A DNA stretch of 64,000 nucleotides from contig CAVWPA010000003.1 of NCBI GenBank assembly GCA_963756875.1, forward strand, positions 1,504,001 through 1,568,000, in the 5' to 3' direction. The position numbers were made by a program, and so were the translations under genes. This DNA comes from an uncultured Verrucomicrobiae bacterium (lineage in GTDB: Bacteria > Verrucomicrobiota > Verrucomicrobiia > Chthoniobacterales > UBA10450). This document shows, in pieces, positions 1-64,000 of the stretch. Every line of letters begins with the position of its first letter. The first letter of the stretch is position 1. A model generated the notes under the pieces. That model was not told the DNA's origin, searched no databases, and worked only from the letters and a program-made list of their open reading frames with translations.

Positions 1-137
1 AGCTGCCGCACGCCGTCGCCTACGTCGTTCTCTCATCGCGAGACGAGGCCAGCTACCGTAAAGATTCGGCCGCCCTGCAGCAAGTGCTCAAGACCTTCGC
101 CTACCTTGAGCCCAAAACCGCGACCAAGCCACATTAA
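1..137 (+). CDS. 3' end of a hypothetical protein (partial)
   Basis: Open frame LPHAVAYVVLSSRDEASY...KPH ending at TAA 135-137, convergent with thrS. Confidence 0.5.
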   Translation, partial: LPHAVAYVVLSSRDEASYRKDSAALQQVLKTFAYLEPKTATKPH

Positions 138-2032
138 CCGCGTCGCTCTTTGATCGACTGCAGGATCTCCGCGATCACGTCTCCGCGCGGTTTGGCGCCG
201 AGATTTCCTTTGCCGTGCACGCGAACGCTGACGGCGTCGGCGTCCATGTCGCGCTTTCCGATTACGAACATGGTGTGCACCTTCATCTGCTCGGCGCGCT
301 GGATTTTGCCGTTGATCTTGTCGGTGCTGAGATCGAGTTCGGCGCGGACTTGATGGGCGCGCAGCTCGTCGTGGATCTTGCGCGCGTAATCAAGGAGGGC
401 CGGCTCATCGCCAATCGTAAGAATGCGCACCTGTTCGGGAGCAAGCCAGAGCGGGAAGTTGCCCGCGTAATGTTCGATCAAAAACCCGATGAAGCGCTCG
501 TGCGTGCCCAGCGGCGCGCGATGGATGCAGAGCGGTGTCTTTTCGGTGTTGTCGCGATCCTTGTAAACCAGATTGAACCGGCGCGGCTGCGCGAAATCGA
601 CCTGGTTGGTGGCGATGGAAAATTCACGTCCGATGGCGCTCCAGGCCTGGACGTCGATCTTCGGCCCGTAAAAAGCCGCTTCATTTGGCACTTCGACAAA
701 ATTGATTCCGGAACGCTTTAGAACGTTGCGGGTCATTTCTTCGGTTTGTTTCCAAAGCTCCGGTTCGTCGACGAACTTCTGCCCAAGCTTGGATGGATCG
801 TGCGTGGAGAAACGCATCAGATATTTCTCGATCCCGAAGAGCTTGAAATATTTCAGATACATCTGGTTCACGGCGTTAAATTCCTCTTCGAACTGCTCCG
901 GCGTGCAGTAGATGTGCGCGTCGTTCATCTGCATCGAGCGCACCCGCATCAATCCGAACAACTCGCCGCTCTGCTCGTACCGGTAACAGGTCCCGTACTC
1001 CGCCAGCCGCAACGGCAGATCGCGATAACTGCGCGGAATCGCCGCAAACAACGTGTGATGGTGCGGACAGTTCATCGCCTTGAGGTAGTAACGATCGGCG
1101 CTGTGCTCGTGAGCGATGCTGGATGCCGGATGCTCGATGCTGGATGAGCGCCGAAGATCCAGTATCGAGGATCTAGCATCTTCGCTGAGCTCCATCGGCG
1201 GAAACATGGAATCGGCGTAGTAGGGGAGGTGGCCGCTTTTCAGATACATGCTTTCGCGTGCGATGTGCGGTGTGCGCACGCGTTGATACCCGGCGGCGAA
1301 CTCGGTTTCTTTGGCGAGCTTTTCCAGTTCCTCGACGATCACCGCGCCGCGCGGCAGAAACATTGGGAGACCCGGGCCGACGTCGTCGTCGAACGTGAAT
1401 AGCTCGAGTTCTTTGCCGAGCTTGCGATGGTCGCGCTTCTTCGCTTCCTCGAGCATCGCGAAGTAATCGTCGAGTTCTTTCCTCGTTTTGAACGCGGTGC
1501 CGTACACGCGCTGGAGCTGCGGATTTTTCTCGTCGCCCTTGTAATAAGCGCTGGCCACGTTGGTGAGCTTGAACGCGCCGACGTTTCCCGTGCGCATCAC
1601 GTGGGGCCCTGCGCAAAGGTCGATGAAGTCGCCGCTACGATAGAGCGAGATTTTTTCGTCGGGCGGAATGTTCTCGATGATGTCGAGCTTGTATCTGCTC
1701 GGCTCGGGCCGCTCACCCAGCGCGGCGAGCCTGCCTTTCTTGCCGAGCTCCAGCGCTTCATCTCTCGAAACTTCCATCCGCTCGAACGGACGGTTCGCTT
1801 TGATCTCCTTTTTCATCTCCGCCTCGATTTTTTCGAAGTCATCGGGAGAAATCCGGTGGGGAAGATCGACATCGTAATAAAAGCCGTTTTCGACCGGCGG
1901 CCCTGCGGCAAACTGCGCTTCCGGCCAGATTTTCAAAATGGCCGTCGCCAGTACGTGCGACGCCGAATGCCGAAGACGTTCGATGTCCGTCATCTGCGCG
2001 CGTTCTTCTAAAGTCTTTCGTTCTTCACTCAT
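134..2032 (-). CDS. thrS: Threonine--tRNA ligase (short N-terminus)
   Basis: Motifs RHSASHVLA, DLCAGPH, RDHRKLG, KAMNCPHH, GLMRVR, AAFYGPKID; contains an in-frame repeat-derived insert at about 1100-1190. Confidence 0.97.
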   Translation of the reverse strand: MSEERKTLEERAQMTDIERLRHSASHVLATAILKIWPEAQFAAGPPVENGFYYDVDLPHRISPDDFEKIEAEMKKEIKANRPFERMEVSRDEALELGKKGRLAALGERPEPSRYKLDIIENIPPDEKISLYRSGDFIDLCAGPHVMRTGNVGAFKLTNVASAYYKGDEKNPQLQRVYGTAFKTRKELDDYFAMLEEAKKRDHRKLGKELELFTFDDDVGPGLPMFLPRGAVIVEELEKLAKETEFAAGYQRVRTPHIARESMYLKSGHLPYYADSMFPPMELSEDARSSILDLRRSSSIEHPASSIAHEHSADRYYLKAMNCPHHHTLFAAIPRSYRDLPLRLAEYGTCYRYEQSGELFGLMRVRSMQMNDAHIYCTPEQFEEEFNAVNQMYLKYFKLFGIEKYLMRFSTHDPSKLGQKFVDEPELWKQTEEMTRNVLKRSGINFVEVPNEAAFYGPKIDVQAWSAIGREFSIATNQVDFAQPRRFNLVYKDRDNTEKTPLCIHRAPLGTHERFIGFLIEHYAGNFPLWLAPEQVRILTIGDEPALLDYARKIHDELRAHQVRAELDLSTDKINGKIQRAEQMKVHTMFVIGKRDMDADAVSVRVHGKGNLGAKPRGDVIAEILQSIKERRG

Positions 2033-2272
2033 GAAAGCCGGGTGAAATTAACCACGAAGAGCGCGAAGAACAGCAGGAAATTTGCAGCAGCTCCGCGTGC
2101 TCGAGAGAACAGCTGGGGAGCGCAGGCTGCCAGCCTGTGGTTTTCGGCAGCTTGCCGAAAACAGTTTCGTCGGCAAGCTGCTGACGAATGCAGGCCAGCG
2201 GCCTGCGCTGCCCGGAGCCGGACCGCGCCGCCCGCCAACTTTCTGGGGCGAGCGTTTGTGTTACTATCGATC

Positions 2273-2986
2273 ATGCGATTGCTATTGATCGCAACTGCGA
2301 CGGCGTTGATCGGAACAAGTTGCAGCCGAACCCGGAACTCAGCCTCTGATTTTGCGCCGCAACGGCAACGCATGGTGGCGCAGCAACTCACGTCGCGCGG
2401 TATCCATGACGCGCGCGTTCTGGCTGCGATGCGCAAAGTGCCGCGTGAGGAGTTTGTGCCGGCCAATTTTCGCAGGGAGAGTTATGAGGACGAACCTTTG
2501 CCGATCGGGTACGGCCAAACCATCTCGCAGCCGTACATCGTGGCGCTTATGACCGAGCAACTGCATCTCCAGCCAACAGACCGCGTTCTCGAGATCGGAA
2601 CCGGATCGGGTTACCAGGCGGCCGTTCTGGCGGAGCTGGTGGCGGAAGTTTACACCATCGACATCATTCAGGCGCTTGCCAAAAGCGCCGAGACGACGCT
2701 GCGACACCTCGGTTACAACAACGTGCACGTGAAAGCGGGCGACGGTTACAAAGGCTGGCCGGAACGCGCCCCATTCGACGCCGTCATCGTCACATGCGCG
2801 CCGGATCACGTGCCACAGCCACTTGTCGATCAACTGAAGGATGGCGGCCGGATGATTATCCCAGTGGGCGGCCGGCTCGCTCAGGAATTATATCTCTTGG
2901 AAAAACGCAACGGCGCAATCCGGCAGGAAGCGGTGTTACCGGTTCGATTTGTCCCGATGACTGGGCAAGGCCCGGACGACAAATAA
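2273..2986 (+). CDS. pcm: Protein-L-isoaspartate O-methyltransferase
   Basis: GQTISQPYIVA, VLEIGTGSGYQAA, GDGYKGWP, PVRFVPM; start moved to the ATG of MRLLLIA. Confidence 0.93.
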   Translation: MRLLLIATATALIGTSCSRTRNSASDFAPQRQRMVAQQLTSRGIHDARVLAAMRKVPREEFVPANFRRESYEDEPLPIGYGQTISQPYIVALMTEQLHLQPTDRVLEIGTGSGYQAAVLAELVAEVYTIDIIQALAKSAETTLRHLGYNNVHVKAGDGYKGWPERAPFDAVIVTCAPDHVPQPLVDQLKDGGRMIIPVGGRLAQELYLLEKRNGAIRQEAVLPVRFVPMTGQGPDDK

Positions 2987-3068
2987 TTTATCGTCACGTT
3001 GCAGGCCGTCTCTGTCTGCCACGCCGTAGTCCGGCAGCTGCCGGACGGAGGCGGGTGAGACGGCTCCG

Positions 3069-3638
3069 CTACTTTATCTCGGCCAGCTTTTTGAGATCGA
3101 TTCGCTTGACCCATTCCTGCAATTCCTTGGGGTCCTGGTTCCGCAACTCGATCTCGACGAAATAACGCTTCCCCACCATCACCCAGAGAGAGGCGTGCTT
3201 TTGTTCCACTTCATACGCTTCAAAACCGGGGTTTCCATCGACCGTCGCGGGTTTGCTGTAACCTTCCATACTTTCGCTTTTTTGGGTCCACGTCCCGGTC
3301 GTTGCAGTCACGTAATCGGGATTAGCCGCTGAATCGATGATGGTGATTCCGGCGGACGGCGCGTCGTTTCCTTCGCCTTTGCGATAATCGCGATGGACGT
3401 CTGTAATTTTGAATCCTCCCACGTCTTCAGTCGATCCATCCGCGGCTTCTGCCGTCCAACCAGACGGGCCTTCCGGCAGGATCGGGATCAATTTCTTATA
3501 ATCGACGACGCCCGGAACCAGAATGGGCTCGTCCTGAGCGCGCAGTTGAAAAGCGGCAAAGCAGCCGGACAAAATAAGCCCGGCAAACAGAAGCGATGCG
3601 ATCAGCCGGCCTGAACGGGGAGAAATGCGGGTTTTCAT
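3069..3638 (-). CDS. Hypothetical exported protein
   Basis: N-terminal hydrophobic signal followed by a soluble domain. Confidence 0.7.
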   Translation of the reverse strand: MKTRISPRSGRLIASLLFAGLILSGCFAAFQLRAQDEPILVPGVVDYKKLIPILPEGPSGWTAEAADGSTEDVGGFKITDVHRDYRKGEGNDAPSAGITIIDSAANPDYVTATTGTWTQKSESMEGYSKPATVDGNPGFEAYEVEQKHASLWVMVGKRYFVEIELRNQDPKELQEWVKRIDLKKLAEIK

Positions 3639-3790
3639 GAGCGCGCGTTTCGCGGGGGCGAAACCTGCCTGTACTCGATTCACTTTATGTCGGCGGTTTG
3701 TCAAGACGCGATAATCTTCGCTGGCCGCCTGGCCCAGGATGTCCTGGCTGAGCTAGTTTTGCCGGATTAGATTATGAAACCGCGATTCGA

Positions 3791-4291
3791 ATGAAGACCG
3801 AGCTAAAGAATTTTACGATTCGTCCGGCAACGGCCGCAGACGTGCCGATCATTCTCGAGTTGATTCGCGCGCTGGCCACTTACGAGCGCGCGCCCGATGC
3901 GGTAACCGCAACCGAAGAACATCTGACTGATGTCCTGTTCGGCAAAAAACCGGCGGCGGAAGTCCTGCTCGCCTTTGAAAGCGATGTTCCTGTGGGGTTC
4001 GCAGTTTTCTTTTTCAATTTTTCGACGTGGCTGGGCCGCCCTGGACTTTATCTTGAAGACCTGTTCGTCCGGCCGGAAAAGCGGGGCCACGGGTACGGCC
4101 GCGCGCTGCTCGTTTATCTGGCGAAAATCGCCTGCGATCGCGGCTGCGGCCGGATGGAATGGGCGGTGCTCGATTGGAACGAGCCGGCCATCGAGTTTTA
4201 CAGGAAGCTTGGCGCCCGCCCGCTCGACGATTGGAAAATCTTTCGCCTGACTCGCGAAGGCATCGGCGCGTTGGCCGAAGATTCCGGCTAA
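3791..4291 (+). CDS. GNAT N-acetyltransferase (SSAT-like)
   Basis: FSTWLGRPGLYLEDLFV, RGHGYG, VLDWNEPAIEFY. Confidence 0.9.
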   Translation: MKTELKNFTIRPATAADVPIILELIRALATYERAPDAVTATEEHLTDVLFGKKPAAEVLLAFESDVPVGFAVFFFNFSTWLGRPGLYLEDLFVRPEKRGHGYGRALLVYLAKIACDRGCGRMEWAVLDWNEPAIEFYRKLGARPLDDWKIFRLTREGIGALAEDSG

Positions 4292-4304
4292 CGATCTGCT
4301 CGGT

Positions 4305-5252
4305 TTAAGCGCTGCGCACCAGACGGAAGATTAAGTCTTCGCTCGTGACAATGCCGATCAGCTTTTTCTTTTGATCGGTTACCGCGGCCAGCCTGAGTCG
4401 AGCCGCACGCAGTCGCTGGATAATTCGATAGGCCGGCTCGTTTTCCTGAGCAGTCACGATGCGTCGCATATAAGGGCCGAGCGATTGCGCTCCATTCTTG
4501 TCCAACAGGATGTCGAGTGCATTGACGAGTCCGACCGCTTCGCCCCGGGATGTAATCACGGGCAAACGATCGAACCCGGTTGCTCGACTCAGGTTGAGAA
4601 CCTCGCTTATCGGCGCGTCCGGCGTGACGGATCTTACTGTCGAAAGCGGCATCATCACATCGCGCGCGGTCACGCTGCGAAAATCGACCACGTTATGGAT
4701 CATTGCGCGCTCGGTTGCGGTGAGGGAGCCTTCACGCTCGCTTTGGGTGGCGATTTGTTTCAACTCTTCCCGCGCAGCGAAAAGCCGGCCGGGGCGCGCC
4801 CGCCGCGGCAGAATAAAATGTTCGAAATAGTGTCCGAACTGCAAAACAGGCCACAGCAGAATCGACGTCAGTTGCAGCAGTCCCGCTAGCGCTGCGAGGG
4901 CCCGAAACGGAAACCGACGGAAAAGTGACTTTGCCAGGACCGACAGAACGAAAAGATAAATGGGCAGTGCAACAAGGAACGTCACGAAAAATCCTGGCGG
5001 GCCGAACATCCAAACCAGTCGCCGCGTAAACAGAAGGAGCCCGAGAATGTCCGCAAAATTCGTCACCAATAACACGGTGACCAGGAGCCGCTCGGGTCTT
5101 TTTAGTAATCGATTGAGCCGGACCGCCGCCGGCACTTTTTGTTTTACGTGATAGCGCAAGCGGACGGGATCGATCGACATCAGGCCGGCTTCGATCCCAT
5201 TGAACAGGAACGAGACGCCCCAGCAGCAGAAAATGATCACCATGTCTCTCAT
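4305..5252 (-). CDS. CNNM/DUF21-CBS domain membrane protein
   Basis: N-terminal TM segments plus CBS pair; ATGA overlap with the upstream paralog. Confidence 0.85.
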   Translation of the reverse strand: MRDMVIIFCCWGVSFLFNGIEAGLMSIDPVRLRYHVKQKVPAAVRLNRLLKRPERLLVTVLLVTNFADILGLLLFTRRLVWMFGPPGFFVTFLVALPIYLFVLSVLAKSLFRRFPFRALAALAGLLQLTSILLWPVLQFGHYFEHFILPRRARPGRLFAAREELKQIATQSEREGSLTATERAMIHNVVDFRSVTARDVMMPLSTVRSVTPDAPISEVLNLSRATGFDRLPVITSRGEAVGLVNALDILLDKNGAQSLGPYMRRIVTAQENEPAYRIIQRLRAARLRLAAVTDQKKKLIGIVTSEDLIFRLVRSA

Positions 5253-6541
5253 GACTGGTTGATGTCGGTCTCCTTTGTTTGATCGGCTGTGTTCTGGCAC
5301 GTCGTCTTTTCCAGCAGCAATTCTTCGATCCTTTTCCTGCCTGCGCGTCGCACCGTAATGATCAGACGCGGCAGCTCCATGCGCGTGCCCGGTGGCGGCA
5401 AATAGCCAAGCCGGTTGAAAACAAAGCCGCCGATGGTGTCGATCCCGTCCTCTTCCAATTCGAAGCCGAGATGCTCGCTCAGATCGTCGAGCCGCGCATC
5501 GCCGCTGACCAGAAACTTTCCGTCCTCAAGCGGCTCAATCTCCAGATCGGCACCGCCGCGCGGCGCCGCCTCGCTTAAGATCTCCTCGACAATGTCCGAC
5601 ATGGTGATGATGCCCTCTGTGCCGCCAAATTCATCGACCACGATGGCCAGCCCCTGGGTGTGGGTCAGAAAAAGTTTGAGTAAATCCAGGGCGCGCATTG
5701 TTTCGGGCACGAACGACGGCGCCAGCAATGTCTCCGTGTAGTGTTCGCTTGGATCGAACAGGAATTTTTTTACATCGATAATGCCGACAATGTTGTCCGG
5801 CGTGTCCGCGTAGACCGGAACGCGGCGATAGCGTTTTTCTTTCAATTGCGCGATCGCCGTCTCGTTAGTCAGATCGTCGGGTAACGCAAACGTATCCACT
5901 CGCGGAGTCACGCAATCCTTTGCCGTTTTGTCGCCCAGCTTGATGATTTCCTGAATCATCTCGCCCTCGGTCTCCTGCAGCGTGCCTTCTTCCTCGCCGA
6001 TCTCGACCAGGGTTTCGAGCTCCTCGTCGCTCAGACGCGAGCGGGTGCGCAGTTTTGATGGCGTAATCAGATCGACTACGAGCGTGCTTGCCCTTTCCAG
6101 GAACCGCCCGACACGATCCAGCAGCGGCATCGAAGCTTGCAATGTGAGCGCGCCAATGGTCGAGAGCCGGTACGGCGCGGATAATGCCAGCAACTTCGGA
6201 ATGAGATCGCAGAGCACAACCATGATCGCGAAAATGGCGACTGCGGCCAGCCACTGCGGAACGCGCCCGGCCAGTGGCCCTTCCCACACCAAAAAGAGGC
6301 AGAGCAGCACGAGCGGCACCTTTACCAATGCGTCCCCCAAAAGGAGCACGTTAAGAACCCGGCGCGGTTTATCGCGAAAAACCTGGATGAACTTGGTCAG
6401 CCCGGGGCGATTTTCGGCCAGTCGCCGCAATTGGTGCGGCCGAAGAGAAAAAAGTGCTGTCTCCAGTCCGGAAAAAAGCGCCGACCAGAAAATCAAAATT
6501 GCAATCGCCGCAAGAAGAACTGCGAATCCAGCGAGCGTCAT
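5249..6541 (-). CDS. Hemolysin-family CNNM-CBS-CorC transporter
   Basis: SALFSGLETALFSL, VVDEFGGTEGIIT, DTIGGFV. Confidence 0.9.
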   Translation of the reverse strand: MTLAGFAVLLAAIAILIFWSALFSGLETALFSLRPHQLRRLAENRPGLTKFIQVFRDKPRRVLNVLLLGDALVKVPLVLLCLFLVWEGPLAGRVPQWLAAVAIFAIMVVLCDLIPKLLALSAPYRLSTIGALTLQASMPLLDRVGRFLERASTLVVDLITPSKLRTRSRLSDEELETLVEIGEEEGTLQETEGEMIQEIIKLGDKTAKDCVTPRVDTFALPDDLTNETAIAQLKEKRYRRVPVYADTPDNIVGIIDVKKFLFDPSEHYTETLLAPSFVPETMRALDLLKLFLTHTQGLAIVVDEFGGTEGIITMSDIVEEILSEAAPRGGADLEIEPLEDGKFLVSGDARLDDLSEHLGFELEEDGIDTIGGFVFNRLGYLPPPGTRMELPRLIITVRRAGRKRIEELLLEKTTCQNTADQTKETDINQS

Positions 6542-6642
6542 TGTTGTAGCCGCTGTTGCTGACTGCGGCTGCGCCTGCCCTCCGGAAAAGTGAAGCGTGC
6601 GAGTTTGCTCATCATTCGAGCCACGATGAAGTTAAGCCCTTC

Positions 6643-7113
6643 ATGAGCAAAGGCGAGAGGATTTCGCGACTGGTGCGCGAACTGGGAGGTGAGGGGACCA
6701 ATTTGCAGGGCGGCCCGGTTGCGAACCATCCCTATTACCGCGCCTATTTTCAATGCTGGAACGAGCAGCTTTACTACGAGGCGCATGATGTTCTCGAGCA
6801 GATCTGGCTAAACAAGGATTCAGATGACGACAATTTCTTCAAAGGCCTGATCCAGGCAGCCGGCGCGTTCGTTCATTTGAAAAAGAATTTCGAGCACCCG
6901 TCCCATGCCAAACATGGCCGCCGTTTGCAGCCCGCGGTGCGTTTGTTTCGGCTCGCAGAGAAAAACCTGTCGCGCTTCGGTCCGCAACATCACGGCATGG
7001 ACGTTGCCGCATTCTGCCAATTGTTGCGTTCCTACGCGGCCCGCATCGTCGCCTCCGATTATAAAACTAATCCCTGGTCGCCGAAAACCGCGCCAAAACT
7101 GAAGTTAGGGTAG
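6643..7113 (+). CDS. DUF309 domain protein
   Basis: YYEAHDVLEQIW ... FFKGLIQAA motif. Confidence 0.85.
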   Translation: MSKGERISRLVRELGGEGTNLQGGPVANHPYYRAYFQCWNEQLYYEAHDVLEQIWLNKDSDDDNFFKGLIQAAGAFVHLKKNFEHPSHAKHGRRLQPAVRLFRLAEKNLSRFGPQHHGMDVAAFCQLLRSYAARIVASDYKTNPWSPKTAPKLKLG

Positions 7114-7159
7114 GGACGGCGCGCTGCGCCGTCCGGACCCCGCAGCGCCGCGTCCCTAC
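7110..7159. repeat. GTAG-type REP doublet
   Basis: GTAGGGACGGCGCGCTGCGCCGTCC...GCGTCCCTAC; supplies the TAG stops of both convergent genes. Confidence 0.75.
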
Positions 7160-7893
7160 ATTGTAAAAATCAATTTGAAGCCGGCGATGAAAAGCACCGT
7201 TGCCAGCAGGAGCGAGATGGCACGGACTGGAAAACGCCGGCTGCCCAGATGAGAACCAAGCGTGCCGCCAATGATCGCGGCTGCCGCAAGGAGAAAGCCG
7301 AGCGACGGAATGGAATGCCTCGCCGTGACAAAGCCGCCAAGGCCCGCGGCTGAGTTCACCAGGATAAACAGAGCAGAAACCGCTGCGGCCTGGCGAATGT
7401 GCGCCCAGCGGCAGAACAGCAGAAGCGGTGTGAGAAAAATTCCGCCGCCGGTCCCGGTTAGGCCGGAGAGAAATCCGAGGCCTGCTCCAACACCGATCGC
7501 AGTCGGTCGCGACGGAGTAGTTACTTGCGGCGGGTCACTCCGGCGAAAGGTCAGGCGCACGGCGGAGAAAAGCAGCACAAGCCCGATCAAAATTCGCAGG
7601 GCCGAGGCGGACGGTTGCAGATAGCCTCCGAAATACGCGGCAGGAATCGAAAGGAGTGCAAACGGCCAAAACAATTTCCATGAAAAATGTCCGGCCCGCC
7701 AAAATTGGAACGTGCCAATGATGGCGACGAGAATGTTGAGGACCAGCGCGGTCGGGCGAATGATCGCTGGCGCGAGCCCGAACAGCGTCATCGTTGCGAT
7801 GTATCCCGATGCGCCTGCATGACCGACCGACGAATAAAGAAAGGCGATGACGCCGATTGCCAGAAAGAGCAAAACGAAAAGCGCGTGGTCCAT
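7156..7893 (-). CDS. TauE/SafE sulfite exporter family protein
   Basis: YSSVGHAGASGY, GLTGTGGGIFLTP, multiple TM helices. Confidence 0.88.
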   Translation of the reverse strand: MDHALFVLLFLAIGVIAFLYSSVGHAGASGYIATMTLFGLAPAIIRPTALVLNILVAIIGTFQFWRAGHFSWKLFWPFALLSIPAAYFGGYLQPSASALRILIGLVLLFSAVRLTFRRSDPPQVTTPSRPTAIGVGAGLGFLSGLTGTGGGIFLTPLLLFCRWAHIRQAAAVSALFILVNSAAGLGGFVTARHSIPSLGFLLAAAAIIGGTLGSHLGSRRFPVRAISLLLATVLFIAGFKLIFTM

Positions 7894-8003
7894 TCCTGAT
7901 TGAAGTGAAACCACGAATGAACACGAATGGACACGAATCAGGAAGGCTGGAATTCGTGTTCATTCGTGGTTGGAGAGTCTTCTCAAAAGCGACCAGAGAA
8001 TCC

Positions 8004-9581
8004 TCACCTTAATCGTCCCCGGACGTGGCGGGAGAAGCGGACTTGTGTGTGGAAATTTCCCGGTGTTGCCATGGCGCCGCCTGAGACTTGCTCGACGCGA
8101 TAGAATTGCACCGGCTGGCTGAAGGCATTGCTCACGGTAACCTGCGCAATGCCGCCATTTCCCGGAGCAGGGCTACCCAGCGAATTCCAGCCGTCGAGCA
8201 GTAGACCGGATTGGCTCTGCAATTGATAGTTTCTGTCCACGACGCTGTCGAAGCTGATGCGAAGATCGGTGCCGAGTTTCTCAACGTTTGTAATGCGCAA
8301 CCGGCTTGCTTCGTAAGCGCCGATGTCGCTGCCATCGCCCCCGGCGGCATTTGCAACATTCGGATCGTCAAATGGCCGCGGCTCTTTCCGCTGGTCGCTG
8401 TTTATTGCCAGCGTCGCGATGGTGTCACGTTTGCCTTTGTCTATCGCGGGACTGCTGGCTTGCAGAGCGATCGTATCGGTTAGGCCGCCGTTATCGCGAA
8501 GTCCGGCGGGATCCAATAATGGGTCGGTGTTAATCTGGTCGCCAGTGCCGGTCAGGAACCCGCCGCCGTCATCACTGCTAAGATTATAGCCGGCTGACGT
8601 GATCGTTCCGGAAGTTGTCGTAATTAGGGTGTGCTCCTGCGCGCCGGCTTGAAGAATATTGTTGCCTAGCGTTGCGGTGGCTCCGTTGCTGTTGTAGACG
8701 GCGCCTCCCGCGTAGTTGGCAGGTTCGTTGTTGCTGACGACCGTGCTGTTGCCGACCTTCGCGGAAGCGGTGCTGGTCTGGCGCGAATTATTGATCTGGC
8801 TGCCTGTAGCGCTGGAGCCCGAAACGATGTTATCGCTGAGCGTGCAATTGTTCACGGTCAACGACGCCGAGGATCCGATATCGGCATTGGCTACGCCACC
8901 GCCGTGTGTTGCTGCGTTTGCATGGAACAGGCAACCGGTTGCGGTCACCGTTCCACTGGCGTTATAAACCCCGCCACCGGCAAGAGCGCTGTTATTGTCG
9001 ATTGTGCTGTCGCGAAGAGTCAGAGTGGACGCGAAACTGTTGTAGATCCCGCCGCCGTTGCCGCCCGCCGTGTTGGTGTCGATTGCGCAACCGGTCACGG
9101 TGAGATGCGACACATTATTATAGATGCCACCGCCCGCGGCTGTGCTCCCGCCCGTTGCGTTATTGTTGCTCAGGACACAATCCGCCAAGGTCACTGTGGC
9201 GTGATCGACGTAGATCCCTGCGCCTACGCCTCCGGCGCTCGCCAGGCCGCCGGTGATCGTCAGGTTCGAAATCGTGGCGGTGTTGGATGTTCCAATCTTG
9301 AACACGCGGCTGCTATTGTTCCCGCTTACCGTCAGATTGGCCGCGCCCGGTCCCGCGATGGTCACGTTGTTCGCGACGAACAGCTCGCCGCTGCTCAAGA
9401 GGATCGTTGCCGGATAGCTTAGGGCGAAGTCGATCACGTCATTATTGCCCGCGCTCACCAGCGCCGCGCGCAACGTGCCTAGTCCGTCGTCGGCGGTACT
9501 GGTGACCGTAATCGTTGCGGCCTGCACTGCCGATGTCATCGCCTGGAACAACAGCACAATCCCGACGGTGACGACCGACAT
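8004..9581 (-). CDS. Secreted beta-helix protein (choice-of-anchor Q-like) with C-terminal beta-rich domain
   Basis: Signal peptide, GGGIYN repeats, DPLL..L.DNGG.T.T.AL...SPAIDKG, DIGAYE. Confidence 0.8.
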   Translation of the reverse strand: MSVVTVGIVLLFQAMTSAVQAATITVTSTADDGLGTLRAALVSAGNNDVIDFALSYPATILLSSGELFVANNVTIAGPGAANLTVSGNNSSRVFKIGTSNTATISNLTITGGLASAGGVGAGIYVDHATVTLADCVLSNNNATGGSTAAGGGIYNNVSHLTVTGCAIDTNTAGGNGGGIYNSFASTLTLRDSTIDNNSALAGGGVYNASGTVTATGCLFHANAATHGGGVANADIGSSASLTVNNCTLSDNIVSGSSATGSQINNSRQTSTASAKVGNSTVVSNNEPANYAGGAVYNSNGATATLGNNILQAGAQEHTLITTTSGTITSAGYNLSSDDGGGFLTGTGDQINTDPLLDPAGLRDNGGLTDTIALQASSPAIDKGKRDTIATLAINSDQRKEPRPFDDPNVANAAGGDGSDIGAYEASRLRITNVEKLGTDLRISFDSVVDRNYQLQSQSGLLLDGWNSLGSPAPGNGGIAQVTVSNAFSQPVQFYRVEQVSGGAMATPGNFHTQVRFSRHVRGRLR

Positions 9582-9732
9582 GGCCGACCGTCTTATACCC
9601 ACGCCACGCAAAGTAGGAATAATTGTATTTTTTTTAAAGCAGTTCTGTCAAGGGGGGCGTTCGACGGCTCGACAGAGTCTCGCCCCACCAGCAGGCGCGT
9701 TGCTACAGCATCTACCCTCGGTAATATGACGC

Positions 9733-12078
9733 GTGACGCCGACCCATATCGCTGTTGAACCCACGCCGGGAGTTGCACAACACACCAACCGGCTGGCGCA
9801 TGAAAAATCGCCTTACCTTCTCCAGCACGCGCACAACCCGGTCGATTGGTATCCGTGGGGCGAAGAAGCATTCGCCAAGGCACGCCGCGAAAACAAACCG
9901 ATTTTTCTCTCGATCGGTTACTCGACCTGTCACTGGTGTCATGTCATGGAGCACGAGTCGTTCGAGAACAAAGAGACGGCCGCGATCATGAATCACGATT
10001 TCGTGAACATCAAAGTCGATCGCGAAGAACGGCCCGATGTCGATCGTGTTTACATGACCTTCGTCCAGGCGACCACCGGCGGCGGGGGCTGGCCGATGAG
10101 CGTTTGGTTGACTCCGGATCTCAAACCGTTTGTCGGCGGCACTTATTTTCCTCCGGAAGACCGTTACGGTCAGCCGGCTTTCAGGAAGGTTCTGGAACGA
10201 ATCGCCGCGGCGTGGAAGCAGGACCACGAAAACATTATCGACCAAAGTTCCAAGATCCTTTCGGCACTGCGCGAATCACAGACCTCACAAACCGCCGCCG
10301 GCGGGGAGATCGATGCCCGCGTTTTGCAAGGCGCTTATGAGCAGTTTAACCATTCGTTCGATCCAAAAGAAGGCGGCTTTGGTACCGCGCCAAAGTTCCC
10401 GAGACCTGTCGCGCTCAACTTTCTGACACGATTCTACGCGCGTACTCGTATTGTAGGGCAAGCGCACCGCTTGCCGGACCAGGGTGACCCGGGCTCAGCA
10501 GGCCAGAGCAACCACGCGCTGGAGATGGATCTGTTCACGCTGCGCAAAATGGCCACGGGCGGAATTCACGATCATATCGGCGGCGGATTTCACCGTTACT
10601 CCGTCGATCGTTACTGGCACGTGCCGCATTTCGAAAAGATGCTTTACGATCAGGCGCAGCTCGCAGTCGCGTACCTCGACGCGTTTCAGATCGCACAAGA
10701 TCGACAATACGCGGATGTTGCCCGTGACATTCTCGATTACGTCTCGCGCGATATGACCGCGAAAGACGGCGGATTCTTCTCTGCCGAAGACGCAGATAGC
10801 GTTGTACCTGTAGCGGCCCCGAAAGCGTTCGGGGTCGCATCAGACCCCAAAGTCAGCGACGCTCATCCGCCTTCGCCTGGCTACGGCGCGACTGGTAGAG
10901 CGCCGCTACAGAAGAAGGCCGAAGGCGCCTTCTACGTCTGGACCGAAAAGGAAATCGACAACGCCCTGGGCGCCGACGCTGAGATCTTCAAGTTTCACTA
11001 CGGCGTGCAACCAAACGGCAACGCGCCGGAAGGCAGCGATCCGCAGGATGAATTTCGCGGCAAGAATATCCTGATCGAGCGGCATACGATCGCCGAGACG
11101 GCCGGACATTTTAAAAAGAGCGAAGATGAAGTTCGACAACTGCTCGCGCGCAGCGGCGAAAAGTTATTGGAGATTCGCAACAAGCGTCCGCGCCCCCATC
11201 TCGACGACAAAATCATCGCAGCCTGGAACGGCTTGATGATTTCGGCTTATGCCCGGGCGGCACAAGTTTTGGGCAATGACAGTGGCGCGGGCTTCCAGGC
11301 CGTAAATTCAGGATCTGATACGCGCTACCTGGATAGCGCGACGCGCGCAGCCCGATTTCTTCGGGCAAATCTGTATGATGAGAAAAACAAAGTTCTTTAT
11401 CGCAGTTATCGCGATGGGCGCGGCGACGTCCAAGGTTTCGCCGACGACTACGCGTTCGTCATCCAGGGGCTTCTCGATCTTTACGAAGCTTCCTTCGATG
11501 TGGAATGGCTGAAATTTGCAGTGGAGCTTCAGGAAACGCAGGACCGTTTGTTTTTCGACGAAAAAAACGGCGGTTATTTCACTACGAGCGGAAAAGATTC
11601 GAGCGTCCTGTTACGGATGAAAGACGACAACGACAGCGCCGAGCCGGCCGCAAGCTCGGTCGCCGCGCTGAATCTTTTGCGATTGGCGCAGATTCGTAAC
11701 GATAAGGAAATGGAAGATCGCGCGAAGAAAACGATCGACGCATTCAGCGCAACGTTTTCACATTTCGCGAGCGCCATGCCGCAAATGCTGGTTGCCTTGG
11801 ATTATTAGTTAAGCAAACCGCGCCAGATCGTGATTGCGGGAAAACCTGACGCGCCAGAAACGAAGGCCCTCGTCGCCGGGGTCTACCGGCATTTTCTTCC
11901 GAACACAATTTTACTGTTGGCCGATGGCGGCGCCGGTCAAAAATATCTCGGCGAAAAGAACGAAGCGATCCGCGCGATGTCGCCGATCGACGGCAAACCC
12001 GCCGCTTATGTCTGTGAAAATTTCACCTGCAAAGCCCCGGTGACAGACCCGAAAGCGCTCGCGGCATTGCTGCCATAA
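9733..12078 (+). CDS. YyaL/DUF255 thioredoxin-domain protein, interrupted by an in-frame TAG at 11806-11808
   Basis: [42 protein letters not shown]-terminus AYVCENFTC continues in the same frame after the TAG. Confidence 0.88.
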
Positions 12079-12380
12079 GGTGGATCGTGCGCTCTCTCTG
12101 CGCCGTCGGCTCTACGCAGCCAGAGGCCGGCGCCCGGTGCTAAAACAAAGAGCGGGAAACCGGCGGCTTCCCCTACAGGAAGGAAGACGGCAAGCGATGC
12201 GCTCGCCCTACAGCGGTAGACCTGTCGGAGAAAACCTTAGTTGTCTTCGTTATCTTGTGTTCGAATTGCTTCTCTTTCGCGCCCATTGGCGCCTGCCGCG
12301 CCGTAGCCAAGCAGGGGCGAGTGTTTAGCGGATAAATTGTCTTCGGCTCGACGGAGTCTCGCCCCACCAGCCGAGACGGG

Positions 12381-12419
12381 CTAAGCCCCTTCGACGACGA
12401 TCATGTTCGTTTTGGCGGC
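12381..12419 (-). pseudogene. 3' remnant of a third DUF1330 copy
   Basis: Translates AAKTNMIVVEGA*, matching the ends of the two adjacent paralogs. Confidence 0.65.
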
Positions 12420-12481
12420 CCACCTACGCCAAGGCTACGGCGGGCAAGTAGCGGCGGTGCCATCAGCCGTCTGCGCTGTCA

Positions 12482-12769
12482 TTACACGCCATCAACAACA
12501 ATCATCCGCGTTTTGGCAGCCTGATGGCGCATTTTGCGCGGCTCGCGATATTCTTCGCTGTTGAGCCATTCCTTGGCGCGTTGCATTGACTCGAACTGAA
12601 GCACCACGATCCGCTTCGGCTTCCAATCGCCTTCCATTACTTCCGTTTTACCGCCGCGCACAACGTATTTGCCGCCGTACTTCTCAACGGTCGCCCCGGC
12701 GAGCTTTTTGTACTCTTCGTATCCGACAGGGTCTGTGATTTCAATTTCGACGATGAGGTATGCGGCCAT
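12482..12769 (-). CDS. DUF1330 family protein
   Basis: YGGKYVVRGG...EGDW.P.RIVV..F.S...A.EW.NS.EY. Confidence 0.9.
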   Translation of the reverse strand: MAAYLIVEIEITDPVGYEEYKKLAGATVEKYGGKYVVRGGKTEVMEGDWKPKRIVVLQFESMQRAKEWLNSEEYREPRKMRHQAAKTRMIVVDGV

Positions 12770-12835
12770 CGTCGAAAGTAAAAAGCAGAAATTGGAAACT
12801 AGAAAGGGAAAACTCAGCGACTGGCGGAGACGTGG

Positions 12836-13123
12836 CTACAACCCCTCGACGAGGATCATATTTGTTTTGGCGGCACACTGGCGCATTTTGCGCGGCTCGC
12901 GGTATTCATCGCAATTGAGCCATTCTTCGGCGCGCTTCATCGATGGGAATTCGATTACGACAATGCGTCTCGGGTTCCAATCGCCCTCCAGTATTTTGAG
13001 CGCGCCAGCGGCCACGATGTATTTGCCGCCGTATTTCTCGATAATTGGAACAACGCGCTTCTTGTATTCCTCGAAACCGGCGGGATCGGTGATTTCGATA
13101 TCGACGATCAAATACGCAGGCAT
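12836..13123 (-). CDS. DUF1330 family protein (tandem paralog)
   Basis: Same motifs and same length (95 aa) as its neighbour. Confidence 0.9.
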   Translation of the reverse strand: MPAYLIVDIEITDPAGFEEYKKRVVPIIEKYGGKYIVAAGALKILEGDWNPRRIVVIEFPSMKRAEEWLNCDEYREPRKMRQCAAKTNMILVEGL

Positions 13124-13237
13124 TTTTAGAGTGCGGATTGGGGAGTGCGGATTGCGGATTGAAGAGCTAAATCGCTAAATAGTTAAATCGTTAGACGGTG
13201 GTTGTGGTCAGTAGTCCCGTGGTCAGTGGTCTTGTCG

Positions 13238-13966
13238 TCAGTGGTCGTTGTGGCCGCTGTCTTTGGCGGCGAGCTCGGGGATTTTTTTGCGGCGCCGGAG
13301 ACGGAGCCAGTTGTTCCAGGTTTTGCGCAGGCTGTCGCGTGGAGTGAGATACTTCTGGTTCAATTCGTTGCTCTTTAGAATCTGGGCGAGGACGCCTTTC
13401 ACCGACAGATCGTCCGTATTCAAGATTGTATAGGCGGTGCCGACGGCGGCGGCATGGTGTGCGTCGCTACCGGCGACCATGGGCAGGCCGCGAATCTGGG
13501 CATATTTGAACGCGTACCGGTTGTAACGCCGCAAAGTGGTCGCGGCATTGAACACTTCGATGGCATCGACCGGTAGCGTTTCCAGCACAGCAAACCGGAT
13601 TCCCGCCCGGAACAAATCATAGGGATGCGGTGGAATGGCGAGCCCGCCGCGCTCATGAATCATGTCGCACACTTCACGGGCCGGTTTCCCTTTCAAATAT
13701 GGAAGCTCCGCGCCGATGCAAAGCAGATGGCCATCGGCGGTGGTGACCTCGACACCTGGCACGACCAAAAAATCATCAACCGGCTGCCCGTCGGGACGCA
13801 TCAGGCCTTTCTCGAGCAAATAGGTCACCGCGTCGCAAGTGTTATGGTCGGTGATGGCGATGCCATTCAGTCCTTTGGCACGCGCGGCCGCGATCAACTC
13901 TTCCGGGCTCGATACGCCATCCCCGGAAAAAAAGGTATGCGTGTGCAGATCGAAGTTGAGCGGCAT
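13238..13966 (-). CDS. PHP-domain phosphoesterase
   Basis: DLHTHT, AITDHN, GSDAH; start moved to MPLNFDLH. Confidence 0.88.
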   Translation of the reverse strand: MPLNFDLHTHTFFSGDGVSSPEELIAAARAKGLNGIAITDHNTCDAVTYLLEKGLMRPDGQPVDDFLVVPGVEVTTADGHLLCIGAELPYLKGKPAREVCDMIHERGGLAIPPHPYDLFRAGIRFAVLETLPVDAIEVFNAATTLRRYNRYAFKYAQIRGLPMVAGSDAHHAAAVGTAYTILNTDDLSVKGVLAQILKSNELNQKYLTPRDSLRKTWNNWLRLRRRKKIPELAAKDSGHNDH

Positions 13967-13996
13967 CCTGAGTAGAACGTAAGTTGAAGCCAGCAA

Positions 13997-14584
13997 ATGG
14001 AAAGGGTCGGTTTCAAAGAGTGGGCGATTGTCTGCGAAGCGCTGGGGCGCGGGCGGCAAAGCATCATTCTGCGCAAGGGAGGCATCGCCGAAGGACGAGA
14101 GGGATTTAGCTTTCGTTACCACGAATTTTTTCTGTTCCCCACCTGGTTTCACGAGCAACCGCAAAAGGTGCGCGGTGCGGAAATCATCGGCGAGACGCCG
14201 ATGCCACAGGAGAAGATCGAAATCAGGTTCGCGGCGAAACTCGATCTTTGCCGCACGATCACTTCCTGGCCAATCGCGCAAGCGCTGGAGCCTGTGCATA
14301 TTTTAAAACCCGAAGTGGTCCGTGAGCGGTTCGAATACGATCAGGCGCCGGGTTTGCACGTCGCGTTGGTCCGAATTTCCCGGGTTGTCCCGGCGTGGAC
14401 GTTTCCTAACGAGAAGAGATACGGCGGCTGCCGGTCCTGGGTGAATTTGCCGAATATGCCGGCGGGTTTGCGCTTTGAGCCGGTGTTGAGTGACGAAGAG
14501 CATGTAAAACGCTGCGACGCGTTCCTGAAGATCGTGGGAGACGAACCGGCGGCGATTGCGTGTCCTGCCGCGCCGAAATTGTAG
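13997..14584 (+). CDS. DUF1802 family protein
   Basis: FKEWAIVCEALG.G.Q.IILRKGGI.E, YGGCRSWV. Confidence 0.88.
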   Translation: MERVGFKEWAIVCEALGRGRQSIILRKGGIAEGREGFSFRYHEFFLFPTWFHEQPQKVRGAEIIGETPMPQEKIEIRFAAKLDLCRTITSWPIAQALEPVHILKPEVVRERFEYDQAPGLHVALVRISRVVPAWTFPNEKRYGGCRSWVNLPNMPAGLRFEPVLSDEEHVKRCDAFLKIVGDEPAAIACPAAPKL

Positions 14585-14814
14585 GGCGTTTGATTCGCTT
14601 TTTCCCAAAAAGCTCGCCCTGTCGGGCCTTCCCGTCTATGTCGCTCGCGTCCCTGCGGCTCCATTCTGCGAAACGCCGATTCTGCATCAGATGGCGTCTG
14701 ACACAGACGCCCTACAGGTGGAAACGCATCGTGCGCGAGCCAATGTAACGATGTAACCCCGAATGCGTTCGGGCTGTCCGATGGCGAGCCCCTTTTAACG
14801 AGTCACGTCCGACA

Positions 14815-16701
14815 TCAAACCAGCTCTTCTTCGAGAATATCCGGCTCGGCTGCTGTCTCCGATGACGGCTCAAGCGCGCGATTGAATTGCAGATCGTAAA
14901 GGCGCCGGTAATGACCCGATTTCTCGAGCAACTCGGCGTGCGTGCCGACCTCTTTGATTTGGCCCTGGTCCATGACTACGATCTGGTCAGCTGACAAAAC
15001 CGTTGAAAGCCGGTGGGCAATGGCGATGACTGTTCGCCCGGCCGCCAGTTTTTCGAGCGCCATTTGAATTTGTTTCTCCGATTCGGAATCGAGCGAGGAG
15101 GTCGCCTCGTCCAGCAGCAGGATAGGCGCGTTCCTCAGGAGTGCGCGTGCGATTGCGAGTCGCTGCTGCTGGCCGCCGGAGAGCAAACAGCCCTTGTCGC
15201 CGATTACGGTTTTGTAGCCGAGGGGCTGCGCCATGATGAAGTCGTGCGCGTAGGCGGTTTTCGCCGCGGCGTAAACCTCCTCCGGCGACGCATCCGGCCG
15301 GCCAAACTGGATGTTCCTGAAAATTGTGTCGTGAAATAGAAATGTTTCCTGGGTAACCAGACCGATCTGCGCGCGCAACGATTCCTGGGTGACCTTGCGC
15401 AAATCCTGGCCATCGATTTTCACCGCGCCCGCCGTCGGATCGTACAGTCGCAGGATCAGCGACAGGATGGTGCTTTTGCCTGCGCCGCTCGGTCCGACCA
15501 GTGCGTAGTTTTTTCCGGGTTCGATGCGCAGGTTTAAATCGCGCACGGCATCGGCGACGGCCCTGGAGTACCGGAACGTCACGTTCTCGAAATCGAGCCG
15601 GCCCTCGGATGAAGGAAGCGCAGTCGCGTCGGGCGCGTCCTGGACGCTCGGAACTGAATCGAGAATCGAGAAAATTTCAGTAGTGGCCGCCAAAGAACGC
15701 TGCATCAACACATGGATCTTGCTGAGTTTCTTGATCGGATCGTAAAGAATAAAGAACCCCACGATCAGGCCGAGAAACTTGGCCGCGCTCTGGTTGGCAA
15801 AGTAAACGTACAACAGCGTTAGTCCGACACCAAGAGAGGCAATGATCTCTACCAGCGGTCCAGTGGCTTCCGTTGCCTTGGTGGTGCGCATTGCGTTAGA
15901 GAACTGCAAATGGCTCCCGCGCTCGAACGATTTCTCCTGATGTTTCTCGCGGCCGAAAGATTTGATCACCCGGATGCCTGCGAACGTTTCCTGCATGGTG
16001 GCGGACATTTGTCCCATGGCCCTCTGGCCTTGTCGCACAGAGGTGCGCGCACGTCTTCCATAGAATTGGATCGGGATCAGGCAAATCGGGAAGAGCACCA
16101 GCGTTACGAGTGTGAATCTCCAGTCCATCAAGAAAAGGACCGCGATTGCGCCGACGGCCGTGACCGGCTGTTTGAACAGGTCGCTGCTCACCGTGGTCAG
16201 CGCGCCCTGCACACTTCGCGTGTCGTTGCTAACGCGCGACATCAGAAATCCGGAACGCATCCGGTTAAAGAAATCCATCGATTGGCGGACGATCTTCCTG
16301 AACAGCTGGTTACGAATGTCCATCACCACGCGGTTGCTCACCCACGTCATGAAGTACGTGTTGGCGTAATCGCAGAAGCCTCGCGCAATCATTACCACGG
16401 GGATGGCGAGGCAGATCACCGCGATCGAATTAATCTTCGGCCCAAGAGTCAGCAGTTCCCGGTGTGCAACGAGCGCCCGCGGATTCGGCGCCGCGCCATG
16501 AAAGATAACGCTCGAGACTTTTGCTACCACCAGCGGGATCAGAGAGCTGACGCCGCCGAACGCAATACCGAAGCCCAAGCCGAGAGCAAAGCGCCACCGG
16601 TACGGTTTGACGTAGCTGTAAATCCGCTTGTACGGACCCCAGACGCTCCGTATGGTTTCAAGAAATGAAGGCTTCGCCTTCTCGGCTTCTGTTTCGCTCA
16701 T
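14815..16701 (-). CDS. MsbA-like lipid ABC exporter
   Basis: TMD plus NBD (GPSGAGKST, LSGGQQQR, LLLDEATS); in an operon with LPS glycosyltransferases. Confidence 0.9.
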   Translation of the reverse strand: MSETEAEKAKPSFLETIRSVWGPYKRIYSYVKPYRWRFALGLGFGIAFGGVSSLIPLVVAKVSSVIFHGAAPNPRALVAHRELLTLGPKINSIAVICLAIPVVMIARGFCDYANTYFMTWVSNRVVMDIRNQLFRKIVRQSMDFFNRMRSGFLMSRVSNDTRSVQGALTTVSSDLFKQPVTAVGAIAVLFLMDWRFTLVTLVLFPICLIPIQFYGRRARTSVRQGQRAMGQMSATMQETFAGIRVIKSFGREKHQEKSFERGSHLQFSNAMRTTKATEATGPLVEIIASLGVGLTLLYVYFANQSAAKFLGLIVGFFILYDPIKKLSKIHVLMQRSLAATTEIFSILDSVPSVQDAPDATALPSSEGRLDFENVTFRYSRAVADAVRDLNLRIEPGKNYALVGPSGAGKSTILSLILRLYDPTAGAVKIDGQDLRKVTQESLRAQIGLVTQETFLFHDTIFRNIQFGRPDASPEEVYAAAKTAYAHDFIMAQPLGYKTVIGDKGCLLSGGQQQRLAIARALLRNAPILLLDEATSSLDSESEKQIQMALEKLAAGRTVIAIAHRLSTVLSADQIVVMDQGQIKEVGTHAELLEKSGHYRRLYDLQFNRALEPSSETAAEPDILEEELV

Positions 16702-17762
16702 GAGCCTTGTGCTACCGGGAACGACAGCAGCCCATTCATAGCATCGATCACCGCCTGCGTCGAGATCTGCTTCATCGGTATCCGTGGCTGTTTTGGAATA
16801 AACTCCGTGACCGGCGATGTAGATGCCCCTTGTAAAATCAACGCCGGACTCTCCCGTGGCCGCCAATGAAACGGGTTGGTTGGCCCGAACAGAATTACCT
16901 GAGGCGTCCGAGTAGCCGCCGCAAGGTGCACTGGCGCGGAATCGACCGTCACCAATAATCGCGCCTCGCCGATCAACGCCGCCAGGGTCAGCAAGTCGGT
17001 CTTGCCGGAAAGATCGACAACCGGTTGCCGCACCTTGGATTTGATCTCGGCAAGGTGCGCCTGCTCGAACCGACCGGTCCCGCCGGTCAGAATCACGTCG
17101 AGTCCCTGATTCTTTTGTGTGTGTTCGATCGCTTCCGCCCAACGCTGCGGTTCCCAGAATTTCTCCGTGCGCGCGGAGCCCGGATGAAAAACGGCAAATG
17201 AATCGCCGATGCGGCGTTCCTTGCGCAATGCATTTGCCTTCTGGCGCGCGTCCGCGGGCACGTTCAACCGGATCGCGCGCGAGGCGTCGTGAATGTCGAG
17301 CGGCTGAAGCAACGCCAGATTATAATCGACCGTGTGCATGTCGCGCAGCCGAGCGACAACGAATTCGTTGTAGAACAAGCGCCGAATCTTTGACAGCGAC
17401 TTGATCCGCCGCGCGACAATTCGCCTTGGTGCGCGCGACAAAAGCGTGAGAAATGCCGAGCGATCGTTCCTGGTGAAATCGATGCAGTAATCGAACTTTG
17501 CTCGCGCGACGGCGAGGCAGGCCGCAAAATCAAGGAGACCGCGTTGCATCACGATCGCGCGGTTCACATCGGTTAGGGCCGGAAGCAACTCCGCTGGCCC
17601 GCGAGCAACGACGAGAGTGAGGTTCGCGTCGGGAAATTTTGACCGCAACGCCGCGATTGCCGGCGTGGTCAGCATCAGGTCGCCAATGCGTTTAAGTTGG
17701 AGAAGAAGAATGTTCACCTGTAGCGGCCGCGAAAGCGTTCGGGGTCGTATTGATTCAATCAT
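16698..17762 (-). CDS. GT9 LPS heptosyltransferase-family protein
   Basis: LKRIGDLMLTTP, HPGS...KFW, DSAPVHLAAA; start at ATG 17762 (ATGA overlap) or GTG 17717. Confidence 0.88.
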   Translation of the reverse strand: MIESIRPRTLSRPLQVNILLLQLKRIGDLMLTTPAIAALRSKFPDANLTLVVARGPAELLPALTDVNRAIVMQRGLLDFAACLAVARAKFDYCIDFTRNDRSAFLTLLSRAPRRIVARRIKSLSKIRRLFYNEFVVARLRDMHTVDYNLALLQPLDIHDASRAIRLNVPADARQKANALRKERRIGDSFAVFHPGSARTEKFWEPQRWAEAIEHTQKNQGLDVILTGGTGRFEQAHLAEIKSKVRQPVVDLSGKTDLLTLAALIGEARLLVTVDSAPVHLAAATRTPQVILFGPTNPFHWRPRESPALILQGASTSPVTEFIPKQPRIPMKQISTQAVIDAMNGLLSFPVAQGS

Positions 17763-19033
17763 CGCGCCATTTGCATCGCGATCTCGTAAGCTTGGAGCAA
17801 GCGCGCACGGCAATGGTCCCATGTAAAGTTCTCGACGACGCGTTTGCGTGCCGCCGCGGCCATTTGATCGACCACTTCAGGGTGTTTGTAGAGGCGCAAA
17901 ATCCCAGCCATTACCGCCTCCACGTCTCCCGGCGGTACAATAATTCCTTCGACGCCGTCATTGACCACATCGCCGGATTCGCGCGTTGTGATGATCGGCA
18001 AACCACACGCGGCGGCTTCGTTAACGGTCTTGGCATTCCCTTCCAACCGCGACGGAAAAACGTAAATCGTCCCCTGGTTGAGATATTTTTCAATGTCCCG
18101 CCTGAATCCGAACAGCTTAATATTTTCACGCCAGAATTTCTTGAGATGCGGCTTCGCCTCGTCGTGCACCGTGCCGATCAACCAGAGTTCCGCGTCTTTT
18201 AGATCGAGCCGGTGCCAGGCCTCGAGCACAACATGAATCCCTTTGCGCTCGATCAACGCGCCCGAGAAGATGGCGCGAAAAATCGACGGGCGCACGCCCG
18301 GCTTGAACCGGCTTACATCCACTCCGTTTGGGAGATAGAAAAGCTTTTGCTCCGCGAACCCTTGAGACCGAAACGATTCGGCCGCCTTATGTGAAAAAAC
18401 GAGCAGCAAATCCGCGAGTTCGTATTCCTCAAGGTACCGCGCTTTTTCGGGCAACAGACTGGACTTCCATTTTGCAAACCAGGACGAGCTGGCGGCTGCG
18501 GCCGGCTTGGTCGATTGCGCGCCTTTTCGCGTTCCACCCTCCCGGTGCCAGGTTGGGATCTCAAGAAGGGAAGGGATCTTCAGTTTTTTCGTTACGCGCA
18601 ATGACAACAGCGAATCGCCGGACCAGCCGTGAAACAGATCGTATCGGCCGGTCGCCAGCTGTCGCGATGCAACCCAATCGACATACTTCTTTTTCGCCCC
18701 GTAATAGTAAGGGCGATCGAGAAATGAAATCAGGCGGACCGGGTGCCAGCGTAACGATTGAACCAACGAGGCCGGAATCTCCGACTGTTGATCAGCGTAA
18801 CCAATCACCCTGCCTAAAAATCCGCCCCGATACGCAGCCAGACATTTCTCGAGCGCCTCGACGTCCAGCCCGGTCCCGCCGATGCGCGCTGACGTCGAGT
18901 AAAGCAGGCTTTTAGGAAGCCGGCGCGGGGCTGCGGCGGATTGCATGGACGCTGGGCTTGTCGCCGCAACCGGGCCCACCTGCTGCGCCGCAGCGCCCGG
19001 AGCCCCAGGCGAAGATTGGGAGAGATCTCTCAT
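17759..19033 (-). CDS. GT4 glycosyltransferase
   Basis: PNGVD, RKG, FPSRLEG..K...EAAACGLP; exact start uncertain. Confidence 0.85.
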   Translation of the reverse strand: MRDLSQSSPGAPGAAAQQVGPVAATSPASMQSAAAPRRLPKSLLYSTSARIGGTGLDVEALEKCLAAYRGGFLGRVIGYADQQSEIPASLVQSLRWHPVRLISFLDRPYYYGAKKKYVDWVASRQLATGRYDLFHGWSGDSLLSLRVTKKLKIPSLLEIPTWHREGGTRKGAQSTKPAAAASSSWFAKWKSSLLPEKARYLEEYELADLLLVFSHKAAESFRSQGFAEQKLFYLPNGVDVSRFKPGVRPSIFRAIFSGALIERKGIHVVLEAWHRLDLKDAELWLIGTVHDEAKPHLKKFWRENIKLFGFRRDIEKYLNQGTIYVFPSRLEGNAKTVNEAAACGLPIITTRESGDVVNDGVEGIIVPPGDVEAVMAGILRLYKHPEVVDQMAAAARKRVVENFTWDHCRARLLQAYEIAMQMAR

Positions 19034-19096
19034 TAATTATAAACAGCAAGAGATTCCTCGACTTCGCCCGGAATGACAAGTTTGGTACCGTCTTCG

Positions 19097-20209
19097 ATGC
19101 CCAAGGAGAAACTCATCGTCGGCCTGGCCCGGCGCGGCTATTCGCCCAGCGGCGGCGCGGAAGCGTATTTGAAGCGGCTTGGACGCGGGCTTGCCGATCT
19201 GGGCCACGAAGCGCGGCTTTTCACGACGAACGATTGGCCGTCGGAAGAATGGCCATTCGGCGAAGTCACGCGATTGAGCGCGCGATCTGCGGCCGGCTTT
19301 GCCGACGAAATGGAGAAACGGCGAGGGCAGGGCCGTTGCGACGTGTTGATGAGTCTGGAGCGCATTTGGCGATGCGATGTTTACCGGGCCGGCGACGGTG
19401 TTCATCGTGCATGGCTGGATCGGCGCCGGAAATTTGAAACGCCGGCGCAACGGTTCGCTCACGGGTTCAATCGCAAACACAAAGAACTCCTGCGGTTGGA
19501 GCAATACCTGCTCGGCGAGCGCGGCGCTGAACGCGTGATTGCCAATTCGAAGATGGTGAAGGACGAAATTTTCGATCTCTACAATTATCTGCCGGACAGG
19601 ATCGACATCGTGCGAAACGGGATCCCGCTCGACCGTTTTCGCTTTGATTCGGCTCTGCGCGAAAAATCACGCGCCGATTTGGGACTTCAGAGCAATGAAA
19701 TCGTGGCGCTCTTTGCTGGATCGGGCTGGGAGCGCAAGGGACTTCGTTACGCCATCAAAGCGATCGAAGCGTGCGCCAGACCCGGGATGCGATTGCTCGT
19801 TGCCGGCCGTGGCCCGGCGCGCCAGTTCAAATCCGCGCGCACTCGTTTTCTCGGCGAGGTTGTCGATCTTTTGCCGATCTACGCGGCGGCGGATATTTTT
19901 ATTTTGCCGAGCATATACGATCCGTTTTCTAACGCTTGCCTGGAAGCGCTCGCTTGCGGACTGCCCGTGGTCACGACGCGCGCCAACGGTTTCAGCGAGA
20001 TTATCGAGGACCGGATTCACGGCTCGATTGTTGATACAGCCGATAATGTCACGGAGTTACGCAATGGTTTGGAACTTTGGTCCGACCCCGTCCGGCGAAC
20101 AGCAGCAAGGCCAACGATTTTGAAGCGCGCGTCGGAATTCGACATCTCAAAGAACGTCGAGAAAACGCTCGGGATCCTTCTTGAAGTGGCCGCCAGTCAT
20201 CCATCGTAA
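19097..20209 (+). CDS. GT4 glycosyltransferase (WaaG/RfaG-like)
   Basis: GGAE, YRAGDGVH, GSGWERKG, LPSIYDPFSNACLEA. Confidence 0.88.
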   Translation: MPKEKLIVGLARRGYSPSGGAEAYLKRLGRGLADLGHEARLFTTNDWPSEEWPFGEVTRLSARSAAGFADEMEKRRGQGRCDVLMSLERIWRCDVYRAGDGVHRAWLDRRRKFETPAQRFAHGFNRKHKELLRLEQYLLGERGAERVIANSKMVKDEIFDLYNYLPDRIDIVRNGIPLDRFRFDSALREKSRADLGLQSNEIVALFAGSGWERKGLRYAIKAIEACARPGMRLLVAGRGPARQFKSARTRFLGEVVDLLPIYAAADIFILPSIYDPFSNACLEALACGLPVVTTRANGFSEIIEDRIHGSIVDTADNVTELRNGLELWSDPVRRTAARPTILKRASEFDISKNVEKTLGILLEVAASHPS

Positions 20210-20302
20210 GCCGCTTACGATAGATCGCTGCTGCGAACGCATGCGCGCGTGGCTATGTGCTTTCCTAAATGGCGCGTGGGAGCGCCGTCGCCGTCCTTCG
20301 GA

Positions 20303-20956
20303 TTAGCGCAATGCTTCGTGGGGCTGGCGCCGGCGTAACCGCCGCAACGCCAGGATAACCAGCAGTCCACCGCCGGCCAGCAGGAAGCTGCTTGGTTCCG
20401 GGACTACAACCGGGGACCAGGTGCCGGCAGGCACTAGACTCGTCGAAGGAGGGGCAAAGCCTGCGTCGTTATCCAGGGTCAGGGTTCCCTGGTCCCCTCC
20501 AGTTGTAGAGGATATGGTGTAAGTAGCGAAAAAATCATTTGGATCTTCCCCCGGGACTGCGGGGTAGGAGGCAAACAAGGTCTGAGTTATGTTCCATGAC
20601 GTGATGTTGCCCATCGAGTCGGTTCCAATCAAAACGACCGGGGAACCGGTCATAAGATAGTAGGCTGAACCAAAAGCGCCCCCGATAGGGAATCCGCCTG
20701 TGTCCTGATTCGGCCAGCCGTTCGGGTTAATTGCGAAGGAAGGCCCGAGGTCGGCCGATATGTTCGTGTTGGCTGGTAGATCTTGCAACGCGGCCCCCAT
20801 CAACGTCGTATCCAGCGTTATGGTTACCTGGAAGGCCCCTTGCGCTGTGCTGAGCGAATTACCCGTGTACGTGTAAGTGGTGTCCGCCCACAGCGATCCC
20901 GGGAGGACTACGCACAGCAAGCCACCCATAATAATAAATCGCAACCTCGAATACAT
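20303..20956 (-). CDS. PEP-CTERM sorting-domain protein
   Basis: Signal peptide; C-terminal VPEPSS + TM helix + RRLRRR. Confidence 0.88.
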   Translation of the reverse strand: MYSRLRFIIMGGLLCVVLPGSLWADTTYTYTGNSLSTAQGAFQVTITLDTTLMGAALQDLPANTNISADLGPSFAINPNGWPNQDTGGFPIGGAFGSAYYLMTGSPVVLIGTDSMGNITSWNITQTLFASYPAVPGEDPNDFFATYTISSTTGGDQGTLTLDNDAGFAPPSTSLVPAGTWSPVVVPEPSSFLLAGGGLLVILALRRLRRRQPHEALR

Positions 20957-21146
20957 TGAGTTCCCCTTGGGCAGGGCTTCCGTCACTGTTGCCCTGAGTT
21001 TCCGCCGATTGAATCAGGACAGTCCAAAAAAGTCAAGGTCGGACCGGGCAAAACCAGGGGCGATCTCGGCTGTGCGTCCAACCGAAATCAGAGATGCAAA
21101 GAAAAGAATCGTGTCGCGAACTTACGCGACGTGAGCCTCTCGAATG

Positions 21147-21461
21147 TTACTTGCCTTTGAGGCCATCACGAAAGGCAATCGCTTCAAGCTCCACCCGGAC
21201 AGCGTCCATGACGGGAACCACCGGTCGGGCCTCGAATACAAACGCAGGCAACATCGAGCAGAACTTGTGAACTGCCAGCGGATCGTCGCAATCCAACATC
21301 ATATATCCACCCCAGTCACCCACTCGTATTACGAACAACTCAATCTTGAAATTGGCGGGCGCCTTCCATTGAGTAAAAACTTCCAGAATCCGCTTCTGAG
21401 CATTCTCGTATTCCATGGGCGATCCTTGCGGACGTTCGGACCAGGTGAGCATGTATTTCAT
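21147..21461 (-). CDS. DUF3303 family protein
   Basis: MKYMLTW.ERP...YENAQKRIL.VF..W pattern. Confidence 0.7.
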   Translation of the reverse strand: MKYMLTWSERPQGSPMEYENAQKRILEVFTQWKAPANFKIELFVIRVGDWGGYMMLDCDDPLAVHKFCSMLPAFVFEARPVVPVMDAVRVELEAIAFRDGLKGK

Positions 21462-21603
21462 AGGTATTCTCCTTTATTAAGTTGATATCATCGGAATGTT
21501 AGAACCCATCTCTAACCCTCAATCTTCTCAGTACAAGCGCCGGCGCGCCTCTTCGTGAACGCTTTAGGCGTTAGCTGCATCGTTTGGTCAGGCTGTAGTC
21601 GCC

Positions 21604-21798
21604 TCAATCATTCCTGGCGTTCGTCGATGTCAAAAGAGCCCCGGCTGCGACGCCGAAAGCTGCTCCAAAAGCAACTCCCATCGCTACGTTGTGCATCGCA
21701 GCACCTGCTGCTGCTCCGATCCCTATGCCGATGGCGATCACGACGCCCATCAGCGCTCCTCGGCGACCGCTTTTTCTTCTTGTTTGTTGTGGTTCCAT
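21604..21798 (-). CDS. Small Gly/Ala-rich membrane protein (cassette)
   Basis: 64 aa, two hydrophobic segments, between decayed attC sites. Confidence 0.55.
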   Translation of the reverse strand: MEPQQTRRKSGRRGALMGVVIAIGIGIGAAAGAAMHNVAMGVAFGAAFGVAAGALLTSTNARND

Positions 21799-22030
21799 AT
21801 TGGTGTGCTTTCGATGCGGCCTAACGAGAAGTAGTTCAGCTACCGAGAGTGAGGTCTCTCCCTGATAACAGATAACTTATAACGAATAACCTGCCCTTCA
21901 AAACTGAATCGCCGGGTCAGGTTCCCAGGAATCATGGGTGTCCTCGTTCAATTTGCGCCAGATAGGATAATTGTTCGAACGAAATGGGTTTTAGCGTTCC
22001 GTAGGCCTAACGAGAACAGATCAGCTACGG

Positions 22031-23338
22031 CTACCGACGTCGAGCTTCTACTCCCCGCTTCTCGATGGGGACGAAATCGCGCACGTCGTGGCCAATGTAG
22101 ATTTGTCGCGGACGGGCAATCTTCTGCTCCGGATCCGTCAGCATCTCCTGCCACTGGGCCAGCCAGCCGACCGTGCGTGGAATGGCAAACAGCGCGGTGA
22201 ACATCTCGGGCATGAAGCCCATAGCCTGGTAGATGATCCCGGAGTAGAAGTCTACGTTCGGATAGAGCTTCCGCTTGATGAAGTATTCGTCTTCCAGCGC
22301 GATCCGCTCCAGTTCCAGGGCAATCTCCAACTTGGGGTTTCCGCCGGTAACTTGGAAGACTTGGTCGGCCGCCCACTTAATAATCCGCGCGCGAGGATCG
22401 TAGTTCTTGTAGATCCGGTGGCCAAATCCCATCAGCTTGCCGTGACCTGCCTTGACGCCCTCAATGTAAGCGGGGACGCGGCTTTTGGACCCGATCTCGT
22501 CCAGCATCTTCAACACCTTTTCGTTGGCGCCGCCATGCAGTGGGCCCGAAAGCGCAGCGGCAGCGGCGGCGGTAGCAACGAATGGGTCCGCCTGGGAGCT
22601 GCCCACGGCCCGCATGACGTTGGTACTGCAGTTCTGCTCGTGGTCCGCATGCAGAATAAACAAAATGTCGAGCGCCCGGGCCAAAGTCGAATTCGCCTGG
22701 TACTTAGGCTCTACCATCCTCCACAGCATGTTCATGAAATTCTCGGTATAACTCAGATCGTTGTCAGGATAAACGTAGGGGAAGCCGAGGCTGTGGCGGT
22801 AGCAGTAGGCGGCGATGGTTGGGACCTTGCCGATGAGGCGATGGATTTGCAGGTTGCGCACCTCCGGATCCAGTACATTCCTGGCGTCCGGGTAAACCGT
22901 GGAGAGCGCCGCCACAGTGCTGACGAACATGCCCATCGGATGGGCGTCGTGCTGAAAACCTTCCAGGAACTTCTTGGTGTTTTCGTGCAGCATGGTGTGA
23001 TGGGTGATCTTGTCGGTCCAGTCCTTTAGTTCCGGCTCAGTGGGCAGTTCGCCGAACAGGACCAGATAGGCCACTTCGAGAAAGGTGCACTTCTCCGCCA
23101 GTTGCTCGATGGGATAACCGCGATAACGCAGGATGCCCTTGTCGCCATCAATGAATGTGACCGCGCTCTGGCAGGACGCCGTGTTTAAGAACGCGGGGTC
23201 GTAGCTCATGACCCCGAAATCTTCGGGGCCTGTCTTGATCTGGCGCAAATCCATGGCCCGAACGGCACCATTGGCAAGAGGGAGGTCGTAGGTAGCCTTG
23301 GTGCGTTTGTCGACTATGCCCAGGACTTCGTTTTCCAT
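22031..23338 (-). CDS. gltA: Citrate synthase
   Basis: IDGDKGILRYRGY, HADHEQNCST, GPLHGGANE, MGFGHRIYKNYDPR, YPNVDFYSG. Confidence 0.95.
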   Translation of the reverse strand: MENEVLGIVDKRTKATYDLPLANGAVRAMDLRQIKTGPEDFGVMSYDPAFLNTASCQSAVTFIDGDKGILRYRGYPIEQLAEKCTFLEVAYLVLFGELPTEPELKDWTDKITHHTMLHENTKKFLEGFQHDAHPMGMFVSTVAALSTVYPDARNVLDPEVRNLQIHRLIGKVPTIAAYCYRHSLGFPYVYPDNDLSYTENFMNMLWRMVEPKYQANSTLARALDILFILHADHEQNCSTNVMRAVGSSQADPFVATAAAAAALSGPLHGGANEKVLKMLDEIGSKSRVPAYIEGVKAGHGKLMGFGHRIYKNYDPRARIIKWAADQVFQVTGGNPKLEIALELERIALEDEYFIKRKLYPNVDFYSGIIYQAMGFMPEMFTALFAIPRTVGWLAQWQEMLTDPEQKIARPRQIYIGHDVRDFVPIEKRGVEARRR

Positions 23339-23895
23339 GAATTCACTTCCCATCTCTACGATTTATAATCACCGCGCGACGCCGCAGCGCCTCTGCGTGC
23401 CTTCACACTTTGCGGACTCATCTTAATTGTGCTTAGCCGGAAGTGCGCCGCGATGCCAGCAAAAACTCACGGCTCTTTGACTGTGCGCCGCAAACAGCCT
23501 CGATGAGCGTCATATTCATGCCACGCAGCCGTTTCGATCGAACGAGAACAAGATCAGCATCAGGATTACTGATCATTTAATCCCTTTCCATTGAGAATTT
23601 GCTCCCGGGTTTTGGATTGTTTGGCTGCAGAAAAATAAAGAATACATCAGGGGCGTCGTTTTCCGGCCGCAAGCATCACGCAGGCTTTCTCGATCCGGCG
23701 TCTATGTGCCTCCGGCTGTTTGGCTGAGTCCATCCAACCGATAAAGTCCCTGCGCTCGATCGGCGTGAGATCGCTTTCGGAGTTGGTACACTCGCGAAGA
23801 CTTTCGGAGCTGCAGCGCATGGTCAGGTGGCATGGTTTGCGTGTGCCCGTGGCAAAGGCACGAGACCGCGAACATTGAAGGCTCCCGTCGCCTCA

Positions 23896-24489
23896 TCACA
23901 AGCGCCGCAGCACGCGCACCCGCTCCCGGCCCTCGCGCCCGGCAAAGGCCACATCCGGCACATAATCATCCACGATCTCGTAGCCCTCGGCAAAGAGCGC
24001 CGTCAGTTCAGCCACGCTCAAAGGGTAGGGAGGCCCCTCATCACCCGGATCGAGCACAGGATCGATGAACCACACCCCGATCAGCAAGCCTCCGCGCCGC
24101 AGAGTCAGATCGATGCCGCGCCGGTAGTCAGCGCGCATCGCCGGAGGCAGTGCGCTCATGCACGTGTGCTCCAGTACCACATCAAATGCGCCGCGCATCT
24201 CCTGCGGCGGATCAAACAAACTCCCCGTCACGAAGCGCTGTGCCAAATGCGGATACAGCGCGCGCGCCTCCGCTACCCCGGTTGGCGCGATGTCCAGCCC
24301 CGTCGCATCCAACCCGTGCGCCACCGCCAGCGCTACTTCATGCCCGCGACCGCAGCCCGGCACCAGTGCGCGCTCACGCACCGTATGACGCTCCAGATAC
24401 TGCTTCATCGCTGGCGCCGGCGCGCCCTTATCCCAAAACACCTCGTCTTTTTGGTAATACTCATCCCAGTCCACGTGCGTCCCATTCAA
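23896..24489 (-). CDS. TPMT/thiol-halide-like SAM methyltransferase
   Basis: WDKGAPAP, LVPGCGRGHE, EHTCMSAL, GPPY. Confidence 0.85.
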   Translation of the reverse strand: MNGTHVDWDEYYQKDEVFWDKGAPAPAMKQYLERHTVRERALVPGCGRGHEVALAVAHGLDATGLDIAPTGVAEARALYPHLAQRFVTGSLFDPPQEMRGAFDVVLEHTCMSALPPAMRADYRRGIDLTLRRGGLLIGVWFIDPVLDPGDEGPPYPLSVAELTALFAEGYEIVDDYVPDVAFAGREGRERVRVLRRL

Positions 24490-24693
24490 TCTGTTGTCAC
24501 TGCGATGTCAATCGCCAGAGCAACTGCTTCTCTTGGAGCGCTCGGTGTTCATCCACCCTAGCCTGAAAGCAGCGCCCACGTCCCGGTTATCCTCTGTTTT
24601 CACACCGGCCAGCCCGCCCACTCGTGAACATTTTCGGAAGTCGGCTGCAGCGATTGGTTAGGCCATGCCGTGTTCATGTCGAAAACGGCCGCG

Positions 24694-25104
24694 TCAAAAG
24701 AACCCGCGGAGGAACGCCGCCGCTTCATCCGAGATGCCGACAATCTTGTTCGTTGCCTGACGATAAAATTTGAAATTAAGCTCGGTCTCGGGTCGACCGT
24801 CGTTCCAGTCGGAAAAAAGTCTGAGCTCGCTTCGCCCCAGGCGTCGCTTCGCGCGCGCGGTGCGTCTGATGGTGATGCTCACGCGCGGCGTTTGCCGGGC
24901 GATCCCGCGTTTCTTTGCGATCGCTTGGGCCGAGGTGACGACGCCGCTGGCGATGAGACCTGGCCCGCCTTCGTTCTCGCTCGCGAAGATGAAGATCGTA
25001 TCGCCTTTGGCGATGTGCTTGCCGCCATACATCGTCTTCTGCGCGCTGAACGCAAAAGTCTCCGCCCACGGGTCGCTAACCTCGGCTTTGATCGCGAATA
25101 TCAT
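24694..25104 (-). CDS. Conserved hypothetical protein (cassette)
   Basis: 136-aa ORF filling an attC-bounded unit. Confidence 0.75.
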   Translation of the reverse strand: MIFAIKAEVSDPWAETFAFSAQKTMYGGKHIAKGDTIFIFASENEGGPGLIASGVVTSAQAIAKKRGIARQTPRVSITIRRTARAKRRLGRSELRLFSDWNDGRPETELNFKFYRQATNKIVGISDEAAAFLRGFF

Positions 25105-25264
25105 GCTCCTCGTCTCGCACCATTAATTTCCATGGACGCCCATGGGGCTCGGCCTGACGAGAACAAGATCAGCCACCCAGTACTTTGAAAGAGAGGCTGC
25201 GCTTGTCGAGGAAGTTGCAACAAAGTGCTGGGTTAGCTGCATCGGCTGGTTGGATGCGGCGGCG

Positions 25265-25747
25265 TCATTGCAAGGGAAAGACCATCGACATGCTTTCTTT
25301 GGCAAGCTCGACTTCAACTGTGTTTTCGCCCTCATGCCATACGAATGGGTATGCTAAGCCGATGGAGGTCTTGGTAAGCTCGCTGACTTTCTCGTCGCGT
25401 CGGCGAAACAGAATGAGCTTCCCGGAACGGCCGTCCTGATAGATGGCGAAGTTGCCACTGGGCGAGATCGACGGAGGCGCGACGATTTGGCAAAGGAGGC
25501 GATTACGATAGTAAAGAAACGGATAATGACCCAGTTCTCCGAATTTGTTGAATTTAGCAATTGTTACACGCCGAAAACCAAAGCCGAGATCTTCGACATG
25601 CTCTACCCCTCTCATCAGCTCTGCCCGATGATAGCGTTCGTAGCTGTAAACCAGGGCCGAAAACGCGACGAGACCTGCAACAACTACTCCAGCGGCGATC
25701 TGGCATCTTTGTCGAGGCGTCCAGGCGTGTGAGTGCGGGAAAAGCAT
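25265..25747 (-). CDS. Hypothetical membrane-anchored protein (cassette)
   Basis: ORF fills the cassette; one TM segment. Confidence 0.7.
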   Translation of the reverse strand: MLFPHSHAWTPRQRCQIAAGVVVAGLVAFSALVYSYERYHRAELMRGVEHVEDLGFGFRRVTIAKFNKFGELGHYPFLYYRNRLLCQIVAPPSISPSGNFAIYQDGRSGKLILFRRRDEKVSELTKTSIGLAYPFVWHEGENTVEVELAKESMSMVFPLQ

Positions 25748-25909
25748 CTAGCGAGAACAAAATCAGCTACGGCTACCGATGCCGCAACCTCTTCCCGATA
25801 ACAGATAACTCACAACAAAAATAACTGGGCCTCGCACCGGTGGCAGTCAACCCCATCGCCTGGTTAGGCTATTAGCGGCCAATCAAATTGCGCGATGCAA
25901 AGGGCTTTA

Positions 25910-26323
25910 TCACCTGGCGGCGCTCCAGGCCGCAAGCACCAGGCAGACGGTGATGACCCCGGAGAAGATTACCGGCAACATGAAAAAGTATCTCCAGCTC
26001 AGAAACGTCACCACCAGAAAGCATGCTGCGAGACCCCATGTCGCGAGCGGCATGGCCGCGAGATACTCCTTCGGCAATCCCCCGAGCTGCCACGCCAGGA
26101 CGGCGACGAAGACCAGCAGCACGGTGACGAAAAGCCCAAACCCAACGAAGAAATCCCAGTAAGTCCGATCAAAGCCTTGCGCGAGAAAGCGAGTCGATCG
26201 CATCGTCCCTATGAGCGAATCGATTCCCCAGCGCGGATCCACCCGCCGGAAACCCAGCGTATGTCCGAGCGCGAACAGGATCAGCAGGACGGAAGCAATG
26301 CGATAGAGCAGAGAGGCTTTCAT
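25910..26323 (-). CDS. Membrane protein, LIC_13387-like (cassette)
   Basis: ASVLLILFALGHTLGF ... RTYWDFFVGFG; about 4 TM segments. Confidence 0.7.
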   Translation of the reverse strand: MKASLLYRIASVLLILFALGHTLGFRRVDPRWGIDSLIGTMRSTRFLAQGFDRTYWDFFVGFGLFVTVLLVFVAVLAWQLGGLPKEYLAAMPLATWGLAACFLVVTFLSWRYFFMLPVIFSGVITVCLVLAAWSAAR

Positions 26324-26617
26324 AGGAATACTTCGAATTCCCCTCATTTATAGGCGACAGCCCGACCGACAGTCAAGCCAGAGGCCGCCCGCTTACAAAC
26401 AACTTTTTCCGTCCAGCTTCCCATCGTCTCATTACTCCCCCGTTCCCAAGTTGCAGCCGTTTATTTGCATCTAACGAGAAGAAGATGAGCTGCCGGGACC
26501 GGGGGTAACCATTGAGCGGAGCGAAACGGTTCTGGCCATCGAAAACGTGGATCGTACGCTGGTCCCGGTCAGCTCCATCGCATGGTTAGGCGTTTGGTCC
26601 ACTGCGAGAAGTGCGTC

Positions 26618-27307
26618 TCAAAAAACCGCCCCAAACAAAGCGCCGACTCCTGCCGTTAGCGCCATCGCCAGCGCGCCCCAAAAAGTGACGCGCACAGCGG
26701 CCCGCAACACGGATGAACCCCCAGCCCGGGCCGCTAAGGAACCCAGGAGCGCAAGAAAGAACAACGAACTGCCCGAAACGGTCCAAATGAGCGCGGCGGT
26801 AGGCACCAGGACGACGAGGAGAAGCGGCAGCGCTGCACCGACCGTGAAGGTGGCAGCGGAAGCCATTGCCGCCTGAACGGGGCGTGCGCTGAGGGTGTCG
26901 GAGATGCCTAGCTCGTCACGGGCGTGAGCGCCCAGCGCATCCTTAGCCATCAATTGGGTGGCCACTTCGTCCGCCAGCGCGGCGTCCAGTCCGCGCTCGA
27001 CGTAGATGGCGGCCAGTTCGGCGTGTTCGTACTGGCCGTCTTTGGCCAACTCCTCGCGTTCTCGACCGATGTCGGCTTGCTCGGTATCGGCTTGGGAACT
27101 GACGGAGACGTACTCACCTGCAGCCATCGACATCGCGCCCGCTACCAAGCCGGCAATGCCAGCGACCAGAATGCTGCTGCGGCTGGACTCGGCTGCGGCC
27201 ACGCCCACGATCAAACTGGCGGTCGAGACGATCCCGTCGTTGGCACCAAGCACGGCGGCACGCAGCCATCCGATGCGGTGGGTTCGGTGATGTTCGGCAT
27301 GTCTCAT
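26618..27307 (-). CDS. VIT1/CCC1 family Fe/Mn transporter (cassette)
   Basis: WLRAAVLGANDGIVS, AGAMSMAAGEYVSVSSQ.D. Confidence 0.92.
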   Translation of the reverse strand: MRHAEHHRTHRIGWLRAAVLGANDGIVSTASLIVGVAAAESSRSSILVAGIAGLVAGAMSMAAGEYVSVSSQADTEQADIGREREELAKDGQYEHAELAAIYVERGLDAALADEVATQLMAKDALGAHARDELGISDTLSARPVQAAMASAATFTVGAALPLLLVVLVPTAALIWTVSGSSLFFLALLGSLAARAGGSSVLRAAVRVTFWGALAMALTAGVGALFGAVF

Positions 27308-27363
27308 GGTAAATGGGCGAGCGCAGAAAGCCTAACGAGACACAAGATCAGCCGCCGCTAGCG

Positions 27364-27522
27364 TTGAACAACATTACGGCGGGAGTGCGTGAGCGCAGCG
27401 AATGGAGCTGCGGGTCAAGCGACATGGAAGGTAAAACGACGAGGGTAGGAGCGAGTGAGTGTGGGCAACGAACGAGTTTCAATCGCACCAGGGAAGCCGG
27501 GCACCTGGAGATATTCCAGGCG
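27364..27522. mobile_element. attC-inserted ~160-bp element, copy 1
   Basis: TTGAACAACATTACGGCGGGAGTGCG...TCGCACCAGGGAAGCCGGG...CCTGGAGATATTCCAGGCG inside attC 27331-27653. Confidence 0.75.
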
Positions 27523-27696
27523 GGAGCGCGCGTCGCTCGTGGTCTGTGGTCAGTAGTCATGTTGTCCTGTATTTATACACCGGCCAGCGTGCCTGCTTGC
27601 CTGCCGCCGTGGCGGGCGAAAGCTTTCGGAGTTGGCTGGAGCGATTGGTTAGGCCGAGGCCCACAGCTCCACGTCGCCAATTGACGGCAAGATCCT

Positions 27697-28185
27697 CTAG
27701 GGCCCCTTTACGTCCACATTGTGGTAGGCTGCTATGTTCCATTCACCTTTGTTGTTTACGAACACCTCCTGCAAGCGCGTGCGCATTTTACCATCGCCCC
27801 TGCTCGTCACGCCAGGCGGCACACCGTGAAGCTCGCTCAATTCCGTCGAGATATCGACGATTGCTACATCGGGCCGGAGGAAATGAATCTTGTCTACCGA
27901 CATAGTGAGCCTGCTGCCCTTGAAAAACGTCCTGAAAATTTCCGCGTGCCGATCTTCGAAGGCTCGATGGCCGTAAAATACAGTTCCACGGATGTTCGTG
28001 AAACTCCCGTCTTCGGCGAATCTTCGCGAAAAAGCCTTGGCGTCGCCGACATTCCACGCCGCAACTTGGTCGGCGACGATCTGACGAATTCGCGATTCGT
28101 CGCCGTGTGATTGTGCGGCGAGAGGTAACGAGGTGACGAGGAGGAAAAGGTAAGCTGAGACGATTGTAATTGCTTTTGTTTTCAT
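27697..28185 (-). CDS. SgcJ/EcaC (SnoaL/NTF2-like) protein (cassette)
   Basis: AAWN.GDA.AF...FAEDG.FTNI.G, W.I.AYHN; signal peptide. Confidence 0.85.
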   Translation of the reverse strand: MKTKAITIVSAYLFLLVTSLPLAAQSHGDESRIRQIVADQVAAWNVGDAKAFSRRFAEDGSFTNIRGTVFYGHRAFEDRHAEIFRTFFKGSRLTMSVDKIHFLRPDVAIVDISTELSELHGVPPGVTSRGDGKMRTRLQEVFVNNKGEWNIAAYHNVDVKGP

Positions 28186-28356
28186 GAAAGGAGATTGAGG
28201 TCTAACGAGAACAAGCTGAGTTACGGCTACCGGAGGCGGGCGTCAAATGCGATCTGAATGTTTTAGTCATCGAAAATGTAAATGCACAACGGGTAGCCAG
28301 CCTGCTCGCGAAAGCCTTCGGAGTTAGCCCGAGCGCCTGGTTAGACCTCAGCTATA

Positions 28357-28725
28357 TCATTTCCAACGTATAGCTTTGCCTTTTCCCTGAGCTTGGTTGG
28401 AAAGAATTGATCTGCGGTTAAGAATAGAGGCAACCGGCAAAGCGTCTACTATGACGGCCTGCGCCCCGAGCTTAGCCGCCGCTTCACGGAACTTGCGCCT
28501 AACATCTTCGTCAGAAACACCAATCGTCTTATCGACTGAAACAAAGCCGATAACATTGAAGGGACGCTGCGGCGTTTGATACAGGATCTGTACCTTACTG
28601 GGATCGGTCGGATGATACGTGATACCTGGCACAGCGTTTGTGCCAGATGTGGCACAAGCAACAAGGGTAAGCGCGATAACAATCGCGCTAAACGAAGCGA
28701 GGAACGTGCGTTTGATGTTGATCAT
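28357..28725 (-). CDS. Hypothetical lipoprotein (cassette)
   Basis: Lipobox LVAC; AAKLGAQAVI. Confidence 0.75.
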   Translation of the reverse strand: MINIKRTFLASFSAIVIALTLVACATSGTNAVPGITYHPTDPSKVQILYQTPQRPFNVIGFVSVDKTIGVSDEDVRRKFREAAAKLGAQAVIVDALPVASILNRRSILSNQAQGKGKAIRWK

Positions 28726-28865
28726 GGCGTGTGTGGTGTTGGGTTAGGCCTAACTAGACGGAGCTCAGCTGCCGCTGACGAAACCGAGCTTTGATAACAT
28801 TGAGAACTCTCTCATAAAATTCCAGTTTGGTCACGCGACGGTCAGCGATTAGCTGCAGCGATGGG

Positions 28866-29267
28866 TTAGCCCTTTGCTCGCACGCGTTCTTTCATGTCGG
28901 TGTACGCAGTATCGATTAGCTTCGTTAGAGCCGTGGCATCGAAGTCACGATCGGGTCGGAGCTTCACGTGACGCATAAACTTGCCTGTGCCTTCCAACAG
29001 ACCCTCCGGATCGGCTATTTCGGCGCCACGAAAGAATCCGACATTCACGTGCGCTTTGAAAACGTTGACGTACCCGAATGCCGCGTCAGCTATACACGCC
29101 GTTGGATGGCCATCATGCAACAGTTCTCGCACATCGTCTCCACACTTACGCATAACCTCAAACCAATGCCGCGCGATTACACCCAATTCCTCTGTATGCG
29201 CTTTCATCCAGGTCTCGATGGTTGGATCACGCTTAACCGAACCGGAGAACCGCAGGAGCTGATTCAT
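28866..29267 (-). CDS. DUF1801 family protein (cassette)
   Basis: HVNVGFFRGA..DPEGLLEGTGKFMRHVKL; stop codon lies in the attC R'' box. Confidence 0.88.
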   Translation of the reverse strand: MNQLLRFSGSVKRDPTIETWMKAHTEELGVIARHWFEVMRKCGDDVRELLHDGHPTACIADAAFGYVNVFKAHVNVGFFRGAEIADPEGLLEGTGKFMRHVKLRPDRDFDATALTKLIDTAYTDMKERVRAKG

Positions 29268-29346
29268 GACCGTTACACAAGAAACAGAGTGTGGGAGTAA
29301 TTCGGGGTCTTGGGCCTAACGGGAACAAGATGAGCGACGGCTTCCG

Positions 29347-29506
29347 TTGCTACAACAATACGGCGGGAGTGCGCGAGCGCAGCGAATGGAGCTGCGGGTC
29401 AAGCGACATGGAAGGTAAAACGACGAGGGTAGGAGCGAGTGAGTGTGGGCAACGAACGAGTTTCAATCGCACTAGGGAAGCCGGGGTCTTGGATAAAATC
29501 CAAGCG
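29347..29506. mobile_element. attC-inserted ~160-bp element, copy 2
   Basis: TTGCTACAACAATACGGCGGGAGTGCG...TCGCACTAGGGAAGCCGGGGTCTTGGATAAAATCCAAGCG inside attC 29315-29667. Confidence 0.75.
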
Positions 29507-29668
29507 AGGGCGCCCGTCGCTCGGAGTGAATGGAGTGGACTGTCAAGCCACGACATAGACGGGAAGCCCGGAGGGGATGGGAGCAGCGCGACCATATCAA
29601 AGTGTGGAAGTCATCTCAAAAAGTGGAGGGTACAACGGTCCGCCGTTCGCTCCATCGCATGGTTAGGC

Positions 29669-30052
29669 CTATTCGAGCGCACTGATCGTGAGATAGTATC
29701 CATCAGGGTCCCTGAGTGAGAATTCCCTTGTTTGAGTGTTCGGGTTCACGTGGGGCTCCTCCTCGAGCCGAGCGACGAGAGCGCGTGCCCTTGGCAGCGC
29801 CATGTCAAAATCATCGACACGGAAAAACAAGAGGAGGCCGTTGCCAGGTGTCGCCCGCTCCGGGCTCATCAACGACGGATGCTCGTGCGTGCCCCATTGG
29901 TGGAGGCAGAGCAGGACAGTTCCATCCGAATCGAGGATCTGACCAAAGTAGGCATGGCCCGGTTGTGTCTCGGGCTGGCCGAAGAGCGACTGGTACCATT
30001 TGAAGCTACTTGGTACATCGCTTACGCCGATGATCGTCCACGTGCGTTTCAT
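29669..30052 (-). CDS. VOC/glyoxalase family protein (cassette)
   Basis: VSDV..S..WY..LFG, REFSLRDPDGY. Confidence 0.88.
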   Translation of the reverse strand: MKRTWTIIGVSDVPSSFKWYQSLFGQPETQPGHAYFGQILDSDGTVLLCLHQWGTHEHPSLMSPERATPGNGLLLFFRVDDFDMALPRARALVARLEEEPHVNPNTQTREFSLRDPDGYYLTISALE

Positions 30053-30185
30053 AGCATTTACGCTGCTGGCCTAACGAGACAAAGCTGAGCTGCGGCTGCC
30101 GGAGCCGAGCGTCAAATGCAGTGTGGAGGTTTTGATCATGGAAAATGGAATTGCACAGCGGGTAGCCGTTCGCTCCAGCGCTTGG

Positions 30186-30686
30186 TTAGGCGTTTCGCGT
30201 CTCATTGGCTGAGAAACGTTGCATGGGCACAAAGCGAATACCGTGAACGCACTGCTCTGAACCAGTGACACGAAAACCTAAACGCTCGTAGGCAGAAACG
30301 GCATTCGGTGAAGAGCTGACAGTGAACTCGCAATCCGTATCGCCAGCTAGCGTGCTCGCAGCCGCGAGCAGCCCACGGCCGATGCCGCTGCACTGCCGGG
30401 AAGACTGAACAAAGAGCATGGCGACGTGGCAAGGCTCGCGCAAATGAAGCATGCCGATCAACTTGCCCGAGTGCTCGGCGACTAAGGTGATGTGACCAGA
30501 CTCGTGACGCTGCGAAAGGGCCTCAGCAGAAGCATAGCGGTGAAACTCCGTGACGCCCTCGGTTTGGTAGTGCGGTGCGACAAACTGGTCGAACGCCTCG
30601 CGCGCAAGAGAAGACACGGCTGCGATTTCCGACGGGTGAATCTGGCGATAAATTACCGAACTCACGATGGGCGAAATGGCTTTCAT
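30186..30686 (-). CDS. GNAT N-acetyltransferase (cassette)
   Basis: LFV...Q.SGIGR.LL, TVSSSPNAVSAYERLGF. Confidence 0.88.
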   Translation of the reverse strand: MKAISPIVSSVIYRQIHPSEIAAVSSLAREAFDQFVAPHYQTEGVTEFHRYASAEALSQRHESGHITLVAEHSGKLIGMLHLREPCHVAMLFVQSSRQCSGIGRGLLAAASTLAGDTDCEFTVSSSPNAVSAYERLGFRVTGSEQCVHGIRFVPMQRFSANETRNA

Positions 30687-30814
30687 TTACACGAGGTGCG
30701 CAGCAAAGACCTAACGACCCAAGCTCAGCGACCCGGCCCGCGGGACGCGTGGATTGCAACCAGAGCGCGATGGCCGGGTTCGCTGTAGCGCATGGTTAGG
30801 CCTCGTTCCTTGAT

Positions 30815-31252
30815 TCACGGGTGATCTCCGCAATGGTTTTGAACAGTAATTCTTTCTTGATTGGTTTGCTTCAGCTTGCGATTCCGACGAGCGCCGACGA
30901 TGGCACAAGCAACCCCAACAAAGAAGCAGAGGCGAAACAGATTGATGACAAAAAAAGAAACTGAACGGAATGTGCCCGGCGGCATAGACTCCGCCGCCGG
31001 TGCGAGCGGGAGAGGTGCAACGATACCGAGCAGAATCAGGAGAACGCCAAGTGGCACCAGAATGGATTTCTTCGGTGCCGACGATATCCACATCCAAAAA
31101 CCCGAAAGGACTATGAAAGGCAGGGCGACATATCGAACAATGGGCGCGTAATTCGGAAGTTGTTCAAACGGACTGTAAATGTAACCGAGTATCGGAATGC
31201 CGAAAATAATGTGAATCCAGCGAAGGATCGAACGTTTGGTAGCATTACTCAT
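30815..31252 (-). CDS. Hypothetical membrane protein (cassette)
   Basis: About 4 TM segments; ORF fills the cassette. Confidence 0.7.
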   Translation of the reverse strand: MSNATKRSILRWIHIIFGIPILGYIYSPFEQLPNYAPIVRYVALPFIVLSGFWMWISSAPKKSILVPLGVLLILLGIVAPLPLAPAAESMPPGTFRSVSFFVINLFRLCFFVGVACAIVGARRNRKLKQTNQERITVQNHCGDHP

Positions 31253-31441
31253 AATTGGTTGATATATCTATTTATCGGCAAAAGCGCATCAATTACTCTA
31301 GCCTAACGAGACAAAGATAAGCTACGGCCACCAGCGCTGAGGCCAATCTGTGGAGGAAGTAAGTAAATCATCGAAAAGCATGTCCAAGGCGTACCGCAGT
31401 GGCCGTTAGCTTCATCGTGTGGTTAGATGCGGACGTGAAAA

Positions 31442-31657
31442 TCACAGATCGTTTGGCGTCAGACCTGTTCTCTTCGCAATGCGCGCCAGCATGCGGGGAC
31501 CAATCTCCTCCGAATCGTGAAATGCGAACACGGTGTCCGGCCAGCCCGGCCGTGACAGAATCCGGTGAGAGCCTCCGCTCTCGCGCTTGATGGTCCAGCC
31601 GATCCGCAGCAGCGCGGCCAGAACTCGGCGCGCTTTTGCAGAACCCCATTGGCTCAT
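31442..31657 (-). CDS. hicA: HicA-family toxin
   Basis: L.RIGW..KR.SGGSH..L, HDSEEIGP..L..I. Confidence 0.88.
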   Translation of the reverse strand: MSQWGSAKARRVLAALLRIGWTIKRESGGSHRILSRPGWPDTVFAFHDSEEIGPRMLARIAKRTGLTPNDL

Positions 31658-31863
31658 GCCGTGGCGACGGAGAAAACTTGGTCAATCTCGGGGGAATTCT
31701 CGCCCTGCTCAATACGCTCGGCTAAAACACGGAGCCCGAGCGCCTGAACCCGCGCAACCGCTTCCTGGCGCGAACTCCCGTACGCCAGTGCGCCGGGAAT
31801 CTGTGGAACCTCGGCGATCCAACGGCCATCTGTCTCTTGCTCGGTCTCGACTGTGAACTTCAC
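31654..31863 (-). CDS. hicB: HicB-family antitoxin (short)
   Basis: EQE.DGRWIAEVP.IPGALAYG..R.EA; GTG start; ATGA overlap with hicA. Confidence 0.88.
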   Translation of the reverse strand: MKFTVETEQETDGRWIAEVPQIPGALAYGSSRQEAVARVQALGLRVLAERIEQGENSPEIDQVFSVATA

Positions 31864-31944
31864 AATACAATTATGCCGCAAATAGCGAGAGAGCACAAGC
31901 CAGGCCTCACCATCTAACGAGAACAAGATGAGCGACGGCTTCCG

Positions 31945-32110
31945 TTTGTTACAACAATACGGCGGGAGTGCGTGATAATCGCACTCAGCGGTTCGCAGGC
32001 GCGAACTTTGCGGCGGGAGGCCGCGAGCGTTTGGCGAGTTGGTCTAGGGAAGCCGACAACTCGGTTCGGTGAAACCGAGGGAGGCCGGGGCCCCGGATGA
32101 AATCCAGGCG
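31945..32110. mobile_element. attC-inserted ~165-bp element, copy 3 (divergent interior)
   Basis: Same ends (TTGTTACAACAATACGGCGGGAGTGCG / AGGGAGGCCGGGG..CCGGATGAAATCCAGGCG) with a different multi-hairpin interior; inside attC 31913-32199. Confidence 0.7.
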
Positions 32111-33174
32111 AGAGCGCGCGTGGCGGCGGGATGGGAGGTTCGAGTCATGAAAAACTTGGCCGTACGCCGGCCAGCGGTTGGCTGCATCGCTTGGTTAGGC
32201 TTTTCGTGATCCATGTTTTCAACCGCCGCGATTGCCGCTTGGACGGCAACTGGATCAAGTGTGAGTGAGATGTGGTCGATCCCCGGGAGCACCGTCACAG
32301 GAACATCTTTGCCAGCTGTCTTGAAAACGGCTGCAAACCGATCGGCGTACGACACCTCATCGTTTTGACCGACGAGCACCCGAAGGGGTTGCCTAACCGC
32401 TCGAATGTTTGCCTGGTAATCGCGCTCAGGCCTGAAGTTCTGCGCGAGGGCGAAGGAGTATTGCGGGGTGAGCAAGCCCTTATCCCTCTCGGCGACCGCG
32501 AATCTGACCACTGGCAGGTCGTCAAACGCGTGCACCCGAAACCCGTTGAGCACGGCGGTCGCTATGATGCGCGGAACGCCCACGGTAGCCCAGCCGCCGT
32601 TACCCGGACGCAACGTCGCTGCGTCCTGACTGATCCAAGGAGAAAGAAGAAGATAGTTGGAGAATAGTTCCTGACGTGGACTGCCCGCGAAGCGAAGCAC
32701 AAATCCGCCGCCGGAAGAGAACCCGGCGAGCGTGGAAGGCTGAGCCAATTTAGTCGAATGGACGAAATCTTCCATGTCGTCCTCCAACTGGCCGATATAA
32801 GCGATGTGGCCTTTTGTGCCTGATTCGCCGTGTCCGCGGACGTCCAAAGCGTAGGCTGCATAGCCAGCCGCAGCAAAACCCTTGGCCATCAGGTGCATGC
32901 TGCTGCTAGTGGCAGAGGAGCCGTGCACGAGCACCACACTGCCTTTGACAGCGTCACCGGCATTCGGGTAGGCCCGAAAGGCGAGCTTGGCGCCATCGCG
33001 AGCCGTAAAGTAACTTAGCTCCGGTAAATCGGAGAAATCCACGTTCTTGAAAGGGTCACCAATGCTCGACATTGGCGGCGGCGCAGCGCCTGGCCCGCCA
33101 AGAGCGATTGCGAGCCCAAGGGCAGCCACAAGAACTGCGACAACAATAAGATTGGTGATGAGAAAACGCTTCAT
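32044..33174 (-). CDS. Alpha/beta hydrolase (cassette); reading frame runs through its attC
   Basis: VLVHGSS, DVRGHGES, GFSSGG; C-terminal tail translated from attC and insert sequence. Confidence 0.88.
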   Translation of the reverse strand: MKRFLITNLIVVAVLVAALGLAIALGGPGAAPPPMSSIGDPFKNVDFSDLPELSYFTARDGAKLAFRAYPNAGDAVKGSVVLVHGSSATSSSMHLMAKGFAAAGYAAYALDVRGHGESGTKGHIAYIGQLEDDMEDFVHSTKLAQPSTLAGFSSGGGFVLRFAGSPRQELFSNYLLLSPWISQDAATLRPGNGGWATVGVPRIIATAVLNGFRVHAFDDLPVVRFAVAERDKGLLTPQYSFALAQNFRPERDYQANIRAVRQPLRVLVGQNDEVSYADRFAAVFKTAGKDVPVTVLPGIDHISLTLDPVAVQAAIAAVENMDHEKPNQAMQPTAGRRTAKFFMTRTSHPAATRALAWISSGAPASLGFTEPSCRLP

Positions 33175-33309
33175 GCGATGGCCTAACGAGACCAAGATCA
33201 GCTACGCCTTCCGACGGCGAGACTGATTTGGAATGAGGATAATCTAATCATAAGAAAATGTCGACGCGGTACGGGAAGGCGTTACCCGAATCGCCTGGTT
33301 AGATCCTCC

Positions 33310-33663
33310 TCAGTGCCGACCATGCAACGTGAACGTGATCGGAACCATCAGTGAATGTACTGCGTGGGGTTTTGCCTTCCAAAGTCTCAGAGCGGCTATG
33401 GCGTGTCCATCAAGGAGGGGCGAGCCTGTGCTCTTCACCACATGGATCTCACGCAAGTGACCAGAAGCATAATCAAACTTGAGCTCGAACAACGCGCTGC
33501 CTTCAACGTGGTGTCTGCGCATTTCGTACGGATAATCAGGGAGCGCAGCCCTAGTGAGTAGCTGCCGCTCTGCCTCATCCAAAGAAATCGTCGCTTTTTG
33601 GGAACCGGCAAAACTGGCGGCCCCAAGCGTGGCGAACATCAGAAGTAGAAGGCAAGCACGCAC
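33310..33663 (-). CDS. TonB C-terminal domain protein (cassette)
   Basis: PDYPYEMRRHHVEG, KSTGSPLLD..A..ALR.W, VPITF. Confidence 0.8.
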   Translation of the reverse strand: MRACLLLLMFATLGAASFAGSQKATISLDEAERQLLTRAALPDYPYEMRRHHVEGSALFELKFDYASGHLREIHVVKSTGSPLLDGHAIAALRLWKAKPHAVHSLMVPITFTLHGRH

Positions 33664-33798
33664 AAGATCTAACGAGAACAAGATGAGCCACCACTGGCGA
33701 GAGCGCGCGTGGCAGCGGCATGTGGGGTTGGAATCACGAAAAACTTGGGCGTACGCCGGCCAGTGGTTGGCTCCATCGCCTGGTTAGATGCCGGCGTC

Positions 33799-34038
33799 CT
33801 ACGAAGCAAGTAGTGTCCGAACCGAGATGTCTTCATCCACGTCGTCCCAGTGAATGCCAACCCCGCGGCCAATCAACCGCCACTTCGCTCTTTGGTCGGG
33901 TGTGGCTCGCAGAAGCCGAGGGAACCACTCCAACGGAGCTGAGACGCGGCGGCCATCTGCGAGAGTGACGACCAACTCGTCGTCGGTGCACGACACATCG
34001 ACGGCATCGGCGACCGGCTTACTGGCTAAAGTGCTCAT
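33799..34038 (-). CDS. DUF2442 family protein (putative antitoxin)
   Basis: V.LADGR..SAPLEWFPRL..AT, GIHW..VDEDISV. Confidence 0.88.
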   Translation of the reverse strand: MSTLASKPVADAVDVSCTDDELVVTLADGRRVSAPLEWFPRLLRATPDQRAKWRLIGRGVGIHWDDVDEDISVRTLLAS

Positions 34039-34255
34039 CCCAAGCAATGATAAACTTCTGAGCGTGCTCTGCAATAAGAGAGTGGATCTCGCGCAACTCG
34101 GAGCCGCGAAAGCCACGCGACTCCACCAGCTCGATCAGCTCCAGCCAAAACTTTGCGTATCGCTCGGCTTGCTCCACGTGGACGTGCCGGGGCTCCTGAC
34201 CTTCTCGACTGAAGAAAAAGAAGCGATAGCCGCCAATACGCAGAATCTCGGGCAT
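34019..34255 (-). CDS. DUF4160 family protein (putative toxin)
   Basis: MP.ILRIGGYRFFFFS.EG.EP.HVHV...AKFWL. Confidence 0.88.
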   Translation of the reverse strand: MPEILRIGGYRFFFFSREGQEPRHVHVEQAERYAKFWLELIELVESRGFRGSELREIHSLIAEHAQKFIIAWDEHFSQ

Positions 34256-34555
34256 CGCTGCCGAATCTACGGTGCCTTGCCGCCGCCGCAACACAACGCG
34301 CCTGGCTCATAGCATCTAACGAGATAGTGCTGGGCCACCGCTGGCGGCGGCGGGCGTGGCGGACATCGAGAACTGCTTCATAAAATCAGGTGTGGACTTC
34401 ACAACGGCCCGCCTGAGGCGGGTTGGCTGCAGCGATTGGTTAGGCCTTTCGATCATCATCATGGGTTTTAGGATAGCGCGGAATAATCGTGACAACGCAC
34501 CGGTGTGCGCGGCAGAATCAATGCCCTGTTACGGTCTTGATGAAAACTCTACTCT

Positions 34556-35560
34556 ATGGAAAATCTTAATATCAATCTCCGACTCTGTGATTTTGCCGCG
34601 ATAGTGGCGACGATATTGATTTCGAGCAGTGCCCGCTCGGTCGCGCAAGCGAACGTGCAGAATGTCCAGGTGGTCAGTACTCCAGCCCCTTCAGGTTCAC
34701 CGCAGACGAATCTGCCGAATTTTTCAGCTCTTTCGACTCCTTCAGATACGCCGCCTCCCTCAACTTCCGGTTCCGGCCTATCTTCACTTATCGGGATTAC
34801 GCCTCAAAACTCCGGCTCGACGGCAACGTCGGCAAGTCCGGCAGCGCCGGCTTCACCCGCTGCTTCAGCTACTTCGTTTGTGCCCATCGACCCGGTCGAC
34901 TCGTTCCAAACGAAGTTTGCCCCCAACCAGAACGTCGGCGATGGTGTCGTCAACACTAACCCGGTCAAGCCCGCCCCTTCGCCTGCTATTTCGGCGAGCC
35001 CGGCGACGACTAATATCCCTATTCAAGGATCCCAGGTGAACGAGGCCGCCCACGCCACGGGAACAGGGACGGGAACGGTAATGCCCAGTAACAACGTGCT
35101 AATTCAGGGATCCCAGGCGAACGATAACGCCCACGCCGCGAGCTCAGGATCAGTGCCGATAACGCCCAGCAAAAATGTCTCTATTCAGGGAGCTCAGGTA
35201 AACAATCCGCTTACAGGCAACGCAGACAACAACGCGGGCGATGCAGATAACCGCCGCGTCAATCGACATCCTGGACACAAAATTAAGAACAAAGGCCAGG
35301 GACAACTGAGCAACGCAGGAGCCGGCGGCGACGACAGTGGACCCAAACTACACGACGGTCAGCACAAGAAGCGGGAACGAATCCAGACCCAGGGACAAGG
35401 AGGCAATGGGCAGCGCCATCATCACCAACAGCAGGTGCAATCCACTCAACCGCAGCCGGGCCTCAGGGCTTGGGGCACCACAGTCCATGCGGGCAACGTA
35501 GACAGCGCGGGCGATGGTGGTAAAAAAGGGAAACCAAAACCTACCCCAACCCCCCACTAG
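34556..35560 (+). CDS. Low-complexity P/S/T/N-rich exported protein, inverted in its cassette
   Basis: Signal-like N-terminus, three IQG(S/A)Q repeats, C-terminal KPKPTPTPH. Confidence 0.7.
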   Translation: MENLNINLRLCDFAAIVATILISSSARSVAQANVQNVQVVSTPAPSGSPQTNLPNFSALSTPSDTPPPSTSGSGLSSLIGITPQNSGSTATSASPAAPASPAASATSFVPIDPVDSFQTKFAPNQNVGDGVVNTNPVKPAPSPAISASPATTNIPIQGSQVNEAAHATGTGTGTVMPSNNVLIQGSQANDNAHAASSGSVPITPSKNVSIQGAQVNNPLTGNADNNAGDADNRRVNRHPGHKIKNKGQGQLSNAGAGGDDSGPKLHDGQHKKRERIQTQGQGGNGQRHHHQQQVQSTQPQPGLRAWGTTVHAGNVDSAGDGGKKGKPKPTPTPH

Positions 35561-35664
35561 AAGGTTTCGTGTGGATCACGAAACTTGTCACCGGAGGCAT
35601 CCTCGCTCTGCGTCGACGGCGCCGGCTTCCCGCCTAACGAGAACAAGATGAGCGACGGCTTCCG

Positions 35665-35824
35665 TTGTTACAACAATACGGAGGGAGTGCGTGAGCGCAG
35701 CGAATGGAGCTGCGGGTCAAGCGACATGGAAGGTAAAACGACGAGGGTAGGAGCGAGTGAGTGTGGGCAACGAACGAGTTTCAATCGCACTAGGGAAGCC
35801 GGGGTCTTGGATAAAATCCAAGCG
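35665..35824. mobile_element. attC-inserted ~160-bp element, copy 4
   Basis: Nearly identical to 29347-29506; inside attC 35633-35981. Confidence 0.75.
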
Positions 35825-35994
35825 AGGGCGCGCGTCGATCGGAGTGAATGGAGTGGACTGTCAAGCCACGACATAGACGGGAAGCCCGGAGGGGAGGGAG
35901 AGCGCGACGAACCAAAATGTGGAAGTCATCTCAAAAGTGGAGCGCACAGCGGTCCGCCGTTCGCTCCATCGCATGGTTAGGTGCTTGGTGATAA

Positions 35995-36570
35995 TCATAG
36001 ACTTCGCTCCTTCAGGAGTCTGATTAACGTTAATGCAATATCAACGTATTGCGTAGCCGACTCCTCACTCATTTCAAAATCCTGTTTATGGGTAGCTGCG
36101 TTACGGATTCGGCTAAGAGAATTAAACAACTCTTCCTCGTGTCGCCCAAAAACCTCCTTGTCCCGGAGCATCTTGGCGATGGAGGTGTGGGCTAAGAGCT
36201 CTTCTTTCGTGTCAAGCTCCGGATAGTGTTTGATAAGGGCTTCAGCGGCCGGCCAGCTCAAGCATCGAATACGCGCCAAGAACGGCAGACCTTTGATCAA
36301 AGCAGGCGATCTCTCCAAGCTCGGTTCGCGGAATTCGATCAACCGACGTTGGTCTTTTGAGAGTGATGACGGGGCGGGAAGAGCAGCGACGTCATGTTTC
36401 AAATCCTCAATCTGCTTTGCGAAATCGATTATTGTATCCCGATGCTGCAACCTTGTTAGCCGAGGGAATACAGCGGCGATCCCTCGGCGGAATAGGAGTC
36501 CAATTACAATAACTGTGGCAGGCCAGCTTGTCGCCTTTATCAGTTCGGCTGTAAACGTGAGAGCGTCCAT
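35995..36570 (-). CDS. Hypothetical protein with N-terminal TM (cassette)
   Basis: SWP..V.V..LLFR N-terminus; C-terminal RIRNAATH resembles a HEPN-like RxxxxH. Confidence 0.7.
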   Translation of the reverse strand: MDALTFTAELIKATSWPATVIVIGLLFRRGIAAVFPRLTRLQHRDTIIDFAKQIEDLKHDVAALPAPSSLSKDQRRLIEFREPSLERSPALIKGLPFLARIRCLSWPAAEALIKHYPELDTKEELLAHTSIAKMLRDKEVFGRHEEELFNSLSRIRNAATHKQDFEMSEESATQYVDIALTLIRLLKERSL

Positions 36571-36641
36571 AGGGGCCTAACGAAAACAAGATCAGCGACG
36601 GCTTTCGAGAGCGCGGCTGACCTGAAATGATGATACACTAG

Positions 36642-37374
36642 TCATGTTTGAAATGTGAGCGCGACGCGGGAAGCCGTTCGCTGCATCGTTTGGTTAGGCG
36701 TAATCGTTGCTCCTGCCATGGTGTATGAAATCGGAACCTTAAAATGTCGATCGTACGAACCCGGTTTAAACTGCCAGCGACGAAATGCGGACATAATAGC
36801 GTTGTCCAGGATGGGCGAGCCGAGTATTCTGCGCCATCGAAACGTCCGTGACTCTGCCTGAGGAGGGCTCTATAGTGAATAAAGCTACGCCGGCTCCAGT
36901 GATGTGTCGCGCACGTGCTCCGTAAGGATACTCTGGTCTAGGAGCTGACATCGCAATTGGGCGCGTAATAAGCGGGGTCGAGGTGGGCGTCGGCATCGCT
37001 GCCAGAGCAGCGGCTTGCTGTTGCTCTCGCTCGGCTGCTGCAGCTTTAGACGCTGCATCGAAGTGAGTAGCGTCATATAGAATGGTGCCGTCGGTGCGTT
37101 GCAATCCTTCAGGAACAAATCTGAAGTATATAGCCTGCGGGGAGCCTAGAACTGTAGCTACGACACGAAGTGAATCTCCATCTCGGGAATACTTGCAAAC
37201 GTAGTTGGGGTCGCCGCTGCTGGGAGTGAAGTCTAGCTCGTCCGATGAAATGATCTTCACGGCCGGGCCGCCGTTGACGGCGCGAAACATCGCGCCTCGC
37301 AGATCAGTGGAATCAGTGCTCGCGCGCAGTGCGAGGGCTGCGGCAAAGACGAGCAATAACGATGCGCGCTGCAT
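36642..37374 (-). pseudogene. Exported TonB C-terminal domain protein, +1 frameshift near 36824
   Basis: PRPEYPYGARARHITG... continues as GSPILDNAIMSAFRRWQFKPG in the shifted frame. Confidence 0.75.
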
Positions 37375-37501
37375 TAGGCCTACGAGAATAAGCTCAGCTA
37401 CGCCTTCCGAGAGCGCGGCTGAACTGGAATCAAGGATACACTAATCATAACAAAATGTGAACGCGATACGGGAAGCGTTAGCTGCATTGTCCCGTTAGGC
37501 C

Positions 37502-38231
37502 TCATGGTTGCTGGACTGCTAGCTCCACAACCTGCTTGGGAAGCGTGCCTAGGAAGAAGACCCGACTGAAACGTGTTGTGTGGTCCTTCCTGCCGAGTCT
37601 CGCTCGGTATCTCACACCAAGAGGACAGACCAAAACCCTCGGAAGCGATCAATAACCACACGGCCTCGCAACGCTGCCGATATCCATCGAGATATATTTC
37701 CTTCGTAGCGATTGCATTCCGAATGTGATCGGGTTGGCCAAACGGAAACCATCCGGCGCGAGGCACCCGCCAATCGCTCTCCGTATAGTCGATTAACCGG
37801 TCGATGCGCACGTGGTGGACGGAAGAAGCCAACGGCTCAGGTAGCAACGAACAATCGAGGTCACACCAAGCTCCGAGCGGCGGGATGTTCTGAGCGACCA
37901 CAGAGGAAAGAGCCTCGGATATAGGTCTGCGGCCAGACCGGGGAAGTGGCTCGCGGGTGATCCAGTGGACACTAACGCCAACCGTTGGATTGCCAGTTGC
38001 TTGATACTGATCACGCGCCATGTCAACGATTCGCTGTTCTTCGCTTTCGCGTCGCTTCTCGGGTTCGCGTATGTGTCGGGTAATCTCGATTCCGATGCGG
38101 CTGCCGCAAAAGTCCGCCAATATGTCAGGTGCGGGTGGTTCAGGTTGTTCGATACGCGTGAGAGTAAGTTCAGGCGATAGCCGCCTCAACTCATCGAATA
38201 GCTGAAGCTCGAATTGTTGCTTTGGAGTCAC
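37502..38231 (-). pseudogene. Hypothetical protein (possible PD-(D/E)xK-like), +1 frameshift near 37585
   Basis: PD...IGIEIT motif; shifted frame reads RFSRVFFLG... and stops at TGA just before the attC. Confidence 0.65.
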
Positions 38232-38366
38232 GCGTGAATAAGGCCTAACGAGAACAAGCTGAGCGACCGCCGCCGAGAGCGAGCGTGGCTTCGACTGAAA
38301 CTGTTTTAATCATCTGAAATGTGGACGCGCAACGGGTGGTGGTTAGCTCCACTGACTGGTTAGGTC

Positions 38367-38669
38367 TCATCGGGCAATGGATACTTCGCCCCAGTTAATC
38401 GGAATCACCGTATTCTGTGTGCTATTGACCCCGATGTACATTCCGTTTTTCGACTCGACCAAGTCGTGGCCCACGACTTGGGACAAGTTGACGTCGACGG
38501 TATTATCAACATCGACGTTGCCCCGGACTTCCACTGCAGCCCCGATGTCTGTAACAACCACTTTCTGCTGCTCGTGCGGCGGGATAACGCCAGCGTTCTG
38601 GAGTGCGATAACTGCGACACCGATGGAGATCAAATACAAGGGGAGTGTGATTCGCGTGAATTCTTTCAT
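38367..38669 (-). CDS. Hypothetical protein (two-gene cassette)
   Basis: ATGA overlap with the upstream ORF. Confidence 0.65.
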   Translation of the reverse strand: MKEFTRITLPLYLISIGVAVIALQNAGVIPPHEQQKVVVTDIGAAVEVRGNVDVDNTVDVNLSQVVGHDLVESKNGMYIGVNSTQNTVIPINWGEVSIAR

Positions 38670-39031
38670 AGTAAGACCTTAATTATGACTGCGGAGAAAC
38701 TGAGAAGAATGACTAATAAAAAGAAGAGCGAACCACTAAACTCCGCCACGACGTATGGGAAGGAACCCCATGCCTTCTTAAATTCTTTTACTGTATATTT
38801 CGCTCTCTCACGCGCCGAGGCAGTTTTCGCGTCAGGCTCGTTTGCCGGCTGACGACCAGCATGCGCAGCCCATCGGGTGAGCACAATGTTGATAGCAACG
38901 AACGACACGGCGGCCGACGACAACACGGCCGCAACACCGCAGAGCTTGTCCAACGCGACGACGTTAAAACCGACCGCGGCAGCCGTAAACCAGAACTGCT
39001 CGTCGCGGTAGTTTGTAGAGGCTTCACTCAT
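38666..39031 (-). CDS. Hypothetical membrane protein (two-gene cassette)
   Basis: About 3 TM segments; ATG just after the attC core. Confidence 0.65.
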   Translation of the reverse strand: MSEASTNYRDEQFWFTAAAVGFNVVALDKLCGVAAVLSSAAVSFVAINIVLTRWAAHAGRQPANEPDAKTASARERAKYTVKEFKKAWGSFPYVVAEFSGSLFFLLVILLSFSAVIIKVLL

Positions 39032-39161
39032 GCGCGCGCGGGAGACCTAACGAGAACAAGATGAGCCACCACTGGCGAGAGCGCGCGTGGCAGCGGGAGA
39101 TGAGGTTGGAGTCATGGAAAACTTGGGCGTACGCCGGCCAGTGGTTGGCTCCATCGCCTGG

Positions 39162-39659
39162 TTAGGTCTTTGGGTCGCTTTCTTCGAGAGGCTTTGTATC
39201 CACGTTCAGCCTATTTGTGCTCTGTAAAACGCGAAGCCACTCGGTCTGGCACTGCCAGTTCAGATGCTGTTGATCGGCGTGGGCCTGCGGCGAGTAGAAC
39301 TTATCAATGTCCGTCTGCTCAAGCCGCTTGTAACCAAGCGCCCGCGCCATCGCAGACAGCATCAAAAGATATGTATGCTCCCGCTGCTGGAAATTCTGGT
39401 TGGCCGGTGGATTCACCAGCGCGGCGTAATACTCGTGCCACAACTGAACAACTTGAGCGTTCTCGGCAAAAACAACATCGATCACATTCAGAGCGTTCAC
39501 CCACTCGAACGCTGGGGGGAACGAACGCCTGTGGACCATCAGCGTCAGAAACAAGCGCTCTTTAGCATCCCGTCGCGCCTTACGAGCCTGCCACCAAAGC
39601 GTGATGATGACAGCGAACAATGGCCCGACGACGATCGCGATAATATTGACGGCCTGCAT
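39162..39659 (-). CDS. DUF6680-like protein (cassette)
   Basis: IAIVVGP..AV.IT, LF.TLM..R, VNALNVIDVVF, LL..MA..LGY. Confidence 0.75.
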   Translation of the reverse strand: MQAVNIIAIVVGPLFAVIITLWWQARKARRDAKERLFLTLMVHRRSFPPAFEWVNALNVIDVVFAENAQVVQLWHEYYAALVNPPANQNFQQREHTYLLMLSAMARALGYKRLEQTDIDKFYSPQAHADQQHLNWQCQTEWLRVLQSTNRLNVDTKPLEESDPKT

Positions 39660-39826
39660 GAGACCTAACGAGAACAAGCTGAGCTACGGCTACCGGAACC
39701 GAGCGTCAAATGCGATCTGAATGTTTTAATCACGACAAAATGTAAATGCACAACGGGTAGCCAGCCTGCTCGCGAAAGCCTTCGGAGTTAGCTCGAGCGC
39801 CTGGTTAGGTCTCCGGCACAATAAAA

Positions 39827-40174
39827 TCAAATCGGTATGCCCTCCAGTGAGATGGAAACGAAAATCATCGCGAGCAAGAGAGTGGTCAAAAGCCCGGCGA
39901 GTATCCAGCGGCGATTTTGAAAGAGCAAAATATCTCCGGCCCATTTAAGGGAGTTGAGGGCAACCAAAGCACATAGGCCGAGATGCTCGACAGAACGGCT
40001 TGTCCAGCCGAGGCGAACCATAAGTGGCTGAAAGATGCGGTCGTGAAGCGGGACGTAAAACAGCGCATAGAGAGGAATTCGCTCGCAAACACGGTAGATG
40101 CCGTATGCCAAACCGCTAGCGACTAGCTCAGCAACTATCCCAAGGAGGATGGCCTGAACCAGACGAGCGCGCAT
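39827..40174 (-). CDS. Hypothetical membrane protein (cassette)
   Basis: Hydrophobic ORF filling the cassette. Confidence 0.6.
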   Translation of the reverse strand: MRARLVQAILLGIVAELVASGLAYGIYRVCERIPLYALFYVPLHDRIFQPLMVRLGWTSRSVEHLGLCALVALNSLKWAGDILLFQNRRWILAGLLTTLLLAMIFVSISLEGIPI

Positions 40175-40317
40175 AAGATAAGAAAGACCTAACGAGACGG
40201 AGCTCAGCCGCCGCTGGCGGGAGCGAGCTTTGCTTCGGAGTTTAACGTTGAAGTCATTTCAAAGGTAGGTATCGGAACGGCCAGCGGTTGGCTGCAGCGA
40301 TTGGTTAGACGACGTCA

Positions 40318-40806
40318 TTAGTAGTGCTCCCTCGGAGTGACCGTAACGCTCAACTTGCCGGAATCGATAGCAGCGATGATTCCGGCGGGAGTTTCTGCTG
40401 TTTTGAGGCCATGCACCCTAGATCTTACGACGACCTTATCCTGATAACGCAAAAAGTCGGCCTTGAGCGTCGCATACAGCGGAGATTTTGTGAAAGAGAG
40501 GCCAAGTAAGGCATACGCCTTCGCTTCTGCAGTCCCGTTGAAATAGGTTTGCCGGAGATAAGTCTCACGGTTTTTGTCCCCGAGCATTCTCTCGAAACAC
40601 ATTTGATTCATGTAGCCGACGGTTTCACCGGCGGCTCTATCCTGTTTGGTCAAGAGTGGGTCAGCCTCGCGCTCAGCAGCGGTGGAGAGATCAAAGGAAT
40701 CGACGACGCGCAACATAGCGTCGGTGCACGGGTCCTCGGGTGAATCGATGGCGAACGCACCGACAGCAAGGCTCACGGCAGCAAGCGTGAGAAAGGTTTG
40801 TTTCAT
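40318..40806 (-). CDS. Hypothetical exported protein (cassette)
   Basis: Signal peptide MKQTFLTLAAVSLAVGAFA. Confidence 0.7.
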   Translation of the reverse strand: MKQTFLTLAAVSLAVGAFAIDSPEDPCTDAMLRVVDSFDLSTAAEREADPLLTKQDRAAGETVGYMNQMCFERMLGDKNRETYLRQTYFNGTAEAKAYALLGLSFTKSPLYATLKADFLRYQDKVVVRSRVHGLKTAETPAGIIAAIDSGKLSVTVTPREHY

Positions 40807-40961
40807 AGCGCGCGAGGCTAGTCGTCTAACGAGACGGAAGTGACCTACCGCCACCGAGGGCGAGCGTCGGTCGAAGTGGAAGCGGATTAGTCATGGAAAG
40901 CGTGAGCGCACGGCGGGTGGCGGTTAGGTCCACTGATTGGTTAGATGGTTTGTGGCAATCC

Positions 40962-41370
40962 TCATCGACGTGCAACGACGAATGTCACTGGAAACGAGAC
41001 GGTGCCTGAAATAGCACGACCGTGCCGCCGACCCGGCTTCCACTGACACTGGTGAACCGCCGATGTGACAATCTTCTCCAACTCAGAAGGCAAATGCGGT
41101 GCGAAAGCAAGTGATCGAACGCGACCCGCAGCATCCACGGTGACCGATACAGGACCTCTTGCCTTCGATGTGCCTGCGACGGAGGTCCACTGGATAGTCG
41201 AGGCCTTTTGCGAGACCTGGCTCGCCACCAACAGGCAGCGGCGGGGAATCGAGCTGCTTCTTGTCCCAAGTAAACTTGTTTTCGTACTGGTAGCTCACGC
41301 CGGGAGCAGTCGCCGCTGCCGACATCGCGACTGCAACCAACGCACCGACCGTCAAAACAAAAGGCTTCAT
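40962..41370 (-). pseudogene. Exported TonB C-terminal domain protein, +1 frameshift near 41157
   Basis: LDYPVDLRRRHIEGK then GPVSVTVDAAGRV...WKPGRRHG...FPVTF in the shifted frame. Confidence 0.75.
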
Positions 41371-41510
41371 AACGCGCTTACCATCTAACGAGAACAAGAT
41401 CAGGTACGGCTACCGACACCGAGCTCTGATCGAAGTGAGTGTATTCTGGTCATCTTAAAACGTAAACACGCGCCGGGTAGCCGTTACCTGCATCGCCTGG
41501 TTAGATGCGA

Positions 41511-41885
41511 TCATCGTAATACACCTGGGTGCCGCTGTGCTAAGGCGTCGTAAAATGTGAAAGGCTGGCTGCGCTCCCAATCGGGTGAAACGGAATCGAG
41601 ATGCCCCAGCACGTCGGCAATCTGCGCGTCGCTTACGGTGCCGTAGTCGTCCTCGCGCATCTCGATGCTGGATCGCCATGTGTCTATCCGAAGATTCAGG
41701 TCGTCGCTCTCGGACTGACGCTCGTCCAGCGCATCGCGATAAGCGCGGTATTCCGCTTCGCGTGCGGGATCATCGATCCTATCGAGTAGCTGCGATGCTT
41801 CTGTCTTCGTGAGTTTGGGTGAGAATGAAACCCCAAAGAACTCTAGCTTCACTTTTTGGCGCTCAGTGGCTGGCTCGTCGCGCAT
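41511..41885 (-). CDS. Hypothetical protein (cassette)
   Basis: PATERQ...L.FFG.....LTK.EAS.L.D; ORF fills the cassette. Confidence 0.7.
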   Translation of the reverse strand: MRDEPATERQKVKLEFFGVSFSPKLTKTEASQLLDRIDDPAREAEYRAYRDALDERQSESDDLNLRIDTWRSSIEMREDDYGTVSDAQIADVLGHLDSVSPDWERSQPFTFYDALAQRHPGVLR

Positions 41886-42010
41886 AGCATCTAACGAGAA
41901 CAAGATGAGCCACCACTGGCGAGAGCGCGCGTGGCAGCGGGATGTGAGGTTCGAGTCATGGAAAACTTGGGCGTACGCCGGCCAGTGGTTGGCTCCATCG
42001 CCTGGTTAGG

Positions 42011-42728
42011 TCATTTGATCTCAATCTGAATGGGACTAGGAATGTAGTTTCCGCTTAGTGTAACTTTACTGTCTCCAGAAAGTGTGAGCTCGACCACTGG
42101 CTGGCCCGCACCGATCAGAGAGTAAATGAGTCGAGCCGACAAACCATCTTCTGCGATTTGTTTGGAATCCTTGCCGGACTCAAACGCACTGGAATTTGGC
42201 TCTGAGGATGGCCAGAAATCTAGGATCTTGGCAGGCTGTGCTAGGGAAAAACCCGAGACTTCGGCCACAAACACGATTGCGCCAAGAGGAACGTTTTTCG
42301 ATGAATTGAAGCGCAATGTCGCTACCTTTGTGCGCGTCCTTGTCGCTCACTTTGCATGATGCGAGCGAAAGGACAGGCGGGCTGGCTTGAACAGAGGTTT
42401 CTTTAAGGGATTTTTCGAGAGTTTGAATCTTGGCTGTCTTCTCGGCGTCGAGGCGCTGGAGCAGCTCAACTTGAGAAGCGAGTTTGGCTAATGCTTCACT
42501 TGCGGGGCCTGTATATCGCTCCAAAGCGATTGTCTTGAACGGTGCAAGCTGCGTCTCGAGTCTTCGAATTTCAGCGTTCTTCTCGCCAATTGTCCGCTCC
42601 AGTCCGCGATTTTCGTCATTTAACTTCGGCACCTGCAAAGCGAGGGGGACGAGACCAGCTATGATCACAGCGGCTGCTGCAACAAGCGCCGCCTGGACAG
42701 TAGCCTTCTTATACCATTTCGTTGCCAT
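42011..42728 (-). pseudogene. Hypothetical TM + coiled-coil protein, +1 frameshift near 42326
   Basis: Two overlapping ORFs join into one that ends exactly at the attC. Confidence 0.65.
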
Positions 42729-42845
42729 GGCGCAGATCTAACGAAAAAAGCTGAGCCACGGGCGACTGGCGGCGTGGGCACGTCTGAAAATGCTGTCGGA
42801 CAACTGCCCGCGCCAACGCCCGTTGGCTCCGGGCGACTGGTTAGG

Positions 42846-43047
42846 CCACAGCAACGTCCCAACTGCAAATAAATCATGGCGAATCAAAGCGCTCATAAAA
42901 TCTGACGGCTCCGCACTTGCTCGTCGCGTAAGCCTGCGCGAGCTGAACCCAAACTGAAATCTGAAATCTGACACATCTCAATTCTGTGAACGGACTGTCG
43001 CACCGGAACGAAACCGACTCAAACAAAATCCCAAAGACACGAAGTGG
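42846..43047. other. ORF-less cassette (~200 bp)
   Basis: Complementary ends GTTAGGCCAC/GTGGCCTAAC; no convincing ORF. Confidence 0.7.
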
Positions 43048-43166
43048 CCTAACGAGAACAAGATGAGCCACGCCGCCGAGAACGGAGTTGGCTGCAAGCT
43101 GAGGATTGAACTGCAAGAAAGCTCATAATCAAGTTGGGCGGCGTTGGCTCCATCGCATTGTTAGAC

Positions 43167-43607
43167 CTATTTGGACTTCGGCGTCTGCTCAACTTTATAT
43201 CCAGGCACCGTCCTGTCCGGCCCAATGATAATCTTGCTACCATCGGGCAACTCGTCCGGGTCGGATGGCAAATGCAGTTTCCAAGTGATGAACTCGACGC
43301 TCGGCGTTTTGGGATCCTTCGCACCCGGAATGGGAACGAGAACGCCGTACAAGCGGAGTCTCATATGTTTTTCAGCGGCCTTCATATACGCGGGTCCAAG
43401 AAAATTAACCGTCTGCTTTGTAGCGCCGAGCAGAACGACATTCCCGCCCGTGTTGCCCTGCACGGTTTTGTCGGCCCGAAACATCAGTTGTCCGTCCTGC
43501 ATGATCGGGTCGCCCGTGATCCATATTGCATACTTTGCTGGATCATCGGCTGCGAACACGGCGATGCTGCGGGCGACAAGCAACAAGACAACCAGGAAAC
43601 AGCGCAT
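43167..43607 (-). CDS. Hypothetical exported protein (cassette)
   Basis: Signal peptide; ORF fills the cassette. Confidence 0.72.
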   Translation of the reverse strand: MRCFLVVLLLVARSIAVFAADDPAKYAIWITGDPIMQDGQLMFRADKTVQGNTGGNVVLLGATKQTVNFLGPAYMKAAEKHMRLRLYGVLVPIPGAKDPKTPSVEFITWKLHLPSDPDELPDGSKIIIGPDRTVPGYKVEQTPKSK

Positions 43608-43731
43608 GGGTCTAACGAGAATAAGCTGAGCGGATCGCTGCCTGAACCGAGGCTGAAATGCGGAATGAGTGTTTAGTCATGGAAAATGTAAGCGCACAAC
43701 GGGCAGCGATTGGCTCAAGCGCCTGGTTAGA

Positions 43732-43871
43732 TCCAAACCGTGCCATGTCGCGGTAGCGGTTTTGGTGTCCATCACCACGACGGAAGGCATAACCGCAAAG
43801 ATGTCCACTCGCTCTTTCACCGCGTGTGATCTCGCTGACAGAACTCATAAAATCGCTCGCAGCCGTTTGGA
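43732..43871. other. Mini-cassette (~140 bp), probably non-coding
   Basis: 13-nt complementary ends GTTAGATCCAAAC/GTTTGGATCTAAC. Confidence 0.7.
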
Positions 43872-43993
43872 TCTAACGAGAACAAGCTGAGCGCATCGCT
43901 GTCGAAACCGAGGCCGAAATGCGCGATGAATTTCTAGTCATGAAAAATGTAAGCGCACAACGGGCAGCGATTCGCTCCAGCGCCTGGTTAGGT

Positions 43994-44335
43994 CTATAGG
44001 TAGCCACCACACTGGAACTCTGTCGAGCCCAGCTTGCATGAGCAACTGACCTGTCCGCCCTGAGGCCAAGTCGGACTGTACGTGAAACTGAGGAAGCCAT
44101 GCTTGGTATCGTAGTGGAACTTGGGTTCTGATGGCAGCGCAGCGAGATATAAAGGCACCAACTGCTGAAGCGAAGTCGGAAATCGCCGATGATCGTGATC
44201 GTAGCGCTGGATAGCGACGGCGACCGCTGACGCCCTAGCCTTCAATCGGACGCCCGCTGGGTCTTCGCCCGCCTGCCACGGAAAGCACGCACCAAGCAGA
44301 AGTGTGACAACCGTCAGCCCAATCACGCGTCTCAT
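43994..44335 (-). CDS. Hypothetical lipoprotein (first cassette)
   Basis: Lipobox LGAC; Y...H..FP.SL..LVP.YL pseudopilin-like motif. Confidence 0.72.
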   Translation of the reverse strand: MRRVIGLTVVTLLLGACFPWQAGEDPAGVRLKARASAVAVAIQRYDHDHRRFPTSLQQLVPLYLAALPSEPKFHYDTKHGFLSFTYSPTWPQGGQVSCSCKLGSTEFQCGGYL

Positions 44336-44337
44336 AG

Positions 44338-44376
44338 ACCTAACGAGAATTAGACGAATTTTTTCGCCTAATTCTG
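44338..44376 (-). promoter_or_regulatory. Putative attI recombination site
   Basis: Single GTTAGGT core opening the first cassette, no partner attC arm; preceded by an inverted repeat overlapping the intI stop. Confidence 0.7.
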
Positions 44377-45393
44377 GATTTGGCGGTTATCCGATCCCAT
44401 CGTTCGCGGGTCATCAAGAGGGCTCTGGATCGCGAGCCCGGGTTTGTTCAGGACATGGGTATAAATCATCGTGGTCGAGACGTCCTTGTGGCCGAGCAAC
44501 TCCTGGACGTTACGAATATCGGAGCCGTATTCAAGCAAATGCGTGGCAAAAGAGTGTCGAAAGGTGTGGCAACTTGCTGCCTTGGGTATCACGCGTCCGT
44601 TGGACGGCCAATTTAACAGCATTTTGGAGGTTCTTTTCAAGACGAATGGTGTCGGCGGAGCTCGCCGGAGAGCGGGTCGATGGAAAGTTTGTTGGCCGGG
44701 AAAACATACTGCCATGGCCACGCGCGGCTGGCGTTGCGATATTTGCGTTCCAAGGCAAAGGGGAGATAGACGCGGCCGCCGCCGCCGGCGAGATCCCGCT
44801 CGTGCAACGCCTGTACATGGGCCAGATGTAACTCGGAGCCGGCGTCGCAGACGTTGCGGCAAGAGCGTTCTGCGTTGACGCAATCCTTTGCCGTCGCGCA
44901 CCGTGATTTGACCGTATCCGAAATCGACGTCTTTGACGCGCAGGCGCACGCATTCCATCAAACGCAGGCCGGCGCCATAAAGCAGTTCGGCCATCAGCTG
45001 ATGCTCGCCGTTCATTTTTTTAAGGACCGAGCGCGTTTCGGCAGGGGTAAAGACGACGGGTAGCTTGGGCGGGCGCGTGACGCGCTGGATGTCATCGATG
45101 AAACTCAGCTTGCGATCGAGCACGTGGTGGTAAAGAAAAAGCAGCGCGCTGAACGCCTGATTCTGTGTGGAGGCGGCGACGCGTTTATTGACGGCGAGAT
45201 GGCTAAGAAACTGCGATATCTCTGCCTCGCCCATTTCGTTCGGGTGACGTTTGCCCTGGAACAGAATGTAACGCCGGATCCAATCGACGTACGCTTCTTC
45301 GGTGCGAATGCTGTAATGTTTAACCCGTAGCTGCCATCGGACGCGGTCCAGCAATTTTGGGGAGGACGCAACGGTGGCGGTCGTGGGCTTCAC
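44368..45393 (-). CDS. intI: Integron integrase (internal segment out of frame)
   Basis: [61 protein letters not shown]; IntI patch [11 protein letters not shown]...WQYVFP present in another frame. Confidence 0.95.
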
Positions 45394-45661
45394 GGTTCGG
45401 CGATGATTTCAGAGAGCCCGGGTAATGACAAGCAGGCGGTTCGGCAAGCTGCCGGACCGGACAGGCTGGTTGCCTTTTCTCCCCGGATGGGACGAAGCGA
45501 GGCGCGTCGGCTACAGGGATCGACTATCGAGGATCTAGCATCCAGCAGCGATCAGGAGGAAGAGGAAGAGGAAGAGTGAACAGACGGGAAGCAGGCTGCT
45601 TTCCCTACAGAGGGTCGCGGCGCAGGCGACACGCCTGCCACTACAGGAGGGGCGGAAGGGA

Positions 45662-46012
45662 TCAAGCGGTGGCGAGGGCGGTTTCGACGTCGGGGAAGAT
45701 GCGGAAGACCTGGTCGAGGCGCGCGATTTCGAAGATGGTCTGGACATCTTTGCTCAAACCGGCGATGGCGAATTTGCCGCCGTATTTCCCGACGTTTTGC
45801 ATGGCTTCGATCAAAACCGCGAGGCCGGAGCTGTCCATGTATGTGACGCGCGAAAGATCGACTGTTAGTTGCGCCGGTTTTTTGTCGATTATCGCCCGGA
45901 GGGTCTCAGCCACTTTGGGTGAGACATGCAAGTCGATTTCGCCTTCAAGCGGTAAAACGTTGGGCGAATCCTTGCGTGGAGTGGGGCCGGCCGGTGATGC
46001 GCTTTTCTTCAT
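45662..46012 (-). CDS. STAS-domain anti-sigma factor antagonist
   Basis: LEGEIDL, DLS.V.YMDSSGL, IFEIARL. Confidence 0.9.
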   Translation of the reverse strand: MKKSASPAGPTPRKDSPNVLPLEGEIDLHVSPKVAETLRAIIDKKPAQLTVDLSRVTYMDSSGLAVLIEAMQNVGKYGGKFAIAGLSKDVQTIFEIARLDQVFRIFPDVETALATA

Positions 46013-46034
46013 TCGATTTCCAATCGCCGGCCAA

Positions 46035-46772
46035 TTACCAACCGAGCTTGTTTATTAGACGGTCAACGTCGGAAAGATCATCAATTAAAATATCAGGCTG
46101 ATGTTTTGCGAGCTGTTGGCGGCTCCATGTGCCGGTTGCGACGGCAATCGTGCGTGCGCCGAGCGCCTTGCCACATGCGATGTCGCGCGGCGTGTCGCCG
46201 ATGACGTCGATTTCGTCCGCGGAAAATTCGCACCCGTGTTTTTCATTGGCGCGCGCCCGGGCAAATGGTCCGAGCTGGTTGCGGTCTTGGTGGTCGTCGG
46301 CGAACGCGCCGAATTCGAAAAAGTGCCAGACGCCGTACTGTTCGAGTTTTAATTGCGCGCCGCGCGAGACGTTGCCGGTGAGCAGCGCGAGAACGAGGTG
46401 CTTTCGCGATTTCAATTTTTCGAGCAACTCGAGCACGCCGGGGAGCAGTTTGCCTTCGCGGCGAGGCAGTTCGAGCGACAGAAAATGGACGTAACTGTCG
46501 AGGAACGCGGTGAGAGTTTCGGGCGTTACGGGAATTTTGTGCTTGTTCAGGATGCTGGTGACGATGCCGGAATCGGTCACGCCGGCGATCTCGATGTCGT
46601 GCAGGTCGTCATCGATTCCGTGAAGCTCGGCGAGGACGCGTTTGAGCGCCTGGACGCCGGCGCCGCCGGAATGAATGAGGGTGCCATCAATGTCGAAGAG
46701 GAGAAGGCGCTTTATTATTGCGGAGTGCGGAGTGGTCCGAGCCGGACTGGCATTTATTTCGGAATGGGCCAT
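46035..46772 (-). CDS. HAD-family hydrolase
   Basis: LFDIDGTL, LLTGN, IGDTPRD; upstream ORF extension is repeat sequence. Confidence 0.9.
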   Translation of the reverse strand: MAHSEINASPARTTPHSAIIKRLLLFDIDGTLIHSGGAGVQALKRVLAELHGIDDDLHDIEIAGVTDSGIVTSILNKHKIPVTPETLTAFLDSYVHFLSLELPRREGKLLPGVLELLEKLKSRKHLVLALLTGNVSRGAQLKLEQYGVWHFFEFGAFADDHQDRNQLGPFARARANEKHGCEFSADEIDVIGDTPRDIACGKALGARTIAVATGTWSRQQLAKHQPDILIDDLSDVDRLINKLGW

Positions 46773-46789
46773 TGCGGAATGACGGATTT

Positions 46790-47410
46790 TCGATTGGGGA
46801 TGGGGAGTTGTCCAGGACGGAGCGGGGAGCGGAGGAGAATTTTCACAGAAGGTAGCGAAGGCAACGAAGAATTCGCGGAAGGGAATAGTAAGCAAACGCC
46901 GAACGCCCAACCCCGAAGGGATTCGGGGCCGTCCATCGGCGGGCGCCGAACGTCCAATGTTGAAGGCAGAGGACGGAGGACGGAGGACAGAGGACAGAGG
47001 ACAGAGGACGGAGGACGGAGGGGGAAGGGGATTGAAGAGCACCAAATTCCAAGCATCAACTCCGAAAGTCTTCGCGAGCGGGCCTCCAGGGAAGCTCCAA
47101 TCTTCAAGTTCCAAAGCGCGAGCATGCGAGCCTTCGTTAACTTCGTTTCCTTTTGTGCAAATTTCCGGGTTGGGTTTTGCAGAGAAGAATTTTCACAGAA
47201 GACAACGAAGGAAACAAAGAATTCGCGGAGGGGAAGAAGCAAACGCCGAACGCCCAACGCCCAACGCCGAACGTCCAATGTTGAAGGCAGAGGGGAGATC
47301 TAGCATCCAGTCCGCCATCGGACGGACTCGCCGTGGCGAGCATCCAGAATCTAGAATCGATCATGATCAGGAGCATGATCATGATCATGAGCGGGAGCGG
47401 GAGCGGGAGA
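46790..47410. repeat. Mosaic block of short tandem repeats
   Basis: (ACAGAGG)n, (CGCCSAA)n, AAGCACC units, (CATGAT)n, (GAGCGG)n. Confidence 0.85.
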
Positions 47411-47423
47411 AAACAGCGATCGG

Positions 47424-47930
47424 TCAGGGGCGGGGGGAGTGCATTAGGAGGACGGCGATCATGCTGCCGAGGAATGTGAGGATTGCGACGGCGGCGACGC
47501 CGAAAATGGCTGTGCGGACGGGGTCGCGATTTTTGGCCCGGCGCGGGAACGGCGAGGCGTTTGAAAAATCGACGGGGGCCGCGCTCATTTCCGCCGGTTT
47601 GGCTTCGATTTCCTCGAGCACGGGAAGAGGCTGGGAGCCGCGGATGTCCGGCTCGAAACGGGCTTCAATTTTGCCGAAACGGATGCGGTCGTCGAAACGA
47701 AGCGCAGTTTCGGTGACGGGAATTCCGTTGACGCGGGTGCCGTTGGTCGATTCGAGATCTTTGACGCGATAAATTTCGCCGGTGAGCTCCAGTTGCGCGT
47801 GACGGCTGGAAACGGAGGGATCGTCGATGACGATCATGTTATCGGGAGCGCGGCCGATGGTGACGAGGTCCTCGGTGAATTCGTAGGCGACTTTGCCCTG
47901 GGCTTCAGTGGTTAGAACCAGTTTGGGCAT
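47424..47930 (-). CDS. FHA-domain membrane protein
   Basis: IGRAPDN, VSSRHA, DLESTNGT; C-terminal TM. Confidence 0.9.
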   Translation of the reverse strand: MPKLVLTTEAQGKVAYEFTEDLVTIGRAPDNMIVIDDPSVSSRHAQLELTGEIYRVKDLESTNGTRVNGIPVTETALRFDDRIRFGKIEARFEPDIRGSQPLPVLEEIEAKPAEMSAAPVDFSNASPFPRRAKNRDPVRTAIFGVAAVAILTFLGSMIAVLLMHSPRP

Positions 47931-48019
47931 GTCTTTAATAATATTGCAGGGAGGCTGGGTTGGGCGCCAGTTCAAAAAAAGGCGTTTCGCCGAAACGCCC
48001 TGAAATTTGGAGTGCGAGG

Positions 48020-48295
48020 AGGCGGAGAATTCTCACAGAAGACAACGAAGGAAACAAAGGGTTGGAAGAAAACGCCGAACGCCGAACGCCCAACCCCCAA
48101 CCCCGAACGTCCAATGTTGAAGGCAGAAGGGCGGGTTCAATGACAGAGGACAGAGGACAGAGGACAGAGGACAGAGGACAGAGGACAGAGGACAGAGGGA
48201 AAGTTCGTGACGGCGGGACGCCATCACCAACACGCGAGACGCGTGTGCTCCCCGGAACAATGTCGAAGACAGAGGACGGGGCGCTTGCCCTACAA
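48020..48295. repeat. Mosaic repeat block
   Basis: (ACAGAGG) about 8 times at 48143-48198, CGCCGAA units, REP-like hairpins. Confidence 0.85.
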
Positions 48296-48333
48296 TTGAC
48301 CCACTGGGCCCGCGCCCGCATAGTGCGACTTTC

Positions 48334-50130
48334 ATGGCCATCGAGTTTACTCGGAATTTCTGCATCATCGCGCACATCGATCACGGCAAGACCACGTTGT
48401 CGGACCGTTTGCTCGAGCGCACGGGGACGATCCACGAACGCGATAAGCAGGATCAATTACTCGACTCGATGGATTTGGAGCGGGAGCGCGGGATCACGAT
48501 CAAGGCGCACCCGGTCACGATGAAATATGTGGCGAGATCGGGCGAGACGTACCGGCTGAATCTGCTCGACACGCCGGGGCACGTCGATTTCGCGTATGAA
48601 GTTTCGCGGAGTCTGGCTGCGGGCGAAGGCGCGCTGTTGGTGGTGGATGCGGCGCAGGGAGTCGAAGCGCAAACAGTGGCGAACGTGCACCTGGCGCACA
48701 AACAAGGGCTGACGATCGTGCCGATTATCAACAAGATCGATTTGCCGAACGCCGACATTGCCAGCGTGCACCGGCAACTGGAAGAGATTCTTGCGATTCC
48801 ATCGGAGGAAGCGATCGATGCCAGCGCGAAAATGGGAATCGGCATCGAGGAAATCCTGGAAGCGATTGTGCAGCGGATTCCGTCGCCGCAGAAGCCGAAG
48901 GACGAAACTTTGCGTGCTCTGGTTTTCGATTCCGTATTCGATATTTACCGCGGCGTGGTTGGTTACGTGCGCGTCGTTTCCGGGACGATGGAAGCGAACC
49001 ACGCAATCAAATTGATGAGCAACGATGCGCGCTACGAGATTAAGGAAGTGGGTGTATTCACGCCGAAGATGTTCGTGCAATCGCGCCTGGAAGCGGGCGA
49101 CGTCGGTTATTTCATCGCCAACATCAAAAGCATCGCCGATATAAAAATCGGCGACACCATCACGGACCAGCGCAATCCGGCGTCCGAGGCGTTGCCCGGA
49201 TTTCAGGAGATCCATCCGATGGTTTTCAGCGGCATTTATCCGATCAACACGGCGGATTTCGAGCATTTGAAAGGGGCGATCGCAAAGCTGCGCTTGAACG
49301 ATTCAGCGTTTATCTACGCGCCGGAAAGTTCGGTGGCGCTTGGTTTTGGTTTTCGCTGCGGTTTCCTGGGCCTGTTGCACATGGAGATTATTCAGGAGCG
49401 ATTGCGTCGTGAGTACAACATGGACATCATCGCGACCTCGCCGAGCGTGGTTTACGAAGTGGTCAACACGCGCGGCGAAACGGTGCTCATCGACAATCCG
49501 GCGCATCTGCCCGACCCGAGCATCATTCGCGAGATCCGGGAACCGATCGTAAAGGCATATGTGCTTTGTCCGAACGAGAGTATCGGAGACATTTTGCAGC
49601 TGATTTTGGAGAAGCGCGGGCAACTGGACCACACCGAGACGCTCGATGCCCGCCGGGTGATGCTGCATTGCGAGCTGCCGTTAAACGAGATCCTGGTCGA
49701 TTTTAACGACAAGATTAAATCGATTACGCGCGGGTACGGTTCGATGGATTATGAGCACTCCGGTTATCGGGCGGCCAGGCTGGTAAAGCTCGATCTGCTA
49801 GTGAACGGGGAACCGGTGGACGCGTTTTCGACGATTGTGCACAAGGACCGGGCGGAGGCGAGGGGCCGCCAGCTTGCGGCGAAGCTAAAGGAAGTGATTC
49901 CGCGCCAGCTTTATCAGGTGGCGATCCAGGCGGCGATCGGCGGAAAAATTATTGCCCGGGAAAGCGTTTCCGCCCTGCGAAAAAACGTGACGGCGAAGTG
50001 CTACGGCGGCGATATTACCCGGAAGCGCAAATTGCTGGAGAAACAAAAAGAAGGAAAGAAACGGATGAAGAGCATCGGGAAGATCAATATTCCGCAGGAA
50101 GCGTTTATTGAGGTGCTCAAAGCGCAGTAG
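48334..50130 (+). CDS. lepA: Elongation factor 4
   Basis: RNFCIIAHIDHGKTTLSDR, DTPGHVDF, KCYGGDITRKRKLLEKQKEGK. Confidence 0.98.
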   Translation: MAIEFTRNFCIIAHIDHGKTTLSDRLLERTGTIHERDKQDQLLDSMDLERERGITIKAHPVTMKYVARSGETYRLNLLDTPGHVDFAYEVSRSLAAGEGALLVVDAAQGVEAQTVANVHLAHKQGLTIVPIINKIDLPNADIASVHRQLEEILAIPSEEAIDASAKMGIGIEEILEAIVQRIPSPQKPKDETLRALVFDSVFDIYRGVVGYVRVVSGTMEANHAIKLMSNDARYEIKEVGVFTPKMFVQSRLEAGDVGYFIANIKSIADIKIGDTITDQRNPASEALPGFQEIHPMVFSGIYPINTADFEHLKGAIAKLRLNDSAFIYAPESSVALGFGFRCGFLGLLHMEIIQERLRREYNMDIIATSPSVVYEVVNTRGETVLIDNPAHLPDPSIIREIREPIVKAYVLCPNESIGDILQLILEKRGQLDHTETLDARRVMLHCELPLNEILVDFNDKIKSITRGYGSMDYEHSGYRAARLVKLDLLVNGEPVDAFSTIVHKDRAEARGRQLAAKLKEVIPRQLYQVAIQAAIGGKIIARESVSALRKNVTAKCYGGDITRKRKLLEKQKEGKKRMKSIGKINIPQEAFIEVLKAQ

Positions 50131-50139
50131 AACTGCGCT

Positions 50140-50570
50140 TTGAAATGACGAATGACGAATGACGAAGGACGCAAAGAATTTGCTAAGGGGCAAGGGGAAA
50201 GGACGAGGGGGAAAACGCCGAACGCCCAACGCCCAACGCCCAATGCAGAAGAATCGAGCACGAGCATGAGCAGGAGCAGGGCTGAAAGAAGAAAACGCCG
50301 AACGCCGAACGCCGAACGTCCAATGCAAAATGCAGAAGAATCGAGCATGAGCATGAGCAGGAGCAGGAGAGCAGGAGCAGGAGCATGAGCAGGAGCATGA
50401 AATCCGAATGACCGCCAAATATTGAAAGCACCATGAACGTCGGAAGCACCAAATCCCAAACCCCAAGCACCAGAGAAGCACCAATTACCAAGCTTCAAAA
50501 CGTTAGCGGCAGTGATTTGAATATTGGAGTTTGGAGTTTCCCTGGGGCCTGGAGGTTGGTGCTTGGTGCT
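50140..50570. repeat. Mosaic repeat block between lepA and lepB
   Basis: (AATGACG)n, (CGCCSAA)n, (GAGCAG/GAGCAT)n, AAGCACC units with an inverse copy. Confidence 0.85.
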
Positions 50571-50610
50571 TTTATCGTTTCGGTATCCACTACATAACGG
50601 TCACAACTCC

Positions 50611-51702
50611 ATGTTTACGGCGCGTTATATTAAGCACAGCAAGCTACTGCTTCGGCATGCGCAGAAATATTTGCGCTACAAGGGGGACGTATTGGACGCG
50701 GCAACGGCGGACGAGATCGAGGCCGAGATGCGCAGATTGAAGGCGGCGCTGCGGCAACGGAATCATAAACAAATCGAGACCCACGCCGAAGCGCTGGATG
50801 CGAGACTGCACAAGCTCACGCCGATTACGTGGGAGTCGCACTGGCGGGAAAATTGCGAAGTGATCCTGGTCGCGATTGTGGTGGCGGTCGGAATTCGTTC
50901 TTACTTTTTGCAACCGTTCAAGATTCCAACCGGGTCGATGCAGCCGACGTTGGACGGGATTGTGGGCTATCCCACCACCGAGCCGTCTCCGAATATTTTG
51001 GTGCAAGCGGTCGAGTTCGTCGCGCGCGGCCGGAATTACATCAATGTCGTGTCGCGTGAAAACGACCAGATCCTGCAGGTGGAGCAGAGGAAGTTTTTCT
51101 TTTTCTTCACGTTCTCGCGGGTCATCTGCGAACACCAGAAGTTCCTGGTCTATTCCGCGCCGGAGACGTTACGGCACGACTTCAACGTGTTTGCCGGCCG
51201 CAACATCGGGCGCGGCGAGGTCGTGGCGCGGGGCTACATCGACACGGGCGACCAGGTTTTCGTGGACAAGTTCACGTATAATTTTGTCAAACCGCACCGG
51301 GGAGACGTGTTCGTGTTCCGGACAAACCACATCCCCGGGATCCCGGGGGACCCGGAGAGCGGCCAGCCCTTCTATATTAAGAGGCTCGGCGGGGTGCCGG
51401 GCGACACGCTGCGGATCGACTCGCCTTTGTTGTATGTGAACGGGAAGATTCCGGAGAGTTTCGGTCTTAGACGAGTAATGAACGCCAAAAGCCCTTATCG
51501 CGGTTATGGTCCGGGGCGCGATTATCTGGGCCGGCCTGACAGCGAGTACACGGTGCCGGCGCACTGCTACTTCGCGCTGGGGGACAACAGTTACAACAGC
51601 TACGACAGCCGCTATTGGGGACCAGTGCCCGAGGACGACCTGGTCGGACGCGGGTTGATTGTTTACTGGCCGTTTATTCCGCATTTCGGTTTGATTCGTT
51701 AG
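50611..51702 (+). CDS. lepB: Signal peptidase I
   Basis: PFKIPTGSMQPTL, YIKR, GDN.YNS.DSRYWG. Confidence 0.95.
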   Translation: MFTARYIKHSKLLLRHAQKYLRYKGDVLDAATADEIEAEMRRLKAALRQRNHKQIETHAEALDARLHKLTPITWESHWRENCEVILVAIVVAVGIRSYFLQPFKIPTGSMQPTLDGIVGYPTTEPSPNILVQAVEFVARGRNYINVVSRENDQILQVEQRKFFFFFTFSRVICEHQKFLVYSAPETLRHDFNVFAGRNIGRGEVVARGYIDTGDQVFVDKFTYNFVKPHRGDVFVFRTNHIPGIPGDPESGQPFYIKRLGGVPGDTLRIDSPLLYVNGKIPESFGLRRVMNAKSPYRGYGPGRDYLGRPDSEYTVPAHCYFALGDNSYNSYDSRYWGPVPEDDLVGRGLIVYWPFIPHFGLIR

Positions 51703-51715
51703 GGAGAGGCTGATA

Positions 51716-51800
51716 GTGGAGAATGGAGTAATGGAGTAATGGAGCAATGAGCGGTTTCTTATTTCCAGTACTCCGTTACTCCAATACTCCATCACTCCAC
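51716..51800. repeat. Inverted octamer arrays (TGGAGTAA)n / (TTACTCCA)n
   Basis: Tandem 8-mers followed by their reverse complement, able to form a hairpin. Confidence 0.8.
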
Positions 51801-51818
51801 CGTTCCTTTTGAGCGGCA

Positions 51819-52997
51819 ATGTCGCCGAATATTCCCCGCGTCTATCTGCTGCTCGGCTTTTTCAGCGGCTATGCGCTGGTCATGCTGTTCAATCCAGTGC
51901 GGCTGGCTTTACGCGACGGTCTCCGCTGCATCTCTCGATACAAGCGCGTCTGGCTGACTTTTGCCCTGCTGGGTTTCGCTTACTTCGTTTTTCAATTCAC
52001 AACCTTCACGCCGATTCGAAGCTCGGCCGATCTCGACCTGGGCCAGGTGGCTTCGCTGCCGACCTGGCATTGGCCGAGATTTTCGGAGGTCTGGCAGGAT
52101 GCGCTGCTGCCGGCATTCGAAGGAGTTGCAGGTCTGTTCGACAACGCGACTACGACTTATCCGCTCTCGGTGGCGGCGGCGGTGTTCATGATGATGAACT
52201 GGCGCGGCCTGCACAGCGCCCTGGTGCGCGCGTTGCGCCAGCGATACCGGTTTCGCGGTTATCTCATTTACTTCATTCTGTTGCTTAGCGCGCTGGCCGC
52301 TTTTTTGAAACCGATCGTCTTTTGGGCGTTGCCGGTGTGGGGCGGTTTGCTTCCCGCGGGCGGCCTGTTGCAAATTTCGGCCAGCGTCGATGCAGCATCG
52401 TTCATTTTTGAATATCTATTTGGCGTTTACATCCAGGTGTACCTGATCACGGTCTGTTTCGCCTGGATCCGCGGACTTAGTTTTGAGGAAGGCGAACTTT
52501 TCCGGTTTGCCATGCGCCGTTTCAGCTACGTCTTGAAATGGGCCGGCATCGTCGTGCTGGTGAGCATGTTGATCGTGCGGATGCCGCTGCTTCTCGCTTA
52601 CTTTATGAATATTCCAGATGTGCTCGATTATCTGCCGATCGAGCGCGCGGCGATGTGCGCGTTGATTATCACTTTTAGTTCCATGCAAGTCTCGCTTGCT
52701 CTGCACAATGAAACTCTGAGGGAAGCGGCGCACGCGCATTGGGAGTTCATTCGGGAGAATTGGAAGCGATTCGGGTGGTTTTTGCTCATTTGCGCGCTGC
52801 ATTTCTTTATGCTCATGGCATGCGACGGGATCGTGCGCGGGGCGATCGGCGATCGTTTGGTCATGGTGGTGCTTTGGAGATCTTTGTTTGTCGTCGCGCG
52901 CGGGTTTGTTACCGGCTGGTTGCTGGCTTCGTGGGTTTGTCTTTTCCGGCGAGGCGGAACAGGTCACGTTTACCAGCAAAGCTGGATCCAATATTAG
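51819..52997 (+). CDS. Hypothetical polytopic membrane protein
   Basis: 392 aa, many TM segments. Confidence 0.8.
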   Translation: MSPNIPRVYLLLGFFSGYALVMLFNPVRLALRDGLRCISRYKRVWLTFALLGFAYFVFQFTTFTPIRSSADLDLGQVASLPTWHWPRFSEVWQDALLPAFEGVAGLFDNATTTYPLSVAAAVFMMMNWRGLHSALVRALRQRYRFRGYLIYFILLLSALAAFLKPIVFWALPVWGGLLPAGGLLQISASVDAASFIFEYLFGVYIQVYLITVCFAWIRGLSFEEGELFRFAMRRFSYVLKWAGIVVLVSMLIVRMPLLLAYFMNIPDVLDYLPIERAAMCALIITFSSMQVSLALHNETLREAAHAHWEFIRENWKRFGWFLLICALHFFMLMACDGIVRGAIGDRLVMVVLWRSLFVVARGFVTGWLLASWVCLFRRGGTGHVYQQSWIQY

Positions 52998-53016
52998 ACA
53001 AGGTTTTACTCCCAGC

Positions 53017-53835
53017 GTGAACGCGGCGAAAATTACACGTGAAAGCAGGTCGAACCTGGCGCTGGCATTTATTTCGTTAGGCCGGGAGCGCCGGCGCGAT
53101 ATCACGGTGTTTTATGCTTTTTGCCGGGTCATCGACGACGTAGCAGACGATCCCAATCTGAGCGTGGAGGAAAAGAAACGCCGGCTCGATGCGTGGCGAG
53201 GCTGGCTGCACGCTCCGGGGCAGGGAGAGCCGTCACTCGCGGGCGACATTCGCCATTTGATGCAAAAGTATTCGCTCGCCCCGGAAATGTTCGAAGAAAT
53301 CATCGCCGGCGTGGAAATGGATCTGACTCAGCGGCGCTATCCGACTTTCGAGAAGCTGCGCGTTTATTGTTATCGAGTGGCCAGCGCTGTCGGTCTGGTC
53401 AGCATCGAGATTTTTGGATATCGCAATCCCGCCTGCAAAGAGTATGCGATCCAACTGGGGCTCGCGTTGCAAATGACCAACATCATTCGCGATGTCGGCA
53501 AGGACCTGCGCCAGGGGCGAATTTATTTGCCGCAGGAAGACTTGGTCGCTTTCGATTATTCGGAGGCGGAGTTGCAGGAACGTCAATATGACGATCGCTT
53601 TATTCAACTGATGGAATTCGAGGCAAAGCGCGCCCGGGAATTTTTCGCGCGGGCCGCGGCCATTCTTCCGGCGGAAGATCGACGATCGATGGTCGCGGCG
53701 GAAATCATGGCGTCGATTTATCGGGCCCTTTTGCGCCGCATGGAGCTCGACAAATTCCGTGTCTTCGAAAAGGAGTATCGGTTGAGCAAATTGGAGAAGG
53801 CCGGCCGGATCGCGATCCGGTTGTTGAGAAGGTAA
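53017..53835 (+). CDS. Squalene/phytoene synthase family (HpnD-like)
   Basis: YAFCRVIDDVAD, YCYRVASAVG, LQMTNIIRDV..D...GRIYLP. Confidence 0.9.
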   Translation: MNAAKITRESRSNLALAFISLGRERRRDITVFYAFCRVIDDVADDPNLSVEEKKRRLDAWRGWLHAPGQGEPSLAGDIRHLMQKYSLAPEMFEEIIAGVEMDLTQRRYPTFEKLRVYCYRVASAVGLVSIEIFGYRNPACKEYAIQLGLALQMTNIIRDVGKDLRQGRIYLPQEDLVAFDYSEAELQERQYDDRFIQLMEFEAKRAREFFARAAAILPAEDRRSMVAAEIMASIYRALLRRMELDKFRVFEKEYRLSKLEKAGRIAIRLLRR

Positions 53836-54471
53836 GGGGGGAGAAAGCACCAAATTCCAAGCACCAACTCCGAAAGCTTTCGCGAGCAGGCCACCAGGGA
53901 AGCTCCAATGATTAAGCTCCAAGGTCGGAGGCTGGCTAAGGGGCAAGGGCAAAGGGCGAAGGGCGAAAAGGGCGAGGGGGAAAACGCCGAACGTTCAACG
54001 TCGAAGGCAGAGAGCTGGGAGCGTGGAGGGATTGAAAGCACCAAATTCCAAGCACCAATGACAGAGGACAGAGGACAGAGGACGGAGGGATTGAAAGCAC
54101 CAAGCACCAAGCACCAAGTTCCAACTCCGAAAGCTTCGCGAGCAGGCCACCAGGGAAGCTCCAATGATTAAGCTCCAAAGGGGGGAGGCTCGAGCCTTCG
54201 TTACCTTCGTTTCCTTTTGTGAAAATTTCGGGGTTGGGAAGCAGGCTGCTTCCCCTACAGAGATTTCGATTTCGCGTTAATTCGCGTGCTTCGCGGGAAT
54301 CAAATCTGAATCGGTGAAGTTCGCGGATGCGAGGGCGCATCCGCCAACACGCGAGGCGCCCGCACACGGCGGGCAGGCAGTGTGCTCCCCGGAACAATGT
54401 CGAGGACAGAGGACGGAGGACGGAGGGAAAGATGAGGAGGCAAGCGAGGCAAGCGGAGCGCTTGCCCTACA
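53836..54471. repeat. Mosaic repeat block
   Basis: Same modules as 46790-47410 and 48020-48295, partly duplicated internally. Confidence 0.85.
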
Positions 54472-54669
54472 ACCAGGATTTGCGCGGCGGGTATCGAGTG
54501 CTTTTGAATCTTTCTCAAGAACATCCGTCTGACCTTTGCGTTGCGAAATCTTGGGAAGCTCGCCACTATGAGAATGGCGTGGCGCGGAGATCGAATAATT
54601 AAGAGTTTTTTTTATTCTGTGCTGCAACTTCCGTCCAACTACTGCGGTTTAACTAGAGATCAGGCAATT

Positions 54670-55059
54670 ATGAATAAGAAGATCTTCGGAATCATTTCAT
54701 CCATTTCGGTGCTGGCGTTTGCTTTTAGCTCGTGCGATCAGCCGACCGGCAAGGGCGCTGCGTACGGGGCAGGGGCCGGCGCGATTTTGGGAGCTGCTGC
54801 AACCGGCCGCGTGCGTGGCGCGGCAATCGGCGCGGCCGCGGGTGCAGCTGCCGGCGCATTGATCGGGCGTTCCATTCAGGAAGATCAGTCCGGAAGCTAC
54901 GGTCCTCCTCCGCCAGGGGGATTTCCATACGGACGTTATGCCGGGACGCCTGGTTTCTATCACAGCCCTTACACGGGCCGCGTTTATGATCTGAGCGGTG
55001 TGCCACATGGTGGGCTGACTCGGGATGTGGACACTGGGCAGTTATTTCGGCGTCCATAA
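54670..55059 (+). CDS. Glycine-zipper lipoprotein
   Basis: Lipobox FSSC; GAAYGAGAGAILG...GAAIGAAAG. Confidence 0.8.
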   Translation: MNKKIFGIISSISVLAFAFSSCDQPTGKGAAYGAGAGAILGAAATGRVRGAAIGAAAGAAAGALIGRSIQEDQSGSYGPPPPGGFPYGRYAGTPGFYHSPYTGRVYDLSGVPHGGLTRDVDTGQLFRRP

Positions 55060-55222
55060 AGAAAAGCACCAAATCCCAAACCCCAACTCCGAAAGTCTTC
55101 GCGAGCGGGCCTCCAGGGAAGTTCCAAATTTCAAACTTCAAAAGCTGTGGCATCGCGCATCGATTGCCTCGGTGCTTGATGCTTGGTGCTTCTTTGGATG
55201 TTCGTGCTTGGAATTTGGTGCT

Positions 55223-56761
55223 TTAGCCCGTGTTCCTCTGTAGTTCGTCCACCAGCTTTTTGGCTTCGTCGGACATCTTCAGAATCTCCGGCCATTGCCG
55301 GTGGTAATTTTCGCCGGGTAACTTGCGGGTGGCATCGAATCCCATGTGGGAGCCGATGTTTTGTTCGCTCGGCGCGTGATCGAGCGAATCGCTTGGGTTT
55401 CTGATGATCGTGGTATCGCGTTCCGGATCGGTATTGGCGCACAACCGGAAGAGCACTTCGCTGGTGTTGTGCACGTCGCAATCCTCGTCCACCACCACGA
55501 TGTATTTGCTGAACATCATTTGTCCCATTCCCCACAACCCGTGCATCACTTTGAAGGCTTGATAGGGATACTGTTTTCGAATGCTCACGAAAACGAGATT
55601 GTGAAATACGCCTTCCGCCGGCAACGTCATGTCCACCAGTTCCGGGAAATTCATTTTGAATACCGGCAGGAAAATGCGCACGGACGCGTCGCCCATGTAA
55701 AAATCTTCCATGGGTGGAATGCCCACGATCGTTGTCGGATAAATCGCATCGCGCCGATGGGTGATGGCCGTGATGTGGAACACGGGATAATCCTCGACCG
55801 CGGTGTAATAACCGGTGTGATCGCCGAACGGCCCTTCGGGGCGCATTTCGCCGGGTTGCACATAACCTTCCAGGACAAAGTCCACATCGGCCGGCACGTC
55901 GATATCGATGGTTTTGCACTTTACCAATTCGACCGACTTCCTTCGCAAAAATCCCGCGAACAAAATTTCGTCGAGCCCGTCGGGCAACGGAGCGGTTGCG
56001 GCAAACGAATAGGCGGGATCGCCGCCGAGAGTGACCGCGACCGGCATCCGTTCGTTGCGTTCGTAATACCGTTTACCGTGGCGGGCCCCGACCTTGTGGA
56101 TTTGCCAGTGCATCGCAGTCGTCCGGTCGTCAAAAATCTGCATTCGATACACGCCGACGTTGCGCGCGCCGGTTTCCGGGTCGCGCGTGTGCACATTCGG
56201 GAGTGTGATGAAACGTCCGCCGTCTTTCGGCCAGCATTTCAGAATCGGCAGATCGCGGAGGGTAATCGAAGCCGATGCTGGATCCTTGATACTCGATACT
56301 CGATTTTTCGCCGGGCTGTCCTTCTCATCCAGCATCGAGAATCCAGCATCAAGTATCTCGACTATTTCCTGGCACGCCCCTTCCTTCACGTGCTTCGGGC
56401 GCGCATGAAGCAAATGCATTCCCTGTTTGAGCAGGCTCCAGCCTTCGCGCAGATCGGTCGGCGGTTTTGCCTTGAGAATGAGATGAATTTCCTGGGCGAT
56501 CTCATCGACGTTTTCGCGCCCGAGCGCCATGGCGATTCGCCGGCGCGAGCCCATGGTGTTGATCGCCACCGGGAACTGTGAAATTTTTCCATCGACAGTG
56601 GGCTGCTCGAAAAGCAGCGCCTTTCCGCCACCGGGCGATTTCATTTCGCGATCGGCCCATTCCGCGATGAGCAGATCGGTATCGACCGGGACTGCGACCC
56701 GTTTTAGCTCGCCTGCCTGCTCGAGCGCTTCGAGGAAATCCCGGAACGAGCGGTGAGCCAT
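55223..56761 (-). CDS. UbiD-family decarboxylase (menaquinone-pathway type)
   Basis: RNVGVYRMQ, EGPFGDHTGYY, GFDATRK; in-frame repeat insert at 56274-56357. Confidence 0.92.
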   Translation of the reverse strand: MAHRSFRDFLEALEQAGELKRVAVPVDTDLLIAEWADREMKSPGGGKALLFEQPTVDGKISQFPVAINTMGSRRRIAMALGRENVDEIAQEIHLILKAKPPTDLREGWSLLKQGMHLLHARPKHVKEGACQEIVEILDAGFSMLDEKDSPAKNRVSSIKDPASASITLRDLPILKCWPKDGGRFITLPNVHTRDPETGARNVGVYRMQIFDDRTTAMHWQIHKVGARHGKRYYERNERMPVAVTLGGDPAYSFAATAPLPDGLDEILFAGFLRRKSVELVKCKTIDIDVPADVDFVLEGYVQPGEMRPEGPFGDHTGYYTAVEDYPVFHITAITHRRDAIYPTTIVGIPPMEDFYMGDASVRIFLPVFKMNFPELVDMTLPAEGVFHNLVFVSIRKQYPYQAFKVMHGLWGMGQMMFSKYIVVVDEDCDVHNTSEVLFRLCANTDPERDTTIIRNPSDSLDHAPSEQNIGSHMGFDATRKLPGENYHRQWPEILKMSDEAKKLVDELQRNTG

Positions 56762-56827
56762 GGATGGATGCGGGCCGCTACACTGGGTTGGCTGGGTGGC
56801 CGGCCGGTTTCGAATTTCCAGTCCGCG

Positions 56828-57367
56828 CTACGATTGCTGCAGTATTTGGAACGAGACAACACGTCCGCGCGAGAAAGTGACCGTTTTGTACGGATAGGGA
56901 ATGCTTGGCGGAATGTAGGAGTAGAAAAACGGATCGTAGAACGGGCTGCCTGCGAAGATGAAGGCACGGCCATGATGATGGGTGCGGACAAATCCAACGG
57001 TTCCAAATCCGTACCCGAAGCCCGGACCATATCCGTATGGTCCGTGGCGGTATGGGCCATACGGATAACCGTAGGGACCGTATGGGGCGGACGCATAGTG
57101 CACGTAGATCCAGGTTTCGGTCTCGTGCCCGCGCATGTTTCCAGAGACCTTCTGGTCGGGCGATCCCCAGGCCAGCCAAACCGCGCTTTGCGGCATTCCA
57201 ATGCGAATCTGCCCATGGCTTGCCAACGCCTGGTCTCTGGCCGAAAGGCTTTGGTAAATGTCAGGGCGATCGGAAATTCGCGTTTCAACAGTCGAACAAC
57301 CTGTGAGGATCATCGCGCCGGCGCAGAGACCGGATGTCAGCGCTATGGAAAGAAATTGACGCTTCAT
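56828..57367 (-). CDS. Hypothetical lipoprotein
   Basis: Lipobox LTGC; GM....V.LAWG.PD; Y/G/P-rich segment. Confidence 0.78.
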   Translation of the reverse strand: MKRQFLSIALTSGLCAGAMILTGCSTVETRISDRPDIYQSLSARDQALASHGQIRIGMPQSAVWLAWGSPDQKVSGNMRGHETETWIYVHYASAPYGPYGYPYGPYRHGPYGYGPGFGYGFGTVGFVRTHHHGRAFIFAGSPFYDPFFYSYIPPSIPYPYKTVTFSRGRVVSFQILQQS

Positions 57368-57450
57368 AAAAAAATCATACAGCCGCGGAATTTTGAGTCA
57401 ATGTGTCACTTTCTTGATTCAACACCGCCGCGACCGTAAAGTCGCGCAAA

Positions 57451-58452
57451 ATGGAAGATCGTTTTGGCCATCGCATTTCGTATTTGCGCGTTTCGATCAC
57501 CGACCGCTGCAACGAGCGTTGCACGTACTGCATGCCGCAGGAGTTGCAGGAGTGGCTTCCGCGCGCGGAAATTCTTAGTTACGAAGAAACGCAGCGCATC
57601 ATTCGCATCGCGGCGGGGCTCGGCGTCACCAAAGTGCGCGTGACCGGCGGCGAACCGCTGACGCGCCGGGACGTGATCGATTTCATCCGCGCGATTCCGG
57701 GAATTCCCGGTATTCGCAGCCTTGGCCTCTCGACAAACGGAACATTACTTGCCCGTGAGGTTGGGCCCGGCAAAACGATGGCGGCGGCATTGCGCGATGC
57801 CGGAGTGCAATCTCTCAACATCTCGCTCGATACCCTGGATCCCGACGTTTATGCGCAAATCACCGGGCGCGATTTTCACGGACAAGCGCTCGATGGAATT
57901 GCGGCTGCGATCGCCGCCGGTTTCGAGCAGATCAAGTTGAACGCGGTTCTGATGCGCGGTCGCAATGAGGACCAGCTCATTCCGCTGCTCGAATTCGCGG
58001 GCACCTGCAAGCTGATCCTGCGTTTTATCGAGATGATGCCGGTCAGCACAACCGAAGTCTTGAGCGAAAAGAATTTCATGCCGGTATTGGAAGCGAAGCG
58101 AATGATTGAGTCGCGTTACGGCGCGTTAATCCCGGAACCGGCATTTCAGACAAACGGTCCGGCCACGTACTATCAAATCCCCGGCCGCGAACAGCGGGTC
58201 GGATTTATCGGGGCGATGACGAACCTGCATTTCTGCGAGAGCTGCAACAAACTGCGTCTCACCTGCGACGGCAAATTGCGTCCGTGTCTGGGGAGCTATC
58301 TCGAATTCGATATTATGAAACCGCTCCGGGCCGGCGCGAGCGACGAGGAGCTGCGCCAGTTCTTTATCGGTGTGGTCGATCGCAAACCGGAGCAGCACGA
58401 TTTCCGGAACAATTATCAGCCGGACCGCAAAATGATAGCGATTGGCGGCTGA
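57451..58452 (+). CDS. moaA: GTP 3',8-cyclase
   Basis: YLRVSITDRCNERCTYCMP, FCESCNKLR, C-terminal IGG. Confidence 0.97.
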   Translation: MEDRFGHRISYLRVSITDRCNERCTYCMPQELQEWLPRAEILSYEETQRIIRIAAGLGVTKVRVTGGEPLTRRDVIDFIRAIPGIPGIRSLGLSTNGTLLAREVGPGKTMAAALRDAGVQSLNISLDTLDPDVYAQITGRDFHGQALDGIAAAIAAGFEQIKLNAVLMRGRNEDQLIPLLEFAGTCKLILRFIEMMPVSTTEVLSEKNFMPVLEAKRMIESRYGALIPEPAFQTNGPATYYQIPGREQRVGFIGAMTNLHFCESCNKLRLTCDGKLRPCLGSYLEFDIMKPLRAGASDEELRQFFIGVVDRKPEQHDFRNNYQPDRKMIAIGG

Positions 58453-58455
58453 GCG

Positions 58456-58908
58456 ATGCGGCGCCTTTCTCACATCGGGGACGATGGCCGGGCGCAAATG
58501 GTGGATGTATCGACCAAGCCGCTGAGCGCGCGTGTGGCGGTGGCAACAGGCAGGATCAAACTTCAACGCAAGACGCTCGATTTAATCTCGAAGAACCGAA
58601 TCGCGAAAGGAGACGTGATCGCGACCGCCCGGCTGGCCGGGATTCAGGCGGCCAAGAAAACCGCGCATCTGATTCCGCTCTGTCACACGATTCCGCTGGG
58701 CGATGTGAAAGTCGATATCGTTACCGGGCGCGGAAGGGCCGAGGTCAAGTGCACGGCGCGCACCGTCGCGCAGACCGGCGTGGAAATGGAAGCGCTCACC
58801 GGAGTGACCGTTGCGCTGCTCACGATTTACGACATGTGCAAGGCGGTGGATAAAAAGATGGAAATTTTCGATATTCGGTTGGTGGAAAAAACGAAGAGGA
58901 AACTGTAG
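58456..58908 (+). CDS. moaC: Cyclic pyranopterin monophosphate synthase
   Basis: MVDVS.K, LIPLCH, TGVEMEAL, IYDMCKAVD. Confidence 0.97.
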   Translation: MRRLSHIGDDGRAQMVDVSTKPLSARVAVATGRIKLQRKTLDLISKNRIAKGDVIATARLAGIQAAKKTAHLIPLCHTIPLGDVKVDIVTGRGRAEVKCTARTVAQTGVEMEALTGVTVALLTIYDMCKAVDKKMEIFDIRLVEKTKRKL

Positions 58909-59011
58909 CGGCCCCGAAAGTTTTCGGGGTCGCTCGAATTGTGAAATAGAAATCATGCGACGGTCATCCGCCTTCGCCCGGCTACGGCGCGACAGGTAGA
59001 CCGCCGCTACA
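58904..59011. repeat. REP-doublet (REPIN-like) element
   Basis: TGTAGCGG...CCGCTACA termini; near copy inside yyaL at 10809-10910. Confidence 0.8.
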
Positions 59012-59019
59012 GAAGAGAT

Positions 59020-59502
59020 ATGCAGATCACCGTCGGAATCATTACGATCTCGGACAGGGCCAGCGCGGGCGAATATAAGGACCTTGGCGGGCCGGCATTA
59101 AAAAAAGCGGCGGAAGATTTGGGCTGGCAGGTACTGGCGGAAGCGATTGTGCCTGACAACCTGCAACGCATTCAGGATGCAGTCCGTTCGTTTGCCAAAC
59201 AGGGCTGCGGTTTGATCCTGACGACCGGGGGGACCGGGATCAGCCCGCGCGACGTTACACCGGAAGCCATCCGCGCTGTCATGCGCGTGGAATTACCGGG
59301 GTTTGGCGAGGTGATGCGTGCCGAGTCGATGAAAATCACGCCGAACGCGATTCTTTCGCGCAATCTTGCGGCGGTTGTCGATGGCGCGGTGGTCATCGCA
59401 CTTCCGGGCAAACCGAGCGGCGCGGTGGAATGTCTCGGCTTTGTGACGGGCGCCATTCCGCATGCGGTCGCAGTGGCACAGGGAACGCCGACCTCGTGTT
59501 GA
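59020..59502 (+). CDS. mog: Molybdopterin adenylyltransferase (Mog/MoaB family)
   Basis: ITISDRAS.G.Y.D..G, TTGGTG.SPRDVTPEA, LPGKP. Confidence 0.9.
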   Translation: MQITVGIITISDRASAGEYKDLGGPALKKAAEDLGWQVLAEAIVPDNLQRIQDAVRSFAKQGCGLILTTGGTGISPRDVTPEAIRAVMRVELPGFGEVMRAESMKITPNAILSRNLAAVVDGAVVIALPGKPSGAVECLGFVTGAIPHAVAVAQGTPTSC

Positions 59503-59559
59503 GTGGCAGGGTCGGCGCGCTGCGCCGACCGGACGCCGCAGCGCGGCGTCCCTGCCTTT

Positions 59560-60603
59560 TCAATCCGGGTAAACGAGAAGACGCATTGTTTTCTGGCCGT
59601 GCTCGGACAGATGCGCCCGTTTTCCCCGACCGGCGATTTCGTCGTGTGTCAGGTGAGAGCAATCGATCTTGGTTTTGTTTACGTAGGTGAGGCGCGGCTC
59701 CGAAACCGGCTCGTCGCTCGGTTCGATTTTTAGCGGCAATCCCGAGCGGGCGAAAGAGACTTCCCACGAGACTGTTTTTTTGTCCGCGCTGCCTTTTACC
59801 ATCCAGGGATAACGTTTCGGCAACTCGAAGTAGCCCGATCTGGGCACGGTCACTTTATAAAATGTTTCTTCGGCATCGAGGAATTGCGGAATGGTGAGGG
59901 AAGGATTTCTGCGCAGCTCGAGATAAAGCCGCGCGATGTCCAGGCCGTCGAGATTGATTCCATTGTAAATGCCGTGGTAGTTCGGTTCTTTCGGATAGAA
60001 ATGGTCGTACCACGCCTGGAAATGATCACTGATCATCAGGTTCAATTCGAGATGGACGTGTGCGCGTGCCTGATTAATTCCCGTCCCGGTATGGCCCATT
60101 ACTGCGATATGTTCGCCGCGCTGCACGCTCTGGCCGGTCTGAACGTCGATGGCGCTGAGGTGCCCGTACAGGCTGTAGTAGGGCGAGCCGCCCCAGCGAT
60201 GTTCGATGACGATATATCTTCCGTAGTTTGAATGTCCCGCAATGGCGCTGGTGTAAACGACGCGCCCGTCAGCGATGGCGCGGACTTCATCGAGTGGTTC
60301 GCCGCGGTCGCTGCGATGGAGACAGCGAATGTCGATGCCTTCGTGAAAGCGGGTATAGACAATGCCGATGGCGGTCTGCATCGGATCGCGAACGAACCCG
60401 TATTGGCCGCCCTCCCATGGTGTCGATTTCACACCTTTATAATCGCGCTCGATGTATTGATAAAATGCAGGGCCGCCGCCGTGAAAAAGCGCGTCGTTAT
60501 CAGTCGGCAAGCTGAGCTCGATGACATCCCCTTGCGCAAACATGACGGTGCTCGAGCAGAGAAACAGCGCAAGCGCAGCGGCGGACCACAGGGGAATCTT
60601 CAT
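59560..60603 (-). CDS. M23-family metallopeptidase
   Basis: HEGID, YGRYIVIEH, YGHL, HVHLE; signal peptide. Confidence 0.88.
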   Translation of the reverse strand: MKIPLWSAAALALFLCSSTVMFAQGDVIELSLPTDNDALFHGGGPAFYQYIERDYKGVKSTPWEGGQYGFVRDPMQTAIGIVYTRFHEGIDIRCLHRSDRGEPLDEVRAIADGRVVYTSAIAGHSNYGRYIVIEHRWGGSPYYSLYGHLSAIDVQTGQSVQRGEHIAVMGHTGTGINQARAHVHLELNLMISDHFQAWYDHFYPKEPNYHGIYNGINLDGLDIARLYLELRRNPSLTIPQFLDAEETFYKVTVPRSGYFELPKRYPWMVKGSADKKTVSWEVSFARSGLPLKIEPSDEPVSEPRLTYVNKTKIDCSHLTHDEIAGRGKRAHLSEHGQKTMRLLVYPD

Positions 60604-60779
60604 TTTATTCCGGGGAGCACAGGCTGCCAGCCTGTAGTTCGCGGCAGCCTGCCGCGAACAATGGTCGTGTTCGCAGGCCCGGAATCGGCAGCAAAGCATG
60701 CGTTTGGCAAGGCTGCCAAACGTTACAGGCTGGCAGCCTGTGCTCCCCAGAAACAGATCAGAACGCATCAAGTCCAGGG

Positions 60780-61259
60780 TTACCGTTTCTTTTTTTGGCC
60801 GATCACGCGCCAGTCTTTCTTCATCGAATCGATGTCGGCTTTTGTGAGTCCGGATTCGACATAGATTTTGCCGTCGGACACGCGCCGGTCGATTTGCAAT
60901 TCACTCACGGGGCGTCCATTGATAAAAACAAAAAGCAGGCGACCCCGCTTCTCGATGCTTAGTGTATCGAGAGCCAGAGTGCCGTGTTGATCAAGTTGAA
61001 CCAGCGCGCCGTAAGTCCCATTTGCCGCCGAGTACGGATAAAACGCCGCCACGTCGTGTTCCGTAATGCGGGGCACTCTTTCGATCGCGACCTCCTGTCC
61101 CGAGAACCGGGCGTGGACCGACGTGGCAAAGGCCGCCGTGTCGTTGGCGTTGGCTTCCACGTGCACGCGAAACATGCAATGGCGGCCTTTTGCGGTGACG
61201 TAGGTGACGCAGGTGACGGCGAGGAAAGCGAGGAACGCGCTCGTGCAAGCTGTTTTCAT
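60780..61259 (-). CDS. Hypothetical exported protein
   Basis: Signal peptide followed by a globular domain. Confidence 0.72.
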   Translation of the reverse strand: MKTACTSAFLAFLAVTCVTYVTAKGRHCMFRVHVEANANDTAAFATSVHARFSGQEVAIERVPRITEHDVAAFYPYSAANGTYGALVQLDQHGTLALDTLSIEKRGRLLFVFINGRPVSELQIDRRVSDGKIYVESGLTKADIDSMKKDWRVIGQKKKR

Positions 61260-61328
61260 GGTCGATTGATAAAGAGTTTGACACAAATCTTGCAACCCCG
61301 AAAGGTTTCGGGGCTGTTTAACCCGCGC

Positions 61329-61871
61329 ATGATCCGAAGCGTTGCCTTCCTTATTTTGATGGTCGCGATTGCGGCGCAGGCGTGTGCGCAGGAGCCGCCG
61401 TTGATGCCGACGCCCACGCCGGCGAAACGAAGCTGGTTTCACCGGATTCTGCATCCATTCTCTTCTTCCGGTCCGCAGCTTCCACGCTATAAAAATCCCA
61501 AGTTGCGAGGCCTTACACTTGAGGTGCAGGTCTCGCCGCAGCCGTTAAAACTTTCCGAGGTCCGGCAGCTTAACGTCAAGGCGATTCTGAAAAGTGACGC
61601 AAAAGGCCCCATCACGCTCGATTTTCCGACCGATCAGCGCATTGAGATTTATTTGATGGACTCGGAGGGAAAGATCCTTACCAAATGGTCCGACAACCAT
61701 GCCTTCAGCGAGACGCCGGGCATCGTCACGATTAATCCCCAGGAACACGTCGAATACGATGACACCATCGCGACGCGCGATCTGACTCCGAACAAGGTTT
61801 TTATCGCGGCAGTTTCCTTTCCAAAGTATCCTGACTTAAAGGCGCATCAGAAATTCATGACCGCGCCGTGA
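61329..61871 (+). CDS. Exported protein with BsuPI-like domain
   Basis: TLDFPTDQRIEI ... KWSD..AF pattern. Confidence 0.7.
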   Translation: MIRSVAFLILMVAIAAQACAQEPPLMPTPTPAKRSWFHRILHPFSSSGPQLPRYKNPKLRGLTLEVQVSPQPLKLSEVRQLNVKAILKSDAKGPITLDFPTDQRIEIYLMDSEGKILTKWSDNHAFSETPGIVTINPQEHVEYDDTIATRDLTPNKVFIAAVSFPKYPDLKAHQKFMTAP

Positions 61872-61901
61872 GGGAAGTTGATAGTTGGTAGTTGATTGTT
61901 G

Positions 61902-62726
61902 ATGGTCTCGAATGTGTCTCTCTCTCAACTCTCAACTATAAACTATCAACTCTTCTCGGATTACCACACTCATCCGCAGGGGAATGGGGTCCAGGCGTAC
62001 TCGCAGGAACTTTTGCAACCATGGGCCGACAGCGCCCGGCGGCATGGCCTGCGCGATATCGCATTTACGGATCACGACCGGTTTCATGCGGGAGTCGATT
62101 TCGACGAAATCGACCGGCTTGGTGAAAAGAACAGCGATCTCAGGATCCGGGGCGGGATTGAGCTTGATAACGACCCGAAAAGTTCGGCGGCGGGACGTGG
62201 ATGGGTTGAGAAGAATTGGGACAAACTCGATTTCGTTCTCGGTTCGGTGCATTACCTCGGGCACCCGACCCAGATGTTCGACGAAGTTCCGGCGGGCGCG
62301 GGGCAATTCGCCGATCGCGATATCGACGAGATTTATGCGGATTATTTTCGTCGGGTCCGCGAAATTGCGGCCAGCGGCCTGGTTGATTGCCTCGCGCATT
62401 TCGACCTGATCAAAATTCACGGTCACCGCCCGGATTCGAACCTTCGGATGCTGGTCGATGAGACGCTCGATTTCATTCGCGCGCGCGATCTGTCGATCGA
62501 ACTTTCCACAGCGGGCTGGCGCAAGCCGGTCAACGAACTTTATCCGTCGGACGAAATTATCCGGCTTGCGATGGAGAAGGGGATTTCGTTTACGACTGCT
62601 TCGGATGCACATTCGCATGCGCAGCTGGGCGACAAATTCGAACGGTTGGCGCAGAAGATGGCGGCTTTAGGCGTGCGTGAGGTCTGCGTTTACGAAAAGC
62701 ACAAGCGGGAAATTCGACAACTGTAG
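61902..62726 (+). CDS. Histidinol-phosphatase HisJ-like PHP hydrolase
   Basis: DYHTH, FTDH, LGSVH, AHFDLIK, SDAH; exact start uncertain. Confidence 0.85.
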   Translation: MVSNVSLSQLSTINYQLFSDYHTHPQGNGVQAYSQELLQPWADSARRHGLRDIAFTDHDRFHAGVDFDEIDRLGEKNSDLRIRGGIELDNDPKSSAAGRGWVEKNWDKLDFVLGSVHYLGHPTQMFDEVPAGAGQFADRDIDEIYADYFRRVREIAASGLVDCLAHFDLIKIHGHRPDSNLRMLVDETLDFIRARDLSIELSTAGWRKPVNELYPSDEIIRLAMEKGISFTTASDAHSHAQLGDKFERLAQKMAALGVREVCVYEKHKREIRQL

Positions 62727-62778
62727 AGGCGGCCGTGTCGGCCGCATTCCCGTGGAAAAGCAGGCGAAACGCCTGCCA

Positions 62779-63075
62779 CTACAATCCCAGGCCGCCGGTG
62801 ATCTTTGTCATTTCCGAATGAGCGAGCGCTTTGCCTTGCTCGATTGCCTGTTTTACGCCGCTCAGGATCATTTCCTCGAGGAATTCCACATCGTTCGGGT
62901 CGACAATTTCCTTGTCGATTTTGATTGAGATCACATCGCCGGCGCCGTTCGCGACTACTTTGACTTTTCCTCCGCCGGCGGCCACTTCCACGGTTTTCTC
63001 TTCGAGATCAGCCTGGGTTTTGGCCATCTGCTCCTGCATCTTCTGCGCCTGCTTCATTAACTTGTTCAAGTTCAT
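62779..63075 (-). CDS. ybaB: YbaB/EbfC nucleoid-associated protein
   Basis: LMKQAQKMQ, AGGG.VKV, DP.DVE.LE; directly downstream of dnaX. Confidence 0.95.
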   Translation of the reverse strand: MNLNKLMKQAQKMQEQMAKTQADLEEKTVEVAAGGGKVKVVANGAGDVISIKIDKEIVDPNDVEFLEEMILSGVKQAIEQGKALAHSEMTKITGGLGL

Positions 63076-63092
63076 AGGTTTTAGATGGTTCC

Positions 63093-64000
63093 CTAGGATT
63101 TGATCTGACCCTTGAAAATTTGGAGCGCTTCCTGGATGAGGGGATCGTTCTTGAATTCGTCCTTGTGCTTCGACGGCTCCGATTGCGCGCTCCGATCTGG
63201 CAGTCCCTCTTTTGCGCTAAACTTTACCGTCCAATCGCGCCCGCTGACTTCGCCAAGCAACGTCTCGAGCTGGCGGCGATTGCTGGCCGTGGCGAGTGTT
63301 TCAATCGCCGACTTTTGGGGTGGCGGATATCCCAACGTGAAATTGCGGCCATCGGTCCCGATCGGCGTGACTGACTCGCTCAATGTTCGCAGAAATCCTC
63401 TCGCCGGAATTTTAGCCAGGACTTTTTGCCAGAGGTCGTTGGCATCGACGGCATCGGGCGGCGGTGGCACCTCTGCTACACGCGGCGCTGTTTTGTTTTT
63501 ACTGTGGCCTGGGTCGCTGGCCTCGGGACCGCGGTCACCGACCGCGGCTACAGGGGCGGTCTTGCGGTCCGCAGTCTTTTGAGACGCAGGCGGCACGCCT
63601 GCCACTACAGAAGCAGCGGATTTCTTCGGTAAAGTCTCTTTCCCGTCGCGCAGCTCGCCGAGTTGTTTAATCACTTCGTCCAGCGTCGCCTGGCCAATGC
63701 TTTGGATCGCTTTGATGATCGCGACTTCAAAGTGCAATTTCTTGTTGGGCGCCCATTTCATTCGCCCTTCGGCTTGCGCGAATTGGTCAATCAGATCGAG
63801 CAACCGGTCGTTCTCGATCAGCTCGGCCTGCGCGGCGAGCGATTTCTGCGCCTCGGGATCGACATCTTCCTTCAACGCGTCCGGTTTGGCCTTGAAAACG
63901 AACAGATCGCGCAGGTACGAAATCAAGTCCGACATCAGCCTCATCATGTCCTTGCCGGCTTCGCATTGTTCGTAAAGCAGATCGAGCGCGCCGGAGGTAT
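63093..64000 (-). CDS. dnaX: DNA polymerase III gamma/tau, C-terminal part (partial)
   Basis: MKWAPNKKLHFEVA domain III end, linker, F.NDPLIQEAL.IF; synteny with ybaB. Confidence 0.88.
   Translation of the reverse strand, partial: TSGALDLLYEQCEAGKDMMRLMSDLISYLRDLFVFKAKPDALKEDVDPEAQKSLAAQAELIENDRLLDLIDQFAQAEGRMKWAPNKKLHFEVAIIKAIQSIGQATLDEVIKQLGELRDGKETLPKKSAASVVAGVPPASQKTADRKTAPVAAVGDRGPEASDPGHSKNKTAPRVAEVPPPPDAVDANDLWQKVLAKIPARGFLRTLSESVTPIGTDGRNFTLGYPPPQKSAIETLATASNRRQLETLLGEVSGRDWTVKFSAKEGLPDRSAQSEPSKHKDEFKNDPLIQEALQIFKGQIKS

Follow-up and report, generated by a model that had tools for sequence, protein, structure and literature searches.

Small structured modules as candidate mobile inserts in the long attC sites of a Chthoniobacterales cassette array

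The cassette array of an uncultured Verrucomicrobiae bacterium from soil, analysed within a 64,000-nt stretch of one contig (the window), contains about 26 attC sites, four of which carry an insert of 159–166 nt at one bottom-strand position. The explanation favoured here, with a probability of roughly one half, is that each insert has been stacked from small insertion modules, all of them non-coding, which belong to repeat families spread throughout the Chthoniobacterales lineage. The modules can be separated from one another, are specific in position and strand and fold on the written strand; near-identical attCs differ in having or lacking them, and they can interrupt a coding gene. Since presence/absence alleles exist, a non-autonomous mobile mini-element, one of the origins suggested in the original prediction, is the best reading of the inserts.

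Long attC sites and the make-up of their inserts

The array is composed of 22–26 attC repeats with single ORFs between them, one repeat per cassette, and its sites qualify as attCs by their R' and R'' boxes, paired arms, extrahelical base and a nearby IntI-like gene. The four long sites, which together with their inserts lie where they had originally been placed (Table 1), have more than doubled in length and belong, as also noted before, to cassettes with unrelated genes. In the attCs treated in PMC5371416, length varies in the variable terminal region, while strand choice and recombination rate are set by unpaired features. Vibrio cholerae repeats (VCR) likewise contain branched variable terminal structures inside attC; in comparison with VCR and the other attCs described there (57–141 bp, PMC5371416), however, the present sites reach 291–357 nt, and the extra DNA consists of separable dispersed modules.

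The original prediction of a single element of ~160 bp has to be abandoned in favour of a composite one. Three of the inserts are 94–98% identical over 155–160 nt (E 1e-51 to 1e-59), while the fourth (31945–32110) has only its ends in common with the others; the 5' end (30 nt) is 83–100% identical in all four. The conserved ends form a unit of ~84 nt, designated K, and nested in its loop is either a further interior module of 83–84 nt (A, three copies) or, in the fourth copy, a second three-hairpin unit. Alignment against four uninterrupted attCs locates the insert between the end of the left arm (...CG) and RGRGCG, with K positioned 31–32 nt inside R'. The proposed CG core is not general: CG stands at both junctions of all four inserts here, but not in the commonest attC type of the relatives. 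Any target duplication by K is a 2-nt CG at most.

That the insert is non-coding, structured, and specific in its position and strand within attC was borne out, and the 160 nt contain no ORF. Terminal inverted repeats are absent as well: when the last 25 nt were reverse-complemented and compared with the first 25 nt, the scores were 3–4, against a mean of 4.1–4.7 for shuffled ends. The search of the 64-kb window with nhmmer found neither K nor A elsewhere, in agreement with the earlier claim that the insert occurs nowhere else in it; the interior modules do, however, recur in the genome outside attC. Rfam gave no match at gathering scores over the whole window, and at E up to 5 (27200–36100) only a single chance snoRNA-like match. 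No match to plasmids or phages was obtained, and no promoter-like site was seen upstream of K on the strand of K.

Two further modules, X (72–76 nt, in the 29315 and 35633 sites) and S, are located at other unpaired attC positions than K. A stretch resembling the long form of S was found in the repeat region of another locus (L004). The occurrence of modules only at unpaired attC positions could alternatively be caused by survivor bias. The 31913 site is chimeric; its left arm, which matches the 35633 type, is unable to pair with its own right arm.

Table 1. Features of the long attC sites and their surroundings (window coordinates)
Feature	Position	Strand	Remarks
attC of DUF4440/SnoaL cassette	27331..27657	+ (bottom strand on +)	~327 nt; carries K+A and long S
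K unit with nested A	27364..27522	+	A at 27400-27482
S module, long form	27590..27630	+	41 nt; right arm, extrahelical-base position
S module	28299..28322	+	24 nt; right arm of otherwise ordinary attC; second copy 39763-39786
attC of glyoxalase cassette	29315..29671	+	~357 nt; carries K+A and X
K unit with nested A	29347..29506	+	A at 29384-29466
X module	29529..29604	+	76 nt; 5' half A-like; inside variable terminal structure
Chimeric attC of alpha/beta-hydrolase cassette	31913..32203	+	left arm of 35633 type, right part of 33668/39046 type
K ends around second complete three-hairpin unit	31945..32110	+	inner unit 31990-32079, the intergenic 'B' form
attC of cassette without Pfam hit	35633..35985	+	~353 nt; carries K+A and X
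K unit with nested A	35665..35824	+	A at 35702-35784
X module	35847..35918	+	72 nt; exactly these nt skipped by metagenome contigs
Integron-integrase-like tyrosine recombinase	44368..45393	-	strand same as cassettes

Distribution of the modules and the three-hairpin family

The separability of the modules is evident from related genomes and metagenomes, in which the empty alleles named beforehand as a check were indeed found. For one attC type an allelic series could be assembled: a relative (G021) has it empty, another (G020) contains K, X and S, and the present genome K, A and X. Soil contigs lack A, X, or K together with A, and metagenome contigs join position 29380 to 29465 via nine other letters, that is, they have K without A. 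In the relatives K without A is present both as single copies and as tandem arrays, with two or three 84-nt units inside attCs. K is present at 4 of the 26 attC-like sites of this array; in a relative (G008), two pieces of array have it at 6 of 26. K resides in attCs with differing arms, and the distance between its first junction and the R' box is 43 nt in 25 of the 34 distinct attC-borne copies; 36 copies occupy the bottom strand, compared with at most two possible cases on the top strand. Excision products and circles were not seen, nor were any dispersed copies that are identical and recent.

Module A occurs alone at five non-integron sites of this genome, and filled/empty pairs were found for it in three different hairpin loops. 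The 160-nt query, mostly via its A part, matched in 17 of the 36 further genomes from this family and in none of the 24 from other families of the order. No consensus fold was obtained for A. Its target duplication is inconsistent (flanking direct repeats of at least 6 nt in only 5 of 32 copies, 3 of these 5 being paralogues), and its replication-strand bias is weak (about 10 of 12 non-integron copies) and confounded by gene orientation.

K is an attC-specific lineage of a three-hairpin family (3H), which is common across Chthoniobacterales/Udaeobacter-like MAGs and is built of hairpin H1, a TTT-ACGGCGGGAG junction, hairpin H2, a CYAGGGAAGCCGG junction and hairpin H3. The junctions are constant across genera and the helices covary, as a structured element had been expected to. 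In the closing helix of H2, 95.4% of cells are paired, compensatory change is observed at all four pairs, and the covariation score is 0.52 against 0.117 for shuffled alignments, a value as high being reached in none of 500 shuffles. In 32 sequences the first pair of this helix is a G-U, and the folding strand is thereby defined. Stems of at least 7 bp were found for H1 in 44% and for H3 in 52% of 113 elements, compared with 8% and 12% of shuffles. The variable parts of 3H are its ends, H1 and H3, and the conserved parts its interior junctions. Most transposons have the reverse pattern, with conserved ends and a variable interior; the arrangement in 3H is more in keeping with an RNA or ssDNA structure under selection.

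Outside integrons, a 3H unit interrupts the reading frame of hsdM, the two halves of which align with residues 362–427 and 457–503 of solved type I M proteins, and the copies at this same site differ by compensatory H1 changes. Some 3H copies, such as those upstream of nadE here and in a second genome (L064), look orthologous between genomes and could reflect function rather than mobility. Two of four pattern matches on viral contigs proved to be real units. The second junction of 3H is similar to one REP type of this genome. Whether transposon or functional RNA, 3H is uncatalogued.

Competing explanations

In the main rival to the mobile-module reading, 3H, and perhaps A, would be a structured RNA or ssDNA motif with a function, for instance as a small ribozyme, protein-binding RNA or regulatory element, and would be maintained by selection. 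The attC copies would then be its by-products or modulators of cassette expression or antisense transcription. Junctions fixed across genera with covarying helices are the usual signature of functional RNAs, and the definition of one strand by G-U pairs, the compensatory H1 changes at the hsdM site, the copies upstream of nadE in two genomes and the real units on viral contigs point in the same direction. However, in both attC and hsdM the strand that folds runs antisense to the host genes, one orthologous pair (L085, L126) is antisense between two co-directional genes, and the searches for an Rfam family and for a promoter ahead of K gave nothing in its favour. Neither the fixed attC position nor the tandem arrays would be explained by it, and we consider this alternative rather unlikely.

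The original prediction had also offered a heritable giant terminal structure. In that case K would be an inherited enlargement of the variable terminal structure in some attC lineages, without mobility of its own; it would spread with cassettes and through exchange among attCs, be it recombination, slippage or gene conversion. The idea of a heritable giant structure is correct insofar as K-bearing attC types are inherited and common to several genera, and the most common of them in the relatives has K in every copy seen, albeit in a sample collected with the K pattern and hence biased. Slippage could produce the tandem units, and the chimeric 31913 site shows recombination between K-bearing sites. 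Yet the attCs hosting K have differing arms, one and the same attC type has a K-less allele, and the 3H family is also found outside integrons and within a coding gene. The empty alleles and the hsdM copies are left unexplained, and the alternative appears improbable.

An IS110-like origin, inferred previously from the 2-bp core, would make K a miniature IS110/IS1111-attC derivative (ends plus guide RNA) served in trans by a DEDD transposase. The CG at both junctions of the four copies suits this origin, and the cassette arrays of relatives contain or adjoin IS110-family transposase genes. The IS1111-attC elements covered in PMC11187229 (ISPst6, ISKpn4) resemble K in their site- and orientation-specific targeting of attC, of which they use one end. 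Elements of this kind measure kilobases and code for both a DEDD transposase and a guide RNA, whereas K is 84 nt and sits at the boundary of the stem and the terminal structure. The family member present in the array of a relative lies beside R'', at the other end of attC, and not 31 nt inside R'. Moreover, the commonest attC type has no CG repeat; PF01548 is found in 13 of 41 family genomes, but is absent from the present one (87.6% complete), and carriers of K or A without a DEDD match include G009, G012, G028 and G033. In a blastn comparison of K, A and X with eight IS110-bearing loci, only K copies in attCs matched, with no similarity to the IS itself. This origin is largely refuted and very improbable.

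Next to no chance is given to K being a remnant of a group IIC-attC intron. Such introns, as described in PMC3001079, also insert into the bottom strand of attC, against the direction in which the cassettes are transcribed. They comprise a ribozyme and an RT over ~2 kb, neither of which was found here. The genome has no RT (RVT_1), no group II intron model matched, the unit measures 84 nt and the same family is present in many non-attC contexts; for practical purposes the remnant is refuted. A DDE-type MITE was likewise rejected, since both terminal inverted repeats and a target-site duplication of fixed length are lacking.

Relation to repeat elements and consequences for the integron

Among protein-less repeats, REP/BIME elements with RAYT (Y1 HUH) proteins and REPINs are, like the present modules, short, non-coding, hairpin-forming, lineage-specific mosaics. 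Nevertheless, 3H has three hairpins, two fixed junctions and variable ends, whereas a REP consists of a GTAG tetranucleotide and a single palindrome; REP arrays cluster around Y1 genes, where K and A are absent, and no REPs are known from a fixed attC position. The BOX elements of Streptococcus pneumoniae are modular (boxA-boxB-boxC), structured and protein-less, too, and like the modules here have no known mobilising mechanism. They differ in sequence, host and architecture, and neither hairpin-loop nesting nor an attC association is known for them. IS200/IS605-derived PATEs share with the modules the lack of terminal inverted repeats and target-site duplication, the reliance on hairpins, strand specificity and single-stranded DNA. 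In PATEs the subterminal hairpins stay conserved and the target is short and fixed, while the terminal hairpins H1 and H3 of 3H are variable. The searches revealed no IS200/IS605 element whose ends resemble those of K, no TnpB in the genome and no IS605-related Rfam match.

The favoured course of events begins with a K lineage of 3H that would have adapted to the attC bottom strand, where the paired stem gives way to the variable terminal structure. Module A would have entered the apical loop of K later; the fourth copy has another 3H unit there instead. X and S occupy further unpaired positions. The modules presumably move in trans, as or into hairpin-folded single-stranded DNA, and settle in loops, bulges and spacers. 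The only candidate mobilising class in this genome, which yielded no IS110 DEDD, TnpB or RT matches, is that of RAYT-like Y1 HUH proteins. Two Y1 genes have repeat-rich flanks bordered by GTAG-hairpin REP arrays, with no K or A there; HUH/ssDNA mobilisation of the inserts is possible. A bolder proposal, which we regard as doubtful, is that 3H, together with A, X and S as its riders, represents a novel kind of protein-less mobile nucleic acid, in which the conserved three-way core and not the ends is active. Such a core might be a small catalytic or enzyme-recruiting structure inserting itself into unpaired loops of folded ssDNA, for example those of attC bottom strands or of different hairpins. 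A single lineage would have specialised on integron sites and would tune cassette mobility.

With respect to the integron, the modules are predicted to weaken the folding of attC. The predicted probability of arm pairing is 0.45–0.77 in five ordinary attCs and 0.07–0.21 in the four long ones, and in silico removal of the insert raises it in three of the latter. By enlarging the terminal structure and adding competing pairings, the inserts would make the recombinogenic fold less likely, so that the cassettes concerned may tend to stay in place.

The long attCs would have been built by stepwise insertion of separable modules at unpaired features, namely the boundary of the terminal structure, the position of the extrahelical base and, in a relative, the central spacer. 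The three-hairpin family itself offers a tractable element with a conserved core and variable helices, for which there is no known enzyme or RNA family. If folding is lowered as predicted, the modules would represent a natural, reversible lock on individual cassettes and, if true, would add a new level of control to the integrons of a lineage that is among the most abundant in soil.

Composite inserts in the cassette array

The cassette array of the integron extends from ~24.6 to 44.4 kb of the window and its genes lie on the minus strand, so that the plus strand corresponds to the attC bottom strand. The left end of attC occurs in 22 copies in the array, and a looser pattern recovers 26 attC-like sites. 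An IntI-like tyrosine recombinase is encoded upstream of the cassettes and is co-directional with them, whereas the integrase of classical integrons is divergent from the cassettes. The four long attC sites, with their inserts, lie exactly where the original prediction had placed them; as it also claimed, the proteins of the cassettes concerned are unrelated and no terminal inverted repeats were found in the insert. Three of the inserts share 155–160 nt at 94–98% identity, and the fourth is alike at its ends only. In an alignment with four ordinary attCs, the insert follows the end of the left arm (...CG) and precedes RGRGCG. One cassette-sized interval carries a 334-aa Pro/Ser/Gly/Gln-rich ORF with no Pfam match, oriented oppositely to all other cassette genes.

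Positions of the inserts, modules and genes discussed in the text (window coordinates unless a contig is named)
Feature	Position	Strand	Remarks
Insert in attC site 27331	27364-27522		
Insert in attC site 29315	29347-29506		
Insert in attC site 31913	31945-32110		interior unit at 31990-32079
Insert in attC site 35633	35665-35824		
S module, 24 nt	28299-28322; 39763-39786		GCGAAAGC-type mini-hairpin inside; also L050, L179 (fetched loci)
S module, 41 nt	27590-27630		GCGAAAGC-type mini-hairpin inside
334-aa ORF	34556-35560	+	
IntI-like tyrosine recombinase	44368-45393	-	Phage_int_SAM_4 + Phage_integrase
RAYT-like Y1 locus	G000:C3:10.6-13.8 kb		L035; own genome
RAYT-like Y1 locus	G000:C2:135.4-138.7 kb		L036; own genome

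The insert had been regarded as a single element of ~160 bp; instead, it is a composite of a unit, K, and a nested interior module. A search of the 160-nt insert against 60 relatives revealed full-length copies in two genomes and "hollow" copies, in which query positions 6–34 and 119–160 are adjacent, in five. Read directly, the hollow copies are the 84-nt unit K, which in attCs of the relative G008 occupies the same place, either singly or in tandem arrays of two or three units. The module nested in the loop of K, designated A (query positions 38–120), is independent, 83–84 nt long, and starts with GAATGGAGCG and ends with GAGTTTCAA. The claim that the insert occurs nowhere else holds within the window; A, however, occurs at five non-integron sites of the same genome. 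Among 36 other family genomes, 17 gave a match to the 160-nt query, versus 0 of 24 from the remaining families of the order; nhmmer yielded 49 matches to A in the sequences searched, including 32 distinct full-length copies. Pairs of filled and empty units place A in three different hairpin loops, namely that of K and those of the second (H2) and third (H3) hairpins of intergenic units. In contigs from three soil metagenomes, representing related soil organisms (four DNA runs were compared), K has 9 different letters where A would be. The 31945 copy encloses, as its interior, another complete unit with three hairpins, of the intergenic type.

No consensus structure was obtained for A with RNAalifold (31 copies, both strands), nor were consistent target duplications found at its copies. 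The replication-strand bias of A amounts to about 10 of 12 only and is confounded with gene orientation; the orientation of the integron relative to the replichore is opposite in G008. Four very weak A-like nhmmer matches (E 4–9), ~140 nt apart, at G000:C3:1738491-1738985 may constitute a diverged tandem array. Short purine-rich repeats of the GAAAAGCTGAAA / GTTGAGAA type frequently surround both A and some three-hairpin units (L012, L016, L025, L030; G000:C3:1363.7 kb; L185).

The three-hairpin family and its locations

K is one lineage within a larger three-hairpin (3H) family, the plan of which reads H1 - (A/T)TT - ACGGCGGGAG - H2 - CYAGGGAAGCCGG - H3. Searching species-representative genomes for both conserved junctions in order (ACGGCGGGAG, 14–44 nt, CYAGGGAAGCC) gave at least 124 stretches, 80 of which were taken with their flanks. 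Among the matches listed, ~60 of these 80 came from Chthoniobacterales/Verrucomicrobia MAGs, and 16 from other phyla are devoid of hairpins and look like chance matches. The taxa found among related sequences are Chthoniobacterales, Candidatus Udaeobacter and Verrucomicrobiota MAGs.

The covariation called for by the original prediction was detected in the four-pair closing helix of H2. Across 103 distinct cores (five long-gap rows having been left out of the alignment beforehand), 95.4% of the cells are paired and compensatory changes occur at all four pairs; the covariation score of 0.52, reached by 0 of 500 shuffles, compares with 0.117 for shuffles, and slid controls collapse. The first pair of this helix is G-U in 32 sequences, which identifies the written strand as the one that folds. 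H1 forms a stem of 7 bp or more in 44% of 113 elements versus 8% of shuffles (39 distinct arm sequences), and H3 does so in 52% versus 12% (55 distinct arm sequences). The outer CGGC/GCCG pairing suggested by the original prediction is putative, its sequence being invariant. The Rfam search, also proposed earlier, gave nothing relevant either at gathering scores for the whole window or at E up to 5 for 27200–36100, leaving the insert without a catalogued RNA-family match. Annotated plasmids and phages contained no match to the insert; in viral contigs the A pattern had no matches and the 3H pattern four, two of them real units in putative viral contigs. A search of the own genome for kb-scale pairing of both junction motifs, the signal of an autonomous form, returned only chance matches in coding DNA, and a scan for sigma-70-type promoters revealed nothing linked to K.

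In attCs, the units are confined almost entirely to the bottom strand (36 versus at most two possible top-strand cases). Of the 34 distinct copies that have an R' box upstream, 25 place their first junction exactly 43 nt from it. Intergenic copies often directly follow a hairpin or a tRNA gene. Other units lie in the 3' portion of hsdM and run antisense to it: at the fetched locus L113 an 86-nt unit separates ...KRDK, where the hsdM frame breaks off, from ANLDIFWLKDE, where it continues, the two halves corresponding to residues 362–427 of StySJI M (E 1.2e-9) and 457–503 of EcoKI M (E 1.7e-4). The H1 arms of copies at this site differ across genomes yet remain paired, and at one hsdM position the H1 5' arm may belong to the coding sequence of the host. 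Interruptions of hsdM 3' ends recur at two positions in several MAGs (L113 232-671; L112; L060, L073, L103, L118).

In two genomes a gene beginning MK(V/I)GFAQLN, which we take by resemblance to be NAD synthetase-like, is preceded by a unit in the same orientation that has an H1 of GTTGGCAC...GTGCCAAC (G000:C3:1680454, outside the window; L064). Besides ~300-nt tandem units, a GGGCAAA(G) microsatellite and ATCGTAAGC...GCTTACGAT-type palindromes, the repeat-rich intergenic locus L004 (G000:C3:4.5-6.3 kb) contains a 3H unit whose H3 loop harbours A.

Evidence for gain and loss of modules, and predicted attC folding

Two further small modules, X and S, occupy other attC positions. One attC type can be arranged as a series, being module-free in the relative G021, carrying K, X and S at two sites of G020, and K with A, plus X, at two sites of the window. 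Empty attC alleles, which had been proposed as a check, thus exist: besides the module-free site in G021, in one soil contig 9 other letters stand between 35659 and 35829, giving an attC without K. Soil contigs also skip the 72 nt of X. K is present in 4 of 26 attC-like sites here; in two pieces of the G008 array the figure is 6 of 26. The attCs bearing K have quite different arms. The 31913 site is a recombinant: it corresponds to the 35633 site in its left arm and over the first 30 nt of K, its right part is of the 33668/39046 type, and its arms consequently no longer pair.

X, located here in the terminal structure, is similar to the 5' half of A; in the relative G016 it lies between R' and L' of an attC whose top strand also bears a copy of A. 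S is situated in the right arm, at the position of an extrahelical base, in three attCs here and in relatives. Within L004, a larger repeat (C3:5.0-6.0 kb) also includes an S-related stretch. All module positions are unpaired features of the folded attC, which could reflect targeting or the survival of tolerated insertions alone.

The attCs described in PMC5371416 measure 57–141 bp and vary in length in the terminal structure. When folded with DNA parameters, the first 25 and last 30 nt pair with a mean probability of 0.45–0.77 in five ordinary attCs versus 0.07–0.21 in the four long ones, and in silico deletion of the insert raises this probability in three of the four. In the minimum-energy folds of the 29315 and 35633 sites the left arm (CGGCTTCC) pairs with GGAAGCCG of K, a predicted competing structure that would be non-recombinogenic.

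Candidate enzymes and the nature of the modules

No match to the IS110 DEDD, TnpB-type or RT families was obtained in the own genome, which is 87.6% complete. Y1 HUH gave six weak matches there, of which two are typical RAYT-like genes (~160 aa) flanked on both sides by GTAG-hairpin REP arrays; neither K nor A lies beside them. IS110-family genes are present in 13 of 41 genomes of the family, some within cassette arrays, and one such element of G021 (L181 5843-7700, ~1.7 kb) splits a K-less attC just before the R'' box on the bottom strand, a layout resembling IS1111-attC in Verrucomicrobia. Eight IS110 loci share no sequence with K, A or X; on this ground, and given the lack of DEDD in the own genome, the IS110-like origin considered earlier was rejected.

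Group IIC-attC introns are placed in the attC bottom strand by PMC3001079, and IS1111 members at one end of attC by PMC11187229. Elements known to target attC are of kb size and code for enzymes; K lacks their defining features. Closest to K in its working are structured repeats of the REP/BIME or BOX type, from which it differs in a three-way conserved core, variable ends, nesting in loops and the fixation of one lineage at a single attC position. Literature searches on attC-targeting elements, attC and MITEs, Udaeobacter integrons and Verrucomicrobia repeats revealed no description of an element of this kind (Tetu & Holmes 2008 lay outside the scope of this search).

We rate the insert as real and uncatalogued. 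That K and its relatives are instead a functional RNA or single-stranded DNA motif seems rather unlikely. To the reading of the units as mobile modules we assign a probability of about 0.5. Because of their strand specificity, their hairpin-loop sites and the lack of terminal inverted repeats and target duplications, such modules would presumably move as, or into, single-stranded DNA.
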